From assembly GCA_963790475.1 (NCBI GenBank), contig CAWBOS010000015.1, forward strand, positions 352,001 through 416,000: DNA of 64,000 bases, given 5' to 3'. A model generated the notes under the pieces. That model was not told the DNA's origin. It was given only the letters and a program-made list of their open reading frames with translations, and searched no databases. Positions 1 through 64,000 of this stretch are shown piece after piece. The position numbers and the translations under genes were made by a program. The DNA comes from an uncultured delta proteobacterium (lineage in GTDB: Bacteria > Desulfobacterota > RBG-13-43-22). How positions within the stretch are numbered: the stretch's first letter is position 1; each line of letters opens with the position of its first letter.

Positions 1-867
1 TCTGAAAATGTCAGCCAACATGCCGAAGGGTACACGTCCAAAAAGGCTGAAAAAAGTGTACAGCATTATGGTGGTGCCGGCGGTCTTTCTGGTCATGCCC
101 AGGTTGGTCAGGTAGGGTATGGCGTACAGCATGACGGTGCTCAGGGTGGCATTTTGGAATAAAGTCACCACGGCCAAATGCCAGAAAGCCCGCATCTTAA
201 GCGCTTCTTTGACACTGGTGCCGAAATCAGCAGCGGGGGGGGATTCAGACTTGTCGGGTTTATTGGGAGTCTTTCCATCCGGCTCTAATCCATAATCAGC
301 GGGACGACTTCGGAAGATAAATGACAGCGACAGGCCAAGTACCAAAAAACCAATGGCCGTATATAGAAGAGTGGTCCGCCAGCTTAATTTGTCAATCAGG
401 GTTACCACTAAAGGAACTGCCACCCCACCTACTCCCGTCCCCATAAAGAACAGTCCATTGGCCTTGCCGATATCCTTCCTGAACCACCTGGATATCACCA
501 CCAGAGGGAGCATCCCGGTAACAAGGGAACTGCCCACGCCGGCTAAAAGGAACCCGAGATAGTACATCGCTAAATGGTGCATTTGGCTCAGGATAAATAG
601 TCCCAGGGAAGCACAAACCACACCGATTCTCATGAGACTTTTGGGAGAGTAGCGGTCAACCGCAGGCCCCCAGAGGGGATTGAATACCCCTATCTCAAGA
701 CTGCGAAGGGAAGAAGCCAGGGATACTTGAGCCATGCTCCAGCCAAAGGTGGCGATCATCGGACCGACGAAAGCGGTCCATCCGTAGCCGACGATCGAAC
801 TGAAAACAAAACTCAGCACCGCGCCTGAAATGACTATATACCAGCCATAAAACAACTTTGGCTTCAC
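1..867 (-). CDS. MFS transporter (OFA/MCT-like), runs off the window's left edge
   Basis: Not in the ORF track. Manual translation from GTG at 867 (GAGGG upstream) gives MKPKLFYGWYIVISGAVLSF...FGWSMAQVSLASSL...GPAVDRYSPK, a typical MFS N-terminus and motif A with hydrophobic helices. Confidence 0.85.
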   Translation of the reverse strand, partial: MKPKLFYGWYIVISGAVLSFVFSSIVGYGWTAFVGPMIATFGWSMAQVSLASSLRSLEIGVFNPLWGPAVDRYSPKSLMRIGVVCASLGLFILSQMHHLAMYYLGFLLAGVGSSLVTGMLPLVVISRWFRKDIGKANGLFFMGTGVGGVAVPLVVTLIDKLSWRTTLLYTAIGFLVLGLSLSFIFRSRPADYGLEPDGKTPNKPDKSESPPAADFGTSVKEALKMRAFWHLAVVTLFQNATLSTVMLYAIPYLTNLGMTRKTAGTTIMLYTFFSLFGRVPFGMLADIFR

Positions 868-955
868 GTTTAATACCCTCTCAATCACTTTTATTTAATT
901 TTTTTCAAATCAGACCTTTTGTAAAAGCCGAACACCGAAAGGTTTTGACCGGGAC

Positions 956-1207
956 TCAAACTCCGGCATTCCCGTTTAATTTGATGCCATGCAGACTTCC
1001 CCAAGGCACCCTGCTCTCTGTTTCCGCTAATTCTTTAGGACCTTCTATCAAGGAAGAATCATAGTAATATTCGTCTTTAATGACGTTTAACAGGATAATT
1101 TCTTCAGTACCCAGCTCTTTTAATTCTTTTACATATTCCAGAGCCTTCATGGATACGGTGGAAAAGTCCGTAGGGAATAAAACCTTTTTGAACATTTTTT
1201 CTTTCAT
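956..1207 (-). pseudogene. Truncated universal stress protein (USP)
   Basis: MFKKVLFPTDFSTVSMKALEY...EIILLNV is the USP N-terminus. The ORF stops after about 83 aa and lacks the DLIVxG motif. Confidence 0.6.
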
Positions 1208-1718
1208 TGCTTCCCCCCTTTTGAAAAAGAACACGTTTTGACTCTTTCCCTGCGTTGCCAAAAGTTTAACTCAAAGGTCGTCGGTGCAAACAGGGTTTGA
1301 TTTTCTATTAAATCCCGTCGCCGTATATGGGAAGGCTTTCCTGTAATTTTCCCAACTTCAACGCCGGCGGTTCTTAAGGCGAAAATCGGATGGATTGGAT
1401 CAAAATTTTAATGGGGGAGCCCGGTAGCTAAAAAATGACAAAAATGAAGAAATTTCAAAGGGCGCTTTTTCAAAAATTTCATCAAAATAAAAACCAGTTA
1501 TTAATCTTAGAGTTCGGAAAAATTATTGTCATCGAACGCCCGATCATAAAAACCTGTAGCCAGAATGCAAAACAGGACAAAAATTAAAAATAGAATTCCT
1601 TCCCTTTTTCCTCTGATCATTGACGCCAATCTCTTTACAAAAATATAATAAAGATATAATAATATTGAATAAGCTTTTTGTCAACACAGGTTGTCCCCAA
1701 TATGAAAGGAGCGAAAAA

Positions 1719-2858
1719 ATGGACTTTGAATTGACCGAAGAACTAAGAATGTTAAAAGAAATGGCTTACAAATTTGCCCTCACCGAATTCAAACCCGTTT
1801 CACAGGAATGCGATGAAAAGGAAAAGTACACACCGGAGATCCGGAAAAAGGCCGGGGAAAACGGGCTGGTCGGCTCTTGGATCCCGGAAGAGTATGGGGG
1901 GGCCGGGGCCGGTATCCTGGGCAATGCTATCATCACTGAAGAATTCTCCAAGATCGACATGGGCATAGGGCTGAATATCGTGGCTGCCAGTTTCGGCTGT
2001 GAATCCATCTTGCACTATGGAACGGAAGAACAAAAAAAGACCTATCTGCCCCTGGTCTGCTCGGGCGAAAAAGTCTCTGCCGGGGCCTATACCGAGCCCA
2101 ATGCCGGCACCGATGTGGCGGGGTACAAGACCAAGGCGGTTAAAGACGGCGGGGATTATATCATCAATGGGAACAAGATGTTCATCACCAACGGATCGGT
2201 CTGTGATTTCATGGTGGCCCAGTGCATCACCAATCCACAGGAGAAGAAACACAACAGCTTCAGCCTCATCATTGTTCCGGCCGATGCCAAAGGGATAAGC
2301 CGAAATAAGATCAAAGGGAAAATGGGGATTCGCTCCAGTGATACGGCCGAGATCGCCTTTGAAGACGTTCGGGTTCCTCAGATCAACCTTTTGGGCATAG
2401 AAGGACGGGGTTTTATGGAGCTGATGCACTTTTTTGATACCACACGGGTTATGATAGCCGCCCAGGGTCTGGGACTCAGCGAGGCCTGTCTGGAAGCAAG
2501 CATCCGCTATGTCAAGGAGAGGACTGTTTTTGGGGCTCCTTTGGGGACCTTTCAACTTACCCAAAAGAAATTGACGGAAATGGCCATCATGATCGAAGCC
2601 CTGCGGGGTTTGGCTTACAAGGCGGCCTGGTTGATTGATGTGGGTCGCCCCGATTATCATCTGGCGGCCATGGCCAAATTTTTCAGCGGTCAAACCGCGG
2701 TCTTTTGTGCTAATTACGCCGTAGAGCTTCATGGCGGGTATGGCTATATCGAGGAATATCCCGTTCAAAAATGGTATCGCGACGCCAAGATTCTGGAGAT
2801 TTACGAAGGGACCAAAGAAGCGGAAATTATGACCATCGGCCGCAAGTTGCAGGCCTGA
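1719..2858 (+). CDS. Acyl-CoA dehydrogenase
   Basis: TEPNAGTD, INGNKMFITNG, KMGIRSSDT, HGGYGY and IYEGT motifs. Start moved to MDFEL after AAGGAG. Confidence 0.95.
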   Translation: MDFELTEELRMLKEMAYKFALTEFKPVSQECDEKEKYTPEIRKKAGENGLVGSWIPEEYGGAGAGILGNAIITEEFSKIDMGIGLNIVAASFGCESILHYGTEEQKKTYLPLVCSGEKVSAGAYTEPNAGTDVAGYKTKAVKDGGDYIINGNKMFITNGSVCDFMVAQCITNPQEKKHNSFSLIIVPADAKGISRNKIKGKMGIRSSDTAEIAFEDVRVPQINLLGIEGRGFMELMHFFDTTRVMIAAQGLGLSEACLEASIRYVKERTVFGAPLGTFQLTQKKLTEMAIMIEALRGLAYKAAWLIDVGRPDYHLAAMAKFFSGQTAVFCANYAVELHGGYGYIEEYPVQKWYRDAKILEIYEGTKEAEIMTIGRKLQA

Positions 2859-2890
2859 TTGTTTTGAATAGTAGATTGCAGGTTGGACCG

Positions 2891-2931
2891 GATGGCCCGG
2901 ACCATTTCCAATAAAAATGGTCCGGGCCATC
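2891..2931. terminator. Hairpin between convergent genes, probable terminator
   Basis: Perfect 17-bp inverted repeat GATGGCCCGGACCATTT / AAATGGTCCGGGCCATC. Confidence 0.6.
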
Positions 2932-3096
2932 AAACAGGTTTCCGCAGGAGGGGAGTCTATACTGTGGGACTTTTAAATTGACCCATAGGCTGTTAACCAT
3001 ATTAAAAACTTTTGACGAATTTGCGTATCGGGGGAAACAGACTATCCAACGTACCCTTTAGCAGTATTCGGCCCCTCCCGGTAAGGAAATCTCCGG

Positions 3097-3912
3097 CTAT
3101 TTTCCCAAGATCTCTTTCAGAAATTTCTTAAGCTCATCCCAGGATTGTTTGTCGGCCTGGGCGTTGTATCCGATGGGCATGTTAAACTTTTTCGCTAAGG
3201 CATCGGCTTCAGGATTGGTAAAGCTGTGTAAGGCCCCCGGATAGGTGATAAACTGGAAATCGGCACCGGCAGCGGCCATTTCTTTCTTAAAGGCCTCAAT
3301 CTGTTCCGGGGTGGAAAACTTATCGTCTCCGCCATGGAGGACCAGGATCCTGGCTTTGATTGAGCCCGGTTGAGCCGGCTTAACAGCGCTTAAATTTCCG
3401 TGAAAGCTGGCCACTCCTCTTAGATTAACCCCTTGCCGGGCCATATTGAGGACAATGCCGCCTCCGAAACAATAGCCGATTGCCGCCATCCGGATGGTAT
3501 CGACCGTGGGCTGCTTTTTAAGGAAATCCATCCCGGCCAGAAAACGCGCCTTGGCCAGGTCGAAATTCTTCATCAAGGCCGATGAAAATTTTTGAGCGTC
3601 CTCAGGATGGGCCGCCACCCGGTCCCCCCCATACATATCCAGGGCCAGCGCCGTATATCCCAGTTCGGCCAGCATGCGGGCCCGCATCCGCACATAATCA
3701 TTGAGCCCCCACCACTCATGGACCACTAGCACGGCCGGTCGCCGTCCTTGGATGTTCTTATCATAGGCCAGATAACCGATCATCTCCACACCACCGGCGG
3801 TGTAGCGGACATTCGACCCTTCGATTTTAGGCTGGGCCACGGCTTGCCCTATGATTCCTAACAACAAAAAGAAAACAAAGAAAACGGTGGTGATAATCAA
3901 TATTTTTTTCAT
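3097..3912 (-). CDS. Secreted dienelactone hydrolase family protein
   Basis: Signal peptide MKKILII...AVA; VVHEWWGLND, GYCFGG nucleophile elbow, YPGALHSF. Confidence 0.92.
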   Translation of the reverse strand: MKKILIITTVFFVFFLLLGIIGQAVAQPKIEGSNVRYTAGGVEMIGYLAYDKNIQGRRPAVLVVHEWWGLNDYVRMRARMLAELGYTALALDMYGGDRVAAHPEDAQKFSSALMKNFDLAKARFLAGMDFLKKQPTVDTIRMAAIGYCFGGGIVLNMARQGVNLRGVASFHGNLSAVKPAQPGSIKARILVLHGGDDKFSTPEQIEAFKKEMAAAGADFQFITYPGALHSFTNPEADALAKKFNMPIGYNAQADKQSWDELKKFLKEILGK

Positions 3913-4316
3913 CGCACCATCTTCGACTTCATCATTAAATCCTAACCATTTAACTTTTTGATAAAACATTTCGGATTCCCTCCAATCTTTTTATTTTAAC
4001 CCCTCAGGCCCTCGATAGGGCGCCAACGAAGGATGAAAATGGACTGACGGCGAACGTTGAACTTTGAACACTGAATAGCATTTTCTATAATCAGGCTATT
4101 GACTTTTAGGCTTTTATTTGATTTTTTATTTTATTAGCAATGAATACCTATTGGGAATAGGGGAAAGAAGGTATTTTTATGGAGAAAAGTCTGTATTTGA
4201 AAAGCGTTTTTGCGGAAGGCAGGAGATCCCTGGATCGAAGTGTCAAGAGGCAATCCCGCAGTTATTAATGGTCTCATAGTAGTTTTGACATGAAACGTTT
4301 TAGTTCGCATTAGCTT

Positions 4317-4535
4317 AAGGACCGAGGGGTTTTATTTTTGGGGTTGTCCACCTTGAACCTGGAGCCTTCTTTGACGGGCCAATTATTTAATCCCGTTGGC
4401 GGGACAGGCCTTCACCAGTGCACAAAACAGGCTGCTGTGTATGCCCTGCCTCAAATTAAACTTCGCTGGACTGGCCGGGATAGGGCGATAAGTTACCTTT
4501 TGGACAAACCCCAAAAATAAAACCCCTCGGTCCTT
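4317..4535. mobile_element. MITE-like element with about 34-bp terminal inverted repeats
   Basis: AAGGACCGAGGGGTTTTATTTTTGGGGTTGTCCA (4317-4350) matches the reverse complement of 4501-4535 except for one T indel. The 150-bp interior has no convincing ORF and there is no clear target-site duplication. Confidence 0.55.
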
Positions 4536-4637
4536 TTTAGTCGATATTACTTTGAGACCCTTAATAATTGGAGGCCGCACCCTTCACTGCCTTAGCAAAA
4601 GCTTGGTCGTCTCCGATGAATGAGAAATGAAAGATAG

Positions 4638-4676
4638 GAAAGGTTTTTGAAACTAAACCAATTTCAAAAACCTTTC
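4638..4676 (-). terminator. Hairpin downstream of aldo/keto reductase
   Basis: Perfect 15-bp inverted repeat GAAAGGTTTTTGAAA / TTTCAAAAACCTTTC, about 25 bp past the stop codon. Confidence 0.55.
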
Positions 4677-4700
4677 AAGTAGTTAATCATAAAAAATCGG

Positions 4701-5822
4701 TCATTTGAACTTGGCCAGTTCAGCGGCCACATCTTTCATGCGCTCCGGAATTTCAATCTTCTGGGGGCATTTATCCAGACATTCGCCGCATTCTATGCAA
4801 AATTCCGCCGCCTCTTCATCGGGGACCAGGCGTTTGTGGTAGAGCTGGACAAAACCGTCCTTGAAATTCTGCTGCGACCCGTAAATCCGGATGTAGTTCA
4901 GGAGCAGCAAATTGGTGGGAATATCCACCTTGCTGGGACAGGGCATGCAGTAGCTGCAGCCGGTGCAGTACAGATCTTCAAGACCTTTAATCTGGCCCAG
5001 CATGGCGTTTATATCTTCACCTTCGATCTGAGACAGGGGCTCGTCATGATCAGCAATCCTTACGTTTTCCTCGATCATTTCCATGGTGTTCATGCCGGAC
5101 AGGGCAGCCCCCACATTGGGATTTGAAAAAACGAATCTTAAACAAAGGTCGGCCAGACTTCTTCCTTCCCTGGGTTTGAGTTGACTCAAGAAGGTGATCC
5201 GGCCTCCGCCCACCGGTCCCATGACGGTGACCCCCATTCCTTTTTCCACAGCCCTGGCGATGGCGGATTCGTTGTACCGGTGCAGAAGATTATACTGAAC
5301 CAGCATGGATTCAAATTCACCGGTATCGATGATTTTCATGATATTGGCAGGAGTGTCGTGGCATGAAAAGCTGATATGCCGGATCAGCCCTTCTTTTTTG
5401 GCCTTTCGCAAGTCGTCCATATAGCCTTTGGGCTCGGCCTTATGCTGATAAACGTTCCAGTTCAGCCCGTGGATGTGATAGAAATCAATATAGTCGGTCT
5501 TGAGTTTTTTAAGCTGAAGATCCAGTCTTTTTCGATATTCCGCCGGCTCTGTATTCATAGGGTTTTTGGTGGAGACATAGAGCCCGCTCCGATCTCTTCC
5601 TGTAATGGCTTCTCCAACAGCCCTCTCGCTGGTTTCATTCAGATAAGCCCAGGCCGTGTCGACATAATTTATACCGGAATCCAGTCCTTTCTGAATCATG
5701 GGGACACTTTTGTCCAGATCCACCTGCTGGTTTTCACCCTCACCCATCATGGGCAGCCGCATGGCCCCGAATCCCAGAATGGAAACTCTTGCTCCGGTAT
5801 TTCCGAATTTTCGGTATTTCAT
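4701..5822 (-). CDS. Aldo/keto reductase with C-terminal 4Fe-4S dicluster
   Basis: LGFGAMRLP, GINYVDTAWAY, CTGCSYCMPCP and CIECGECLDKCPQ. Confidence 0.93.
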   Translation of the reverse strand: MKYRKFGNTGARVSILGFGAMRLPMMGEGENQQVDLDKSVPMIQKGLDSGINYVDTAWAYLNETSERAVGEAITGRDRSGLYVSTKNPMNTEPAEYRKRLDLQLKKLKTDYIDFYHIHGLNWNVYQHKAEPKGYMDDLRKAKKEGLIRHISFSCHDTPANIMKIIDTGEFESMLVQYNLLHRYNESAIARAVEKGMGVTVMGPVGGGRITFLSQLKPREGRSLADLCLRFVFSNPNVGAALSGMNTMEMIEENVRIADHDEPLSQIEGEDINAMLGQIKGLEDLYCTGCSYCMPCPSKVDIPTNLLLLNYIRIYGSQQNFKDGFVQLYHKRLVPDEEAAEFCIECGECLDKCPQKIEIPERMKDVAAELAKFK

Positions 5823-5994
5823 TTTTTTAACTCCTTTTCCTGTGTTACTGTTAAGTGCTAAACGGCAGATGCCATCGACGGATGGATAGGGGTGATAATC
5901 CCTTTTATCGTTCTCAACCTGTCATAACAATAGCTAAGGTATCATAGCCATGGCAACATAAATATTATAGACTAATTTTGCCTCCCGGTAATCT

Positions 5995-7589
5995 TTATGT
6001 CCTGGGAATAACCGGCAGCAGCAAATGTGAGTTGAACGATCCTCCGGTGTGGATCGAGTTGGTACCGCTCCGAATGCGATCTCTGGGGTCCGCGTGAATA
6101 AAGTAAAATCCCGTGGAATCATCATCCTTCGATCCGACTTCAAGTACCAGCCGATCCCCCGGTTCAAACACAATGCTGGTGGGCCAAATCTCAATCTCAA
6201 CCGTAAGAACCTCCCCGGACTTTACTTTCTGAAGTTCATCGTGAGTATGGTAGGGGCGATAAGGTTTTGAACGCTGGGGGTCCAGTTTTCGATGAGAAAC
6301 CCGCAACCAGCCATAAGCGGCAGCCACCACACTCCCCGTAGGGCTCGGCCCTACAAAAGTCACTTCTTTCCCGTCAGGTCCGAATTTGCGAAGGATAACG
6401 AACAGGTCGGCGTCATCAATGCTTGAAGACACCCAAAGGTGGAGATTGATGGGGCCGGTGATCTCGGTATCTTGCTCAAAAGGGGCCGTTGAAAAGGTGA
6501 CCCGCGTTTTCGCGGCATCCGGGTCCCCTTCAAAGTTGACCGAGTTTTCCTCTTTGGGCTGCTTGGTTACCAGAGAACTTTTGGAGGCATCGAGATAATA
6601 TTCCGTCCAATGGGTCCTGGCAATAGGCCACTCGTTTTCGTAACGCCACACATAGCGGTCATGGCCGTAGCGGATGGCCAGCTTGACCGGAGGCTCCCGG
6701 GTAATGCCAGTATCGGTACTTTTCAGCCATTGCTCCAGGAATCTCTTTTGCGTCAAACGCCCTTCGAGCGAATAGAAAGGGCCGACATGGTCGCCGACAT
6801 GGATTTGCAGATATTTGTTTTTTGAACCGGCCCCGACATAACCCTCGACATTCCCTCTCAAGTGAAGGCCGGCCCCCCCCAGTTGCCGGCAGATAACAGC
6901 GGCACCTGAATATCGGCAATATTAGGGTTATTCTGCTCCAGGGCCGGGGTTAAAAGCTCAGGATAAATGGGGGGCAGGTCCTGCCTAATGGGCTCGTCGA
7001 CAGGCTCTTTGCCTTTATCGGACCGATATTTACTGACATTTTTTGCCCAGGCTTGAGTGAAACCGCTGGAGTATATACCTCCATGGCGATTGGCGTCGCG
7101 GTAACCGTCAGCCGCCCCCTCCCAGGGGACAATGGCCGCCAGGTGAGGCGGCTGCAGAGCCGCCACTCGCCAGGAATTCATGGCGAAATAGGAAACCCCC
7201 ATCACCGCCACTTTTCCGTTGCTCCACTCCCGGGTCCCGGCCCATTCCACAGCATCATAGAAGTCCTCGGCCTCCTGACGGGAAAGCACGCTAAGCCTTC
7301 CGGGTGATTTTCCGGAACCCCGGGCATCGATGCGAATGACCACATATCCCTGGGGCACCCACCATTCCGGATTCACCGTTTCCCAGTGCATGTAGGGGCC
7401 TTTTTCCTTTAGGTTGGCATAGGCGTCGGGGACCCATTTGCTGAAATGAATATCCTTGGGATAAGGGCCCAGGGTCATGATAACCGGAAATTTGCTTGAA
7501 TCCGCCGGACGAAAGACGTTGGCAATGAGGTTAGCGCCGTCCCGGATTTTGATGGATACATCCTTTTCAACGATGAGTTGATAAAACAT
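5995..7589 (-). pseudogene. CocE/NonD family serine hydrolase, split by a one-base frameshift (may be a sequencing error)
   Basis: N-half (6858-7589) has DARGSGKSPG and GVSYFA. C-half (5995-6861) has the GWLRVSHR and EIWPTS C-terminal domain. Adding one G to the G8 run at 6873-6880 restores NWGGAGLHLRGNVEG. Confidence 0.88.
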
Positions 7590-7622
7590 AACCTGTTTCT
7601 CCTTTATACCGAGGATAGATTC

Positions 7623-8150
7623 TTACAAGCGCAAGGAAACCTTTCTAATCGTTTTTGCCTGGAGTCCGCGGCTTACCTTTTCCAGAAGCTTGATCAAAAC
7701 CAGTTGTTCTTTTTCAGTCAGATTCGGCACCAAAAGCCCAAGCTCACCCGTATAATAAGGCAAAAAAGCGTCTAATCGTTTACGACCTTTATCCGTCAGT
7801 CGAACCACCAACTTTCGACGATCCCCTTTATGTTGAAGACGTTGTATATGTCCATCCTTGGCCAGGGTATCCAATAACCCGGTCATCGTCGCCCGGGTTA
7901 CCCCTATTTTTTCGGATAACCCGGAGGGGGTAACCTCTTCCTCCGGATCGCGATTAAGTACCGCAATGATCAAAAATCCGCCTTGAGACAAACCGGCCTT
8001 CCTGAAAAGTTTATCCGCCATGACCAGCAGGTCACTGCCGGTGCGAAGCAACATGAGACAAGACCTCATGGCCGATGGTTTAAGAGTCGGATAGCGGTCC
8101 TTCAATAAGGATAGTGTGTTCAACGTTGGGATATCTCGCAATAGAAACAT
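7623..8150 (-). CDS. MarR family transcriptional regulator
   Basis: TPSGLSEKIGVTRATMTGLLDTL helix-turn-helix; DRRKLVVRLTDKG wing. Confidence 0.93.
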   Translation of the reverse strand: MFLLRDIPTLNTLSLLKDRYPTLKPSAMRSCLMLLRTGSDLLVMADKLFRKAGLSQGGFLIIAVLNRDPEEEVTPSGLSEKIGVTRATMTGLLDTLAKDGHIQRLQHKGDRRKLVVRLTDKGRKRLDAFLPYYTGELGLLVPNLTEKEQLVLIKLLEKVSRGLQAKTIRKVSLRL

Positions 8151-8174
8151 CGGCCTTCACTCCTGGGCTATTTG

Positions 8175-8215
8175 ATTAGTCCACTAATTATCTGTGGCCT
8201 TATTATAAATGTCAA
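8175..8215 (-). promoter_or_regulatory. Sigma-70 promoter of marR-cocE with overlapping palindromic operator
   Basis: TTGACA-17-GATAAT on the minus strand (8215-8187). Palindrome ATTAGT-CC-ACTAAT (8175-8188) overlaps the -10/+1 region. Confidence 0.6.
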
Positions 8216-8274
8216 TAATCTTTTTAGACCGAGTTTTGAATTTCAAGGTACCGTATCGAAGCCCAAAACCCCCC

Positions 8275-8303
8275 TTGACACTCAGGTTCCTCGTTCTTAT
8301 AAT
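8275..8303 (+). promoter_or_regulatory. Consensus sigma-70 promoter upstream of the DinB-family gene
   Basis: TTGACA-17-TATAAT, an exact consensus match. Confidence 0.7.
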
Positions 8304-8448
8304 TTTAAAAGAAAGCAGAAATTTCTTATCAGCTTTATCCAAACTCTTTTTAAAATTACCCGCTGTAAACAATGAATTAGGCAGATCAGCCAACAAATAG
8401 GAAACAAATCTTTTTAAAGGTTAATTTTTTCAAAAGGAGGAACGAAAC

Positions 8449-8955
8449 ATGGCATCTCCAGAAGGCGCGAAATTGGCGCAATTGATTCGGGAGAAGGTGG
8501 CAGAAATGAACCGGCTTTGTAAGGGATTGGACGAGGGCACGGCCTCCCGGGCTCCCGAGGGAAGATGGACTCCCAAGGAGATCATCTCCCATCTGTCCGG
8601 TCCTGAAGGCATCGGTTATGGGCCGGCCCTCCAGGCCATCCTGAAGCAGGATACTCCCCTAATAGAGATTGAAGCTGCCAACCCCTATTATACGGGGAAG
8701 CGCCCCCAAATGAAATTTTCTGAACTTTTATCCGAGCTTCAAAGAGAATACGGCCGAATGGCGGACGTGGTCGAATCTTTATCCGATGAGCAGTTGGCCC
8801 GGAAGGCCCATGTCCCCTTATTCAAGGATTTACCAATAGGAGAATATCCGACCCTGATGGTGTTTGTTCAGGCCTTAGCCGGATATCACATGGGTGATCA
8901 TCTCAACCACATGAAGGAGATTCTCCAAGGTCTGGGGGTCGCCCTTCCCTCTTAA
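8449..8955 (+). CDS. DinB/YfiT superfamily protein
   Basis: GRWTPKEIISHL and the C-terminal HxxxH metal motif (HMGDHLNH); AGGAGG RBS. Confidence 0.85.
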   Translation: MASPEGAKLAQLIREKVAEMNRLCKGLDEGTASRAPEGRWTPKEIISHLSGPEGIGYGPALQAILKQDTPLIEIEAANPYYTGKRPQMKFSELLSELQREYGRMADVVESLSDEQLARKAHVPLFKDLPIGEYPTLMVFVQALAGYHMGDHLNHMKEILQGLGVALPS

Positions 8956-9202
8956 AGGTCACGATAATCCCCCTAATTAACCCTGTCCGCTTCAAGCGGG
9001 CCAAAGCGGATAGGGACTTTTATAGAAGGAGATAGGGATAAGTCCGGTCGGGCTTGGAGTTGATCGTTAGCCTTTTCCTGGAAGGAAACATTCGTTCTAA
9101 GCTGCACGTCTAAAATGGAGGAGACCGGCATCACCCCTGGGGCCTCATCCTGCGAGACTAAGGGGACTTAGTTTATTGTAAAAGTAATCGTTTTCCATGG
9201 TT

Positions 9203-9242
9203 GTCATTCCGGACTTGATCCGGAATCCAGTCTTTTCAACCT
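9203..9242. repeat. Left part of a REP-like palindromic repeat interrupted by IS110
   Basis: GTCATTCCGGACTTGATCCGGAATCCAG...; pairs with GGATTCCGGCTTTCGCAGGAATGAC at 10775-10799. Confidence 0.7.
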
Positions 9243-9343
9243 AGACATAATGGCTGACAATTAAAAAAGCGACCTGCCCCTTATCGTCGTGGGTTATATT
9301 AGGGAGTGATCCCAATACAGAGCCAAGAATAAGGAGGCAGGTC

Positions 9344-10456
9344 ATGAAACATTTTATCACAGTTGTCGGTATGGATGTACACAAAGATTCCATAGAGATT
9401 GTAATCGCCGAAACCACGGGAACTGAAGAAGTTCGGCATTACGGAAAAATTAACGGCGACATGGCCTCATTGGACAAAGCAGTCAGAAAACTCAAAAGCA
9501 CCAGTAGGGAACTGCACTTTGTCTATGAAGCTGGGCCATGCGGCTATGAGATTTACCGTCACCTATCCTCGCAGGGGTTTACTTGTGTGGTCGTTGCCCC
9601 CTCGAAGACTCCCAGACGGAGCGGCGACCGAGTCAAGAACGACCATCGCGATGCCCAGACACTGGCCCGGCTTTATCGGGCCGGGGAGTTAACCCCGGTC
9701 TATGTCCCTCGACCGGACGACGAAGCCATGAGAGATTTGACCCGCGCCCGGGAAGATGCGGTCAAGGCCTTGCGCACTGCTCGTCAACACTTAGGGGCTT
9801 TTCTGCTTCGGTATGGCCATAGGTACCCCGGTAAAACATCCTGGACGCCTGCTCATAGGCGTTGGCTATCGGACGTCACCATGCCCCACCCCGCCCAGCA
9901 GATTACCCTTCAGGAATATATCCACACGGTAAACGAGGGCACCCTGCGAGTCGGTCGTTTAGTTGACCAGAGTCTGAAGCTGTTGCCCCAATGGAGCCTG
10001 GCCCCAGTGGTTGAAGCCCTCCAGGCCCTCAGAGGGGTGGCTCCTATTGTGGCTATAACCACCGTCTCTGAGATCGGCGATATCACTCGTTTTGAGAACC
10101 CCCGGCAGTTCATGGCCTATCTGGGTCTGGTTCCCTCGGAACACTCCAGCGGCCAGTCCGTCAAACGGGGCAGCATCACCAAAACCGGCAATGGCCACGT
10201 AAGGCGCGTTCTCGTTGAAGCGGCGCATGCTTATAGCTATCCGGCCCGGATAAGCAGGTTTCTGCTCAAACGACAACAGGGACTGCCGCAGCCCATCCGG
10301 GAGATCGCCTGGAAGGCCCAGGTTAGACTCTGCGGCCGGTTCCGTAGGCTTATGGCCCAAGGAAAAATGAAAACCAAAGTGGTAACCGCCATCGCCCGCG
10401 AGCTCTCCGGCTTCATATGGGCGATTGCCAGGGAAGTTCAGTTACGAAACGTGTAG
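9344..10456 (+). CDS. IS110 family DEDD transposase/recombinase
   Basis: VGMDVHK, YEAGPCG, KNDHRDA, LGLVPSEHSSG, ITKTGN and AIARELSGF. Confidence 0.97.
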   Translation: MKHFITVVGMDVHKDSIEIVIAETTGTEEVRHYGKINGDMASLDKAVRKLKSTSRELHFVYEAGPCGYEIYRHLSSQGFTCVVVAPSKTPRRSGDRVKNDHRDAQTLARLYRAGELTPVYVPRPDDEAMRDLTRAREDAVKALRTARQHLGAFLLRYGHRYPGKTSWTPAHRRWLSDVTMPHPAQQITLQEYIHTVNEGTLRVGRLVDQSLKLLPQWSLAPVVEALQALRGVAPIVAITTVSEIGDITRFENPRQFMAYLGLVPSEHSSGQSVKRGSITKTGNGHVRRVLVEAAHAYSYPARISRFLLKRQQGLPQPIREIAWKAQVRLCGRFRRLMAQGKMKTKVVTAIARELSGFIWAIAREVQLRNV

Positions 10457-10512
10457 CCTAGGTCAAAAAACAAACCTTCTTAAAGGAGTATAGAGACCAC
10501 CCATTATATCCT

Positions 10513-10704
10513 ATCCAGGGGACCAGCAGAGACGCGACCCCGTTGGGAGAATCCTCGAGGAATCCAAGGAATAAGGTCATCCGAATTTCCGATCCTAGAG
10601 CGAGGCAGCTCCTGTGACGAAGTCAAGTCAGGCGTTCAAAATACGCGAATATCAGAATGATCAAACGTCGCTAAATCGGTCCCGTCTCTGCTTGTGCCCT
10701 GGAT
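10513..10704 (+). ncRNA. Putative bridge/seekRNA of the IS1111-type element
   Basis: Closing stem ATCCAGGG..AGCAGAGACG..GACC / GGTC..CGTCTCTGCT..CCCTGGAT encloses two stem-internal-loop arms (CCTCG/CGAGG and GTGACG/CGTCGC). Its position downstream of the transposase is the established IS1111 arrangement. Confidence 0.7.
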
Positions 10705-10774
10705 TAAACTGACAGTCTAACCCTCTACTAGGGCCAGGAAAAATCTTTTCCTCTTGACAACTGTCAGCCATATC

Positions 10775-10799
10775 GGATTCCGGCTTTCGCAGGAATGAC
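10775..10799. repeat. Right part of the REP-like palindromic repeat
   Basis: GGATTCCGGCTTTCGCAGGAATGAC; its ends are complementary to GGAATCC and GTCATTCC of the left part. Confidence 0.7.
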
Positions 10800-10942
10800 G
10801 GATTAAGACTATTGTAAACCCATTACTAAGAAACTACACTAAGGGTCGATTCTTTTTTTTTCATAAAACATGAGCTAAATCGCCTATCGATAACAAGAAA
10901 ATTCGCAAACGAATAACCTTTGACCGGATTTCTACTCCGGTT

Positions 10943-11482
10943 TTATTGATAACGGATCACAATCCCACCAAACACACTTGTGGCTTCAATTAACAAATAA
11001 TTCTGGTTCTCATCGAAATTTTTGCTTTGATAAGTAGAGGTTCCAAAAGCGCCGGTAACATTCTCCGGTAATTGTACCCCGCCAAAAACAGCCTCCGCTT
11101 TAATGCGAACGGGTGTTGTTTCACTTAAAATGACCTCCGCGCCACCAAAGACGACCTTGATCTTTATTGGGGTAACTCTTTCCTTAAGTTCGACACCTCT
11201 CAAATCAATAAAGGCCTTCCCGAATAAGGCATTATACTCTTTTGAATCTCCGGAGAGGCCTCGGTAAGTCCTCTCCTGAAATAGGACATTTCCGGCTTTT
11301 CCCTGACAGGAAGGGAAAGAAATACAACTACCAAAAATAATTTTCAGACCGATAAAAATGAGAATCAAACCGAAAAGGACCTTGAATATCGGAATGTGGA
11401 TATTGAAAATAACATTGACAATGATTCCCAAACCTAAAAGAATAATTAAAATTCCAATGAACAGTCCCAGTCCCATTTTCAT
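10943..11482 (-). CDS. LiaF-like membrane protein (cell-envelope stress response domain)
   Basis: Two N-terminal TM helices, then repeated xFGG/xFGx beta-strands (ALFGKAFIDL, VVFGGAEV, SVFGGIVI); GAGGAGG RBS. Confidence 0.75.
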   Translation of the reverse strand: MKMGLGLFIGILIILLGLGIIVNVIFNIHIPIFKVLFGLILIFIGLKIIFGSCISFPSCQGKAGNVLFQERTYRGLSGDSKEYNALFGKAFIDLRGVELKERVTPIKIKVVFGGAEVILSETTPVRIKAEAVFGGVQLPENVTGAFGTSTYQSKNFDENQNYLLIEATSVFGGIVIRYQ

Positions 11483-11727
11483 AACCTCCTCCTCATTTTT
11501 AATATCGGATTTCCTTTGGGGATGGAAAGAGTATAAGATAGGCATAATGAGGGATCAAGGAGAAAAATACAATAGGGGCAAACCGGAGGAAAGGGGCGTG
11601 AATAAGGGGGGCAAAGGATTCTAGGCCCGGCGGAATCCGTATTTGACAATTCTTTTCAGAAACGGTAGCTTGACCTTACTCTATTAAGATGAATAGATTC
11701 TTTAGTAATACTTTCAGATAAGGAAGA

Positions 11728-12399
11728 ATGAATATGAGCGATCAGGTCAGAAAAAATAATCTCGAAGAATGGGATGCCCTTTTGATCAATCTATTCCAAG
11801 GCCGGATTCCTGAAAGCCGCTCCTGGACAGAAAAAAAAGATATTATGAAGACCCTTCAATTATTAGGCGGTAAGCCAAACCTTAGTCGGGTATTTTTCCC
11901 TGACGGAGGCGGCCTTGATTTAAAGGGGGCTGCCGACTCGGCTGAGCCGGATTGCATCGCACTTCATTTTGTTGAAAACCCGCCAGGTATTGTAAAACCT
12001 AAGGTTTTGATCTTTCAATCTTTCGATAAGCCTTACGAATGGGCCTATTTTCGATTGGAAACCAAAGGTCTTGATCCCAGTGGTTGGTATGAGAATTTGA
12101 CGGGAATAAAGGAGGAGCTGACTGAACTCCGCCCCGGAGAATATATTCATCGATCCTATTGGGATGCGGGCTATTACGAATTTGATGAAACCGGTAGGGA
12201 ACTACCCTTGCCCGGCACGGCAAGAATCGTATTTCGATATCTTTCAGGTTCTTTTTTGTTTTTCGCCAAGGCCTCTCCTTATAATGAAGTCCTTTCAACG
12301 GATGACGAACCCCATTTAAAAATGACCCAAGAGGAGTTTAAGGAGTACATCGGCGGTAAGGCAAAGACGCTTAAAAAGAAGTCGGGTGGGTTATGTTAA
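11728..12399 (+). CDS. Hypothetical protein
   Basis: 223-aa ORF with globular composition (WAYFRLE, EELTELRPGEY), overlapping the start of the next gene. Confidence 0.75.
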   Translation: MNMSDQVRKNNLEEWDALLINLFQGRIPESRSWTEKKDIMKTLQLLGGKPNLSRVFFPDGGGLDLKGAADSAEPDCIALHFVENPPGIVKPKVLIFQSFDKPYEWAYFRLETKGLDPSGWYENLTGIKEELTELRPGEYIHRSYWDAGYYEFDETGRELPLPGTARIVFRYLSGSFLFFAKASPYNEVLSTDDEPHLKMTQEEFKEYIGGKAKTLKKKSGGLC

Positions 12400-13307
12400 A
12401 AATCGTGGATATAAAAAAAGAATCCCCTGTCCGGACAAAACCGGCCTCAACCGTTGTTCTTGTCCGGGATCATGACCAGGAACTCCAAGTCTACTTGCTC
12501 AAACGAAGCACGGGGAGTGGGTTTTTCCCTGGCAGTTATGTCTTTCCCGGAGGCGCCCTGAATCCGGATGATGGAGATTCCGAATTCTGGCAACCGCATA
12601 TCGATTTGTCATCAGAAGATCTCCTAAAGGTTTTTGGTCCCGGACAGAATATGGCAGAAATCATTGCCTACGGGCTGGCCGCCATACGAGAGACCTTTGA
12701 AGAGGCCGGGGTTTTTTTGGCCCGAAAAAAGGCAGATAGAAATGAGTTTGGGGGAAGCATCAGCGAGAGACCTTCCGCCGAAAAGCTCGATGAGCGATGG
12801 TTTCGCAGGAAAGTCTCAGAGGAAGGCTGGAGTCTTTCCTTTTCGAACCTTTTCCCCTGGTCCCGCTGGATTACTCCCGAGCCCATGCCCAAACGATTTG
12901 ATACCCGTTTTTTTGCAGCCCTCATGCCTGAAGGCCAGGAGTGTGTCCCGGATAACCATGAAACCGTTCATGGGCTTTGGGTCAGCCCGATTAAGGGCCT
13001 CCAGGGAAATATACGGGGGGAGATTCCTCTCAGTCCCCCAACCTTGGTCACCCTACACGAGTTGTTGAAGTTTGGAACGTTGGCAAGCCTTACCCAGACT
13101 AATCGATCCCTATCCTGGGGGGAGCCGCGCCAGCCGATCCAAATAAGATTGGATAGGGGGGTTGTCATTGTGCAACCTTGGGACCTTCATTATGGAAAAC
13201 CGATTGAAATCGATCCGGAGGGCCTGCCCCGGAAGGTGATCCCTGCCGGCGAACCCTTCTCTCGTCTCTGGCTGGATCAGGGAATCTGGCGACCGGTGAG
13301 GGCTTGA
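12393..13307 (+). CDS. NUDIX hydrolase (NUDT19-like, probable CoA diphosphatase)
   Basis: YVFPGG...AAIRETFEEAGV split Nudix box; WITPE..PKRFDTRFF. Confidence 0.88.
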   Translation: MLKIVDIKKESPVRTKPASTVVLVRDHDQELQVYLLKRSTGSGFFPGSYVFPGGALNPDDGDSEFWQPHIDLSSEDLLKVFGPGQNMAEIIAYGLAAIRETFEEAGVFLARKKADRNEFGGSISERPSAEKLDERWFRRKVSEEGWSLSFSNLFPWSRWITPEPMPKRFDTRFFAALMPEGQECVPDNHETVHGLWVSPIKGLQGNIRGEIPLSPPTLVTLHELLKFGTLASLTQTNRSLSWGEPRQPIQIRLDRGVVIVQPWDLHYGKPIEIDPEGLPRKVIPAGEPFSRLWLDQGIWRPVRA

Positions 13308-13341
13308 AAACCCCCTTCATTTTCAGTCAACAAGAAAACCC

Positions 13342-13785
13342 TTAGAGACCTATAGGAGTGATTTGGTATTTAAACTCATAGCCGAATGAATTGGACAAGG
13401 CTTCTATCCTTTTCCTTATTTCCTGAAAATCAAACTTATAAGAATAGTCTTTCCCGAGGAGACGGGATTGTTCTTCTATGGTCCCCTCTCGTCCTCCGGT
13501 GCCACTTTTGTAAACTTCTTTTTTAAAACCAAACCCTGAGGATATCTCTCCGTCAAATCCCCCCCCGGCCGAAAGCCCAGCCCCTGATTCTTTCAGCATT
13601 TCGGTGAATTTTATCTCCTTTAGCTGATCATCAACTCGAAGTTTAGCTGTGTACTGGAGCTTCTTTTTGGTTAGAAAGGCTTTTCTTTCGGCTATGACTA
13701 ATGAAAGACCCAAGACCCCTTTCTTCTCTGTTATTTCCGCCTGGATCGTTGAGGCATAATTTTTTATTTCGTCAAGTAAAGTCAT
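13342..13785 (-). CDS. Hypothetical protein
   Basis: 147-aa ORF with GGGGAG RBS and a Gly-rich central loop; no family recognised. Confidence 0.7.
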   Translation of the reverse strand: MTLLDEIKNYASTIQAEITEKKGVLGLSLVIAERKAFLTKKKLQYTAKLRVDDQLKEIKFTEMLKESGAGLSAGGGFDGEISSGFGFKKEVYKSGTGGREGTIEEQSRLLGKDYSYKFDFQEIRKRIEALSNSFGYEFKYQITPIGL

Positions 13786-13906
13786 TTTCTCCCCCCTTTT
13801 TTGAATTATTCCAGGTCACCATCCCCCAAAATTTTCTTTCCAGGAATTTCCTCCCCTTACTGGAGAGACCTTATCTTGATTATTCCGGTAAATGTTGATC
13901 TCTTCT

Positions 13907-15550
13907 CTACCAGGGGTCGACAAAGGCGTGCCCTTCTCCCGATGTTCGTTCAACCGGAACAGATCTAAAGCCCTGCATAATCCATTGGCGGGTATCCGCT
14001 GGATCGATGACCGAATCAATTTCCAGGTATGAAGCCACATTGATGGCCTTTCCCCTTTCATAGGAAAGAGCGACCAATTTATTGTAGAGGGCTTCACGCC
14101 CCTGCGTATCTTTAACGGCCTCCAGCTCCTTTTTAAATCCGGCCTTGACCGCCCCTTCCAGCCCCATTCCTCCGAATTCTCCCGTCGGCCAGGAAGCCGT
14201 AAAGAAAGATTCATGGAATCCGCCCTTGCTCATGGCCATGACCCCGAGACCATAGGCTCTTCGCAATATGACCGTAAAATAAGGTACCGTTATATGAGCA
14301 CCGACTACAAACATCCGGCAGACATGGCGGACCTGGGCGCGTTTTTCGATCTCCGGCCCCACCATGAACCCCGGGGTATCGCACAGAGATAGAATCGGCA
14401 GACCATGGGCGTCGCACAGTTGCATCAGCCTCGCGGCCTTGTCCGCATCTTCCGCTTCAATAGCCCCGGCCGTGTGCATGCAGTTGTTGGCGATAAGACC
14501 GAAAGGTCTTCCTTCGATGCGGACCAGGCCCGTAACCATACCGGGGCCGAATTGGGGCCGAAGCTCAAGAAAGGAGCCTTTATCGGCCAGTGTTTTAATC
14601 ACCTTTCGCACGTCATAAACACGGCGCCGGTTTTCCGGAATCAAATCGCGCAACAAGCGCTGGTCGGCGGCCTCCCATTCAGAAGTCGTTCCCTGAAAGT
14701 AGCCAAGATATTGTTTGGCCACAGCGACCATCTCCATATCATCCGCTACGGCAATATCGACGACGCCGTTTTTAGTCTGCACATCCATCGGGCCGACCTC
14801 CTCCGGTTTGAAGACACCGAGACCGCCGCCTTCGATCATCACCGGCCCGCCCATGCCGATGTTGGAATTCTTGGCGGCGATGATGACATCGCAGCAGCCC
14901 AGTAGGGCGGCATTGCCTGCAAAGCAATAACCCGAAACCAGGCCGACCACCGGGACCCGGCCGCTGAGTCTGGCGAAGGAAGCAAAGGTAGACAAATCCA
15001 GACCCGCCACCATAACACTCCCTTCAGCATCTACATCACCCGGCCTTCCCCCGCCGCCTTCTCCGAAGAAAATCAGGGGCAGGCGTTCCTCATAAGCCAA
15101 TTTCAGCATGCGATCCTTCTTCTTGTGATTAAAAAAACCCTGAGTGCCGGCCAGAACGGTATAATCATAAGCCAAAATCATGCAGCGTCCTTTGTCGTCT
15201 CCGAAAAGCGAGCCGTTGACCGAGCCGATACCGGCAATCATTCCATCGCCGGGGGTCTTGCTGATGAGATCATCCAGGGAACGACGCTTGCGTTGGGCGG
15301 CCAGGGTTAGGGCTCCGTATTCAATGAAGCGGCCGGGGTCGCAGAGATCCATAACGTTGGCCCGGGTCGTGCGCTGGTTTTTTTTCTGCCGTCGTGCCAC
15401 CGCCTCCGGGCGATTCTCGTCCAAACCAAAAGAATGCCGATGGATCACCTCGGCCAGTTCAGGGCGCAGGGGATGAATGCCCTTCTCTTTATCATCGGGT
15501 CGGGAGCTATCGACTGCCGCCCCTCTTTCTTTATCTTTAGATGTTTTCAT
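13907..15550 (-). CDS. Acyl-CoA carboxylase carboxyltransferase subunit
   Basis: YDYTVLAGTQG, EGGGGRPGD, GYCFAGNAAL, GMGGP, LCDTPGFMVGP. Confidence 0.92.
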   Translation of the reverse strand: MKTSKDKERGAAVDSSRPDDKEKGIHPLRPELAEVIHRHSFGLDENRPEAVARRQKKNQRTTRANVMDLCDPGRFIEYGALTLAAQRKRRSLDDLISKTPGDGMIAGIGSVNGSLFGDDKGRCMILAYDYTVLAGTQGFFNHKKKDRMLKLAYEERLPLIFFGEGGGGRPGDVDAEGSVMVAGLDLSTFASFARLSGRVPVVGLVSGYCFAGNAALLGCCDVIIAAKNSNIGMGGPVMIEGGGLGVFKPEEVGPMDVQTKNGVVDIAVADDMEMVAVAKQYLGYFQGTTSEWEAADQRLLRDLIPENRRRVYDVRKVIKTLADKGSFLELRPQFGPGMVTGLVRIEGRPFGLIANNCMHTAGAIEAEDADKAARLMQLCDAHGLPILSLCDTPGFMVGPEIEKRAQVRHVCRMFVVGAHITVPYFTVILRRAYGLGVMAMSKGGFHESFFTASWPTGEFGGMGLEGAVKAGFKKELEAVKDTQGREALYNKLVALSYERGKAINVASYLEIDSVIDPADTRQWIMQGFRSVPVERTSGEGHAFVDPW

Positions 15551-15778
15551 GGGCTACACCTTTCCTACGGTTGATGTTCATCTTTTTGATAATTTATACA
15601 ATAATCCGGTAAGCATATCAAGAAAACGATTAGGTCAATAGGTGTGGACCGAAGACCCCTGAATCTTCCCCGAGAAATTGTTGTTGCCTGGAAGATCAGA
15701 CCCTGCTTATAATATTTTCGAAGGGGCTCTCCCTGAGTTGCTTCCCTTTTCCTAATAACGACAGAAATGGAGAAATAA

Positions 15779-16063
15779 ATGGAAAACACAAAAAATGAAC
15801 CGCAACCGGTTCAAATAAATACCGGCGACGAGCTGTCCAGGGGCCGGTACAGCAATACCATGCTGGTCACCCACGGGCCGGAGGAGTTCATGATAGATTG
15901 GTTGCTTCATTCGCCCAACGGGGCGCATCTGGTATCGCGGATCATAGTTTCTCCCAGCCATATGAAACGGATTGTAAAGGCCCTCCAGGAAAATCTCGAT
16001 AAATTTGAACAAAATTTCGGAGAAATAAAAATTGCCGATCCACCGACAACGATGATGCAATAG
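15779..16063 (+). CDS. DUF3467-like small protein
   Basis: GRYSN...HGPEEFMIDW...SRIIVSPSHMKRIVKALQENL..FE..FGEI pattern. Confidence 0.8.
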   Translation: MENTKNEPQPVQINTGDELSRGRYSNTMLVTHGPEEFMIDWLLHSPNGAHLVSRIIVSPSHMKRIVKALQENLDKFEQNFGEIKIADPPTTMMQ

Positions 16064-16287
16064 AGATTATTGACCCCAAAATTATAAAAAAATCCCCCTG
16101 AGAATAATTTTTCTTGCGATGGGGGCTTGATTTGTGGTTTAATTCTTCTTAAAGTATACAAAACTAGTCCACCAACCATCTCTCTTCCGGTGGAGATTTT
16201 TAACCCTGACAGAAATTTTTCTGGACAGCGGCAAGATATAAAAAAAGATAAAAATTGACTGACATTTTTTCTTAGGAAGGAGGGACT

Positions 16288-16734
16288 ATGATCCAGACTA
16301 AAGTTCTTCTTGTGGATGACGAACGGGAGAATATTCGCTATTTGACCACCATCCTTGAGGAAAACGGTTTTAAAAACATTTTCAGTGCAGCCAATGGCGA
16401 GGAGGGTCTTAAACAGGTGGAGGCCGTAAACCCCGGTCTGATCGTGCTTGATATCCGCATGCCCAGGAAAAGCGGTATCCAGATGTTTAATGATTTGAAA
16501 ACGGTTTCGAGGTTTAAGGATATCCCGATTATCGTTTTGACCGGAGAAGGGGAATTTTTAAAACGCCTGCATGCCTTGCGCACCTTCCACGAAGGGGATG
16601 AAGTCAAGTTGGATAAACCGGCTGAAGAAGCCTTGGCCCGATTAATTGATGATCGTCCGCAAGCCTTTCTGGAAAAACCTATAGAACCGGAAGCCTTTAT
16701 GGAAACGGTTCGGAAGGTTCTATCCAAGGGATGA
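16288..16734 (+). CDS. Single-domain response regulator
   Basis: LLVDDE, LDIRMP (phospho-Asp), IVLTG and EKP. Confidence 0.92.
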   Translation: MIQTKVLLVDDERENIRYLTTILEENGFKNIFSAANGEEGLKQVEAVNPGLIVLDIRMPRKSGIQMFNDLKTVSRFKDIPIIVLTGEGEFLKRLHALRTFHEGDEVKLDKPAEEALARLIDDRPQAFLEKPIEPEAFMETVRKVLSKG

Positions 16735-16865
16735 AAAGGATACCCGGGACCTCATTCGGCCGTTGGGCAGACCGACAGGTCAAGGAGTCAGGTGATCAAT
16801 TTGGAGTTCTTTCTCTTAGCCTTAAAATCTACTTTTCAAAGTAGATTGAGAGGAGTTCCGCTTTA

Positions 16866-18452
16866 ATGCCGCCAGAGGATTATAATCAGGGGAAAAAATC
16901 TGCCGCGAATCATTCGGCCGTCGAAAGTTCAGCAGGTCCGGTGATCCGCCGCGGCACTCAAGCCCGGCTCCCACTTAAAATGGGGATTATCGGAGGAGGG
17001 AAGGCTTGTGACGACCTTCTGACACTTCTTGTCGAGGAGCATGTAAGCCCCCTGAATATTGAAATTTTAGGGGTGTCCGACCCTAATCCCGAGGCCCCGG
17101 GTTTGATTCATGCCCGCCGCTTGTCAATTTATACCACGCCGGATTTTCAACAATTATACAATCTCCCCGGTCTCAACTTTCTAATCGAACTGACAGGTTC
17201 CAACGCGGTTCGGAAACAGGTCATTGAAACCAAACCTTTTGAAATCAGCTTTATGGACCACCGCAGCTCCCGCCTGTTATGGGACCTCCTGCAAATCAAT
17301 ACCGAGAAATACCAATTACAGTTGGGGGAGATCGCCCTTCAGGAAGAAGTGCGACGGCACAAAGAGTATTTGGAAAACATAGTTATCAACTCCTCAGATA
17401 TGATTATCACCACCGATTTGGAGCGGAATATCGTCACTTTTAATCCCGCCGGACAACGGATGTTGGGTTATTCTCCGGTGGAGATGCGGGGCAAAAAGGT
17501 GGAAGACATTTGGGTCAATCCGGAAGAAAGGGAACGGCTGCTTTCCTTGGTTTTCTCCCAGGGAGCAGTTGACAATTTTCCCACCACCTTGATGGCCAAA
17601 AACGGGCAAGGGGTTGACATCAGCCTTTCCTTATCCCTTTTAAGGGACAATACCGGCCAGGTTATTGGGACCGTTGGCATCAGTAAGGACGTGACCGAGG
17701 AAAACCGTCTTCGGCGTCAATTAATTGAAAATGAACGATTGGCGGCCATTGGGCAGACCGTAGCCGAATTGGCCCATTGTATTAAGAATATTTTAAACGG
17801 CCTGAAGGGAGGGTCTTACCTGATCAATGTTGGGCTCAAGCGAAAGGAAAACGGGTTGGTTGCTGAAGGTTGGCAAACCGTACAAAAAGGGATTTCCCGG
17901 ATCAGCCGTCTGAGCTTGGATATGCTCAATTATTCTCACGACCGGAAACCGGATTTACAACCGGTCGACCCCTTTCTATTGGCCAAAGAAGCCACAGATA
18001 TGGTTTTTCAAGCTGCTCTTCTGGAGGGGATTGAGGTCAACCTCAACGGTCAGGAAGGACCACTCGTGCTTTTGGATTCAACGCAAATAGGAAGAGCCCT
18101 GATGAATTTAATCGATAATGCCATCGATGCCTGCCGGGAGAAGGACTATTTAGACAATGAAAAACCTCGGGTAGAAGTTACGGTGGACCGGGGGGATAAT
18201 GAGGTCCAGTTTATTGTCCGGGACAATGGAACGGGGATGGATGCCGAAGTACAAGGCCAGTTATTTAAACGGTTTTACAGCACCAAGGATTCCGGAGGAA
18301 CCGGACTTGGGCTCCCGGTAACCCAAAAAATCGTCAACGAACATCGAGGCATCTTGAAATGGGTATCAGGTCCCGGAAAGGGATCGGCCTTTTCTCTCGT
18401 TTTACCTATTTACTTACCGGACTCTTCAAATGGAAAAACCTCGAAACAGTAA
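16866..18452 (+). CDS. PAS sensor histidine kinase with N-terminal Rossmann-like domain
   Basis: GIIGGG N-domain, PAS (FNPAGQRMLGY...GISKDVT), H-box LAHCIKN, N-box NLIDNA, DNGTG, GTGLGL. Confidence 0.92.
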   Translation: MPPEDYNQGKKSAANHSAVESSAGPVIRRGTQARLPLKMGIIGGGKACDDLLTLLVEEHVSPLNIEILGVSDPNPEAPGLIHARRLSIYTTPDFQQLYNLPGLNFLIELTGSNAVRKQVIETKPFEISFMDHRSSRLLWDLLQINTEKYQLQLGEIALQEEVRRHKEYLENIVINSSDMIITTDLERNIVTFNPAGQRMLGYSPVEMRGKKVEDIWVNPEERERLLSLVFSQGAVDNFPTTLMAKNGQGVDISLSLSLLRDNTGQVIGTVGISKDVTEENRLRRQLIENERLAAIGQTVAELAHCIKNILNGLKGGSYLINVGLKRKENGLVAEGWQTVQKGISRISRLSLDMLNYSHDRKPDLQPVDPFLLAKEATDMVFQAALLEGIEVNLNGQEGPLVLLDSTQIGRALMNLIDNAIDACREKDYLDNEKPRVEVTVDRGDNEVQFIVRDNGTGMDAEVQGQLFKRFYSTKDSGGTGLGLPVTQKIVNEHRGILKWVSGPGKGSAFSLVLPIYLPDSSNGKTSKQ

Positions 18453-19137
18453 TAACTGTCGAATGGCTGAAGGACCAAACATTGAAAAGAAGGATTTTTC
18501 GCTTCCCAGAGGAGAAAGGTCCTTCCCCCGGAATCTGTCGCTTTAGCCCAATTGGAGAGTTGAAGACTTACCTTTTGCCCTACCTCTTCGTTCCTAAAAA
18601 GCAGATTCCTTTTCTGCCAGAGAGAACCTCTAATAACTCCTTGTCTCTCCAGTTCCATTACTTCTATGACTTGAACGGTGGTCAATGGGAAGGCTGTGGA
18701 CATAGTATAATCATTAATCGACAGGATGTTATCCTAATCCCTGGCGTTATGGACGGTCTTCGGGATTCCCTTTCTGATAGAAGGCAGAAAAAGATCCGAC
18801 GAGTTCGATTTATAGAGGATTCTCCCTAAATATTGTCCATCCCTATATAAAAAAATCCCCTGGATGTTGTTCCAATTTACTTTTTTTGGGTCCGGACGTC
18901 AATCTGATTTTGTTAGAGGCCCCCTTCCGCACCTCTCCTACCCTGGGCAATCGACCGGGAAGGTCTGGTTCTACTTTAGGCCATTACTACAGATAAGTCC
19001 TTTCAGGCGACTCCAGTGTCATCTTAAAGCTTCTCTTTTGGGGTTTTCTTTCTGAATCATGGTCATTTCTTTAATATAACCTTATGATATTAATTAATTT
19101 AAAGAACAGCAGCTCCTTTTCAAATTCTTTAATATTT

Positions 19138-19153
19138 TGGCATACTATTTGAA
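19138..19153 (+). promoter_or_regulatory. Sigma-54-type promoter (variant -12)
   Basis: TGGCAT-ACTAT-TTGAA; canonical spacing, with GA in place of GC at -12. Confidence 0.5.
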
Positions 19154-19228
19154 GAACATTAATTGTTGCACCTGATCGACCTGATTAAAGCTTGGGTGTA
19201 TCTCACAGCATCCCGGATTAAATAACCG

Positions 19229-20290
19229 ATGGCTTTCCCATTAAAAACGGACAAACTTAGATCCCTTTTCTGGAGAATATTCCTTTTTGTGGCCGGGTCG
19301 GCCCCCCTTTTTTTTCTGATAGGGTATACCAAGCCGCCTCAGGAAAATCTTTCTTGGGTTTTACTTTTTGGAGTGGTCTATATTCTCTTTTTATTCTTCC
19401 TTTTTTTCTATTTGCAAACGGTTTTTTCCAGGGAACACATCAATAAGATGGTTGAAATAAGCTCCATGGCCGAAGAAATCCAAGCCGAAAAACTGGCTTC
19501 CCTGGGGCTGGTGTCGGCCGGGATTGCTCATGAGATTAATAATCCCTTGGGAATTATATTAGGCTATTGTGGGTTGCTCTTAGAAAAAATTGAACCGGAA
19601 ACGCAGCTCTATAACGACCTGAAAACCATTGAACGCCAGGGCCTGAACTGCAAACTTGTGGTTGACAATTTATTGAATTTTACCAGGTTGGGCGGAAACC
19701 CCGATGACAAGGTCAACCTTAAGGAAATCATCGAAAAAATAATGACCGTTGTTGGACCGGGGTTGAAGGCCCAGGGTATAATTTGTGAGTGTTCTTTTTC
19801 TTCCCAATTGCCTCCGGCCCGTGGAAATGTTCAAAAATGGCAGCAGGTGATTTTAAACCTAGTCAATAATGCTAAAACGGCCATGCCTGGTGGGGGGAGT
19901 CTTAAGATCTGGGCCTCGAGTCAACACCACCCCAAAACCATAGAAATTGGCATTCAAGATTCAGGAAATGGTATCCCCCCCAAAAACCTAAAGAGGATAT
20001 TCGAACCCTTTTTCACCACGAAAAACGAAGGGCGTGGAATTGGTTTGGGACTTTCCGTCACTTATGGTATTATTATTAATTATGGAGGGACCATAAGCTG
20101 CGAGAGTGAAACCAAGGATGCACCCGGCCGCCCCAAAGGTACAACCTTCATCATTTCCGTTCCCACGGCATCAGTTAAGAGCTTCGGCGTTGCGGGGAGT
20201 CAATTTGCGGCCTCATCAGTGCCCCATATCCATTATAATTTAATAAAAAATAGGTTCGACAAGGAAGCAATATGGCCGAAAGAATATTGA
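19229..20290 (+). CDS. Membrane-anchored histidine kinase (NtrB-like)
   Basis: Two TM helices; AHEINNPL, NLVNNA, DSGNG, FEPFFTTK, GIGLGL. Confidence 0.92.
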   Translation: MAFPLKTDKLRSLFWRIFLFVAGSAPLFFLIGYTKPPQENLSWVLLFGVVYILFLFFLFFYLQTVFSREHINKMVEISSMAEEIQAEKLASLGLVSAGIAHEINNPLGIILGYCGLLLEKIEPETQLYNDLKTIERQGLNCKLVVDNLLNFTRLGGNPDDKVNLKEIIEKIMTVVGPGLKAQGIICECSFSSQLPPARGNVQKWQQVILNLVNNAKTAMPGGGSLKIWASSQHHPKTIEIGIQDSGNGIPPKNLKRIFEPFFTTKNEGRGIGLGLSVTYGIIINYGGTISCESETKDAPGRPKGTTFIISVPTASVKSFGVAGSQFAASSVPHIHYNLIKNRFDKEAIWPKEY

Positions 20291-21672
20291 TCGTGGACGA
20301 TGAAATCGACATGCTTGAATTACTCAAGCGGATTATTGAAGATAAAACTAATTATCAGGTGGTTATCACCCCTGACCCCCTGGCGGTCCCCCAGATTCTT
20401 GAAGAAAATATTTTTGACCTGGTAATTACCGATTTGCGGATGCCTGCCCAAAGCGGTCTGGAGCTGCTCGAAATCATCCGGGAAAAAGATGATCAAATCC
20501 CGATCGTCATCCTGACCGCCTATGGAACCATTGAATCGGCCGTGGAGGCCATGCAAAAAGGGGCTTTCAGTTTTATCACCAAGCCTTTTAAAAAAGAAGA
20601 AATCCTTTTAACCATTGATAAGGCATTTAACTTTCAACGCTTGACCAAAGAGAATATCAGCCTGAGAAATGAGCTGGAAGAAAAACTGAAATTTCCCTTT
20701 CTGATCGGCAAAAGCCCTCTCATGGAGAAGGTCTACCAGCGCATTATACAGGTGGCCAGGACTTCAGCGACGATTCTGATCACCGGCGAATCAGGGACCG
20801 GGAAAGAATTGGCGGCCAAAACCCTCCACTTTCACAGCCAGAGAAAAGAAAGAAATTTTGTGGCCGTCAATTGTTCGGCCATCCCGGAGACCCTCATTGA
20901 AAGCGAATTATTCGGTCATTTAAAAGGTTCCTTTACCGGAGCCATCCGGGATAAAAAAGGACTGGTGGACGAAGCGGATCGCGGGACCTTGTTCCTTGAC
21001 GAAATCGGGGACTTGAACCTGATCATGCAGACCAAATTGCTGCGTCTGCTTCAGGAAGGGGAATATAAACCGGTCGGAAGTTCCAAAACTTTAATCGCCG
21101 ATCTTAGGTTTGTCGCCGCCACCAACCAGGATTTAATGGGAAAAATCCATAAGAAAGAATTTCGGGAGGATTTGTTTTATCGATTGAATGTGATTCAGAT
21201 TCTGTTACCCCCCTTAAGAGATCGTAAAGAGGATATCCCGATCCTGGCCCGGCATTTCCTCGAAAAATATAGCCGACTCAATCAAAAAGAAATCAAGGGA
21301 ATTGAATCTGAAGCCCTGGAGGTGCTGATGACCCGGGACTGGCCCGGAAATATCAGAGAATTAGAGAATGTCCTCGAACGAGGGGTTATTTTAACCAGGA
21401 CCGATCTCCTCCAGGTATCCGACTTGTTTCCGGAGAATCAGCCGGCATCTTTTCCATTCAGGATTCAGGAAAATATCTTCATGTCCCCTTTTAAAGAGGC
21501 CAAGGAAAATATTATCAATAATTTTCATATCGAATATATCCGCAGGGTCCTGGCTAAACACGGCGGGAACGTTTCCCTGGCAGCTAAGGAATGTGGTCTT
21601 AAACGGCCTTATCTCCACCGCCTGATGCGGGACAACGATATCAAATCTAAAACCTATCGTCATTCCGGTTAG
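20272..21672 (+). CDS. Sigma-54-dependent response regulator (NtrC family)
   Basis: REC domain; GESGTGKE, ESELFGH, GSFTGA, FREDLFYRL, WPGNIREL; Fis-type HTH. Confidence 0.96.
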   Translation: MAERILIVDDEIDMLELLKRIIEDKTNYQVVITPDPLAVPQILEENIFDLVITDLRMPAQSGLELLEIIREKDDQIPIVILTAYGTIESAVEAMQKGAFSFITKPFKKEEILLTIDKAFNFQRLTKENISLRNELEEKLKFPFLIGKSPLMEKVYQRIIQVARTSATILITGESGTGKELAAKTLHFHSQRKERNFVAVNCSAIPETLIESELFGHLKGSFTGAIRDKKGLVDEADRGTLFLDEIGDLNLIMQTKLLRLLQEGEYKPVGSSKTLIADLRFVAATNQDLMGKIHKKEFREDLFYRLNVIQILLPPLRDRKEDIPILARHFLEKYSRLNQKEIKGIESEALEVLMTRDWPGNIRELENVLERGVILTRTDLLQVSDLFPENQPASFPFRIQENIFMSPFKEAKENIINNFHIEYIRRVLAKHGGNVSLAAKECGLKRPYLHRLMRDNDIKSKTYRHSG

Positions 21673-21815
21673 AATTTTCTTAACAATTGACTCTGAGGTC
21701 TTTATGTATAAAATAGGTGACATCCTGTATCTTGAAAAGCATCTAAACCTGATCCAGGTAAAGAATTTAGGCGAAAAAACTTTTTAAAAATACCTAATTG
21801 CAACCATTGAACCAT

Positions 21816-21831
21816 TGGCACATTATTTGAA
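21816..21831 (+). promoter_or_regulatory. Sigma-54-type promoter of the TauE operon (variant -12)
   Basis: TGGCAC-ATTAT-TTGAA, directly downstream of an enhancer-binding protein gene. Confidence 0.6.
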
Positions 21832-22058
21832 TTCATAAAACTGTTTACGATTGAGTCTCTTGTCTTACTCACAAATTCGGTCTCCCCGGAATATTCCGGT
21901 TAAGTCCGGGGCAGCTGACGCCGAGGTTCGGCAAAAAGGAACGTTTTTCAAAGCGCTCTCCAGGAAAGAATAAGGAGGCGGGATGAGGACAAAAGACTTT
22001 AACAAGGTGCTCTCTTATTAAATGTATGCCATTTTCAATAAAGAAGGAGGCTTAAGTT

Positions 22059-23315
22059 ATGAGCGTAGGCAGACAAGTCTTTGAATTTTTAAAGGCCGGG
22101 GCCATAGCCCATGCCCAATGGGACATCGAGGTCTCCTTGAGCATTTTGAGGGACAGGAAAAAGCTTCTGATTCTCCTATGTATGTTGCTGCCCATTTTTG
22201 CGGTGGCTATTTGTGAAGGGGCTAATATTTTGGGAGGCAAGGACGCTTATGCCCCGTCTCACTATACTACCACCATCTTTCTGGCTTCCGTTGCCATCGG
22301 GCTTTGCGCCGGTTTAATCACCGGGTGTATCGGGGCTGGAGGGGGGTTTATCGTCACCCCGGCCTTGATGGCCGCGGGGGTGAAGGGGATCCTGGCCGTG
22401 GGGACCGATCTCTTCCATATTTTCGCCAAGGCGATTATGGGCACCGCGGTCCACAAGAAATTGGGCAACGTTTCCGTTAAGCTGGCCATTGCCTTTCTGG
22501 CCGGTTCCGGTGTGGGAACGTTTATCGGAGGCTACATCAACAAGGCCCTCTATAATATCGATCCTCTGCTCAGCGACACTTTTATCAGTGTCATTTATGC
22601 CGTCCTCCTGGGATTCCTGGGTTTTTATGCCCTGTTCGATTTTATCAAATCATCCAGAGAGGAATCGTCTGCTTCCTCCGGAGGAGGCCATGATGCCCAT
22701 GGGGGACCCGCCGGGGTAACCGGTGTGGCCGTTAAAGTGCAGAATTTGAACCTTCCTCCCATGATCGGTTTTGATGAAGACCTGGGTGGACGAAAAATCT
22801 CCGGGGTGATCGTGGCCCTGGGGGGGGTTGTGGTTGGTTTGCTGGCGGCTCTGATGGGGGTGGGAGGCGGATTCGTTACCTTTCCCATGTTTGTCTATAT
22901 CTTCGGTGTTTCTTCCATGACTACCGTGGGTACTGACATCTTACAGATCATCTTTACCGCAGGATTGGCAGCTATAGCCCAGTATGCCATTTACGGTTAT
23001 GTTTTCTATTCGCTGGCCATGGGCATGTTGATCGGCTCCTTAGTTGGAATCCAAGTGGGCGCCTTAACCACTAAGGTGGTCAAGGGGATTCATATCCGGG
23101 GATTTTATGCAGTTTCCATCCTGGCCGGCTTTATCAATCGGGTAGCGACCCTGCCTAAGAAGTTTACTGAAATGGAAGTGATCAATATTCCCAAATCAAT
23201 AAGCGGGCCTATCGATTTTGCCGGGGCGATCATCTTCTGGGTCGTGGTGGGTTTTTTCGGCCTCTGGGTCTTTAGCAAGTTCTTTGGAAATTTAAAAGTA
23301 TTGAGGGAGGGATAA
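22059..23315 (+). CDS. TauE/SafE (TSUP) family permease
   Basis: Two repeats of the GxGGGF...P...VGTD motif (GAGGGFIVTP..AVGTDL; GVGGGFVTFP..TVGTDI). Confidence 0.92.
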   Translation: MSVGRQVFEFLKAGAIAHAQWDIEVSLSILRDRKKLLILLCMLLPIFAVAICEGANILGGKDAYAPSHYTTTIFLASVAIGLCAGLITGCIGAGGGFIVTPALMAAGVKGILAVGTDLFHIFAKAIMGTAVHKKLGNVSVKLAIAFLAGSGVGTFIGGYINKALYNIDPLLSDTFISVIYAVLLGFLGFYALFDFIKSSREESSASSGGGHDAHGGPAGVTGVAVKVQNLNLPPMIGFDEDLGGRKISGVIVALGGVVVGLLAALMGVGGGFVTFPMFVYIFGVSSMTTVGTDILQIIFTAGLAAIAQYAIYGYVFYSLAMGMLIGSLVGIQVGALTTKVVKGIHIRGFYAVSILAGFINRVATLPKKFTEMEVINIPKSISGPIDFAGAIIFWVVVGFFGLWVFSKFFGNLKVLREG

Positions 23316-23318
23316 GCC

Positions 23319-24032
23319 ATGGTGATTCGTAATAAAGGACCTTTTATCATGGGGTTGTTTTTGGCCATTTCCTTTATTGGGGTCTGGATTCTTATTTTTT
23401 CTCCGATTTACGGGGGAGGCATGAACGGTCTCGATTTTGCCGATGACCTTTTTAATAAGTTATCCAAGGGTTCCTCCTATTTTATTCCTGATTTAAAGGA
23501 AGCCAATAAAGAATTCCAGGGAAAATCTTTTGCGGTAAGTATCACCCTGGAAAAACCCAAGGAAGCGGAGCAGATCAGCAAACTGTTTGTAGCTGCCGGG
23601 GCTAAAGTTGATGTCCAGGGCACCAATTTAAAGATTGAAGGGGACTTTGGTAAAACCATAGACCTGGTTTTAAAGGATTCCGACCTGATGTTTCATAATC
23701 AGGGAAAAGAGTTGATGACCGCCTACGGTTTTGATGAAAAAGAAGTGATGAAAGGTTGGTGGACCGCCTTATCCAAGATGGAAAAATTCTTTAAAAAGAA
23801 CTTCAAGATCGAGGAAGCCAATCATATTTCGGAAATAAGCAAAAAAGGGATCGAACCGGCCTATAATTTTTACAAGATTGAACCTCAGCGGGTGATCGAT
23901 CGGGCCGGCCTGATGACTTTTTTGCTGGTTTTTTATTTATTCTATACCATTTGGTGGGGTTATGGCATCTTTTATATTTTTGACGGCGTCGGGCTGACCA
24001 TGAAAAAGGCCAAGATCAAGAAAGAAGTTTAA
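23319..24032 (+). CDS. Membrane protein accompanying TauE
   Basis: N- and C-terminal TM helices around a soluble domain; starts 3 bp after the TauE stop. Confidence 0.8.
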   Translation: MVIRNKGPFIMGLFLAISFIGVWILIFSPIYGGGMNGLDFADDLFNKLSKGSSYFIPDLKEANKEFQGKSFAVSITLEKPKEAEQISKLFVAAGAKVDVQGTNLKIEGDFGKTIDLVLKDSDLMFHNQGKELMTAYGFDEKEVMKGWWTALSKMEKFFKKNFKIEEANHISEISKKGIEPAYNFYKIEPQRVIDRAGLMTFLLVFYLFYTIWWGYGIFYIFDGVGLTMKKAKIKKEV

Positions 24033-24155
24033 AAAAAGTTGCGAGTTGCGAGTTGTTCTCAAGGGTGGACAACCCTGCATCTTGTTTTTCTGTAATTCTG
24101 TTTTTTATTCCGCAATCCGAAATCGGAAATCCGCAATCAAACGATGGGGGTAACA

Positions 24156-24587
24156 ATGAAAATACTGGTGGCCATAGATGGTTCGAAGGATTCCGGGAAA
24201 GGTTCTGAGTTGGCCCTGAATATAGCCAAAGCCCAGGGGGCTGAGGTAACGCTTTTGGCGGTAATCCCCGTTTATCCGGGTATTGATCTGGAGATCACGG
24301 CCCGGGCCCGAGATTCCCTGGACAACAAGTTGAGCGCTCAGGCCGAGTTGGACTTAGGCAAGGCGAAAGATTTATTCCAGTCGGAAGGCATTACCCCCAA
24401 AGCCATATTGGTCAGTTCGGGGGCAATTGCCGATGAGATCATCACCATGGCGGAACAGGATAAAATGGATCTGATTGTTATCGGCAGCCGGGGCCTAGGG
24501 GCCACCGGGCGTTTCAGTCTGGGGGGAACGGCTATGAAAATAATCAGTCAGGCCCCTTGTTCTGTGCTAGTAGCCAAGGCGGAATAA
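24156..24587 (+). CDS. Universal stress protein
   Basis: KILVAIDGS, DLIVIGSRGLG...LGG, APCSVLV. Confidence 0.93.
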   Translation: MKILVAIDGSKDSGKGSELALNIAKAQGAEVTLLAVIPVYPGIDLEITARARDSLDNKLSAQAELDLGKAKDLFQSEGITPKAILVSSGAIADEIITMAEQDKMDLIVIGSRGLGATGRFSLGGTAMKIISQAPCSVLVAKAE

Positions 24588-24698
24588 AGAATGACAAGGG
24601 GAGGGGGCGATACGGAGACTCGGGGAAATGGGGGAATAATATAACAAACTCCTCTCGCTTATTCTCCGCGTCACCGTATCACCGTGTCCCCGCGTCTT

Positions 24699-25799
24699 TT
24701 ATTTGGACGGATCGAATTCGTAATTCCCCCGCAGGAAAGCTTCGACGTGCCAGGAAACAATTGATTCATCATTCATGACCATGTCTCGTTGACGGGAGCA
24801 GCCCATTAATCTTCCGATCAGATCCAGATTTTTTTCCGTACAAGCACGATCCCGGTGCAGGAGCCGGGCGTTAACCCAATCCTTTTGGACGACCACTTCA
24901 AAGTCAAGTTTTTCCAAGACAGCCCCGATAAATCGGGCCCTACGGGCCCGGCGCACATCGTCGGCCGCTCCGCCTTTGAACATAAACCGGATATGATTAT
25001 TATCCCGGTTGTCAGAGATATAGGAATCCACCGAGGTGTAATGGTAGCCCAGACGGGAATTGTAATTCATATATTCTCCAGTCAGCAAGGCATAGGTCTT
25101 ATCCCAGAAATCTTCTTCCGGGCGGCTGGTACTCTGGGCCATGATCACCATCAGACCTTTTAAATTGACTCCAATCGGTCCGGACCAGGATATTCCCTGG
25201 CAATACATACCCTTGAACATGGCCAGCATGGGTTCGGAAAGGATTTCCTCCTTGCGAACCAACTTCTTTTCTGTGCCCGAAAACAGCCCCCCACCCAGGT
25301 CAATGACGTGAAGATTGATCGGCAGCCCGGTTTGAACCCTTATGGCCTTGGACCAGCTCGGATCAAAGCGATCCAAAAGGTCAAACATTTCTTCAACCGC
25401 CAGTTCATGGGTATAGTCCAGAAGGTCCTCCAGACCATGCAATTCTTTGACCGGAAAAGGTCCTGGATTGGGCCTGATTTGATTCTGAAACATAGAAAGA
25501 TAAAGGCTGTCTGATCCTCTCCAGGGGTTTTGACAAAGCCCATCTTGAATGTCCTGAAATTTTTTCACCTGGTCCAGGGAGCATTGATTGGAGATCATGT
25601 TCAATGACCCGATAATCGTCCCAATCGTTTGGGAAAGGTCCTGGGACATTTCAGGATCTTGCCCCCGGATTATTTCCAGGGCCTTGGCCCTGGCCTCCAT
25701 CAGGGCTCGAAAATGGTTGTAAATGGCCTGAAAATTTTCAAGCAGGGAATTTTTTGATTTGGAATCCGGATGGATCAGTTTTTTTAACCAGGTTTTCAT
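24699..25799 (-). CDS. Paralogue of the non-catalytic N- and C-terminal parts of the PEP-synthase-like protein
   Basis: Shares SRLGYHY, FKGGAAD and RQRDM with the C-terminus of 27184..29787 (TRLGFHF, FKGGAAD, RQLDM). No ATP-grasp or phospho-His motif. Confidence 0.8.
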   Translation of the reverse strand: MKTWLKKLIHPDSKSKNSLLENFQAIYNHFRALMEARAKALEIIRGQDPEMSQDLSQTIGTIIGSLNMISNQCSLDQVKKFQDIQDGLCQNPWRGSDSLYLSMFQNQIRPNPGPFPVKELHGLEDLLDYTHELAVEEMFDLLDRFDPSWSKAIRVQTGLPINLHVIDLGGGLFSGTEKKLVRKEEILSEPMLAMFKGMYCQGISWSGPIGVNLKGLMVIMAQSTSRPEEDFWDKTYALLTGEYMNYNSRLGYHYTSVDSYISDNRDNNHIRFMFKGGAADDVRRARRARFIGAVLEKLDFEVVVQKDWVNARLLHRDRACTEKNLDLIGRLMGCSRQRDMVMNDESIVSWHVEAFLRGNYEFDPSK

Positions 25800-25889
25800 G
25801 CCAATGGCCAGCAACTTTTTTTCAAGCTTGATGAATATCCTTTTTTACTTTATTATCCTTTCATCTTCAAGATAAAAAGAGGAGTTTTC

Positions 25890-26075
25890 ATGGGAGTCCT
25901 GGAATACCTGATTAAAATGGCCGTTGATGCCGCCCCGCAACGTCCCGGATTTCAAACCCGGACCCTTTATATTCTCATTAATCTGGCCCTTCCCATTTTG
26001 CTGGGGATTGTTCTGGCCTGGATAACCCGGGTTATGGAAAAAGGCTTGCTCCGCCTGCTGGGCGAGAAACGCTGA
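25890..26075 (+). CDS. Small single-TM protein upstream of the second TauE
   Basis: GAGGAG RBS, 61 aa with one hydrophobic helix, 2 bp before the next gene. Confidence 0.7.
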   Translation: MGVLEYLIKMAVDAAPQRPGFQTRTLYILINLALPILLGIVLAWITRVMEKGLLRLLGEKR

Positions 26076-26077
26076 TC

Positions 26078-27034
26078 ATGGACACCCCCTTTTCTTTTTT
26101 CCCGATAGCCTCTTACTGGGCTCAGATCCAGGGCCTTCAAATTCATCCGAATCTGACAGGCCTGATCGTTCTTGGTTTTCTTGTCGGAGGGATAACCGGC
26201 TTTTTCGGCGTTGGGGGCAGATTGTTAACCTCGCCTTTGCTAAATGCCCTGTTTAATATTCCCTATAATGTAGCCGTAGGCAGCGACCTCTGTCAGATGC
26301 TGGGCACCTCGACCTTGAATATCCTCCGGTTTAAAAGAATGAGCCGTATCGATTATACGCTGGGAGGCTGGATGCTGGCCGGAACGATCATCGGTGTGGA
26401 AGGGGGAACAAGACTTCTGGAAATCCTGAAACAGGCCGGGAAGTTCAGCCTCAGGGGAACATCCATCGCTTATCTGCCTCTGGTTATGAGTTTGGTTTAC
26501 AGTGCCCTGCTGCTCTGGATTGGAATGATCATCTATCGGGAAGCCAGGGCGGCTGAGAAGGAAGAAGCGGCTGAGGGACTGATTGCCCCCCTTCAACCGG
26601 CCATGACCGCCAAACTTCAACATATGCATTTGGCTCCGATGATATCGCTTCCGGTATCCGGGATAGAGGCCATTTCTCTCTGGGTGATCCTCGGCGTCGG
26701 TATGACCACCGGCTTGCTGGTCGGCTTTTTAGGGGCCGGGGGCGGATTTATCCGCATGCCGGCCTTGATTTACGTCATCGGATGTCCCATGGTGGTAGCT
26801 ATCGGAACGGACCTCTTGGAAAGTATTTTTTCTCTGGGCTATGGGACCATAACCCACTCCTTAAAAGGCAATATAGATCTGATCCTGGTGGTCATTCTTC
26901 TAATCACCGGCAGCCTGGGAAATCAGATAGGCGCGGTTTTAGCTAAAAGGCTCACTAATCCCAACCTGCGGCAGATTTTCGCCTTTATCGCCTTCGCGGT
27001 TGTAATTTTGCTGGTAGTCAAACTGATTATATAA
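26078..27034 (+). CDS. TauE/SafE family permease
   Basis: GFFGVGG...AVGSDL and GFLGAGGGFIRMP...AIGTDL. Confidence 0.9.
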   Translation: MDTPFSFFPIASYWAQIQGLQIHPNLTGLIVLGFLVGGITGFFGVGGRLLTSPLLNALFNIPYNVAVGSDLCQMLGTSTLNILRFKRMSRIDYTLGGWMLAGTIIGVEGGTRLLEILKQAGKFSLRGTSIAYLPLVMSLVYSALLLWIGMIIYREARAAEKEEAAEGLIAPLQPAMTAKLQHMHLAPMISLPVSGIEAISLWVILGVGMTTGLLVGFLGAGGGFIRMPALIYVIGCPMVVAIGTDLLESIFSLGYGTITHSLKGNIDLILVVILLITGSLGNQIGAVLAKRLTNPNLRQIFAFIAFAVVILLVVKLII

Positions 27035-27183
27035 TTATAATTAATTCAGATGTCGAAACCAAAGAATTTTTTTTTTGTTTCGAGTTGCGGGTTAGTTAAT
27101 CAAATGTTCTCTTATGAATCATGCCTTGAAACCCGCAATCCGTAATGAGGTCTTAGTCTACAGGGCATGGTCAGGACTATCGC

Positions 27184-29787
27184 ATGTTGGATTTAAAAGG
27201 ATTTTTGAAAAGACGACAGGAAGGAAAAATCCGGAAGGCCGAGAAGGCCCGGGACCAAATTCGTCTGTCCTTTACCCAGCGGTATTTGAATTTTAAAACC
27301 CTCCTCAGCCTTAATGACAAAGTTTTAGAGATCATCAATGAAATGGAACAGGCCCTGGAAAGTGATCAGGGCTTTGGAATGGCCTTTGTCCGAGCCCATT
27401 GCACCGCCCTTTCGGTTAACCTGTTTAAGATAATTCAAAGCCTCAATGCCATTACTGATAGTAGAAACAAGATCCTCTTCCCGGTCTTCGATGGGATCTG
27501 GGCCAAAATCGATCAGGAATTGAAAAGGAAAAAAACCTCGACCCAGGGAGAGTGGATCCTTCCCCTGAAAGCAGTGAACAAAACCATGGCCGACCAAACA
27601 GGGAATAAAATGGCTAATCTTGGGGAGGTAAAGAATCAGGTGGGCCTGCCTGTTCCCGAGGGATTTGTAATTACAGCCTCGGCTTATGATTTTTTTCTGG
27701 AGAAAAACCTTTTGCAGGATGAGATCAACCGGCGGATTCAATTTCTGGAACCTTCCGATATTGCCCAGCTCCATGAAACCAGTTCGGAAATCCAGAAATT
27801 AATCACCAATGCCGTCCTCCCTCCCGAATTGGAAGAAGCCATTATGTCCGCCTATCAGGACTTAATAAAAAATACTGACCAGGGGACGCGTGTTTCCATG
27901 CGCAGCAGCGCCTTGGGAGAAGACGCCCAGGAGGCCTCTTTTGCCGGTCAGTATCGTTCCCTCCTCAATGTAAGCCCGGACTACCTGATCCTGTCTTACA
28001 AAGAAATTCTGGCCAGCAAATATTCGGTTCCCGCTATAGCCTACCGCCTCAACAAAGGATTCCTGGATGAAGACATCGTTATGTGTGTCGGGTGTATGGC
28101 TATGATCCAGGCCGAGGCTGCGGGGGTAATGTATTCCGCCGACCCGGGGGACAGACAGAAACAAGGGATCATCATCAACGCCGTCTTAGGACTGGGCAAA
28201 TCCGTGGTCGATGGAAGCCTGATACCCGACCTGTTTATCGTTGACAGAAAAAATACCCATCACCTGACCAAAAAAGAAATACAGAAGAAAACAAAGAAAT
28301 TTATCTGTGATCCGGAAGAGGGGGTCTGCCTGGAAACTCTGGTTGAAACCGGAGAACAGCACCCGGCCATCACCGATGAACAGGCCGGGAGTTTGGCCGA
28401 AATGGCCCTCCGTCTGGAATCCCATTTCAACTGCCCCCAGGATATCGAATGGGCTATTCAAACCGACGGGTCTTTTCAGATTCTCCAGGCCCGACCCCTT
28501 TTGATCCTTGGGAAAGAAACCCCTCCGGCAGAAGCGGTTTCGACGCCCCCGATAGAACAGCCGCTGATCCTGGAAGGGGGGATAACGGCCAGTCCCGGTG
28601 CGGCCAGCGGCCCGGCCTTTTTAATTGAAACAACCGTTGACATGCTGCAGTTTCCTTCCGGTGCGGTGCTGGTGGCCAGAAACCCCTTGCCCCAATGGGC
28701 AGCCCTTTTAACCCATTCCGCAGCCGTGGTAACCGATCAGGGGGCACTGACCGGTCACCTGGCGGCCGTTGCCCGGGAATTCAAGGTTCCAGCCCTGATG
28801 GGTACACAGAAGGCCTTTCAAACGATTCAGCGGGGAGATTTGATTACTGTCGATGCCACGGGTCATAAGATCTATGCCGGAAGAGTGGATGCCCTTCTCG
28901 CCGGATCAATAAAAAAATCAAGCCCCATGAAAGACAGCCCGGTTTATCGTTCCTTGGAAAAAATCCTTAAGTATATCGCTCCTCTGAACCTGACCGATCC
29001 CGAAGGCGGAACTTTCACCCCGGAGGCTTGTCAAACCCTTCATGACATCATACGATATGCCCATGAAATGTCCCTGAGAGCGCTTTTTGATGACCGGAAA
29101 GAAATATCTATCTCTGAAAAAGTGGCCAAAAAGCTGGTTTCCGAGATCCCCATGGAATGGTGGGTGATTGATTTGGACGGAGGAGTCCGGGAAGGAATTG
29201 ACGGCCCTACCCTTCAACTGGAAGATATCCACTCGGTTCCCTTATTGGCTTTGTGGAAAGGGCTGGCGGCTGTTCCCTGGAAAGGCCCGCCACCGGTGGA
29301 CGCTCGCGGCTTTCTTTCCATCCTGGCCGAATCCACTATGGACCCCTCTCTGGAATACGGACAAGATTCAGAAATGTCAGCCAAAAACTTTGCCATCATT
29401 TCTGAGAATTTTTGTCATTTAAGTACCCGGCTGGGATTTCATTTCTCGACGGTGGAAGCCTATCTGGGGGATCAAGCCGCAGAAAACTATGTCTGGTTCT
29501 ATTTTAAAGGAGGGGCAGCCGATCGGGTTCGCAAGGAACAGAGGAGCCGTCTAATCCAGATTATCCTGGAAGGATTCCATTTTTGGGTGCAAACGAAAGG
29601 AGATTTGATTTCGGCACGGTTGGAACGGCAAGAAAAAGAAATTTTAGCAGACCGATTAAAGGTCCTGGGCTATTTGATCCTCCACACCCGGCAGTTGGAT
29701 ATGGTCCTTTCCAATCCCGGAAAAGTTAATCAGTACATTGAAAAAATGCTCGCAGAAATAAGTACGTTTGTAAATATTCCAGCTTAA
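27184..29787 (+). CDS. PEP synthase/PPDK-like protein (ATP-grasp + phospho-His swivel + atypical C-terminal domain)
   Basis: GNKMANLGE, VPEGF, RSSALGED, SFAGQY, QDIEWA, LQARP and GALTGHLAAVAREF. No recognisable pyruvate-binding barrel motifs. Confidence 0.9.
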   Translation: MLDLKGFLKRRQEGKIRKAEKARDQIRLSFTQRYLNFKTLLSLNDKVLEIINEMEQALESDQGFGMAFVRAHCTALSVNLFKIIQSLNAITDSRNKILFPVFDGIWAKIDQELKRKKTSTQGEWILPLKAVNKTMADQTGNKMANLGEVKNQVGLPVPEGFVITASAYDFFLEKNLLQDEINRRIQFLEPSDIAQLHETSSEIQKLITNAVLPPELEEAIMSAYQDLIKNTDQGTRVSMRSSALGEDAQEASFAGQYRSLLNVSPDYLILSYKEILASKYSVPAIAYRLNKGFLDEDIVMCVGCMAMIQAEAAGVMYSADPGDRQKQGIIINAVLGLGKSVVDGSLIPDLFIVDRKNTHHLTKKEIQKKTKKFICDPEEGVCLETLVETGEQHPAITDEQAGSLAEMALRLESHFNCPQDIEWAIQTDGSFQILQARPLLILGKETPPAEAVSTPPIEQPLILEGGITASPGAASGPAFLIETTVDMLQFPSGAVLVARNPLPQWAALLTHSAAVVTDQGALTGHLAAVAREFKVPALMGTQKAFQTIQRGDLITVDATGHKIYAGRVDALLAGSIKKSSPMKDSPVYRSLEKILKYIAPLNLTDPEGGTFTPEACQTLHDIIRYAHEMSLRALFDDRKEISISEKVAKKLVSEIPMEWWVIDLDGGVREGIDGPTLQLEDIHSVPLLALWKGLAAVPWKGPPPVDARGFLSILAESTMDPSLEYGQDSEMSAKNFAIISENFCHLSTRLGFHFSTVEAYLGDQAAENYVWFYFKGGAADRVRKEQRSRLIQIILEGFHFWVQTKGDLISARLERQEKEILADRLKVLGYLILHTRQLDMVLSNPGKVNQYIEKMLAEISTFVNIPA

Positions 29788-29882
29788 GATAAGAGCTCAC
29801 AGTTCATTGCTCATTGCGCAAAGGAAAAGCCTTTGCCATGAGCTATCAGCTACGAGCTGTCAGCTAAATAGGGAGGTGTTCA

Positions 29883-30269
29883 ATGGAAGGAATCCGGTTA
29901 TTACTCGCCGACGACGAGGAAGATTTTCGAACGACCTTGACCAGCCGTCTGAGAAAAAGAAGGTTGGAAGTCGTGGATGTGGAAGACGGTTATAAGGCGG
30001 TCGAAGTTGTGAAATCAAAGCCGATCGATGTCGCGGTGGTCGATGTCAAGATGCCGGGAATGGATGGACTGGAGACTTTGAAGCAGATCAAGCAGATCAA
30101 TCCATTGATCGAAGTGATCTTGCTGACCGGTCACGCCTCAGTGGAATCGGGGATTGAAGGGATGCGTCTGGGGGCCTTTGATTACCTCATGAAACCCTGT
30201 GACATCAATGAACTGATGCTGAAAATCGAAGATGCCTATCAAAGGAAACTGGTGCAGGAAAAGGCCTAA
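29883..30269 (+). CDS. Single-domain response regulator
   Basis: LLADDE, VDVKMPGMDG, LLTGH, DYLMKP. Confidence 0.94.
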   Translation: MEGIRLLLADDEEDFRTTLTSRLRKRRLEVVDVEDGYKAVEVVKSKPIDVAVVDVKMPGMDGLETLKQIKQINPLIEVILLTGHASVESGIEGMRLGAFDYLMKPCDINELMLKIEDAYQRKLVQEKA

Positions 30270-30314
30270 GGACCAGAATTAGGATAAAAAATTGCTGGCC
30301 GATGTCCAGGCTTC

Positions 30315-30540
30315 TTAATCGTTTTGATAGGAAGAGTCAGCCACATGAACCAGACCACGCCCGAAATTCTCCCCCCGGAACAGACCGCAAAAAGCCCGGG
30401 GGGCGTTTGCTAAACCTTCAACAATGTGCTCGCGAACAACCAATTGTTTGTTCTTGATCCAATCCGCCATTGTCCGTCGCGCTTCATTAAAAAATTCCGC
30501 ATGATCCAGCACCACAAATCCGCGCATATCAAGTCGTTTA
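30315..30540 (-). pseudogene. C-terminal remnant of an NADP-dependent oxidoreductase (PTGR/CurA-like)
   Basis: KRLDMRGFVVLD...EHIVEGLANAPRAFCGLFRGENFG is the typical C-terminus; the N-terminal bulk is absent. Confidence 0.75.
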
Positions 30541-30595
30541 GCAGGGCATTCACCTATCTTAGGTTAGATTTTTTCCGGGTTTGCCTGCTACCAGA

Positions 30596-32951
30596 CTATT
30601 GAGTCGCCAGAGCGACCTTCATCTGCTGTTCCCCGGATATGACCTGATCCGCCCTGGCCGGCGCCAGGTCGATCTGAACCCAGTTTACCCGTCCGCTAAA
30701 ATGGTTGCCTGACACCCGAAAATCTGGACAGATGGGTCCCCCGGTTTTGTTGCCGACCATCAATCGGGCATCCCCCGCAAAAGCTACCGGAACGGTCCGT
30801 TCAATCCTTCCCTCGGCCACCTTCTTGGCATCGACGAAAAGCGTAACCATCCCCCCTTTGCCTATTCCACCACCGTCATAGGCGAACTCCATCCGGATCA
30901 GATGGCTGCCGGGAGTCAGCAGCCCCGGGTCCTGCACCGTGTAGAGCTCCATGCCGGCGCAATTATAGACATAGGTGAGCTTGCCGTCCTTCATGTAAAG
31001 CCCCCATCCGCCAAAATTGGCGCCTTCGGCAACGATTACTCCACGGACGCCGGCAGCAGGAACTTCAACTTCCGCCGTGACCGAATGGGTCCGGTTCTTA
31101 ACACTGACCACCGAGTGAACGTTCAAGGCGCTGCCCGGCAACAGGCGCTGAGAACGACCTTGAATCAGTCTGGGTCTTCCGGATATCCTGGGGCTGAATC
31201 GCTCTCCGCGCCGATCGTCTAAGGGCAGCACATTGTGGCGGGCGGCCTCTATCAACCACAACCTCTGCAGTTGGTGAAGTTTTTCCGGGTATTTCTTGGC
31301 CAGGTCCTCGGCCTGGGTCCAATCTTTCGTCGTATCGTAGAGTTCCCAGTTATCGTCATCGAAAGCCGGTGGTTTGGTTTGAACCCAGGGCAGACCATGC
31401 CTGGTCACCGCGGTCCAGCCTTTGTAATAGATCCCCCGGTTACCGAACATCTCGAAATATTGAACTTCATGTCGGTCCGGGGCTTCGCCCTCGTCGAAGG
31501 AATAGAGCATACTGACCCCTTCCAGGGGCTTCTGCTGAACGCCATCAACGGAGATCGGTTCAGGGATTCCGGCCGCCTCTAAAATGGTAGGGAATATATC
31601 GATGACATGATGGAATTGAGCGCGTATCTGCCCTTTGGCCTGAATCCCTTTGGGCCAATGCACCACCGTTCCATTGCGGGTGCCGCCCCAATGGGAAGCG
31701 ATCTGTTTGGTCCACTGATAGGGCGTGTCCATGGCATGGGCCCAGCCTACAGCGTAGTGATTGTAGGAGTCGGGCCCCCCTATATCCTCCAGACGCTTGA
31801 TCAAATACTCCGGGGTCTCTATGTCCTGCATATTATTGAAGTGGAGCATCTCAGAAAAAGTGCCGTTGAGACCGCCCTCTGCCGAAGCGCCGTTATCGCC
31901 GATGACGTAGTAGACCAGGGTGTTCTCTAAAGCCCCGAGCGCGGTGATCGCCTCCACCAGCCTGCCGATATGGAAGTCGGTGTATTCGAAAAAATCCCGC
32001 ATAGACTTCCATCTGACGGCGTAATACCGGTTTGAGTTCCTCCGGCATATCCTCCCAGGCCGGGATCTCGATCGGACGTTTGGTGAGTCGGGCTTCCGCA
32101 GGGATCACCCCCAGCTCTTTCTGCCGGACAAAGGTGCGCTCCCGCAGCTTATCCCAGCCGTCATCAAACTGCCCCCGGTACTTGTCAGCCCATTCCTTTG
32201 GAACGTGGTGAGGGGCATGGGTAGCCCCGGGTGCAAAGTAAATAAAAAAGGGTTTGTCCGGGGCCAGAGACTTCTGGGCATTGACCCACTGAATGGCTTT
32301 ATCGGTCATGTCGGCCATGAAGTGGTACTCGGGATCGTCGGAAGTGGCAACAGGCGTAATCCCATCGTATATTTCGGGATACCACTGGTTATTTTCTCCG
32401 GCCAGAAAGCCATAGAACTTTTCGAAGCCGTTGCCTGTGGGCCAATGTTCAAAGGGGCCGACCGGGCTGGTCTCCCAGACGGGCACTTCATGGCACTTAC
32501 CAAACTGGGCTGTCGAGTAACCGTTATACTTGAGGACCTTGGCGATACTGGCCGCCGTGTTGGGAATCGAGGAAGTCGAACCGGGGAGTGCGGTGGCCAT
32601 CTCGGTTATCCCGGCCATACCCACGCTATGGTGGTTGCGCCCGGTCAACAGCGCGGCACGGGTGGGAGAGCAAAGGGCGGTGGTATGAAAGCGGTTGTAC
32701 TTCAAGCCGCCGTCGGATAACTTCTCGGCGGTCGGTGTCTGACAGGGTCCGCCGAAGGCACTCGAAGCGCCAAAGCCGACATCGTCCAGAAGGATGATGA
32801 GCACGTTTGGCGCCCCCTCGGGTGGTCGAACCGATTCGATGGGTGGAAATTTCGCCTCCGGGTCCTTGGCATCATAAAGGACCGTCCCCTGGTACGGACG
32901 ATGAGGGATGGGCAGGATTGTGCGTTGAACAGCGTCGTGTTTGGTTGTCAT
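30596..32951 (-). pseudogene. Arylsulfatase with C-terminal beta-sandwich, split by a one-base frameshift (may be a sequencing error)
   Basis: PNVLIILLDDVGF, CSPTRAALLTG formylglycine motif, GKCH, THAPH, GDNG. Removing one T from the T6 run at 31989-31994 restores YAGFFEYTDFH. Confidence 0.9.
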
Positions 32952-33057
32952 TTTGACCTCCTATGTTCGAGAAACTCAGATAAAAATTTCCTGATAGATA
33001 ATGAGTGGCGAAGTACGATGACTCGGACATCCAAATTTCGGATCATGAGCTTTTCCG

Positions 33058-33630
33058 CTATTCAACAATGATATCCTCCAATGGACGTTTGGGCACATGA
33101 TGCACTCCCTTGCCGTCCCGCCAGTAATTGGTTTGGTTATCCTTACCGACGGTCTCCAGTACAACCTCTTCGTTCGGCTTGCCCAGAGCGATTACCAGGA
33201 GAACCGCATATTTTTCCGGAATTTGAATGGCCTCCCGCAGACCTTTTACATTAATGGCCCCCAGCATACATCCGCCAAGGCCTTTTTCAACGGCGCCGAG
33301 CAGGATACTCTGCGCGGCGATTCCATGGTCGACCCCGAAGGTCTCGCTGATCTCTTTGTCCCCGAGAATGATGATATAAGACGATGGCCGCTCCCCTACG
33401 GTAGGGCCGTCCCAGTCTTTAAGAGCCGCCGCCCAGAAAAGGTTGGGAAAGATTTTGGCGTTCTTTTCCCTTTCCCAGGAAAGGAGGTATTTAAGAGGCT
33501 GCCGGTTGGCCCCCGAGGCCGAACATCTGGCCAGGTCCACTAATTCCTTTAATGTTTCTTTTTCAATGGCTACCTCTTCCTGAAAACGGCGCCGACTCCT
33601 ATTCTTCAATACTAATTCTTTTATCATCAT
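33058..33630 (-). CDS. Nitroreductase family protein
   Basis: NRSRRRF, SASGANRQPL, DHGIAAQSILLGAVEKGLGGC. Confidence 0.92.
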   Translation of the reverse strand: MMIKELVLKNRSRRRFQEEVAIEKETLKELVDLARCSASGANRQPLKYLLSWEREKNAKIFPNLFWAAALKDWDGPTVGERPSSYIIILGDKEISETFGVDHGIAAQSILLGAVEKGLGGCMLGAINVKGLREAIQIPEKYAVLLVIALGKPNEEVVLETVGKDNQTNYWRDGKGVHHVPKRPLEDIIVE

Positions 33631-34126
33631 GCTCCTCCTTTAAACTTTTCTTTGGGAAAGATTTTATGAAAACAGATGGACGCCATTGAAGCACCCCAAC
33701 CGAGTCCATAGCAGTTGAAATTTTGACCTTAGGTCTTCTTTATCATAACCTTGATAATATTTCAGTTAAAAAGGAACAGATGTAATGGGCATTAAATTTT
33801 TCCAGGGAGACTGGGAATCCTTCTCCGATTTTTTATTTCCTTGACAACCCAAAAAGATTTTCCTAATAACTCTTCGATGAATTGGCACTGAATCATTATC
33901 CTTTGCCCCTCTCCCCTTCCTAACCCCCTCTGTGAGAGAAGAGTGTGGGAAAGACAATTTTCGTATTTTGTAGTGCCCGCAGGCACAAGTGGGTTTAAAT
34001 GGAAACCACCCAGAAAGAGCCTCTTAGAAATATATGAAAACAAAATCCATGCGCATGAAAGGCGATATGCCCGAAACCGGCTCAAGCTTCTCATGTCGAT
34101 TTACCGGTGATCCCAGAGGAATAGTT

Positions 34127-35770
34127 ATGTATTTTATTGGGAAATCCGGCAAACTATTTTCTTGGATATCTCTGCTCTTATTATGCACCGGTGTTTACGC
34201 AGGAGGCAAGGAGATGACCCTTCCGAACCCTGAAATATCAAAACCCATTAAGATCACCTCCGGTCTAATTACCGGCCAATCTGTGGAGAAGATGGAGGAC
34301 ATACAGGTCTATAAAGGCATTCCTTATGCCGCTCCACCGGTTGGACCGCTTCGCTGGAAACCCCCTCAGCCGGTCGGCCCCTGGGCAGGCGTTCGATCCT
34401 GTACCCAATATGGTCCCCCTTGCCCTCAAAGAAAACTGCCCCCGCCCTTTGACCGGGATTATGGGAAAACCAGTGAAGACTGCCTCTTCCTCAATGTCTG
34501 GAGCGGAGCGCGGGATCCGGATGAAAGACGTCCGGTTATGGTCTGGATCCATGGTGGAGGATTCTACGGAGGCAGCGCCTCCCAACCGGACTTCGACGGA
34601 AGGGTGCTGGCCCGGGAAGGGGTGGTGGTAGTCACCATCAATTATCGGCTCGGCGTCTTTGGCTTTTTGGCCCATCCGGAACTGACCAGCGAATCCGAAC
34701 ATCAGGTCTCCGGTAATTACGGGCTCCTGGACCAGATAGCCGCACTCAGTTGGGTAAAGGAAAATATCGCCGCCTTTGGTGGAGACCCGAATCGGGTCAC
34801 CATTTTCGGGGAATCCGGAGGCGCCAGGAGTGTCTGCTTTTTGATGGTTTCCCCTTTGGCCAAAGGTCTTTTCCATCGGGCCATTGTCCAGAGCGGTTCC
34901 CTCTACCGTGGAATCGGTCACCTGAAGAAATCCCATGACGGACTTCCTCCTATGGAAAAGGAAGGGCTGCGGATTGCCAAACAACTGGGCTGTAATACCC
35001 TCAAAGAACTTCGTCAGAAGAAGGCTGAAGAGATTATTCAGGCCCTGAATTCAACCACAGCTCCCCTGCTCTCTCCGCCCAACGATTTGTCCATACCCAA
35101 TGGGATTTTCATCTCCGGCCCGGTCATTGACGGTTGGGCAGTCCCTGAAGATCCGGTTAACCAGTTTGAAAATGGGAAACAGGCCGATGTCCCTCTGATT
35201 ATCGGGTCGAATCAGGATGAGGCCGGCCTGTTCCTCCGGGCCTTTCAGACCCCAGAAAAAACGCTGGCCTCCTCAGTTTCCCAATTCTTCCCCGGTCATG
35301 GAAAAGAGATCCTCAAACTCTATACAGAATATAAAGAGTTCCCGATGGCCCTGAACCGTTTCGCCACGGATGCGGTATGGACCAGACCCGCCCGGGCCAC
35401 GGCCAGGACCATGGAAAAAGTGCGCTCCAAAGTCTATCTGTACCAATTTACCCACCGCCGACTCGGGAGTCTGTACAACTTCGGGGCCTTTCATGGCGCC
35501 GAAATCCGATTCGTCTTTGGACATGACATCGGTGCCAATAATCCCTTTACCGAAATCGATCACCGGATTTCCAAAAGGATGAGAGCCTACTGGATAAACT
35601 TCGCGGCCACCGGAAATCCCAATGGACCTGGCCTGCCCAAATGGCCGGCTTACAGCCGGTCCACCGACAAAAGCCTGGAGATCGGCAGTGAAATTAAGGT
35701 CCAGACCCATCTTCGAAAGGACGCTTGTGACCTCTTTGACAAAATCGATAAAGAAATGAGAGGCGATTGA
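34127..35770 (+). CDS. Type-B carboxylesterase/lipase, probably exported
   Basis: GIPYAAPPVGPLRW, SEDCLFLNVW, WIHGGGF, GESGG, FHGAEI. Start is uncertain (34034-34127). Confidence 0.94.
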   Translation: MYFIGKSGKLFSWISLLLLCTGVYAGGKEMTLPNPEISKPIKITSGLITGQSVEKMEDIQVYKGIPYAAPPVGPLRWKPPQPVGPWAGVRSCTQYGPPCPQRKLPPPFDRDYGKTSEDCLFLNVWSGARDPDERRPVMVWIHGGGFYGGSASQPDFDGRVLAREGVVVVTINYRLGVFGFLAHPELTSESEHQVSGNYGLLDQIAALSWVKENIAAFGGDPNRVTIFGESGGARSVCFLMVSPLAKGLFHRAIVQSGSLYRGIGHLKKSHDGLPPMEKEGLRIAKQLGCNTLKELRQKKAEEIIQALNSTTAPLLSPPNDLSIPNGIFISGPVIDGWAVPEDPVNQFENGKQADVPLIIGSNQDEAGLFLRAFQTPEKTLASSVSQFFPGHGKEILKLYTEYKEFPMALNRFATDAVWTRPARATARTMEKVRSKVYLYQFTHRRLGSLYNFGAFHGAEIRFVFGHDIGANNPFTEIDHRISKRMRAYWINFAATGNPNGPGLPKWPAYSRSTDKSLEIGSEIKVQTHLRKDACDLFDKIDKEMRGD

Positions 35771-35813
35771 GAAAATGTTTGATTGCCATGAATATCACTA
35801 AGGGGTAAAAAGC

Positions 35814-36122
35814 ATGAGAAGACTGGAAAGAAAACCAACTCACCCGGGGAGAATTGTCAAAGAAGATTATTTAAAACCGCTATCCATAACGATCAATGAA
35901 TTGGCCTCAACCCTCGATGTTTCGAGAAAGACATTATCTAAAATTATAAACGAGAGAGGTTCGGTTACTCCTGATATGGCCCTTCGTTTATCCCGTGCCT
36001 TTGGGACTACCCCTGACCTCTGGCTTAACTTGCAGAAAAATTACGATTTGTGGCAGGCAGAAAACGCTTCCAAAGAATGGCAAAGGGTAAAACCGTTTTC
36101 TTCACAACTGCTTCACTCTTAA
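35814..36122 (+). CDS. higA: HigA family antitoxin (orphan)
   Basis: PTHPGRIVKEDYLKPL, VTPDMALRLSRAFGTTPDLWLNLQ. Confidence 0.92.
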   Translation: MRRLERKPTHPGRIVKEDYLKPLSITINELASTLDVSRKTLSKIINERGSVTPDMALRLSRAFGTTPDLWLNLQKNYDLWQAENASKEWQRVKPFSSQLLHS

Positions 36123-36375
36123 TAATAAAAAATCCGCCGGATCAGGTGATAACGAAGGGCCGTTATCCAAAATCCAAAAGATGGAAACGAAAAAGAGAAC
36201 TGAATGGATTGAACCCGTCCCCTCGATCTATTTCTGTATATCCTGAAAAATGATATGATATCCGTAAGGAATAAAGTCGACTGAAAATAAAGTCAATGAA
36301 AAGATTATTAGTTTTCTATAATGAGTTAAATGTGATCCGGTTTGGGGGAACGTTTTCGGGCAACTAATTTAATTA

Positions 36376-37520
36376 ACTGAAGTTTTGCATTTTTCAAACG
36401 CATAATTGTTCGAGGTAAGTATCGAGAATATTTTGTTTAAAGGAAATTTTCATATTTTTCAAAGTAACCGAGATTAATTCGATCAAAACGAATTTCCGTA
36501 CCTGAAAGGCCAGTAAACGGATAGAAAGATTTAAAGGTGTTTTTTTATCCCCAAGCCACTGGAAGACCTTGAGGACCGTCAAAACGAAATAAGCGATCAG
36601 GGATAAAGCGGCGTGACGCAGGATAGCCTGAAAGCAAATCACCGAAACCTAATCGGTGTTTAAGATCTTTGATCATCTGTTCGATCTTCCATCGTTTGGC
36701 ATAATAACAGAGCACATCCAAAGCAGAAAGATGGATAGTAGTCGAGATTAAAAATCGAGGGTTTTTTCGTTTCTCTTGAACAATAACCAGGGCCACTTTC
36801 CGAAGCCCTTTTTTTCACCCAGTACTTTTTTAATTTTCAGGGTTGTATTTTCCCCATAAAGGGGCAAAGTCAATTCGCGGTATAAAGACCGTTGGGCGGC
36901 TAATTTCTTGGCCTGAATCGATTTTCCCCCTACCAGGAGCGTCGCATTGGATTTAAGTTGCGAGATCATATGACACCCCTGTTGACGGCAAACTTTAGCC
37001 AAGTCTTTAGACCAAAACCAGGCATCGGCCAGAAGATAAACTTTACAGGGTACGGGGAATTGAAGTTTTCCCAAGATCTTTTTGACCATCGCCGTTTTGG
37101 TTTGAAACTGCCACATCCTTTGGTCCCTTTCGGATGATAGACGTCTTCCCAAAGGGGAAAGAGGAAGTCCTTATAAAGCAGAGCCGAAAGGACCCATTGA
37201 TGGCCAAAGATATTGGCCAAGTTATGGGCATGGTCTTTATGCCATCCGCACCCGGGGATCTTTTTTCCAGTCTTTGGGGACAGGGTATCATCGGCCAGGA
37301 TAAAAAGAACCGAGCCGGTTTTAATCTTAAGGGTGTAAAAAAACCGATCCACAGCCGCCCTAACCAGTTTCTCATGATCCCAGATATAATCAGCCAGAAA
37401 TCGAGTAAAACTGGAATGGGATCTCTCCCAGTAGATTGGATGCCCTAAGCAGTCTGAGTGTGACTGACTTTTGCCAGGACCGCCGGATTAATCGCCAGAG
37501 ATAAAAGCACCCATCGATTT
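36376..37520 (-). pseudogene. Degraded DDE transposase (IS701/IS4-like)
   Basis: Fragments in several frames: ILADDTLSPKTGKKIPG, FGHQWV, LLADAWF, YAKRWKIEQMIKDLK. Multiple frameshifts and stops; 5' end lost. Confidence 0.82.
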
Positions 37521-37573
37521 TTCAGACTCCGGACATAGGAGTTCCTACCGCTATTCCTAAGCTTAATCTTATT

Positions 37574-37602
37574 TTGACAAAAGGCAGACATTAGCCTATA
37601 TT
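37574..37602 (+). promoter_or_regulatory. Sigma-70 promoter of the TA pair
   Basis: TTGACA-17-TATATT ending 6 bp before the ATG, which suggests a leaderless transcript. Confidence 0.55.
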
Positions 37603-37608
37603 GTTAAC

Positions 37609-37878
37609 ATGAAATATCTAAATTGGAGTTATGATAAAAACGAATTATTAAAAGTTAAGCGAGGGATTTCCTTCGAGGAAATTGCTTTCTTAATCGAGTC
37701 AGGTAAAATGCTCGGTATTGAAGAAAATCCAAGACGACCGGATCAAAAAATATATATTCTGGAAGTTGAGGGTTACGCTGTTATTGTACCTTTTGTGGAA
37801 AATGATAATGAAATTTATCTTAAAACGGCCTTTCCGAGTCAGAAATATACCAAGCGTTATGGCTTAAAGGGGGAATAA
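37609..37878 (+). CDS. BrnT-like type II toxin
   Basis: WSYDKNELLKVKRGISFEEI...IYLKTAFPSQKYTK pattern. Confidence 0.82.
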   Translation: MKYLNWSYDKNELLKVKRGISFEEIAFLIESGKMLGIEENPRRPDQKIYILEVEGYAVIVPFVENDNEIYLKTAFPSQKYTKRYGLKGE

Positions 37879-38174
37879 TGAATAAAATAAAAAGGAAGGC
37901 ATTTGAACCGATTGATAAAGAAGAAAGAGATTTGATGGAGTCAATAGACAAGGACGAATGGAGTCCTGTTAAAAATATCAAGCAGGAAAAAGAAAAAGCC
38001 ATTATGGCAGCCCGAAACACTCTGAAAAAAGAAAAGCGAATCAATCTTCGTTTGTCTCAAAAAGATTATCATCAGATTCAGATAAAGGCTATAGAAGAAG
38101 GAATTCCATATCAAACATTTATTTCAAGTATTATTCATAAATATTTAAATGGTTCCCTGACTTCAAGAACATAG
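37878..38174 (+). CDS. RHH/CopG-like antitoxin
   Basis: RINLRLS...KAIEEGIPYQTFISSIIHKY; TAATG overlap with the toxin. Confidence 0.85.
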   Translation: MNKIKRKAFEPIDKEERDLMESIDKDEWSPVKNIKQEKEKAIMAARNTLKKEKRINLRLSQKDYHQIQIKAIEEGIPYQTFISSIIHKYLNGSLTSRT

Positions 38175-38180
38175 ATTGGA

Positions 38181-38236
38181 ACAGAACCTGTTATTCCACC
38201 AGACCGCTGATGCCTCCAGTGAATTCTACGTTATGT
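38181..38236 (+). other. Integron attC-like recombination site
   Basis: R'' ACAGAAC, 5-nt spacer, L'' ATTCCACC, variable core, L' AGTGAAT, 5-nt spacer, R' GTTATGT. 56 bp long with an extra base in L''. Confidence 0.7.
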
Positions 38237-38299
38237 CTGAAGAAGAAACCTGATGAATTCCTTAGCCATTAACCTACACCAATTAAGGGGAGAACTCTA

Positions 38300-38917
38300 A
38301 TGATTACCTATGAACTTCTGAGAATCAAAGATACCAATAGTAATGGCATCCTCAATATGATTAAAACAGTCAACACCCGAATTTTACCCGAGGCCAAGGC
38401 TCCAGGGTATTCGCTTTACGGAATCTTCTTCGGTCTTTTTGGCCTGGCCACCAACGAGCTTTATCTGATTGCCACGCGAGAAGATATCGGACCATCCTCA
38501 GATGGAACCACCCCTTTATCCAAACTGATTACAGAAAATAATTTCAGCCTCCGGGAGAGTTACCTGCTTACCCCAACCATAAGACCGACTGAGCACGCCA
38601 CACGCACCAAGGGCGGCATCTATGTCTTCCGCTGGTTTGATGTCTACAACCGCGATGTAGAGGAAATTGTCAAGCTGTCCGATGAGGCCTGGGTTTCGTT
38701 TGAAGGGGATTTCGACAGCGAGGTCCAAGGTTTATTTGCCGAACGGGATCACAGCCGGGAACAGGGCAAGATGCTTCTGCTCACCTGGTATCGGGGCCTC
38801 AGCGTTTGGGAAACCTCACGGAAGCCTTCGCCAGAGGCCAGGGAAAGATTTCTTAAACGACACAAATTGACCATTGAAACTATGGCCATCGCTACCCGTC
38901 TTTACCATACTCAATAG
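38300..38917 (+). CDS. Hypothetical protein, possibly a duplicated dimeric alpha/beta barrel (NIPSNAP-like)
   Basis: GGGGAG RBS; two similar halves (YGIFFG / VQGLFA); LLLTWY..LSVWETSR. Confidence 0.7.
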   Translation: MITYELLRIKDTNSNGILNMIKTVNTRILPEAKAPGYSLYGIFFGLFGLATNELYLIATREDIGPSSDGTTPLSKLITENNFSLRESYLLTPTIRPTEHATRTKGGIYVFRWFDVYNRDVEEIVKLSDEAWVSFEGDFDSEVQGLFAERDHSREQGKMLLLTWYRGLSVWETSRKPSPEARERFLKRHKLTIETMAIATRLYHTQ

Positions 38918-39338
38918 ACCGGAATACTAAAAGAGGGTTGATCCAGGTCACCTGATTTATTTTCTCTGAAAAAATTCGGGACAAAGTGTATTGGATTCGG
39001 ATTTCCGACCCATATGGTGCTCGACGTTATTAAGGCCATAGTCCGGGGGATATTGACTATGCGGATCTATCGAGTACAGAAAGGAAATCTTGCCGACCAT
39101 GCCTATCGCTGGCAGGATTTTTCAAGAATTCGTAGTATCCCGCCACCTGCAGGACTTCGCCTTTGAGGCCCTGGATCTGAAGCCTCCCCGGTTTGTAACA
39201 TCATGGTTTTGATATCAGAACATTGAATTAAAAAGGTATTTTTTTCTTGACAATACCTAAATTCGATATAAAAATAGCACAAATATTTCTTATGAGAATG
39301 AATTATAGGTATAAATAAGAAGGATCCGGAACCAAAGT

Positions 39339-40112
39339 ATGCTTGAGAAGGGACCTGTCAACCAAGGGAAACCATCCAAAGCCCTGTATCGAGTCCTGTC
39401 CGATCAACTCCAAGGATATATTCAGAGCGGGTATTGGAAGGTGGGGAATATTATCCCGACCGAGAGCCAAATCTGCGAACAGTTCTCAGTGAGCCGTTCC
39501 ACGGTCAGAAAAACTCTGGAGCACCTGACCCGGAACGGATATCTGGAACGGAGGGCGGGAAAAGGGACCTGGGCGGTGGATTATTACCAGGCGAAAGAAA
39601 TCTGGGTCGTCGACGGCATCAGCCTCCCTTACCCTTATCCGGATCTTATCCATGTGGAAATATTTTACCACGAAACCCTGGTCAATGACCGATCGAATCC
39701 CATTCTCGCCGCCTTTGAATCGGAAAAGGTTTTAAGCCGAGTTAAAATGACCCGCTGGCTCGAACAAACACCCATAACTTTAGTCCACAGTTACATGAGG
39801 CCTCCGGATGCCGAAAAAGTCCTTGCCGGGTTTAACCCTCAAACCGATATTTATTTATATCAAATACTCGAACGAATCACCGGAAGGACCGTTGATTTTG
39901 TAAAAGAAACCTATGAGGCCATTCTGGCAGTGGGTGAAATTGCAGACCGCCTGAAAATCCCCCCCGGGAGCCCTCTGATGTTCGCAAATCGACTGGTTAC
40001 GGACGAGCAAGGGGTACTTTTGCTGGGGGCAAGTGTTTATATGCGAACGGATATCCAGAAAATGGAAATGTCCCGTAAACGAACCATGACCCCTAAGAGG
40101 CTTCGCCCTTGA
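39339..40112 (+). CDS. GntR family regulator (HutC/UTRA type)
   Basis: IPTESQICEQFSVSRSTVRK...GKGT and a C-terminal UTRA-like domain. Confidence 0.92.
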   Translation: MLEKGPVNQGKPSKALYRVLSDQLQGYIQSGYWKVGNIIPTESQICEQFSVSRSTVRKTLEHLTRNGYLERRAGKGTWAVDYYQAKEIWVVDGISLPYPYPDLIHVEIFYHETLVNDRSNPILAAFESEKVLSRVKMTRWLEQTPITLVHSYMRPPDAEKVLAGFNPQTDIYLYQILERITGRTVDFVKETYEAILAVGEIADRLKIPPGSPLMFANRLVTDEQGVLLLGASVYMRTDIQKMEMSRKRTMTPKRLRP

Positions 40113-40197
40113 AGTTTTATGACAGGAAACCATTTAGAGATTCTTAATTTAAACCAGGCTGTTTGTCGGCCTGAATTTTTTGTTAGAGGAGGAAGAC

Positions 40198-41514
40198 ATG
40201 AACAAAAATAAATTTTTCAGGATAGGGTTTCCGATCCTGATGCTGGCGCTTTTTGTTTTTGGGTCTCTGGCCCAAGCTGCGGAATTCAACTGGCGTAAAT
40301 ATGAAGGCACAACGATCAGAGTCGTCCTATCCAAAAGCGCCTTTACCCCCATGGGCCAGGAATATATTAAGGAATTTGAAAAAAAGACCGGCATTAAGGT
40401 GATCGATGAAAATTACGGATCCGCACCATTGCGCCGCAAGCTGACCATGGAGCTGGCGGCCAAGAACAAGGACCTGGATGTCTTTGCGGGAATGATGAAG
40501 ACCAACCTGGAGTTTTACCGGGCCGGTTGGTTGTTCCCTTTGGATGATTTCCTGAAAAATCCGGCCTTGACCAGCCCTGACTATGACTATAATGATATTT
40601 TCCCCAAGGTGCGGTCCATTGTCGAGGGCAAGACCATCGGCATTACCACCAGCATGAATCCCCAGGTCCTGATGTATCGAAAGGACCTCTTTGAGAAGTA
40701 CAAGGTCAAAGTGCCTACCAATTGGAAGGAACTCGAGGAAGCAGCCAAGAAGCTGACCCTGGATACGGACGGCGATGGGAAAACGGACGTCTATGGCTGG
40801 ATTGCCAGGATGAATGAAGAAAACTCGGCGACTTTTTCCAATTTCCTTTGGTCAAATGGAGCCAGTTGGCTTGATAAAAAGAATAAGCCTGTCTTCAATT
40901 CCCCCAAGGCGGTTGAAGCCCTGAAATTTTATGGACATCTGCTCAAGGCCTATGGACCTCCGGGGGGCAGCACCCTCGGATGGCAGGAGGTCATCGGGGC
41001 CATGGCCCAGGGCAAAGCAGCCATGACTGTGGAAATATCCATTTTTGCCGACATGGTGCTCGAAAATCCCAAGCAATCTAAGGTCGCCGGCAAAATCGGT
41101 TACGCCTTTTTCCCGCCGGCCAAGCCGCAGTATCTGACCATGCTGCTGCCTACCAACTGCTACCACATCAGTGCCTATTCTCAGAAAAAAGAAGCCGCCT
41201 GGTTGTTCGTACAATTCATGACCGATAAAGCCCGTACCTTGCCTTACCAGCTTAAAATGTTGCCCACCTCCAGAAAATCGGCCTGGCTGGACCCCAAATT
41301 CAAGGCGGAGGATAAGTACCCCGAGTTGACCAAGATCCAGTACGAGGGCATCGAGCATGGGATCGTTGATTTTGAATTGACCATCCCCGCCTTTGACGAG
41401 GCCCGTCCATACCTGTCGCGGATGATATTCACCGCCTATGAAGGAGGGGATGTCCAGAAGGCGGCTAATGAGACCGTGAAACGGGTTGAAGAGATTATGA
41501 GGCAAACCAAATAA
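40198..41514 (+). CDS. CUT1 ABC transporter substrate-binding protein
   Basis: Signal peptide; LMYRKDLFEK..VPTNWKEL; KEAAWLFVQF. Confidence 0.92.
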   Translation: MNKNKFFRIGFPILMLALFVFGSLAQAAEFNWRKYEGTTIRVVLSKSAFTPMGQEYIKEFEKKTGIKVIDENYGSAPLRRKLTMELAAKNKDLDVFAGMMKTNLEFYRAGWLFPLDDFLKNPALTSPDYDYNDIFPKVRSIVEGKTIGITTSMNPQVLMYRKDLFEKYKVKVPTNWKELEEAAKKLTLDTDGDGKTDVYGWIARMNEENSATFSNFLWSNGASWLDKKNKPVFNSPKAVEALKFYGHLLKAYGPPGGSTLGWQEVIGAMAQGKAAMTVEISIFADMVLENPKQSKVAGKIGYAFFPPAKPQYLTMLLPTNCYHISAYSQKKEAAWLFVQFMTDKARTLPYQLKMLPTSRKSAWLDPKFKAEDKYPELTKIQYEGIEHGIVDFELTIPAFDEARPYLSRMIFTAYEGGDVQKAANETVKRVEEIMRQTK

Positions 41515-41525
41515 AACTCAGTTGA

Positions 41526-41555
41526 CCGGGGAGCCTTATTGCTGAAGCTCCCCGG
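41526..41555 (+). other. Intercistronic hairpin after the binding-protein gene
   Basis: CCGGGGAGC / GCTCCCCGG 9-bp stem with no U-tract on the + strand; typical of an mRNA-stabilising element. Confidence 0.5.
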
Positions 41556-41567
41556 AAAAAGAAGGAT

Positions 41568-42518
41568 ATGGCTGATTCCACTGCCTACAAATCGATAATG
41601 GGCCAGGAAACCGGGGAGGGTGAATCCCTGTTCACCAAAATCCTGGAAACCTTTGATCGGAATATCCGGTTTCTTTTTCCCCTGCCGGCCCTGATCATCG
41701 CCCTGGCGCTTTTTGTTTATCCCCTTTTTGAGTTGTTTTATCTCAGCCTGACCCGCTGGAGTCTTATCTCCCAGGAACCGAGGACCTTTATCGGCCTGGC
41801 CAATTTCGCCCGCGCCTTTTTTGAAGACGACCATTTCTGGAAGGCGGTCTGGCTGATGCTCTATTTTGCCCTGGCGGGTCTGTCCGGTCAGTTTATCCTC
41901 GGTTTCGCCCTGGCCATGCTGCTGAACAGGGAGTTCAGAGGCGAATCGGTGGTTAGAATGCTTCTCCTGTTCCCCATCATCGCAACACCGGTGGCTATGT
42001 CCATGGTCTGGTCCATGATGCTTAATCCCATGATGGGCATCATGAATTACTTGCTTTCCTTGGTCGGCCTGCCGCCAAGCGATTGGGTCTCGAGCCCGAC
42101 CGCGGTTATGCCCACCCTGATTATGGTCGATATCTGGCACTGGGCTCCATTTATGATGTTGGTCCTTTTGGCCGGACTGAAAAACCTGCCCAAGGACCCC
42201 TACGAAGCGGCCATGATCGACGGCGCTTCTCGGGTTCAAGTCTTTTTCAAGATCACCCTGCCGCTGATGCAACCCTATATTGTTTTGGTGGTCATCCTCC
42301 GTTTGATCCAAAACCTCAAAGTATTTGATGAGATATTCGTCATTTCCGGAGGCGGGCCCATGAGGGCCTCGGAGACCCTGAATCTGATGATCTATCACCA
42401 GGCCTTCACCGCTATGAACTACGGCTACGGCTGCGCCCTGGGCCTATTCCTGCTTCTGGTCATCCTGGCCATCAGCCTGGCAGTTTTCAGATATCGGGAA
42501 AGGAGTTGGAGCTATTGA
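41568..42518 (+). CDS. CUT1 ABC permease
   Basis: YEAAMIDGAS EAA motif; FIGLANF. Confidence 0.94.
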   Translation: MADSTAYKSIMGQETGEGESLFTKILETFDRNIRFLFPLPALIIALALFVYPLFELFYLSLTRWSLISQEPRTFIGLANFARAFFEDDHFWKAVWLMLYFALAGLSGQFILGFALAMLLNREFRGESVVRMLLLFPIIATPVAMSMVWSMMLNPMMGIMNYLLSLVGLPPSDWVSSPTAVMPTLIMVDIWHWAPFMMLVLLAGLKNLPKDPYEAAMIDGASRVQVFFKITLPLMQPYIVLVVILRLIQNLKVFDEIFVISGGGPMRASETLNLMIYHQAFTAMNYGYGCALGLFLLLVILAISLAVFRYRERSWSY

Positions 42519-43342
42519 TGAGCTTATTTCTACTAAAAAAAATTACTGCCAAAACGTTTTTTTGGATAGCCTGTCTCCTGTCCATATTGTTTTTTATTTT
42601 TCCTTTTTTGTGGGTGGTGATGATGTCTCTGAAGGACCCCGGGGCGGCCCAATCCATGCCCCCCAAGCTTATTTTTTCCCCCACCTTCGATAACTACAAG
42701 CAGGTATTTGCTGCCGGAGACTTCATAAACGCATTCAAAAACAGCACCATCGTCGTCCTGTTTACCCTGGCGGCCAACCTGATCGTATCGCTGCCGGCCG
42801 CCTACATTATCGCCCGGGGGAAGCAGAAATGGCTTTCCTTTACCATCCTTTTCACTCAGATGGCCCCCTGGATCGTCTTTCTGCTGCCCTGGTATATCAT
42901 CTTCAAACGCCTGGGGCTTTACGACACCTATATCGGGCTGGTCCTTTCCAACCTGACCTATCTGGTCCCTTTTACGGTCTGGCTGATGCTCGGTTTTTTC
43001 GAGGACGTGCCTAAGGAAATCGAGGAGGCGGCCTGGCTGGACGGTTGTACCCGCACCGGTGCCTTTATCCGTATGGTCATCCCCCTGGTTAAAGGCGGAG
43101 TCATCACCGTCAGCACTCTGGCCTTTTTGTTTACCTGGAATATCTTTATCTTTCCCCTGGTCCTCTCGGGCTATCGTTCCAAGACCCTCCCGGTGACCGT
43201 CTATAACTTCCTGAACGACAACAGTCTGGATTTCGGTCCTTTGTCCGCTGCCGCGGTGTTGATCACCCTTCCGGTCATCCTGTTTATTCTTATTAACCAG
43301 AAATATTTTTCCCGAGGTATAGCCCTGGGAGGCAGGAAGTAG
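42518..43342 (+). CDS. CUT1 ABC permease
   Basis: IEEAAWLDGC EAA motif; TGATG overlap with the previous gene. Confidence 0.94.
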   Translation: MSLFLLKKITAKTFFWIACLLSILFFIFPFLWVVMMSLKDPGAAQSMPPKLIFSPTFDNYKQVFAAGDFINAFKNSTIVVLFTLAANLIVSLPAAYIIARGKQKWLSFTILFTQMAPWIVFLLPWYIIFKRLGLYDTYIGLVLSNLTYLVPFTVWLMLGFFEDVPKEIEEAAWLDGCTRTGAFIRMVIPLVKGGVITVSTLAFLFTWNIFIFPLVLSGYRSKTLPVTVYNFLNDNSLDFGPLSAAAVLITLPVILFILINQKYFSRGIALGGRK

Positions 43343-43351
43343 GTTTAGCCC

Positions 43352-44455
43352 ATGTCTGAAGTGAAAATAAAAAACGTCAGTAAACTGTTTGGCGAATTCG
43401 AAGCGGTAAAGGACTTCTCGCTCGATATCCAAGACGGTGAATTCATAATCCTGGTTGGTCCCTCGGGGTGCGGCAAAACAACGATTCTAAGAAGCATAGC
43501 CGGTCTGGAGACCATCACCTCGGGCGAGATTTTCATCGATGGCCGACCGGTGAGCAAGGTGGCCCCCAAAAAACGGGACATCGCCATGGTCTTCCAGAAT
43601 TACGCCTTGTATCCCCACATGAACGTCCGGAACAACATGGCCTTTTCCCTGAAGCTGAGAAAGATCCCCAAAAGGGAAATCAATGAGATCGTGGAACACA
43701 CCGCGGATTTGTTGGGGATGCGGCCATTGCTGGACCGGAAGCCGAATGAGCTTTCCGGCGGCCAGCGTCAGAGGGTGGCCCTGGGCCGGGCTATTGTCCG
43801 CAACCCCAAGGTGTTCCTGTTTGACGAACCCCTCTCCAACCTGGACGCCAAACTCAGGATCAGCATGAGGGCCGAGTTGCTTGGTCTACACCAGAGGCTT
43901 AAGACCACCACTATCTATGTGACCCATGACCAACTGGAAGCCATGACCATGGGGGACCGGATCGTGGTCATGAACAACGGGGTCATCCAGCAGGTGGATC
44001 CGCCCCAGAAGGTTTACGATCATCCGGCGAATAAATATGTGGCCGGGTTCATCGGTTCTCCGGCCATGAATTTTGTTGATTGTCAAATCAGCCTGGATAA
44101 CGGTGAATTATATGCCGTGTCTCCAGGCCTGAAACTAAAGATCCCGGCCGACAAGACCGAACGAATTAAAGAACGGGTGGGTCAGGAGGTCTCCCTGGGC
44201 CTGAGACCGGAACACATTATTCACAGGGACCTGGTGGATCAATATGATCCCGAGCTCTCCTTCAAAGGATCGGTCTGGGTCATCGAACCCCTGGGCTCGG
44301 AAAAGCTGGTTTATATCCGTCCGGAAAGCCAGGATACACTGATCGCCCGCGTCGATCCCCGTGTCAATATAAAACTTGGAGACGTAGCCGATTTTACCGT
44401 CCGGATGAACCTGGCCCATATGTTTGAAAAAGATGACGGCCGGATTATTTTCTGA
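43352..44455 (+). CDS. ABC ATPase (MalK/UgpC family)
   Basis: GPSGCGKT, FQNYALYPH, LSGGQRQR, DEPLSNLD, FIGSP. Confidence 0.96.
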   Translation: MSEVKIKNVSKLFGEFEAVKDFSLDIQDGEFIILVGPSGCGKTTILRSIAGLETITSGEIFIDGRPVSKVAPKKRDIAMVFQNYALYPHMNVRNNMAFSLKLRKIPKREINEIVEHTADLLGMRPLLDRKPNELSGGQRQRVALGRAIVRNPKVFLFDEPLSNLDAKLRISMRAELLGLHQRLKTTTIYVTHDQLEAMTMGDRIVVMNNGVIQQVDPPQKVYDHPANKYVAGFIGSPAMNFVDCQISLDNGELYAVSPGLKLKIPADKTERIKERVGQEVSLGLRPEHIIHRDLVDQYDPELSFKGSVWVIEPLGSEKLVYIRPESQDTLIARVDPRVNIKLGDVADFTVRMNLAHMFEKDDGRIIF

Positions 44456-44544
44456 TCGCAATTTGCATCATCAGAATAACAGCATCTTGAGAGTAGCATA
44501 AACATGAGACCTTTGAAAAATTGGGTCTTGAAGGAAGGCTGGTT

Positions 44545-45456
44545 ATGAACGAGAAAGTTCAACAATTTTTAACCGACTTATTTCTAACCAACGAATTGAA
44601 TCGGCTGCCCGAACAGTTTGGGGGTGATCGGATATTTGATCCTCCCCTGATCGGCGTTTCCCGGGGAGATGACCCCATCTTCAACAAGTTTAAAGAGGTG
44701 GTGGCCCCGGAACATCTGACCCCTCTTGAGATGTGGACCTCCGACGGACTGAGGAGACCGGAGGACACGGCCGACCGTCTGCGTATTCTCTCGATCATCT
44801 TTCCTTACGTGAAGCGAATACGGGATGAGAGCAGGAAGGCCACGACCATGCCCGCCGACATCTATTGCCTGGGACGAAATTATGCCAATGAATTCATGAA
44901 GGATGTTCTGCGCAAAACCATGGCCTTCTTTCGAGACCAGGGATTCAGGGCCACCGCCGGAATGCTCAGCCCGGCCTTTCGCCTCCGACTGCAGGAAAAG
45001 CCTCCGCAATTTTACTCCCTCTGGTCCGAACGTCATATGGCCTTTGCCGCCGGTTTGGGCACTTTTAGTCTCCATGAGGGGCTGATCACCGAGGCCGGTT
45101 GTAATATCCGGGTTACCTCGGTGATTACTGATGCCCCCCTGACCGTAACACCCCGAAGGAGTGACGAACCTTATGCCAATTGCCTCTATTATGCAAAGGG
45201 GGAATGCCGTGAGTGCGAGAAGCGCTGTCCCGGAGAAGCCATCACGGCCGAAGGGCATGACAAGCTCAAATGCAGACAATACGGGGTGAAAGTATCTAAA
45301 GAGATGAACAAGAAGTTCGGTCCCTTGCTGAAACCTCATGAACGCAATGTCGAAGGTACGGTTATTGTATCTCACCCGGTGGGCTGCGCCTTCTGTCAGT
45401 TCAAGGTTCCCTGCATGGACAGAAACCCCATGGCCAAGGCGCAGAAGACGTCATGA
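44545..45456 (+). CDS. QueG/reductive-dehalogenase-like Fe-S protein
   Basis: WSERHMAFAAGLGTF, CRECEKRCP, CAFCQFKVPC. Confidence 0.8.
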   Translation: MNEKVQQFLTDLFLTNELNRLPEQFGGDRIFDPPLIGVSRGDDPIFNKFKEVVAPEHLTPLEMWTSDGLRRPEDTADRLRILSIIFPYVKRIRDESRKATTMPADIYCLGRNYANEFMKDVLRKTMAFFRDQGFRATAGMLSPAFRLRLQEKPPQFYSLWSERHMAFAAGLGTFSLHEGLITEAGCNIRVTSVITDAPLTVTPRRSDEPYANCLYYAKGECRECEKRCPGEAITAEGHDKLKCRQYGVKVSKEMNKKFGPLLKPHERNVEGTVIVSHPVGCAFCQFKVPCMDRNPMAKAQKTS

Positions 45457-45633
45457 TATTTTCACTCGGGTCTTCCTTTTATTTAATGCAAAAATAGGAT
45501 TCCAGGACCCAATGGTCGAAAAAGCTGGTATGAGGTGTAGGGTATAAGGTTTTCCTTTTTTTGAACCGCGGACCTTAGACCTTGGACCTTCAATCCCTTG
45601 ATCCCTTTTTGAATTAAACGGATAGGAGAAGCT

Positions 45634-46830
45634 ATGTCCAAACCCCCCTTAGACGGTATTGCAGTCATTGATTTCGCCACCATATTGGCCGCCCCCGTAG
45701 CCGCAACGTTTTTGGGTGATTTCGGGGCTTATGTGATCAAGGTGGAGCAACCCCAGGTCGGTGATCCCACGAGGGGACTGCCGTTTATCGAAGATGGAAG
45801 ATCTCCCGGATGGCTTAACGAAGGCCGCAATAAAAAAACCATGACCCTGAACCTGAAGATGCCCGAGGGTGTAACACTGGCCCATAAACTGGCGGAAAAG
45901 GCCGATGTGGTCCTCCTGAATTTTCGGCCCGGAAAGGCCGAGGCCTTGGGAATCGGTCCCGAAGACTTCCACCGAACCAACCCGAATCTGATAATCTCCC
46001 TGGTGTCGGCCTATGGGCAAACCGGAACCTACCGTGCCAAAGGGGGATTCGACCGCACAGCCAGTGCCTTCGCCGGAATGACTTATGTCACCGGCTACCC
46101 GGAACAGCCTCCGGTCCGTTCCGGTTACGCCATGGTCGATTACATGACCGCCTATTTGAATGCCTTCGGGATCATGATGGCCCTCTATAACCGAGAAGTG
46201 AACAACAGCGGCGGGGAGGTGATTGATGTCAGCCTGGCTGAAGCCGCCTTCCGATCTTCTGAGTCTGCTCTTACGGATTATAGTCTGACCGGAAAAATAA
46301 GGGAACGTTCCGGCAATCGTAACGCCGGATTTGTACCGGCAGAAGATTTTGAAACGCGGGATGGAAAGATCCTGGTGATCAATGCCGGCACGGACCCCCT
46401 TTTTGAAAAGCTGGTCCAGGTTATGGGTAAACCGGAGCTCCTTCAGGACCCCCTTTTTTCAACACGCTTCGCCAGAATTGTGAATCAGAAAAAACTTTAT
46501 GGAATCATCGCCGAATGGGTAAAGGGGATAACGGCCGTTGAGGGGCTTAATCTTCTTGATGAGGCGGGGGTTCCGGCGGACCTGGTGCGGAATATCGCTG
46601 AACTGGCTCAGGACCCCCACATGCTGGAGCGGGAGGCGGTCCTGGCCTTCCAGGACCCGGAAAAAGGAAAAGTGCTGATCCCGGGAATTTTTCCCAAGCT
46701 GGCCAAGTCACCGGGACGGGTGGAATTTCTCGGCGCCCGGCTGGGTGAACACAACCGGGAAATTTATAGCGATTTTTTAGGGCTTTCTGCGGAAGAGATC
46801 GATGCCCTGGAAGAAAAAAATGTGATTTGA
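45634..46830 (+). CDS. Family III CoA-transferase (CaiB/BaiF)
   Basis: LAAP..LGDFGAYVIKVE, RNKK, NFRPG, LGEHN. Confidence 0.94.
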   Translation: MSKPPLDGIAVIDFATILAAPVAATFLGDFGAYVIKVEQPQVGDPTRGLPFIEDGRSPGWLNEGRNKKTMTLNLKMPEGVTLAHKLAEKADVVLLNFRPGKAEALGIGPEDFHRTNPNLIISLVSAYGQTGTYRAKGGFDRTASAFAGMTYVTGYPEQPPVRSGYAMVDYMTAYLNAFGIMMALYNREVNNSGGEVIDVSLAEAAFRSSESALTDYSLTGKIRERSGNRNAGFVPAEDFETRDGKILVINAGTDPLFEKLVQVMGKPELLQDPLFSTRFARIVNQKKLYGIIAEWVKGITAVEGLNLLDEAGVPADLVRNIAELAQDPHMLEREAVLAFQDPEKGKVLIPGIFPKLAKSPGRVEFLGARLGEHNREIYSDFLGLSAEEIDALEEKNVI

Positions 46831-46849
46831 AAACGATGGAGAATTTTGG

Positions 46850-47872
46850 TTAGACTTCAGAAAGTCCAAATCCCGGACCTTCCGGCAAAAGGACCTGACC
46901 CTCGATTATCTTCAGCGGTTTAAAATTGGCCGGGAATGAAATACCCTCCGGCAACAACGGGACTTCCATCCAGTCCATATTATGCTGCGACAAGGCCCAA
47001 TGAACATTGGCATAGGCGCCCGGACCGATCCTGAAAGAATGAGGGCAAACCGGGAGGTTATAAAGCTCGGCCAGGACCGAGATCTTCCTGGCCATGGTCA
47101 TCCCTCCTATCTTGGTGATTTCCGGTTGGACAAAATCGATCGCCCCACATTTCATCAAACGATCAAAGGCCTTTAGGGTATATTCGTTTTCACCGGAGGC
47201 AAAAGGCAATTTCACCCGCCGGCGCACCCTGGCCATGGCTTCTTGGTCTTGCATGGGCCAGAGAGGTTCTTCCAGCCAGAGAATGTTCCAATCCTCCAGG
47301 CGGCGGGCATTCTCCTCCGCCTCCAAAACACTCCACTGCCCATTGACATCGAGCATAATCGGATAATCGTCCCCTGCGGTATCCCGGGCAGCGGCAACCA
47401 GAGAAAGGTCCACCTCATGAAGTTTGATGCCGGCGAATCCTAAATCGATAGCTCGCTTAACTTCCCGGAGAAGCGGTTTTTGATTGTGAAAAGGCGGAAA
47501 ACTGGCGTAGGCTTTTATTCTATCTCGAACCACTCCCCCCAATAGCTGGACCACCGGACTGTTCAAGCGTTTACCCATGAGGTCCCACAAGGCCAGGTCA
47601 AGACCGCTGAGGCCGCACAAGATCACCCCTTCAGTACCGTAGCGATAGGCGTAACGGTGCATCTTGTTCCAAAGGAATTCGATCCGGGAACTGTCCTCAT
47701 TTAACAGAAGTGGCGCCAGAACATCCTCTATCGCGCTTTGAACAGGTTTTATGGGAAGCCCATACCAGGATTCCCCTATCCCGGTCAATCCTTCGTCGGT
47801 AACGATCCTGACCAATAACTGAGATAACCGGTCAGCCTCATAAGGTACGGTTTCTATCTTCACTATTTTCAT
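46850..47872 (-). CDS. Mandelate racemase/muconate lactonising enzyme family (enolase superfamily)
   Basis: GIGES, DLALWDL, MLDVN, WLEEP, SGENE, CPH, PGFG. Confidence 0.92.
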   Translation of the reverse strand: MKIVKIETVPYEADRLSQLLVRIVTDEGLTGIGESWYGLPIKPVQSAIEDVLAPLLLNEDSSRIEFLWNKMHRYAYRYGTEGVILCGLSGLDLALWDLMGKRLNSPVVQLLGGVVRDRIKAYASFPPFHNQKPLLREVKRAIDLGFAGIKLHEVDLSLVAAARDTAGDDYPIMLDVNGQWSVLEAEENARRLEDWNILWLEEPLWPMQDQEAMARVRRRVKLPFASGENEYTLKAFDRLMKCGAIDFVQPEITKIGGMTMARKISVLAELYNLPVCPHSFRIGPGAYANVHWALSQHNMDWMEVPLLPEGISFPANFKPLKIIEGQVLLPEGPGFGLSEV

Positions 47873-48223
47873 AATTCACCTAATTTCATTCTTTTTGGTT
47901 TTTACTTTACCGCCCCTATTTCTGGAATATCGGGATTATATTTGCAAGCCTAAGGAATAAATTTAAATCGAGATGGTCCTGCGCCAAATGGAATCAAAAA
48001 AGATTTCAATAAAACGAGTTTACACCATCGCATGGGACATCAACAAGAGGATAATATTTTATGTTCTTAAAATAATTTTCGGATAGGGGTGAATAACGGC
48101 AATAGTCTTCGGTAAGAAATTATTATCACACATTTTAACCCCCTTATTAGGTGATTGTAAAAAACGGATTCGATCCGTATAATTGTTCACAAATTTTAAG
48201 AAATCCAATCTAGGAAAAGGACC

Positions 48224-49486
48224 ATGGACGATCTATCCAGACGTCATTTTCTAAACTTAGGGATAGCCTCGGGTATTCTGGCTTTGGGATTTCCTGCCGG
48301 CAGTTGCCTGGGGTTGGACAATTCTTCGTTAAAGCAAAAACAGGAGATATCCCCAACCACCAATCAAAAGAAAAAGTCAGGGGAAAAAATTAATCCTGCG
48401 AAGATAAATGAGCTTACTCTTTTGTTTGAGAAGATGATCAAAGACGGTCTTCATCCCGGTGCCCAGTTATTCGTCTATCACCGGGGTGAACCGATGATTG
48501 AATTGGCCGGGGGCCTGGACTCACCTTCCGGGCGGCCGGTGACCACCCAAACCCTTTACCAGATACGCTCAACGACCAAGGCCCTGGCCACAATCGCCAT
48601 GCTCATGCTTTATGAAAAGCATCGCTTTGCCTTCGAAGACCCGGTGGCCAAACATTGGCCCGAATTCGGAACCAAGGGGAAACAATCCATTACCATCGCT
48701 CAGGTTATGAGCCATAGTGCGGGAATCCCGGACGGCCCCCTGATCCCGCCTGATAAAATGGAGGACCGTGGCGCTGTCGCCGAGGCAGTTGAGGCCATGG
48801 AACCGATCTGGACACCCGGAACAGCCAACGGATACCACTCGGCTACTTTCGGATGGATCCTGGATGAGCTTGTTCATCGCTGGGAGGGGCGAAACATAAG
48901 CCGGTTTATGGACGAGGAGGTCATAAAAACGCTTGGTCTGAAGAATATCTTTATCGGACTGCCGCCCCGCGAATTTCCAAGGATGGCCAGGATGTTCGTT
49001 CAGGAAGGCGTTCGTGAACGGCAGGATACCCGGGCCCGTTTCAGCGATTTTCTGAATACACCAGCGGGCATGAGCCTGCCTCTGGCCTGGGTGGGAGGGG
49101 TGGCTAATGCCAGGGACCTGGCCTGCTTGATGAATATCCTGGCCTATGAGGGAACTTTCGCTTCCACCACATTCTTCAGTAAACAGACCCAGGAGAAAGC
49201 CACCCGGCCCCTTAATCAACAGGACACGATCGACCGTCGCCTGCAACTTCCCATCCGCTGGGGACTGGGCTTCATGTTGGGATCGACCCCCCGCATTTAT
49301 GGAGATCGCCTAAACCCGCGTGTAGTGGGACACGCCGGAGGCAGTGCCTGCATCGCCTGGGCGGACCCGGACGAAAAGCTATCCGTGGCCTTCCTGACCA
49401 ACCAGATGACGGACATGAATACCGCCTGGGAACGTTTCCGGCTTATAGGAAATAAAGTATATGAGTGTCTGGAAACTCAAGGATAG
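48224..49486 (+). CDS. Tat-exported serine hydrolase, beta-lactamase/family VIII esterase
   Basis: SRRHFL Tat motif; STTK (SxxK), MSHSAG, YHS, GHAG. Confidence 0.9.
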   Translation: MDDLSRRHFLNLGIASGILALGFPAGSCLGLDNSSLKQKQEISPTTNQKKKSGEKINPAKINELTLLFEKMIKDGLHPGAQLFVYHRGEPMIELAGGLDSPSGRPVTTQTLYQIRSTTKALATIAMLMLYEKHRFAFEDPVAKHWPEFGTKGKQSITIAQVMSHSAGIPDGPLIPPDKMEDRGAVAEAVEAMEPIWTPGTANGYHSATFGWILDELVHRWEGRNISRFMDEEVIKTLGLKNIFIGLPPREFPRMARMFVQEGVRERQDTRARFSDFLNTPAGMSLPLAWVGGVANARDLACLMNILAYEGTFASTTFFSKQTQEKATRPLNQQDTIDRRLQLPIRWGLGFMLGSTPRIYGDRLNPRVVGHAGGSACIAWADPDEKLSVAFLTNQMTDMNTAWERFRLIGNKVYECLETQG

Positions 49487-49584
49487 AAAAAAGAAAAAAA
49501 TATTGAAAAGTCACTATTTTTTTCTCCCTTCGGTCCCCCATTCAGCCTGTTGAGAATTGGCCCTGCTTATGAATAATTTTGCAA

Positions 49585-52482
49585 CTACTCGTATTCCTCC
49601 AAAAGTTTCTCTAGTTCAGAAATACTAGGGTCGCCCATAGCCTTCCCCACATCGAGGGCTTGTCTCAGGAGGGGTATTCCCTCCTCTTTTTTGCCCTCTC
49701 GGCAGAGCAACAGGCCGAAATCGCGACCTATATTAAAAAGCCCTGCTCCGCTGTTCGTTTCCCTGGCCAGTTGGAGGGCCTCGGTGAATCCCTCAAGGGC
49801 CTCCTTGACCTGTCCATTCTGTAAATGGATGTGGGCCATATTGTGTAAGGTTGCTATCATGCCCGCCCGGTTGCCAATCTCTCGACTGATCTCAAGGCTC
49901 TTCTGGAGGTAGTCGAGGGCCGTCACATAGTCCCCTTGGGCATCGTAGATCTGGCTCATGTTGTTGAGGGTTGTGCCTTCGCCTACCCGGACGCCGATCT
50001 CCCGATAGATCTCGAGGCTCTTCTGGAGGTAGTCGAGGGCCGTCACATAGTCCCCTTGGGCATCGTAGATCTGGCTCATGTTGTTGACTGTAGTACCTTC
50101 GCCTTCCCGGTTGCCGATCTCCAGATGGATCTCCAGGCTCTTCTGGAGGTATTCAAGGGCCGTAGCGTAATCCCCACGGGCTTTGTAGATATGGCTGATG
50201 TTGTTGAGTGTAGTACCTTCGCCCGCCCGGTCACCGATCTCCCGTCTGATCTCCAGGCTCTTCTGGAGGTATTCGAGGGCCGTCACATAATCCCCTCGGG
50301 CATCGCAGATCTGGCTGATGTTGTTGAGGGTTATGCCTTCACCTTCCCGGTTGTCAATCTCCAGATAGATCTCCTGGCTTTTTTGGAGGTAATCGAGGGC
50401 CGTGGCGTAGTCCCCTCGGGCAGAATAGATTTGGCTCATGTTGTTTAGTGTAGCACCTTCGCCTTCCCGGTTGCCGATCCCCCGACTGATCTCCAGGCTC
50501 TTCTGAAGGTAGTCGAGGGCCGTGGGGTAGTCCCCTCGAGCAGAGTAGATCTGGCTCATGTTGTTGAGTGTAGTACCTTCGCCTTCCCGGTTGCCGATCT
50601 CCAGATGGATCTCCAGGCTCTTCTGGAGGTATTCAAGGGCCGTAGCGTAATCCCCACGGGCTTTGTAGATATGGCTGATGTTGTTGAGTGTAGCACCTTC
50701 GCCTTTCCGGTTGCCGATCTCCCGATAGATTTTAAGGGCCTGTTCTAAGGAAACTCGTGCCACATCGAGCTGGCCGTCCATTTGTAGGCTTCTGGCCATA
50801 TCGAATAGAAGACTGCATTTTTGTTGAGGATTCGTGCTGTGGTCTAAGGCATCGGTGAGCAGCTCGATCCGGATTTTGTGGAGTCCTCGTCCGGAGAGAT
50901 CCTGCCCCAGCTTGTGGGCAATCTCCACCGCCTTTTCAAAATCACCTGACCTCTGGGTCCTCCAATAATCGATCATCTCATCCAGCCATTGCCGAACATT
51001 CAATTCGAGGTTATCTTTAGCCCATCGGTCGGCCTGTTCCCTCATCCATATGAAGGTCAGGTTCTTCGAGGCAATCGATTCGGCTTCTTTCAGAAATGCG
51101 CTCGCTTCCGGGGCCTGCCCTTCTTTCAGCTTATGAACGGCCAACTCTAACTTGGTCTGACTTCGTTCTTTATTGTCACCCAGGTCGGAAAGATATTCCA
51201 ACAGCTCCGTATTATTTTTTTTCTCTTTGAATGCTTCTTTTTCTGTTTCAAGTTTTTGCCATAACTCTTTTCTTTTTCTTTCTCTTTCACCCCGGTCGCT
51301 AAAATAGACCTCGAAAAACTCAACCAGATAAACCAGACGTTTTCTTTGTATCCGAGACTCGCTCATGGCCAGCCAGAGATCAAAAAATCCCTCTTTGATG
51401 CGGTAGATTCTGGACCGTTTGTCCTGAGGATTATCGGAAGCAGTTAAGTAACCGGCCTTGGTCATGCGCTGCAACAAGGAAGAAATCTGTTGCGGGGATT
51501 TTCTGAGATGCTTGGCGATATTGGCCGGGGTCCGAGGTTCGGAGCGTTGAAGGGCAATAATCTCCAACAAGGCCCTTTCCTGGGGGGGAAGATCTTTAAG
51601 GCGATCCTGATAAAAGGGGGAGATCTGATCCAGCAACTTCTGAAGCTGCATTTTAACATCCTGTAGATTGTCGTGAGCGATTAATTCATAAAGCATCATA
51701 ATAAGTCGCGGGTTTCCTCCGGTCATAGTATGGATGGCCTGAATTTTTGGCGTTAAAGATTCAAGGTTCTCCAGAATAGGGTAGCACTGCTCCCATTCCA
51801 GATTTTTTCGGATCATTTCCAGGGTCTGTTCTTCGGTCAGGTCTTCCAATACCTGAGTGTCAAAAAATTCATAGAGCGGGCTTTTTTGATTATAGAGGGA
51901 AGGGAAATAAACCGGCGAGGTCCCTATCAGGGTGGCACAGGGGGAATCCATTAGAAAACTTCTCAGGCGATGGATATCCTGTTCTTGTTTAATCTGTTCC
52001 GTTAACAGGGTATCGAGATTCTCAAGAAAAATCAGAAGGGTTTTGCCGGTTTTCTTATGGTAGCTTTTCAATCTGGGAACGATAGTATCAATAATATCAT
52101 CGTCCCTTTCATTCTCGGAAGCGGATTGATGAAGCTGGCGCCAACTTCCATCATCGGTTACCTCCCCGAGAATCTCGGTGATACCCAGGAGTATATCTGC
52201 AAAAGAGAGCAGCCGATTGTTCTCTTCCGGAAACCTAATGACAGTGTAACGTTTTTTCAGATTCTTTTTCGTGTTCACTGCATTTTCGATTAGGGTTAGA
52301 AAATGGGTTTTCCCGATCCCCCTGGGGCCGATAAATAAATAATGCTGCCCCCCTTTTTTCCCGGCCTGTCGTTCAAGCTTTTCGACCAGATCCTCCAACA
52401 TCTCTTTTCTACCAACCGTGATTTCCAACACCCGGTCAAGGGGGGTGATATTAGCCCTGAATAAACCTACAGGCGAATCCAT
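49585..52482 (-). CDS. STAND-like ATPase + winged HTH + TPR array
   Basis: GPRGIGKT Walker A, LLIFLENLD atypical Walker B, GGNPR, wHTH (TPANIAKHLRKSPQQISSLLQRM..AGYL), 40-aa TPRs. GGAGG RBS before MDSPV. Confidence 0.88.
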   Translation of the reverse strand: MDSPVGLFRANITPLDRVLEITVGRKEMLEDLVEKLERQAGKKGGQHYLFIGPRGIGKTHFLTLIENAVNTKKNLKKRYTVIRFPEENNRLLSFADILLGITEILGEVTDDGSWRQLHQSASENERDDDIIDTIVPRLKSYHKKTGKTLLIFLENLDTLLTEQIKQEQDIHRLRSFLMDSPCATLIGTSPVYFPSLYNQKSPLYEFFDTQVLEDLTEEQTLEMIRKNLEWEQCYPILENLESLTPKIQAIHTMTGGNPRLIMMLYELIAHDNLQDVKMQLQKLLDQISPFYQDRLKDLPPQERALLEIIALQRSEPRTPANIAKHLRKSPQQISSLLQRMTKAGYLTASDNPQDKRSRIYRIKEGFFDLWLAMSESRIQRKRLVYLVEFFEVYFSDRGERERKRKELWQKLETEKEAFKEKKNNTELLEYLSDLGDNKERSQTKLELAVHKLKEGQAPEASAFLKEAESIASKNLTFIWMREQADRWAKDNLELNVRQWLDEMIDYWRTQRSGDFEKAVEIAHKLGQDLSGRGLHKIRIELLTDALDHSTNPQQKCSLLFDMARSLQMDGQLDVARVSLEQALKIYREIGNRKGEGATLNNISHIYKARGDYATALEYLQKSLEIHLEIGNREGEGTTLNNMSQIYSARGDYPTALDYLQKSLEISRGIGNREGEGATLNNMSQIYSARGDYATALDYLQKSQEIYLEIDNREGEGITLNNISQICDARGDYVTALEYLQKSLEIRREIGDRAGEGTTLNNISHIYKARGDYATALEYLQKSLEIHLEIGNREGEGTTVNNMSQIYDAQGDYVTALDYLQKSLEIYREIGVRVGEGTTLNNMSQIYDAQGDYVTALDYLQKSLEISREIGNRAGMIATLHNMAHIHLQNGQVKEALEGFTEALQLARETNSGAGLFNIGRDFGLLLCREGKKEEGIPLLRQALDVGKAMGDPSISELEKLLEEYE
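49861..50740 (-). repeat. Coding tandem repeat, 120-bp unit, about 7 copies (TPRs)
   Basis: 50101-50220 and 50581-50700 differ at 1 of 120 nt. Consensus is GNREGEGxTLNNxSxIYxAxGDYxTALxYLQKSLEIxxEI. Confidence 0.95.
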
Positions 52483-52483
52483 G

Positions 52484-53716
52484 TTATTGACCTCCGTTTT
52501 CGTAACCATAATATTTCTTCCACCAGGTTTTCAGCAAACGGCTGGAAAAATCGTATTGGCCTTCCTTGACCTCTTCGATATAGAAATCACTTTGAAGGTA
52601 CAAGATAAGACGCTGAAAGGCCTGATTCAGGAAATGGCCCGTTCGTCCCCCTGATTTTTTTTCCTCCACCTGCCGATAGAGGTCTCTGAGCGTCTCCCGG
52701 GAAATGCCGTCAGCACTTAAAGAAAGTCTATTTAATAGATAACAGGCCGCTTCTCGGTCTTCAGGCGGATAATGGCAGTCTATGCGTGAACGGTAATGCT
52801 GGAGTTTGTCCCTGGCCATCTCGCCGAGCAGGGTCTTGTTGAAAACATCCGTTACGGTGCCCATTGAAATCGGCTCAGACCGGTTTCGTTTCCATTGGCG
52901 GTATAACTCCTGGGTAAGCATTTGCAGAAAGAGAGGAATCGGGGAACCGAGTAATTCGATAATGCGAGGCACCACCGTTTCATCAAACCGAACCTTGTTT
53001 TTCTTGAACATGCCGGTAACAAATTTTTCCACTTCAATCGGGCTGAACGGCAAGAGAGGTTCGATTTTGAGATCATTGATCAGCTTCACCTTTCCCTGTT
53101 GGTCAAGGGAGGCTGTTAGATTAACGGATCCGCCGATAAGCCAGCGGACATTGGCTTCTAAAGACCTTTCTCTGATTTTCCTGAACCAGTGCAGAAAAGT
53201 TTCATATTCCGCGGCGGAATGAGCCAGCATACCAGAGAGCATATCGGGGAGTTCATCGATAATGAACAGGATCTTGCGGTTTGAATCGATGACCCGGTCT
53301 ACCAATTGGGTGGCCCGTTCCTTCCATTTTTCATTCAGATCTTCACTCTTGCGCAGTTCAATTTTAAAATCGGATACTTCAATTTTTTGGATTTTTGAAA
53401 AAACCCTAGAGAGATAATCCCAGCCTTTTGCTAGAGTATCCCGCAAGTATTCCGGTTGATGTTCCTGTATAGCGTCTACTAAGGTGATGAAAAAATCACC
53501 GGGTGTTTTAAGGTCCTCCACGTTGAGGTGAACAACCAGCCATCCCTTTTTGGGGCAGTCCAACATCCTGTACATCACACTGGTCTTTCCTATCCTCCGG
53601 GGGGCTAACAAGAGAACATTGTGTTTTTTTAATGAGCTCCATAAATTTTCAAGTAGTTCCCTTCGAAATAAGAAATCCCCTTCCCTGGCAACGCTTCCAA
53701 CAATGAAATCAGCCAT
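52484..53716 (-). CDS. P-loop ATPase (archaeal-ATPase/STAND-like) with C-terminal helical/wHTH region
   Basis: LAPRRIGKTS Walker A, LFIIDELP Walker B, IGGS sensor; its stop lies 1 nt before the next ATG. Confidence 0.88.
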   Translation of the reverse strand: MADFIVGSVAREGDFLFRRELLENLWSSLKKHNVLLLAPRRIGKTSVMYRMLDCPKKGWLVVHLNVEDLKTPGDFFITLVDAIQEHQPEYLRDTLAKGWDYLSRVFSKIQKIEVSDFKIELRKSEDLNEKWKERATQLVDRVIDSNRKILFIIDELPDMLSGMLAHSAAEYETFLHWFRKIRERSLEANVRWLIGGSVNLTASLDQQGKVKLINDLKIEPLLPFSPIEVEKFVTGMFKKNKVRFDETVVPRIIELLGSPIPLFLQMLTQELYRQWKRNRSEPISMGTVTDVFNKTLLGEMARDKLQHYRSRIDCHYPPEDREAACYLLNRLSLSADGISRETLRDLYRQVEEKKSGGRTGHFLNQAFQRLILYLQSDFYIEEVKEGQYDFSSRLLKTWWKKYYGYENGGQ

Positions 53717-53745
53717 GGAGCCCTCCTTATTTATAAAACTTATTT

Positions 53746-53824
53746 GTTGTACAACTTAACAGTATTATAATTAACAGGAAATTTATGTCAATAAAAAAAA
53801 TAAAACAATATTGTTGTAAAACAA
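53746..53824 (-). promoter_or_regulatory. Sigma-70 promoter of the ATPase pair flanked by two related palindromes
   Basis: TTGACA-16-TATAAT (53791-53764); GTTGTACAAC (53746-53755) and TTGTTGTAAAACAA (53811-53824). Confidence 0.65.
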
Positions 53825-53928
53825 TTTAGACTTATATTTATTTTGATTTGGCTTAAAAGATAATAAACTGTAGGAGTTATATCAGGTTAGCTTATGTTGG
53901 GTTGGGTATGAGATCAATCCATCTTGGC

Positions 53929-53973
53929 AAAAAAAATCCCCTGTCTCTCCAAAATCGGAGGGACAGGGGATTT
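53929..53973 (-). terminator. Rho-independent terminator of dnaK
   Basis: AAATCCCCTGTC(C/T)CTCC stem followed by a U8 tract on the minus strand. Confidence 0.85.
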
Positions 53974-54000
53974 AACTGATTAACGGTTACTCAGAATTAT

Positions 54001-55908
54001 TTATTTCACTTCTTCAAAGTCAGCATCGACCACGTCGTCATCAGGCTTCTTTCCGCCGGATGGACCGGCTTCGGGCCCCGGACCGGCGCCAGGTCCTTGC
54101 TGACTGGCCTGGGAATACATCTTTTCGGCCAGCTTGTGCGAGGTCTGGGTCAGTTCATCGGTCAGCCTCTGGATCTCTCCGGCATCGCTGCCTTCCATGG
54201 CTTTCTTCAAGCGCTCAATGACTGAGTCGATATCCGATTTCAGGGAACTCTCCACCTTGTCCCCCAGATCCTTGACGGTTTTTTCCGTCGAATAGATCAG
54301 GGTATCGGCATGGTTTCGGGCTTCAGCCAGTTCCTTTTTCTTTTTATCTTCTTCCGAGTGCATCTCGGCATCCTTGACCAGACGTTTGATCTCTTCTTCG
54401 CTCAAGCCGCTGGAGGCCGTGATCTTGATGGACTGCTCCTTGCCGGTCCCCAGATCCTTGGCCGAAACATGGACGATCCCGTTGGCATCGATATCAAAAG
54501 TAACCTCGATCTGCGGCAGGCCCCGGGGGGCCGGCGGAATACCGGTCAATTCGAAGCGGCCGAGGGTCTTGTTGTCGGCCGCCATTTCCCGTTCGCCCTG
54601 GAGGACATGGATGGAAACGGCCGGCTGATTATCGGCGGCTGTGGAAAAGGTCTGGCTTTTCCGGGTCGGGATGGTGGTGTTCTTCTCAATCAGTTTGGTA
54701 TGAACACCGCCCAGGGTCTCGATCCCCAGAGACAAGGGGGTCACGTCCAAAAGCAGAACGTCTTTCACGTCCCCTTTTAATACCCCGGCCTGAATACCGG
54801 CCCCGATGGCCACCACTTCATCGGGATTCACGCCCTTGTGCGGTTCACGTCCGAAGAGCTCCTTGACCTTTTGTTGGACCTTCGGCATCCGGGTCATTCC
54901 GCCTACCAGGATGACTTCCTGGATCTGATCAATCGACAATCCGGCGTCTTTTAAAGCCATTCGGCAGGGACCGGCCACTTTTTCCACCAGGTCTTCCACC
55001 AGCATTTCCAGCTTGGCCCGGGACAGCTTGATGTTCAGATGCTTGGGACCGCTGGCATCGGCGGTGATAAAGGGCAGGTTGATATCTGTTTCCATGGCCG
55101 TGGACAGCTCCATCTTGGCCTTTTCCGCTGCCTCTTTCAGGCGCTGGAGGGCCATTTTGTCGCTCCGCAAATCGATGCCCTGGTCCTTGCGGAACTCCGC
55201 CGCCAGATAATCAATGACCCGCAAGTCGAAATCTTCCCCACCCAGGTGGGTATCCCCATTGGTGGATTTGACTTCAAAAACCCCTTCTCCGATTTCAAGA
55301 ATGGAAATATCAAAAGTTCCGCCGCCCAAATCAAAGACGGCGATCTTCTCGTCCTTCTTTTTATCCAGGCCATAAGCCAGGGCGGCCGCCGTCGGTTCGT
55401 TAATGATCCGCTGGACATTCAATCCGGCAATGCGGCCGGCGTCCTTGGTGGCCTGCCGCTGGCTGTCATTAAAATAGGCCGGCACGGTGATTACAGCGTC
55501 GGTGACCTTTTCACCCAGATATTCTTCCGCCGTTTGCTTCATCTTGACCAGGATCATGGAAGAAATCTCGGCCGGGCTGTATTCCTTGCCTTGAATCATG
55601 ATGTGGGCATCGCCGTTGGCGGCCTTAACGATCTTGTAGGGAAGGATATGGATATCGCCCTGGACTTCCGGGGTATCATATTTACGCCCGATCAGCCGCT
55701 TAACGGCATAGACCGTGTTGGTCGGATTGGTTATGGCCTGCCGTTTGGCGACCTGACCGACCAGCCGTTCGTTGTTGTCCGTTACGGAAACCACCGAAGG
55801 GGTTGTGCGGCTCCCTTCCACGTTCGCAATTACCTTCGGGTCTCCACCCTCCATGATAGCCACACACGAATTGGTGGTCCCCAAATCAATTCCAATAATT
55901 TTACTCAT
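54001..55908 (-). CDS. dnaK: Chaperone DnaK
   Basis: [37 protein letters not shown]. Confidence 0.99.
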
Positions 55909-56036
55909 AATCTCCTCCTTATAATTTTATCAATCTACTAAATATCTAAACAGGGAGACAAAAATCTGTTGTTTTTCAATCATCCTGTATGTTTTGCCTT
56001 TTTTATACCCGGTCAGGCCCGACCTCTTTTTTAAGA

Positions 56037-56624
56037 TCAGGATTCGGGATCTTCATCAGGGTTCAGTTCCGGTTTTTTGGAAACAACCACCATAGCCGGA
56101 CGAACTAAACGGTTATGTAAACGGTAACCGATTTGCAACTGAGAAATAACCTGGCCGGCCGGTTTTTGGGCATCCTCCTGAACCATGACCGCCTCATGAT
56201 GGTTGGGGTCAAATTCTTCCCCCATAGCCTCGATGCGGGTGATTCCGTATTTTTCCAGGACCGTCCAAAATGATTTGTGGGTCAATTCGACCCCATCGAG
56301 AAGGGCCTTGAGGTTCCCGGATTCCCGGCCGTGCTCCAGAGCCCGTTCCAGATTGTCCAGCACCGGCAGCAGGTCTTTCAATATATTTTCATTGGCGAAT
56401 TTGTAAGTCTCACCTTTTTCTTTTTCCACCCTCTTTTTATAATTTTCCAACTCGGCGGAAAGTCGAAGATAGCGGTCATAATTTTCCTGGGCTTCTTTTT
56501 CTTTTTCCTTAAACCTGGCTTCCCAATCGGTTTTTTCTTCTTTTCCGGCCTTGGGTTTTATTTCCTCATCGGCCCCTGAAGATTTGGGCCGGGAATGTTC
56601 TTCTGTCACTTTAATATGGGTCAA
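56037..56624 (-). CDS. grpE: Nucleotide exchange factor GrpE
   Basis: AELENYKKR, LLPVLDNLERAL, FDPNHHEA, GYRLHNRLVRPAMV. Confidence 0.97.
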   Translation of the reverse strand: MTHIKVTEEHSRPKSSGADEEIKPKAGKEEKTDWEARFKEKEKEAQENYDRYLRLSAELENYKKRVEKEKGETYKFANENILKDLLPVLDNLERALEHGRESGNLKALLDGVELTHKSFWTVLEKYGITRIEAMGEEFDPNHHEAVMVQEDAQKPAGQVISQLQIGYRLHNRLVRPAMVVVSKKPELNPDEDPES

Positions 56625-56698
56625 ATGGTTTACCTCTCTACTATAAATATTTTCCTAATTTAAGCAGCCTAATCATTCGCGGAATTCGCTGTTAATAA

Positions 56699-57736
56699 TC
56701 AAATCTTGTTTTCCAGGATCCGGCTGATGACCCTGGCCGTATAGTCTACGATCGGTATCACCCGATCGTAGTTCATCCGGGTCGGACCGATCACGCCCAG
56801 AGTGCCGATAGGATATTCCCCTTTGGTGTAGGCAGAGGTAATCACGCTGCACCCCTCCATTTCATTGATCTGGGTTTCCGAGCCGATAAAAATCTGAATT
56901 CCGATGGCGTTGATGCTTTTTTCCAATAAGCGTATTAATATATTTTTCTCTTCAAAGGCCCTGAAAAGGTCCCGTAATATTTTGATCTGACTGAATTCCG
57001 GATACTGCATCAGGTTGGTCCGGCCTTCGATATACACTTCCCCAATCGATTCTTCTTGGAAGGCCTGGTTGGAAATTTCCAGGGCCCTGGACAACAAGGC
57101 ATCAAAGTCATCCTTGTCTTTTTTCATTTCCTCCAGGACCTTTTGTTTGAGCTGATCCAGGGTCAGGTCACAAAGTAATTCATTGAGATACTGGGTCAGC
57201 CGGTCCAGTTCAACCTGAGAAAGGTTGTCTTCGATTTCAATGAGTTTATTCTGAACCAGTCCTGCCTGGGTAACCAGGACCATTAAAACCAGATTTTCCC
57301 TCAATCGAATGAATTCTATATGTTTAAAAATCGTAACCGAGGACTTGGGCCGGGAAACAATCGCCGCCTGTTCGGTGACCACGGCCAGCATCCGGGAAGT
57401 GGTTTTTAACAGTTCCTCCACTTCTTGGCTGCTTTCCAATAAGTAATTTTCGATCCTTCGCTTTTCCGAATCGGCTAAAGGACGCAACTCCAGGATAGAG
57501 TTGACATAAAAGCGCAGTCCATTCTCCGTCGGCACTCTGCCGGCTGATACATGGGGTTGAGTGATCAACCCAATGTCTTCCAGATCGGACATAATATTTC
57601 TTATAGTGGCCGGACTTAGATGGATATCGCTTCTTTTGGATATCGCCCGGGACCCAACCGGTTCGGCTGTTTCTATATAATCCCTGACAATGGCATCCAA
57701 AATAGTCCGGTTTCTTTGGTTCAGGACTATGCTCAT
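56699..57736 (-). CDS. hrcA: Heat-inducible repressor HrcA
   Basis: EPVGSR, SPATIRN, PHVSAGRVPT, GVIGPTRMNY. Confidence 0.97.
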   Translation of the reverse strand: MSIVLNQRNRTILDAIVRDYIETAEPVGSRAISKRSDIHLSPATIRNIMSDLEDIGLITQPHVSAGRVPTENGLRFYVNSILELRPLADSEKRRIENYLLESSQEVEELLKTTSRMLAVVTEQAAIVSRPKSSVTIFKHIEFIRLRENLVLMVLVTQAGLVQNKLIEIEDNLSQVELDRLTQYLNELLCDLTLDQLKQKVLEEMKKDKDDFDALLSRALEISNQAFQEESIGEVYIEGRTNLMQYPEFSQIKILRDLFRAFEEKNILIRLLEKSINAIGIQIFIGSETQINEMEGCSVITSAYTKGEYPIGTLGVIGPTRMNYDRVIPIVDYTARVISRILENKI

Positions 57737-57900
57737 ATATAAACAGGTATTATCCCTGAAAATTATTCAATTATTGAGGTAAAAGTGTAACCTAAATCTA
57801 ATTACCGCTTGAGCCTTTGTCAAGCCAAACGGATTAAAAATAGGGGAATTAGGAGGCTCCCGGCCGTTTTTCTAGTAGGGCTTTTTCCGGGCCCTGGGGA

Positions 57901-58653
57901 TTATATGGTTGACCCTCCATCAACGGCCAGGACCTGGCCGGTGACATAACTGGAAGCATCCGAGGCCAGGAAAATAACGGCCCCCACCATTTCTTCCGGA
58001 TCGGCTATCCGTCCCATCGGATTTCTGCCGGTCACCGCCTTCAGGATTTCCGGATTACTCCAAAGGGGTTGGCTGAAGCCGGTTTTGGTCATGCCCGGGG
58101 CTACGACGTTGGCCCGGATATTATAGGGAGCCCATTGCTGAGCCATGACCTTGGTGGCCATGATCACCCCGGCCTTACTGATGGAGTATATCGGCAATAT
58201 ATCAGGGCTGATTCCGGCAATGGAGGCAATATTGATGATTTTGCCCCCACCCTTTTCCTTCATTACCCTGGCCACTGCCTGGCTAAGGAAAAACAAACCC
58301 TTAAGATTCAGATTCATAACCGAATCCCAGGCCCGGTCATCTACGTCCAGGGCAGAAGCCATGGTGGGATTCGTGGCGGCATTGTTCACCAGGATATCAA
58401 TCTTCCCAAACTCTTCCTGGACCCTTTTGACCAGATTGTTGATTTCCTCAATCCGGCCTACATGAGCTGCAGTCGGAAGGCATTTTCGTCCTGTTTTTCT
58501 GATCTCCTCGGCCGCTTTTTCCAGATCAGGAAGTTTCCGGCTGGCGATGGCCAGGTCGGCCCCGGCCTCGGCCAATCCCAGGGCAATCGCTTTGCCGATT
58601 CCCCGGCCGGCACCGGTGACCAGGGCAACTTTATTCTTCAATGAAAAATCCAT
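57901..58653 (-). CDS. Short-chain dehydrogenase/reductase (DHRS4-like)
   Basis: TGAGRGIG, NNAA, YSISK. Confidence 0.94.
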   Translation of the reverse strand: MDFSLKNKVALVTGAGRGIGKAIALGLAEAGADLAIASRKLPDLEKAAEEIRKTGRKCLPTAAHVGRIEEINNLVKRVQEEFGKIDILVNNAATNPTMASALDVDDRAWDSVMNLNLKGLFFLSQAVARVMKEKGGGKIINIASIAGISPDILPIYSISKAGVIMATKVMAQQWAPYNIRANVVAPGMTKTGFSQPLWSNPEILKAVTGRNPMGRIADPEEMVGAVIFLASDASSYVTGQVLAVDGGSTI

Positions 58654-58918
58654 TTTTCTTACCTCCCTTGAAGGAATTTCCCTTTTTAAAAGAAAGGAGT
58701 ATAAAACAAAAAAGAAACAGGGGTCAAGGAGAATAAAAGAACTGGCCCCTTCACTTTTCTCCTGCTATCAAAACCAAGAGGAACTTCTTACGAGTTGCCA
58801 ACCCTCAGACTCCAGACAACTTTTTTGGAAGGAATTTTTTTTAAACATTTTTTTCTTGCTAATTTATTCTCAGGACATAGAATTCGGATAAAATAAAAAA
58901 ATCTTTGGAGGTTTGACC

Positions 58919-59728
58919 ATGTTTGATCTATCCAGGTTTTCACTAACAGGTAAAACGGCGATTGTGACCGGCGGCAGTCGCGGCATCGGCAAAGCCATTG
59001 CCCAGGGGTTTGCCAAGGCCGGGGCCAGGGTTGCCGTCACCAGCCGTAAGATTAACGATCTGGAAACGACCGCTGCGGAAATTAAGGCCTTTGGAGGAGA
59101 GGCCTTCCCCATTCAGGCCCATCTGGGCAAGATAGAAGAAATCAATAAAATGGTCGACACCGTGATGGGTAAGTTCGGAAGAATCGATATCCTGGTCAAC
59201 AATGCCGGGGCCAGCCCGGCCATGGGTAGTGTGCTGGAATCTGATGAGCGCCTCTGGGACACCATCATGAACCTGAACATGAAAGGTCTTTATTTCACCA
59301 GCCAGGCGGTGGCCAGGGTCATGAAGAAACAAGGGGGTGGAAAAATCATCAACTTCGCTTCCATCGACGGCTTCAGCCCGGAACGCAATGTGAGCGTTTA
59401 TAGTATTTCCAAAGCGGGCGTCCGCATGATAACCAAGGCCTTTGCCTTGGAATTGGCCCCCTTTAATATCCAGGTGAATGCCATCGCTCCCGGACCGATC
59501 AGCACCAAGATGTTAAATTCCCATTGGTTCCACCTCCCCCCGGAAGAGGCCAAAAAGGGGCAGGAGGCCATGGCCAGGATGACCCCCATGGGACGTATCG
59601 GCCAACCGGACGAAATAGTCGGAGCGGCGGTTTACCTGGCTTCCGATGCTTCCAGCTACACTACCGGGACTGAAATTGTTATCGACGGCGGGGTGTTGCA
59701 AGGCAAAGGCCTGGAGCCTACCGGTTGA
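58919..59728 (+). CDS. Short-chain dehydrogenase/reductase (DHRS4-like)
   Basis: TGGSRGIG, NNAG, YSISK; GGAGG RBS. Confidence 0.94.
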   Translation: MFDLSRFSLTGKTAIVTGGSRGIGKAIAQGFAKAGARVAVTSRKINDLETTAAEIKAFGGEAFPIQAHLGKIEEINKMVDTVMGKFGRIDILVNNAGASPAMGSVLESDERLWDTIMNLNMKGLYFTSQAVARVMKKQGGGKIINFASIDGFSPERNVSVYSISKAGVRMITKAFALELAPFNIQVNAIAPGPISTKMLNSHWFHLPPEEAKKGQEAMARMTPMGRIGQPDEIVGAAVYLASDASSYTTGTEIVIDGGVLQGKGLEPTG

Positions 59729-59931
59729 TCAAAGCTTACGCCATTAAGGGTTTAATAAACGTCTTGTCAGGCAAATTAAGGACTTGCACCAGATGAGGCC
59801 GGGAGTGGTTTTTCGGAGGATGTCCACCTTCCAGCCATAGACTTCTTCAATGTCGAGGATTATGTTGGGATTGACTATCGCCTTGTCCTTCGATATTATT
59901 ATGAATATTTTCACCAGGAAAGCCAAGTCCT

Positions 59932-60630
59932 TTGTCCTTAATTCTTTCAAATTCTCATGTTATCCTGAACAAAACCTCCGTCTCCTGGATAGGGATCGAG
60001 CCGCTTCAAGAAACTTGTCTGGGTATTGTGATTCTCGAGATAGGAGCCCTCTCCCACAGCGAAGGCCATTTATTCACCCCCCGTGAATTGGAAAAATTCT
60101 TAAAGATGGGACCGCGAAGACAGAGGAGTTTCACCGCCTCCAGAATATCCCTAAAGAATCTTTCCCGCCTCCTTGGTCTGGTCGAAGACAACAGGCTAGA
60201 CCGCACCATTGAAACTCTTGGCCCTGATGGGCAGAGGCCCTGTCTGGTAGACAGCGGGTTAAACTGCTCGGTCTCCCATAATTCCCGATTCGTTGTAGCG
60301 GTCGCCCACCAGCATCCGGTTGGTGTGGATATCGAGGGGGTTTCCGACAGGATCCAAAGGATTCAGCATATTTTTCTATCCCCCGGGGAAAAGCAATTGC
60401 TTTTACGATCAGGTCTTGATTTTCAACTCGCCGCGACCCGGGTCTGGTCAACCAAGGAGGCAGCGGCCAAGGCCTTGGGACTCCATCTTTTTCAGGCTGT
60501 CCGTGAGGTGAAGGTAGTCAAAATTAAAAAAGAAGAAAGTTCAATAAGGGTCCAAGAAAAAACTTACCTGGCCAGGTATAGCCAGGGAGATGGCCAGGTG
60601 ATCGCTCTGGTCACCTGTGATGACCTTTGA
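59932..60630 (+). CDS. 4'-phosphopantetheinyl transferase (Sfp/EntD-like)
   Basis: SVSH, VGVDIE, WSTKEAAAKA. Start is uncertain. Confidence 0.85.
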   Translation: MSLILSNSHVILNKTSVSWIGIEPLQETCLGIVILEIGALSHSEGHLFTPRELEKFLKMGPRRQRSFTASRISLKNLSRLLGLVEDNRLDRTIETLGPDGQRPCLVDSGLNCSVSHNSRFVVAVAHQHPVGVDIEGVSDRIQRIQHIFLSPGEKQLLLRSGLDFQLAATRVWSTKEAAAKALGLHLFQAVREVKVVKIKKEESSIRVQEKTYLARYSQGDGQVIALVTCDDL

Positions 60631-60638
60631 GAATCGAC

Positions 60639-62381
60639 TCAGCCATTCGAATCAAAGGCTTGGGGGCTTGAAGGAAGAAAAGCTATGCCCCAGGAACCCG
60701 GACCCATGTGGGCCGCAGAGGTGAGAGAGAGGAGTTGCAAAGAGATTTCCGCCAGAGGAAACCGGCGCTGAATCTCCGGTTTGATCTCCTTTTCCAGCCA
60801 GTCACGATTGTCCGAGTATTCGAGAAGCAGGGTGGATTTCCGATCTTTGGGAAGCTCCTTTTCCAGAGACCGAAGGGCGAATTTCACCTGATCCTGGAGG
60901 CTTCTCACCACTCCCAACTTTCGCGCCCCATCCGGAAAGGGGCTGATAATCGGTTTGATGTTCAGTACATCCCCAAAGAAGGCCCCGGTCTTGGACATGC
61001 GTCCGCCGGCGGCCAGGAAATGCAACTTGTCCAGGAAGATGTATTCCTGCACCTGTTGAATAGCGTTTTTGGCAAAAGCGACAACTTCCTCAGGGTCATT
61101 GACCACCAGGGCCATTTCAGCTGCGGCTTTGGCGACCAGTCCGAGTTTCCCCGAGGCCACCCCCGTATCAATCACCGTCATCCGGTCTTCGGGGTCATTC
61201 TCGGACTTCCATTTCGTGACCGCCTCATAATTCCCGGTATAAAAGGAGCCTACACAAAGATAAAGGACCCGGTTGTGGACTTTCATGACCTTATGATAGC
61301 ATTCCCTCCGCTCCGCGTCCGAGGCCTGGCTTGTGGAAACCTTAGCACCGCCCCTCATGGCCATAAAGAGCTGGGATGAATCCACATAGGTTTCAGGGAG
61401 GCAGAGAAGATCCATGGTGATGTAACTATTAAGGAGCGTGATTCCCAGGTCTTGGGCCAGGTCCCGGGTTAGGGAACCGGCGGCATCGGTCATGATGTGG
61501 ATGCACTGGTCCTTCCGGGGTTCAATGAACCGCAAGGTCTGTTGGGATAGATCGTCCTCGGACCAGCTGACGATGGACCCCAGGGCGGCCAGTTCCTGTC
61601 TGGCCCTTTCGCGATCTGAGGCGTGGAGATGTATTTTTAGCCAATCCCCTCCGGGCAGGGCCACCAATGATTCACCCACCTCCGACATTTGCTTCATTAC
61701 CTCTTGGTCCTCCCCTTCAACCTTGAGCACCACATCCAGACAGTAGCCCTGGTAGGGCCGTTCCTGCCAGGTGGAAGAAAAATCGACGGCATCCTTCAGT
61801 TCGTCAATGAAAAGGGAGTGCTCTACCGGCCGGCCGGCCAGGGTATTGAGTAAGGGATCGAGGAAAACCAGCATGCCCAGGGCCCCGGCATCAACCACCC
61901 CGGCTTCCTTAAGTTCGGGCAATTGTTCGGTGGTGGCTCTTACTGTCTCTTCCAAATCGGAAACGACCCCTCTCACCCAGACGCCTGAATCTTCAGGAGG
62001 GGTTTTCTTCAAGGAGGTCACCAGGGTGTCAAAAAGAGAGAGCATGGTCCCCGGTTGAGGATGGGAAACAGCTTGGTAGGCCATATCACGGCCAGTCTCG
62101 GCTGCCGCGCCCAGGGAACCAAGGTCGTTAGTTTGGAGAAAACCGGCCAGGAATCGAGCGGCGATGTTTCCGGAATTGCCTCTGGCCGAAAGCAGGATTT
62201 CATGGATTATCAGATCAGGAGAAGAGGGATTATTCCGTAAGGGGCCCAGGGTGATTACCATATTACGACCCGTATCACCATCGGGCACTGGGTAGACATT
62301 GATCCGGTCCAGGGTATCAGCCCAGGCCACAATCTTTTCATAGCCGGCAGCCAGGGCCTTCATTAGAAAATTATCCGACAT
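60639..62381 (-). CDS. DAK2 (FakA-like) - DegV (FakB-like) fusion protein
   Basis: NVYPVPDGDTG, ARGNSG, VVDAGA, KIHLH; then TDAA, STSQ, GGRM, AHMGPG. Confidence 0.9.
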   Translation of the reverse strand: MSDNFLMKALAAGYEKIVAWADTLDRINVYPVPDGDTGRNMVITLGPLRNNPSSPDLIIHEILLSARGNSGNIAARFLAGFLQTNDLGSLGAAAETGRDMAYQAVSHPQPGTMLSLFDTLVTSLKKTPPEDSGVWVRGVVSDLEETVRATTEQLPELKEAGVVDAGALGMLVFLDPLLNTLAGRPVEHSLFIDELKDAVDFSSTWQERPYQGYCLDVVLKVEGEDQEVMKQMSEVGESLVALPGGDWLKIHLHASDRERARQELAALGSIVSWSEDDLSQQTLRFIEPRKDQCIHIMTDAAGSLTRDLAQDLGITLLNSYITMDLLCLPETYVDSSQLFMAMRGGAKVSTSQASDAERRECYHKVMKVHNRVLYLCVGSFYTGNYEAVTKWKSENDPEDRMTVIDTGVASGKLGLVAKAAAEMALVVNDPEEVVAFAKNAIQQVQEYIFLDKLHFLAAGGRMSKTGAFFGDVLNIKPIISPFPDGARKLGVVRSLQDQVKFALRSLEKELPKDRKSTLLLEYSDNRDWLEKEIKPEIQRRFPLAEISLQLLSLTSAAHMGPGSWGIAFLPSSPQAFDSNG

Positions 62382-62391
62382 GATCAACTCG

Positions 62392-63333
62392 TTAACTCCT
62401 GTCTCCTCCGGAATTCGATATCGAAAGGCGGGAAGCGGCCTTTCCTGTACCTGCCGGCTCGGATTGAAAAAAAGGCTCAAAGATGTACCACTGAAAAGGA
62501 TATCGGCGTACCATCTCCTCCAGGGCTTCTGCGTAGCCCTGGGCGCTTTCCTGAAGGGCCTTGTCCCTTCCGGAACGGGAAGAGGTCTTCACCTGTCTGG
62601 GAGGGAGGACAATGACCTGGTGTCTTCCTCTTTTTATCCGAAAGGTAAAAAGAATGAAGAGAGGCGCTCCGGTGATCAGGGCCAGAAGATAGGGACCTGA
62701 GGCCAGGGCCACCTCCCGGCCAAAGAATGTTACCGGCAAAAGAGAGCGCTGTTCGGTCCAGACCAAATCCCCGGCTATGGAGACGAATCCCCCTTCCCGG
62801 ATAAACTTGATCGCCTCCAACCCGCCCCAGAGAGAATCTTTTTCTCCCATGGCCACCTGAATGGTGATTCCCCGCTCCTGGAGGGTCTCCCGCTGATCGC
62901 GGGCCACCAGCCTGGCCTCCTTTTCACCCATCATCAGTAAAAATTTAAGTCCATATTTTTGAAAGGCGCGGGCCGCAACCTCGTAACTGCCCAAATGGGA
63001 CATGAGGAGGATTCCACCGGTCCCTTTTTCATTGGCCTCTAATATCCCTTCCTTCCCTTGTGTAGTTGCGAGTTCCCCCTTCTTTCTCTCCACGTCGATC
63101 CGGTCGCCGAAGGTAGCTGCGAAGGAATGAAACTGACGCCAAGCGCAATAGAGATGATACCATCCCCGGCGATCAGGAAAGATGACCTGATAGAGTCGGA
63201 CACTATTTCTCCTCCTGGCGGGAAGAAAAAAGAAATATCCGGTGGACACCCACCAGGAAAAAAAACGGATGGGCCAGGAGCCCAGAAAAAAGAAACCCTG
63301 GGAAGCCTTCTTTATAAAGGAAGCCTTAGTCAT
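62392..63333 (-). CDS. Lysophospholipid/lipid A lauroyl-type acyltransferase
   Basis: HLGSYE, IAGD, VTFFG, YPFQWY. Confidence 0.85.
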   Translation of the reverse strand: MTKASFIKKASQGFFFLGSWPIRFFSWWVSTGYFFFLPARRRNSVRLYQVIFPDRRGWYHLYCAWRQFHSFAATFGDRIDVERKKGELATTQGKEGILEANEKGTGGILLMSHLGSYEVAARAFQKYGLKFLLMMGEKEARLVARDQRETLQERGITIQVAMGEKDSLWGGLEAIKFIREGGFVSIAGDLVWTEQRSLLPVTFFGREVALASGPYLLALITGAPLFILFTFRIKRGRHQVIVLPPRQVKTSSRSGRDKALQESAQGYAEALEEMVRRYPFQWYIFEPFFQSEPAGTGKAASRLSISNSGGDRS

Positions 63334-63339
63334 GCTCTC

Positions 63340-64000
63340 TTATTCGGCCTGGACCTCCTGCCTCAAGACCTTCTTCTGGATCTTCCCGGCCGGGTTCCTG
63401 GGGATCTCCCGGCGGAAAAGGATGGCCTTGGGAACCCGATAATCGGGCATGTTTTCTCGGCAGTATTTGAGAATCTCCTCTCGACTCCCTTTCAGGCCTT
63501 CTTTCAGAGAGATCACCGCTACAACGGCCTGGCCCTTTATCCGGTCAGGGATACCGATCACGGCAACATCCTTGATCTTGGGGTGCTTTTCCAGGACGGC
63601 CTCGATTTGGCTGGGGTAGATGTTGAAACCACTGGAGAGGATCAGATCGTCTTTGCGGTCCACCAGGTAAAAATAGCCTTCTTCGTCCATTCGGGCCAGG
63701 TCCTTGGTGTAAAGCCAACCGTCTCGCAAAGCCGACAAGGTGAGTTCCGGATTATTCCAATAGCCTTGCATGATCTGAGGCCCTTTCACCACCATTTCGC
63801 CGATCTCACCCGGGGCACATTCTTCCCGACCGGTTTCCATGTCCATGATTCGGACATCCGTGTCCGGTGAGGGAAGGCCGATGGAGCCTCGGGGTCCTCC
63901 GTGGGGGGAAGGTAAGAAATGGGTGGCCCCGGAGGCCTCGGAAAGCCCGTAGGCCTCGATAATCTTCCGGCCGGTGAGTTCTTCGTAACGTTCATGAGCC
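63340..64000 (-). CDS. Long-chain acyl-CoA ligase (AMP-binding), 3' part only
   Basis: EAYGLSEA near 63950, GPQIMQGYW, YLVDRKDD, GFNIYP, GKI. The frame stays open to the window edge. Confidence 0.92.
   Translation of the reverse strand, partial: AHERYEELTGRKIIEAYGLSEASGATHFLPSPHGGPRGSIGLPSPDTDVRIMDMETGREECAPGEIGEMVVKGPQIMQGYWNNPELTLSALRDGWLYTKDLARMDEEGYFYLVDRKDDLILSSGFNIYPSQIEAVLEKHPKIKDVAVIGIPDRIKGQAVVAVISLKEGLKGSREEILKYCRENMPDYRVPKAILFRREIPRNPAGKIQKKVLRQEVQAE

Follow-up and report, generated by a model that had tools for sequence, protein, structure and literature searches.

An IS1111-type element in a multicopy REP-like hairpin, with candidate target and donor guides encoded 3' of its transposase gene

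Elements of the IS1111 group are defined by inverted repeats of 7-17 bp that are subterminal, each separated from the tip of the element by a short extension, and 93% of them have been predicted to encode a bridge-type RNA at the right end (Durrant et al. 2024, PMC11208160, in the sections drawn on here). In the sections of Siddiquee et al. (2024, PMC11187229) that concern them, ISEc11, ISPa11, ISKpn4 and ISPst6 encode a DEDD transposase with a GL-P----S/TG motif, carry subterminal inverted repeats and a long 3' non-coding region, and have an RNA with two short target-matching segments, that for the top strand lying 5' of that for the bottom strand and the two overlapping at the cut. All of these features have counterparts at 9243-10774 of the window analysed here (the window being the whole stretch of DNA, 64,000 nt). 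This segment is very probably an intact element of the IS1111 group, IS110 family, whose DEDD/serine recombinase would be guided by an RNA encoded 3' of the gene. The original prediction, of an RNA-guided element programmed for a multicopy repeat, was supported in every part that could be tested in silico.

The element, its recombinase and its copies

The complete insertion sequence (9243..10774, plus strand, 1532 bp) begins with AGACATAATGG and ends with CAGCCATATC. Its gene for a transposase/recombinase (9344..10456, plus strand; 370 aa) has AAGGAGG upstream of the ATG. Assignment to the IS110-family RNA-guided recombinases was borne out by the Pfam domains PF01548 (DEDD_Tnp_IS110, N-terminal; E = 6e-20) and PF02371 (Transposase_20, C-terminal; E = 8.5e-24), by a score of 268 bits (cut-off 140) for NCBIfam NF033542, 'IS110 family RNA-guided transposase', and by the catalytic D/E/D/D residues and SG serine. 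D11, E62, D100, D103 and S269-G270 aligned with identical residues of the ISCro4 transposase; equivalence to D11, E60, D102, D105 and S241 of IS621 was assigned by motif position. The IS1111 motif GL-P----S(t)G, which lies in the C-terminal domain of IS1111 transposases (PMC11187229, in part), is present as GLVPSEHSSG at residues 261-270. At 370 aa the protein falls outside the 330-350 aa given in the same source for IS1111 transposases, a range that is an observed spread and not a rule. The nearest relatives that carry an annotation are genes on Azospirillum plasmids labelled 'IS110 family transposase' (59% identity).

The anatomy is that of an IS1111-type element, as originally proposed: 13-nt subterminal repeats, no target duplication, and a longer non-coding region 3' of the gene (318 nt) than 5' of it (101 nt). 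The left terminal extension AGACATA (9243..9249, plus strand, 7 nt), whose first two bases, AG, were invariant in 51/51 homologous loci, is followed by the left inverted repeat ATGGCTGACAATT (9250..9262, plus strand), with one mismatch to the right repeat AACTGTCAGCCAT (10759..10771, plus strand); a 3-nt right extension, ATC (10772..10774, plus strand), completes the element. A -35-like hexamer, TTGACA, is located at the right end (10754..10759, plus strand) and a putative -10-like hexamer, CATAAT, at the left end (9246..9251, plus strand). Joining of the ends would give TTGACA-N18-CATAAT, and this circle junction is probably a promoter for both transposase and RNA; no promoter-like site was found in the integrated copy. 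Co-transcription from a junction promoter has been proposed for IS1111 elements, and such a promoter for ISEc11-type elements in particular (PMC11187229, in the sections used), as we propose for the window element.

Excision of 9243-10774 in silico joins 9203-9242 to 10775-10799 and, as had been noted before, restores a nested palindrome, GTCATTCC..GGAATCCAG-tcttttcaac-CTGGATTCC..GGAATGAC. The left half of this target (9203..9242) consists of a hairpin unit (9203-9230), of which unoccupied instances exist in other parts of the genome, then the spacer tcttttcaac (9231-9240), and finally the dinucleotide CT (9241-9242) abutting the insertion point; the right half (10775..10799) is the hairpin unit GGATTCCGGCTTTCGCAGGAATGAC. 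The search for further copies and empty sites, suggested with the original prediction, yielded three genomic copies with identical ends, all in members of one repeat family, and unoccupied paralogues of the site: at least seven with flanks matching the C12 copy and three with left half and spacer matching the window copy. In 3/3 copies the flanks read ...CT/IS/GGATTCC..., at one position and in one orientation of the REP-like hairpin, without target duplication; one copy has TCT instead of CCT left of the insertion point. Because the bases at both sides of each junction differ, the ends cannot be shifted and target duplication is absent. From these flanks, the element would enter the hairpin in a fixed orientation, with CT on its left and GGATTCC on its right.

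Contigs that skip from ~9230 to 10775 were considered as excision products and rejected, since other letters lie between the two sides and identify them as other copies of the repeat. No orthologous empty site was recovered in the same-genus genomes, where the neighbouring gene is 70-76% identical and the intergenic sequence could not be aligned.

The element could be an immobile family member, its guide and target readable relics and its copies the product of an old burst or of duplication of their surroundings. This would account for the mere three copies in a genome with more than 100 matching sites, and for the contigs of four public runs, in which neither a circle junction (back-joint) nor a locus-specific empty site was seen; residue 235, I in the window copy and T in the other two, also points this way. 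We nevertheless regard immobility as unlikely. The three copies differ at only 2/1532 positions and all have open frames; their flanks are unrelated outside the repeat, which indicates separate insertions; and copies at 95-96% identity occupy other sites in 1/12 same-genus genomes, fitting recent spread. We therefore retain the reading of an intact element, on the strength of its open frame, its catalytic motifs and the close identity of its copies. Such an element would be expected to produce its RNA and have it bound by the recombinase, to form a circle with a promoter at the junction, and to be active at present; given only three copies against 109 CCTGGATTCC sites, activity may be low or lost.

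The target repeat

The target is multicopy, as predicted: 143 units of the form GGATTCC-N6-16-GGAATGAC were found in the genome, preceded by T in 138/143 cases and by CT in 132, and 26 of the hairpin units form full nested palindromes. The 9-mer CTGGATTCC occurs 305 times where ~48 occurrences are expected. The hairpin would thus offer more than 100 insertion sites in this genome, and the hairpin part of the query was also matched in 12/13 same-genus genomes. In the window, the repeat is located between ORFs ending at 8955 and 10943. REP sequences are short imperfect palindromes of high copy number, often arranged as inverted pairs, and the hairpin conforms to this with 143 units and 26 nested pairs. 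The earlier term 'REP-like' holds for copy number and shape and does not extend to an adjoining RAYT gene: none was found beside the hairpin, the 19 checked of the genome's 20 Y1_Tnp matches all being at least 3.4 kb from hairpin units.

A second IS1111-like element in the genome is inserted elsewhere in this hairpin and follows the same guide logic as the window element: the reading is GTCATTCC in some copies and GTCACCCC in others, in every case following the flank of the copy concerned. Its RNA was undetected by R1, the structure model of the window element. Two elements on one hairpin are a small lead on how such elements partition a repeat family.

A structured RNA region with candidate guides

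The 3' non-coding DNA contains a region resembling a bridge RNA or seekRNA (10515..10702, plus strand), whose two arms sit inside a long closing stem formed by 10515-10539 and 10678-10702. The predicted fold has an energy of -103.6 kcal/mol (z = -4.39), and the structure model was matched by 79/92 homologous sources. Across these 79 homologues, 93.4% of 1804 cells were paired, compared with 82.6% in shuffles and 36-46% in slid controls of the fold, and 17/25 base pairs had changed on both sides. Arm 1, the putative target-binding arm (10553..10605, plus strand), has an outer stem CCTCG (10553-10557)/CGAGG (10601-10605) and an inner stem GGAA/TTCC with an internal loop between them; it is supported by fold and covariation. 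Arm 2, the putative donor-binding arm (10614..10671, plus strand), likewise has an internal loop between an outer stem GUGACG/CGUCGC and an inner stem GCG/CGC; its structure comes from a single-sequence fold, and its covariation support (helices 5 and 6) was computed on an alignment fitted to that structure. RNAalifold proposed a different arm 2 of its own, which was not adopted; the single-sequence version was put into the model instead. As modelled, the region fits an RNA whose structure, internal loops included, is conserved, as expected of a seekRNA or bridge RNA. A permissive Rfam scan of 9000-11000 returned no family for the RNA, and one sub-threshold match, CRISPR-DR57 at 9059-9089, was taken as chance. 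Contigs from two RNA libraries span parts of the gene and 10321-10576; with their many differences they represent parts of relatives only and were rejected as evidence of expression.

The loop within the CCTCG/CGAGG stem holds the sequence that had drawn attention to this region, GGAATCCA at 10559-10566, the reverse complement of T/GGATTCC (slash, cut). In the RNA, this 5' side of the loop (GGAAUCCA; 10559..10566, plus strand) would act as the target guide by pairing with top-strand T/GGATTCC. Across the loop (10594..10600, plus strand) lie CCU, which is the sense of the target bases preceding the cut and would pair with the bottom strand left of it, and AGAG, which is similar to the left end of the element, AGAC, a likeness that may be analogous to the 'handshake' positions of IS621. 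As a refinement, the target guide therein appears bipartite: an 8-nt 5' segment and a short 3' segment, CCU, then AGAG.

Covariation between loop and target across homologues had been named as a check, and it was positive. Of the 92 sources, 79 matched the model, 51 of these had both ends callable (ATG...CAT rule, repeat of at least 9 nt, enough flank), and 49 non-redundant loci were scored after removal of L009 (a duplicate) and L087 (an empty loop in the alignment); L016, whose repeat starts with ATA, fails the ATG rule and was read by eye. The 5' loop segment of arm 1 matched its own target at 8/8 positions in 14 loci, 7 in 19, 6 in 11, 5 in 4 and 4 in 1. The mean of 6.84/8, against 3.86 for shuffled pairs, was equalled in 0/2000 shuffles, which were uncorrected for relatedness; when each distinct guide was represented by a single locus (37 loci), the mean was again 6.84, against 3.83, and 0/5000 shuffles were as high. 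At the five positions beyond the conserved T and the dinucleotide, the mean was 4.11/5 against 1.60 shuffled. The pair L008/L009 is a clear case: the ends are as in the window element, the target is T/AGTTTTC, and the loop reads GAAAACTA. For the 3' segment, the part matching the left target scored 2.84/4 against 1.94 shuffled, in a segment of only 3 nt. The AGAG tail had no measurable covariation with the left end (99/2000 shuffles as high), as is expected where the left end is almost invariant. Judging by these alignments, arm 1 would hold loop segments complementary to both target strands that change with the target, as in a seekRNA or bridge RNA.

Covariation is a stronger argument than the chance expectation of the two 8-mers. 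For the target and donor 8-mers, respectively, chance predicts 6.24 and 1.64 occurrences per 64 kb on both strands, and by arithmetic ~0.016 and ~0.004 in 318 nt of one strand. Covariation also bears on whether an RNA is needed at all. The target is a structured palindrome, and GGAATCCA also occurs inside the repeat itself (9222-9229), so that the protein might recognise the shape or sequence of the hairpin directly, the non-coding matches being incidental, for example a captured piece of the repeat. We give this reading hardly any credence: relatives with unrelated, non-palindromic targets have a matching 8-mer at the equivalent loop position, the match in the window is 8 nt only and not part of a longer repeat fragment, and published IS1111-type elements require RNA (PMC11187229, in the sections drawn on). 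Target reading by an RNA guide remains the preferred explanation.

Arm 2 would recognise the ends as they are joined in the excised circle. Its loop contains ATATCAGA at 10649-10656, where the original prediction had placed it, and the candidate donor guide within it, AUAUC-AG (10649..10655, plus strand), corresponds, in sense orientation, to ATATC of the right end followed by left-end bases 1 and 2. The match to the right end was 5/5 in 39/51 loci, representing four right-end classes, and 4/5 in the other 12. An earlier caveat held that this match could be a family-conserved motif; it did not survive, since the segment varies with the right end across clades (ATATC, ATATG, ATGAG, ATCAG, ATAAG), as a donor guide would and a fixed motif would not, and the constancy of ATATC in the near clade simply reflects the constancy of the ends there. 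In L016, for example, the right end is ...ATATG and the guide AUAUG. This signal comes from some five end classes and does not amount to 51 independent events, with shuffles uncorrected for relatedness. A weaker signal comes from the 5' side of the loop, AAGUCAAGUCAG (10620..10631, plus strand), where GUC near the 3' end could pair with G2-A3-C4 of the left end: this segment scored 4.16/6 against 3.54 shuffled, and in the window's own copy its pairing extends over only 3 contiguous bases. Taken from the alignments, loop segments in arm 2 thus appear to match the joined ends, as in known seekRNAs and bridge RNAs.

One further observation concerns the dinucleotide beside the crossover, which is GG in the target and AG in the donor. 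The donor dinucleotide was AG in 51/51 loci; where the target dinucleotide was not AG, the window's lineage had GG (4 loci), another 7 loci had AA and a single locus had CG, and the target guide of the RNA is tuned to the target's own dinucleotide. At all non-AG loci checked, the left junction carried the donor AG and the right junction the target dinucleotide. This one-sided outcome suggests either that only the first exchanged strand is inherited (e.g., a Holliday junction finished by replication) or that both strands are exchanged at one position. Only tentatively would we propose that the crossover dinucleotide need not be common to donor and target in this IS1111 clade. If true, the reading bears on circle formation by IS1111 elements, which leaves the target unrestored; the unequal dinucleotide is in any case a small lead on mechanism.

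Comparison with known systems

For genome annotation, the feature is an ordinary mobile element. Its value is as a clean natural example, with guide, target, donor ends and many empty sites all readable in one genome, and in the ~50 related elements, a set from which the guide code of an IS1111 clade can be read by covariation. Such a set maps loop positions to DNA positions and could aid recombinase choice or reprogramming.

The window element differs from ISEc11, ISPa11, ISKpn4 and ISPst6 in sequence, target and host, and in protein length (370 aa versus 330-350 aa; PMC11187229, in part). Natural redirection by a change of segment alone is seen in both settings, between ISEc11 and ISXne4 (same source, same sections) and between the window element and L008 here. 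A donor-reading arm is visible here by covariation; none is described for the ISEc11-type seekRNA in the sections of PMC11187229 used.

With IS621, as presented in the relevant sections of Durrant et al. (2024, PMC11208160) and Hiraizumi et al. (2024, PMC11208158), the window element shares a predicted single RNA with target and donor loops, each loop apparently pairing with both strands around the cut, as well as 'handshake' positions that resemble the other partner, and a target that is a REP sequence in IS621 and a REP-like hairpin here. In contrast, IS621 belongs to the IS110 group, with its RNA in the left end, subterminal repeats of 2-3 bp and a guide order reversed relative to that of the window element, and it has an invariant CT core common to donor and target where the window element has AG in the donor and GG in the target. 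The two proteins match only weakly (E = 1.2e-07 over 69 residues).

ISPpu9 of Pseudomonas putida is, in the portion of PMC12288879 drawn on, likewise an IS110-family element with several copies in REP sequences and a small RNA gene downstream of its transposase gene, in the position of the window element's RNA region; host, repeat and sequence differ. The window element thus belongs to the already described seekRNA/bridge RNA class, to which it is a clear but ordinary addition.

Element limits, copies and target repeat

By sequence inspection, the IS1111-type element occupies 9243-10774 (1532 bp, + strand), opening with AGACATAATGG and closing with CAGCCATATC. Its excision fuses ...tcttttcaacCT with GGATTCCGGCTTTCGCAGGAATGAC into a nested palindrome whose left hairpin lies at 9203-9230, as originally predicted. 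The source genome (6.34 Mb, 20 contigs) carries the element three times; the copies disagree at 2 of the 1532 positions, one change altering residue 235 and the other being silent. All three lie in the same orientation between ...CT and GGATTCC(G/C)G...GGAATGAC, and their surroundings beyond this repeat are unrelated. The search for further copies and empty sites, proposed with the original prediction, also recovered empty units. The hairpin unit GGATTCC-N6-16-GGAATGAC occurs 143 times in the source genome, preceded by T in 138 cases and by CT in 132, and 26 occurrences are full nested palindromes. At least seven empty units have flanks exactly matching those of the copy on contig C12, and three agree with the window copy in left half and spacer; these shared flanks indicate that the element ends are exact and that no target duplication occurred.

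The flank's hairpin part was matched in 12 of 13 same-genus genomes, and the element itself was present in one of 12 same-genus genomes and in none of eight more distant genomes. The C12 copy sits within a roughly 210-bp palindromic repeat (G000:C12:1488787-1488920 and 1490453-1490527, where G000 is the source genome) with at least 13 copies at 97-100% identity; this repeat looks MITE-like and built on the nested palindrome. The Y1 transposase family PF01797 gave 20 matches on several contigs of the source genome, including several identical copies (IS200/IS605-like). None of the 19 matches checked lay near a hairpin unit, and the term REP-like therefore refers here to shape and copy number only, not to a RAYT system.

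The same hairpin family also hosts, at another insertion position, a distinct second IS1111-like element (about 1590 bp). It is present in four copies, one with a deletion (C12:171501-173087, equivalent to locus L096 302-1888; C13:478883-480472; C1:240097-241686; C12:1483070-1484520), and its reading frame ends after 241 aa in the C12 copy. The ends are AGACCTTATG...CAACATAGA, and insertion is between ...CCGCG and GGAATGAC or between ...TTCACC and AGGGGTGAC. Its 3' non-coding region contains GTCATTCC or GTCACCCC, the reverse complement of each copy's own right flank, and another segment tracks each copy's own left flank. At a locus in a same-genus genome (L005 2933-2965), the two elements occupy one hairpin 17 bp apart, each at its own position.

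Transposase gene and predicted 3' RNA

The transposase gene (9344-10456, + strand) is an open frame with a Shine-Dalgarno sequence. The 370-aa product has PF01548 and PF02371 domains and scores 268 bits against NF033542, 'IS110 family RNA-guided transposase' (cut-off 140). Its structurally solved relatives, ISCro4 and IS621, are both weak matches; alignment to a solved relative showed D11, E62, D100, D103 and S269-G270 to be conserved. IS1111 transposases are described as having a GL-P----SG motif (PMC11187229), which here reads GLVPSEHSSG. A pair of 13-nt subterminal inverted repeats (9250-9262 and 10759-10771) is bordered on the outside by extensions of 7 nt on the left and 3 nt on the right, and non-coding DNA amounts to 101 nt 5' and 318 nt 3' of the gene. 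Subterminal repeats and a longer 3' non-coding region are described as separating IS1111 elements from IS110 proper (PMC11187229; PMC11208160).

The seekRNA paper proposes that a promoter at the junction serves both the transposase gene and the long RNA (PMC11187229). No sigma-70-like site was found in the integrated element studied here; joining of its ends would set TTGACA (10754-10759) 18 nt 5' of CATAAT (9246-9251). The Pjunc promoter of ISEc11 is reportedly the subject of a published paper.

The 318-nt 3' region folds at -103.6 kcal/mol (z = -4.39), with a predicted long closing stem (10515-10539 with 10678-10702) enclosing two arms. Relatives came from a genome scan (12 loci) and a metagenome scan (80 loci, 51-77% protein identity). 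A covariance model covering the two arms, built on six sequences, matched 79 of 92 sources, in every case directly downstream of the transposase gene. Across the 79-homologue alignment, pairing reached 93.4% of 1804 cells, compared with 82.6% when shuffled and 36-46% with partners slid, and both-sided changes occurred at 17 of 25 pairs, figures that are biased towards the model because the alignment was fitted to it. Outside the element, a weak CRISPR-DR57 match (9059-9089, minus strand; 22.9 bits, gathering score 39, E = 0.045) has no array around it and was taken as chance.

Guides, targets and element ends

The predicted target guide, GGAATCCA, is present at 10559-10566 between CCTCG and CGAGG, in arm 1, the target-reading arm. 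Ends were called in 51 loci by a common geometry (left, AG + 5 nt + ATG...; right, ...CAT + 3 nt), and the 5' side of the arm-1 loop was scored against the reverse complement of the last left base and first seven right bases. Among 49 non-redundant loci, all eight positions matched in 14, seven in 19, six in 11, five in 4 and four in 1. The mean of 6.84 of 8 compares with 3.86 for re-paired guides and was reached in none of 2000 shuffles, a positive outcome for the loop/target covariation test named in the original prediction. Keeping a single locus for each distinct guide (37 loci) left the result unchanged, and the five most variable positions alone averaged 4.11 of 5 (1.60 shuffled). Two relatives with 63% protein identity and the same ends, L008 and L009, are inserted between ...CCCCT and AGTTTTCTTGG, and their guide position reads GAAAACTA where the window has GGAATCCA. 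On its 3' side, the arm-1 loop repeats in top-strand sense the 2-4 bases immediately to the left of the cut (2.84 of 4; 1.94 shuffled) and then continues with AGAG or AGAC, similar to the bases with which the element itself begins. In the window's lineage, CCU agrees with CCT at two of the three copies, and a relative (L018) has target ACT with RNA ACU. The covariation supports reading the element as RNA-guided and repeat-targeting.

The donor guide, ATATCAGA, likewise lies where it was described, at 10649-10656 in the second arm. The concern that it is simply a fixed motif was not borne out: it is fixed in the near clade together with the ends, and further out both co-vary. In 39 of 51 loci, right ends ATATC, ATAAG, ATCAG and ATGAG are accompanied by AUAUC, AUAAG, AUCAG and AUGAG, respectively. 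Each of the remaining 12 departs from this at a single base, ten of them being ATGAG ends with AUCAG. One locus, L016, ends in ...ATATG and has AUAUG. The opposite side of the arm-2 loop can pair with left-end bases 2-6 (for instance GGUC/AGACC, GGCC/AGGCC and ACGGU/AGACCGT), with only GUC and AGAC available in the window's own element. These donor signals are weaker than the target signal because they are based on a handful of clades.

Crossover dinucleotide and known systems

The left end opens with AG in all 51 loci. On the target side, the two bases directly right of the cut (10775-10776 in the window, and equivalents) are AG in 39, AA in 7, GG in 4 and CG in 1. The GG targets are those of the window's lineage, where all junctions observed read AG at the left and GG at the right. 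In 42 of 50 loci the guide encodes the dinucleotide of its own target; in seven more, with guide AA and target AG, pairing could occur via U-G wobble. Left junctions retain the element's AG and right junctions the target's bases (GG here; AA or CG in some relatives). Staggered two-strand exchange over unequal dinucleotides should yield both outcomes. On the basis of this one-sided outcome we raise, as a doubtful suggestion, that in this IS1111 clade the crossover dinucleotide need not be common to donor and target. We found no discussion of the point in the literature seen, which was not searched specifically for it.

The feature appears to belong to the already known IS1111/seekRNA kind, with expression, circle formation and activity as predictions from sequence. 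Durrant et al. report that 93% of IS1111 elements are predicted to carry a right-end bridge RNA whose loops complement target, donor and core (PMC11208160). In IS621, a CT core common to donor and target is termed invariant (PMC11208160; PMC11208158); its counterpart here, on the other strand, is AG. In the IS1111-type seekRNAs of Siddiquee et al., the match to the top strand precedes the other match and the two overlap at the cut (PMC11187229), the same order and overlap as in the window's arm 1. In the same account, the close relatives ISEc11 and ISXne4 are re-targeted through changes in these bases alone (PMC11187229), which parallels the re-direction of a close relative by guide bases alone seen here.
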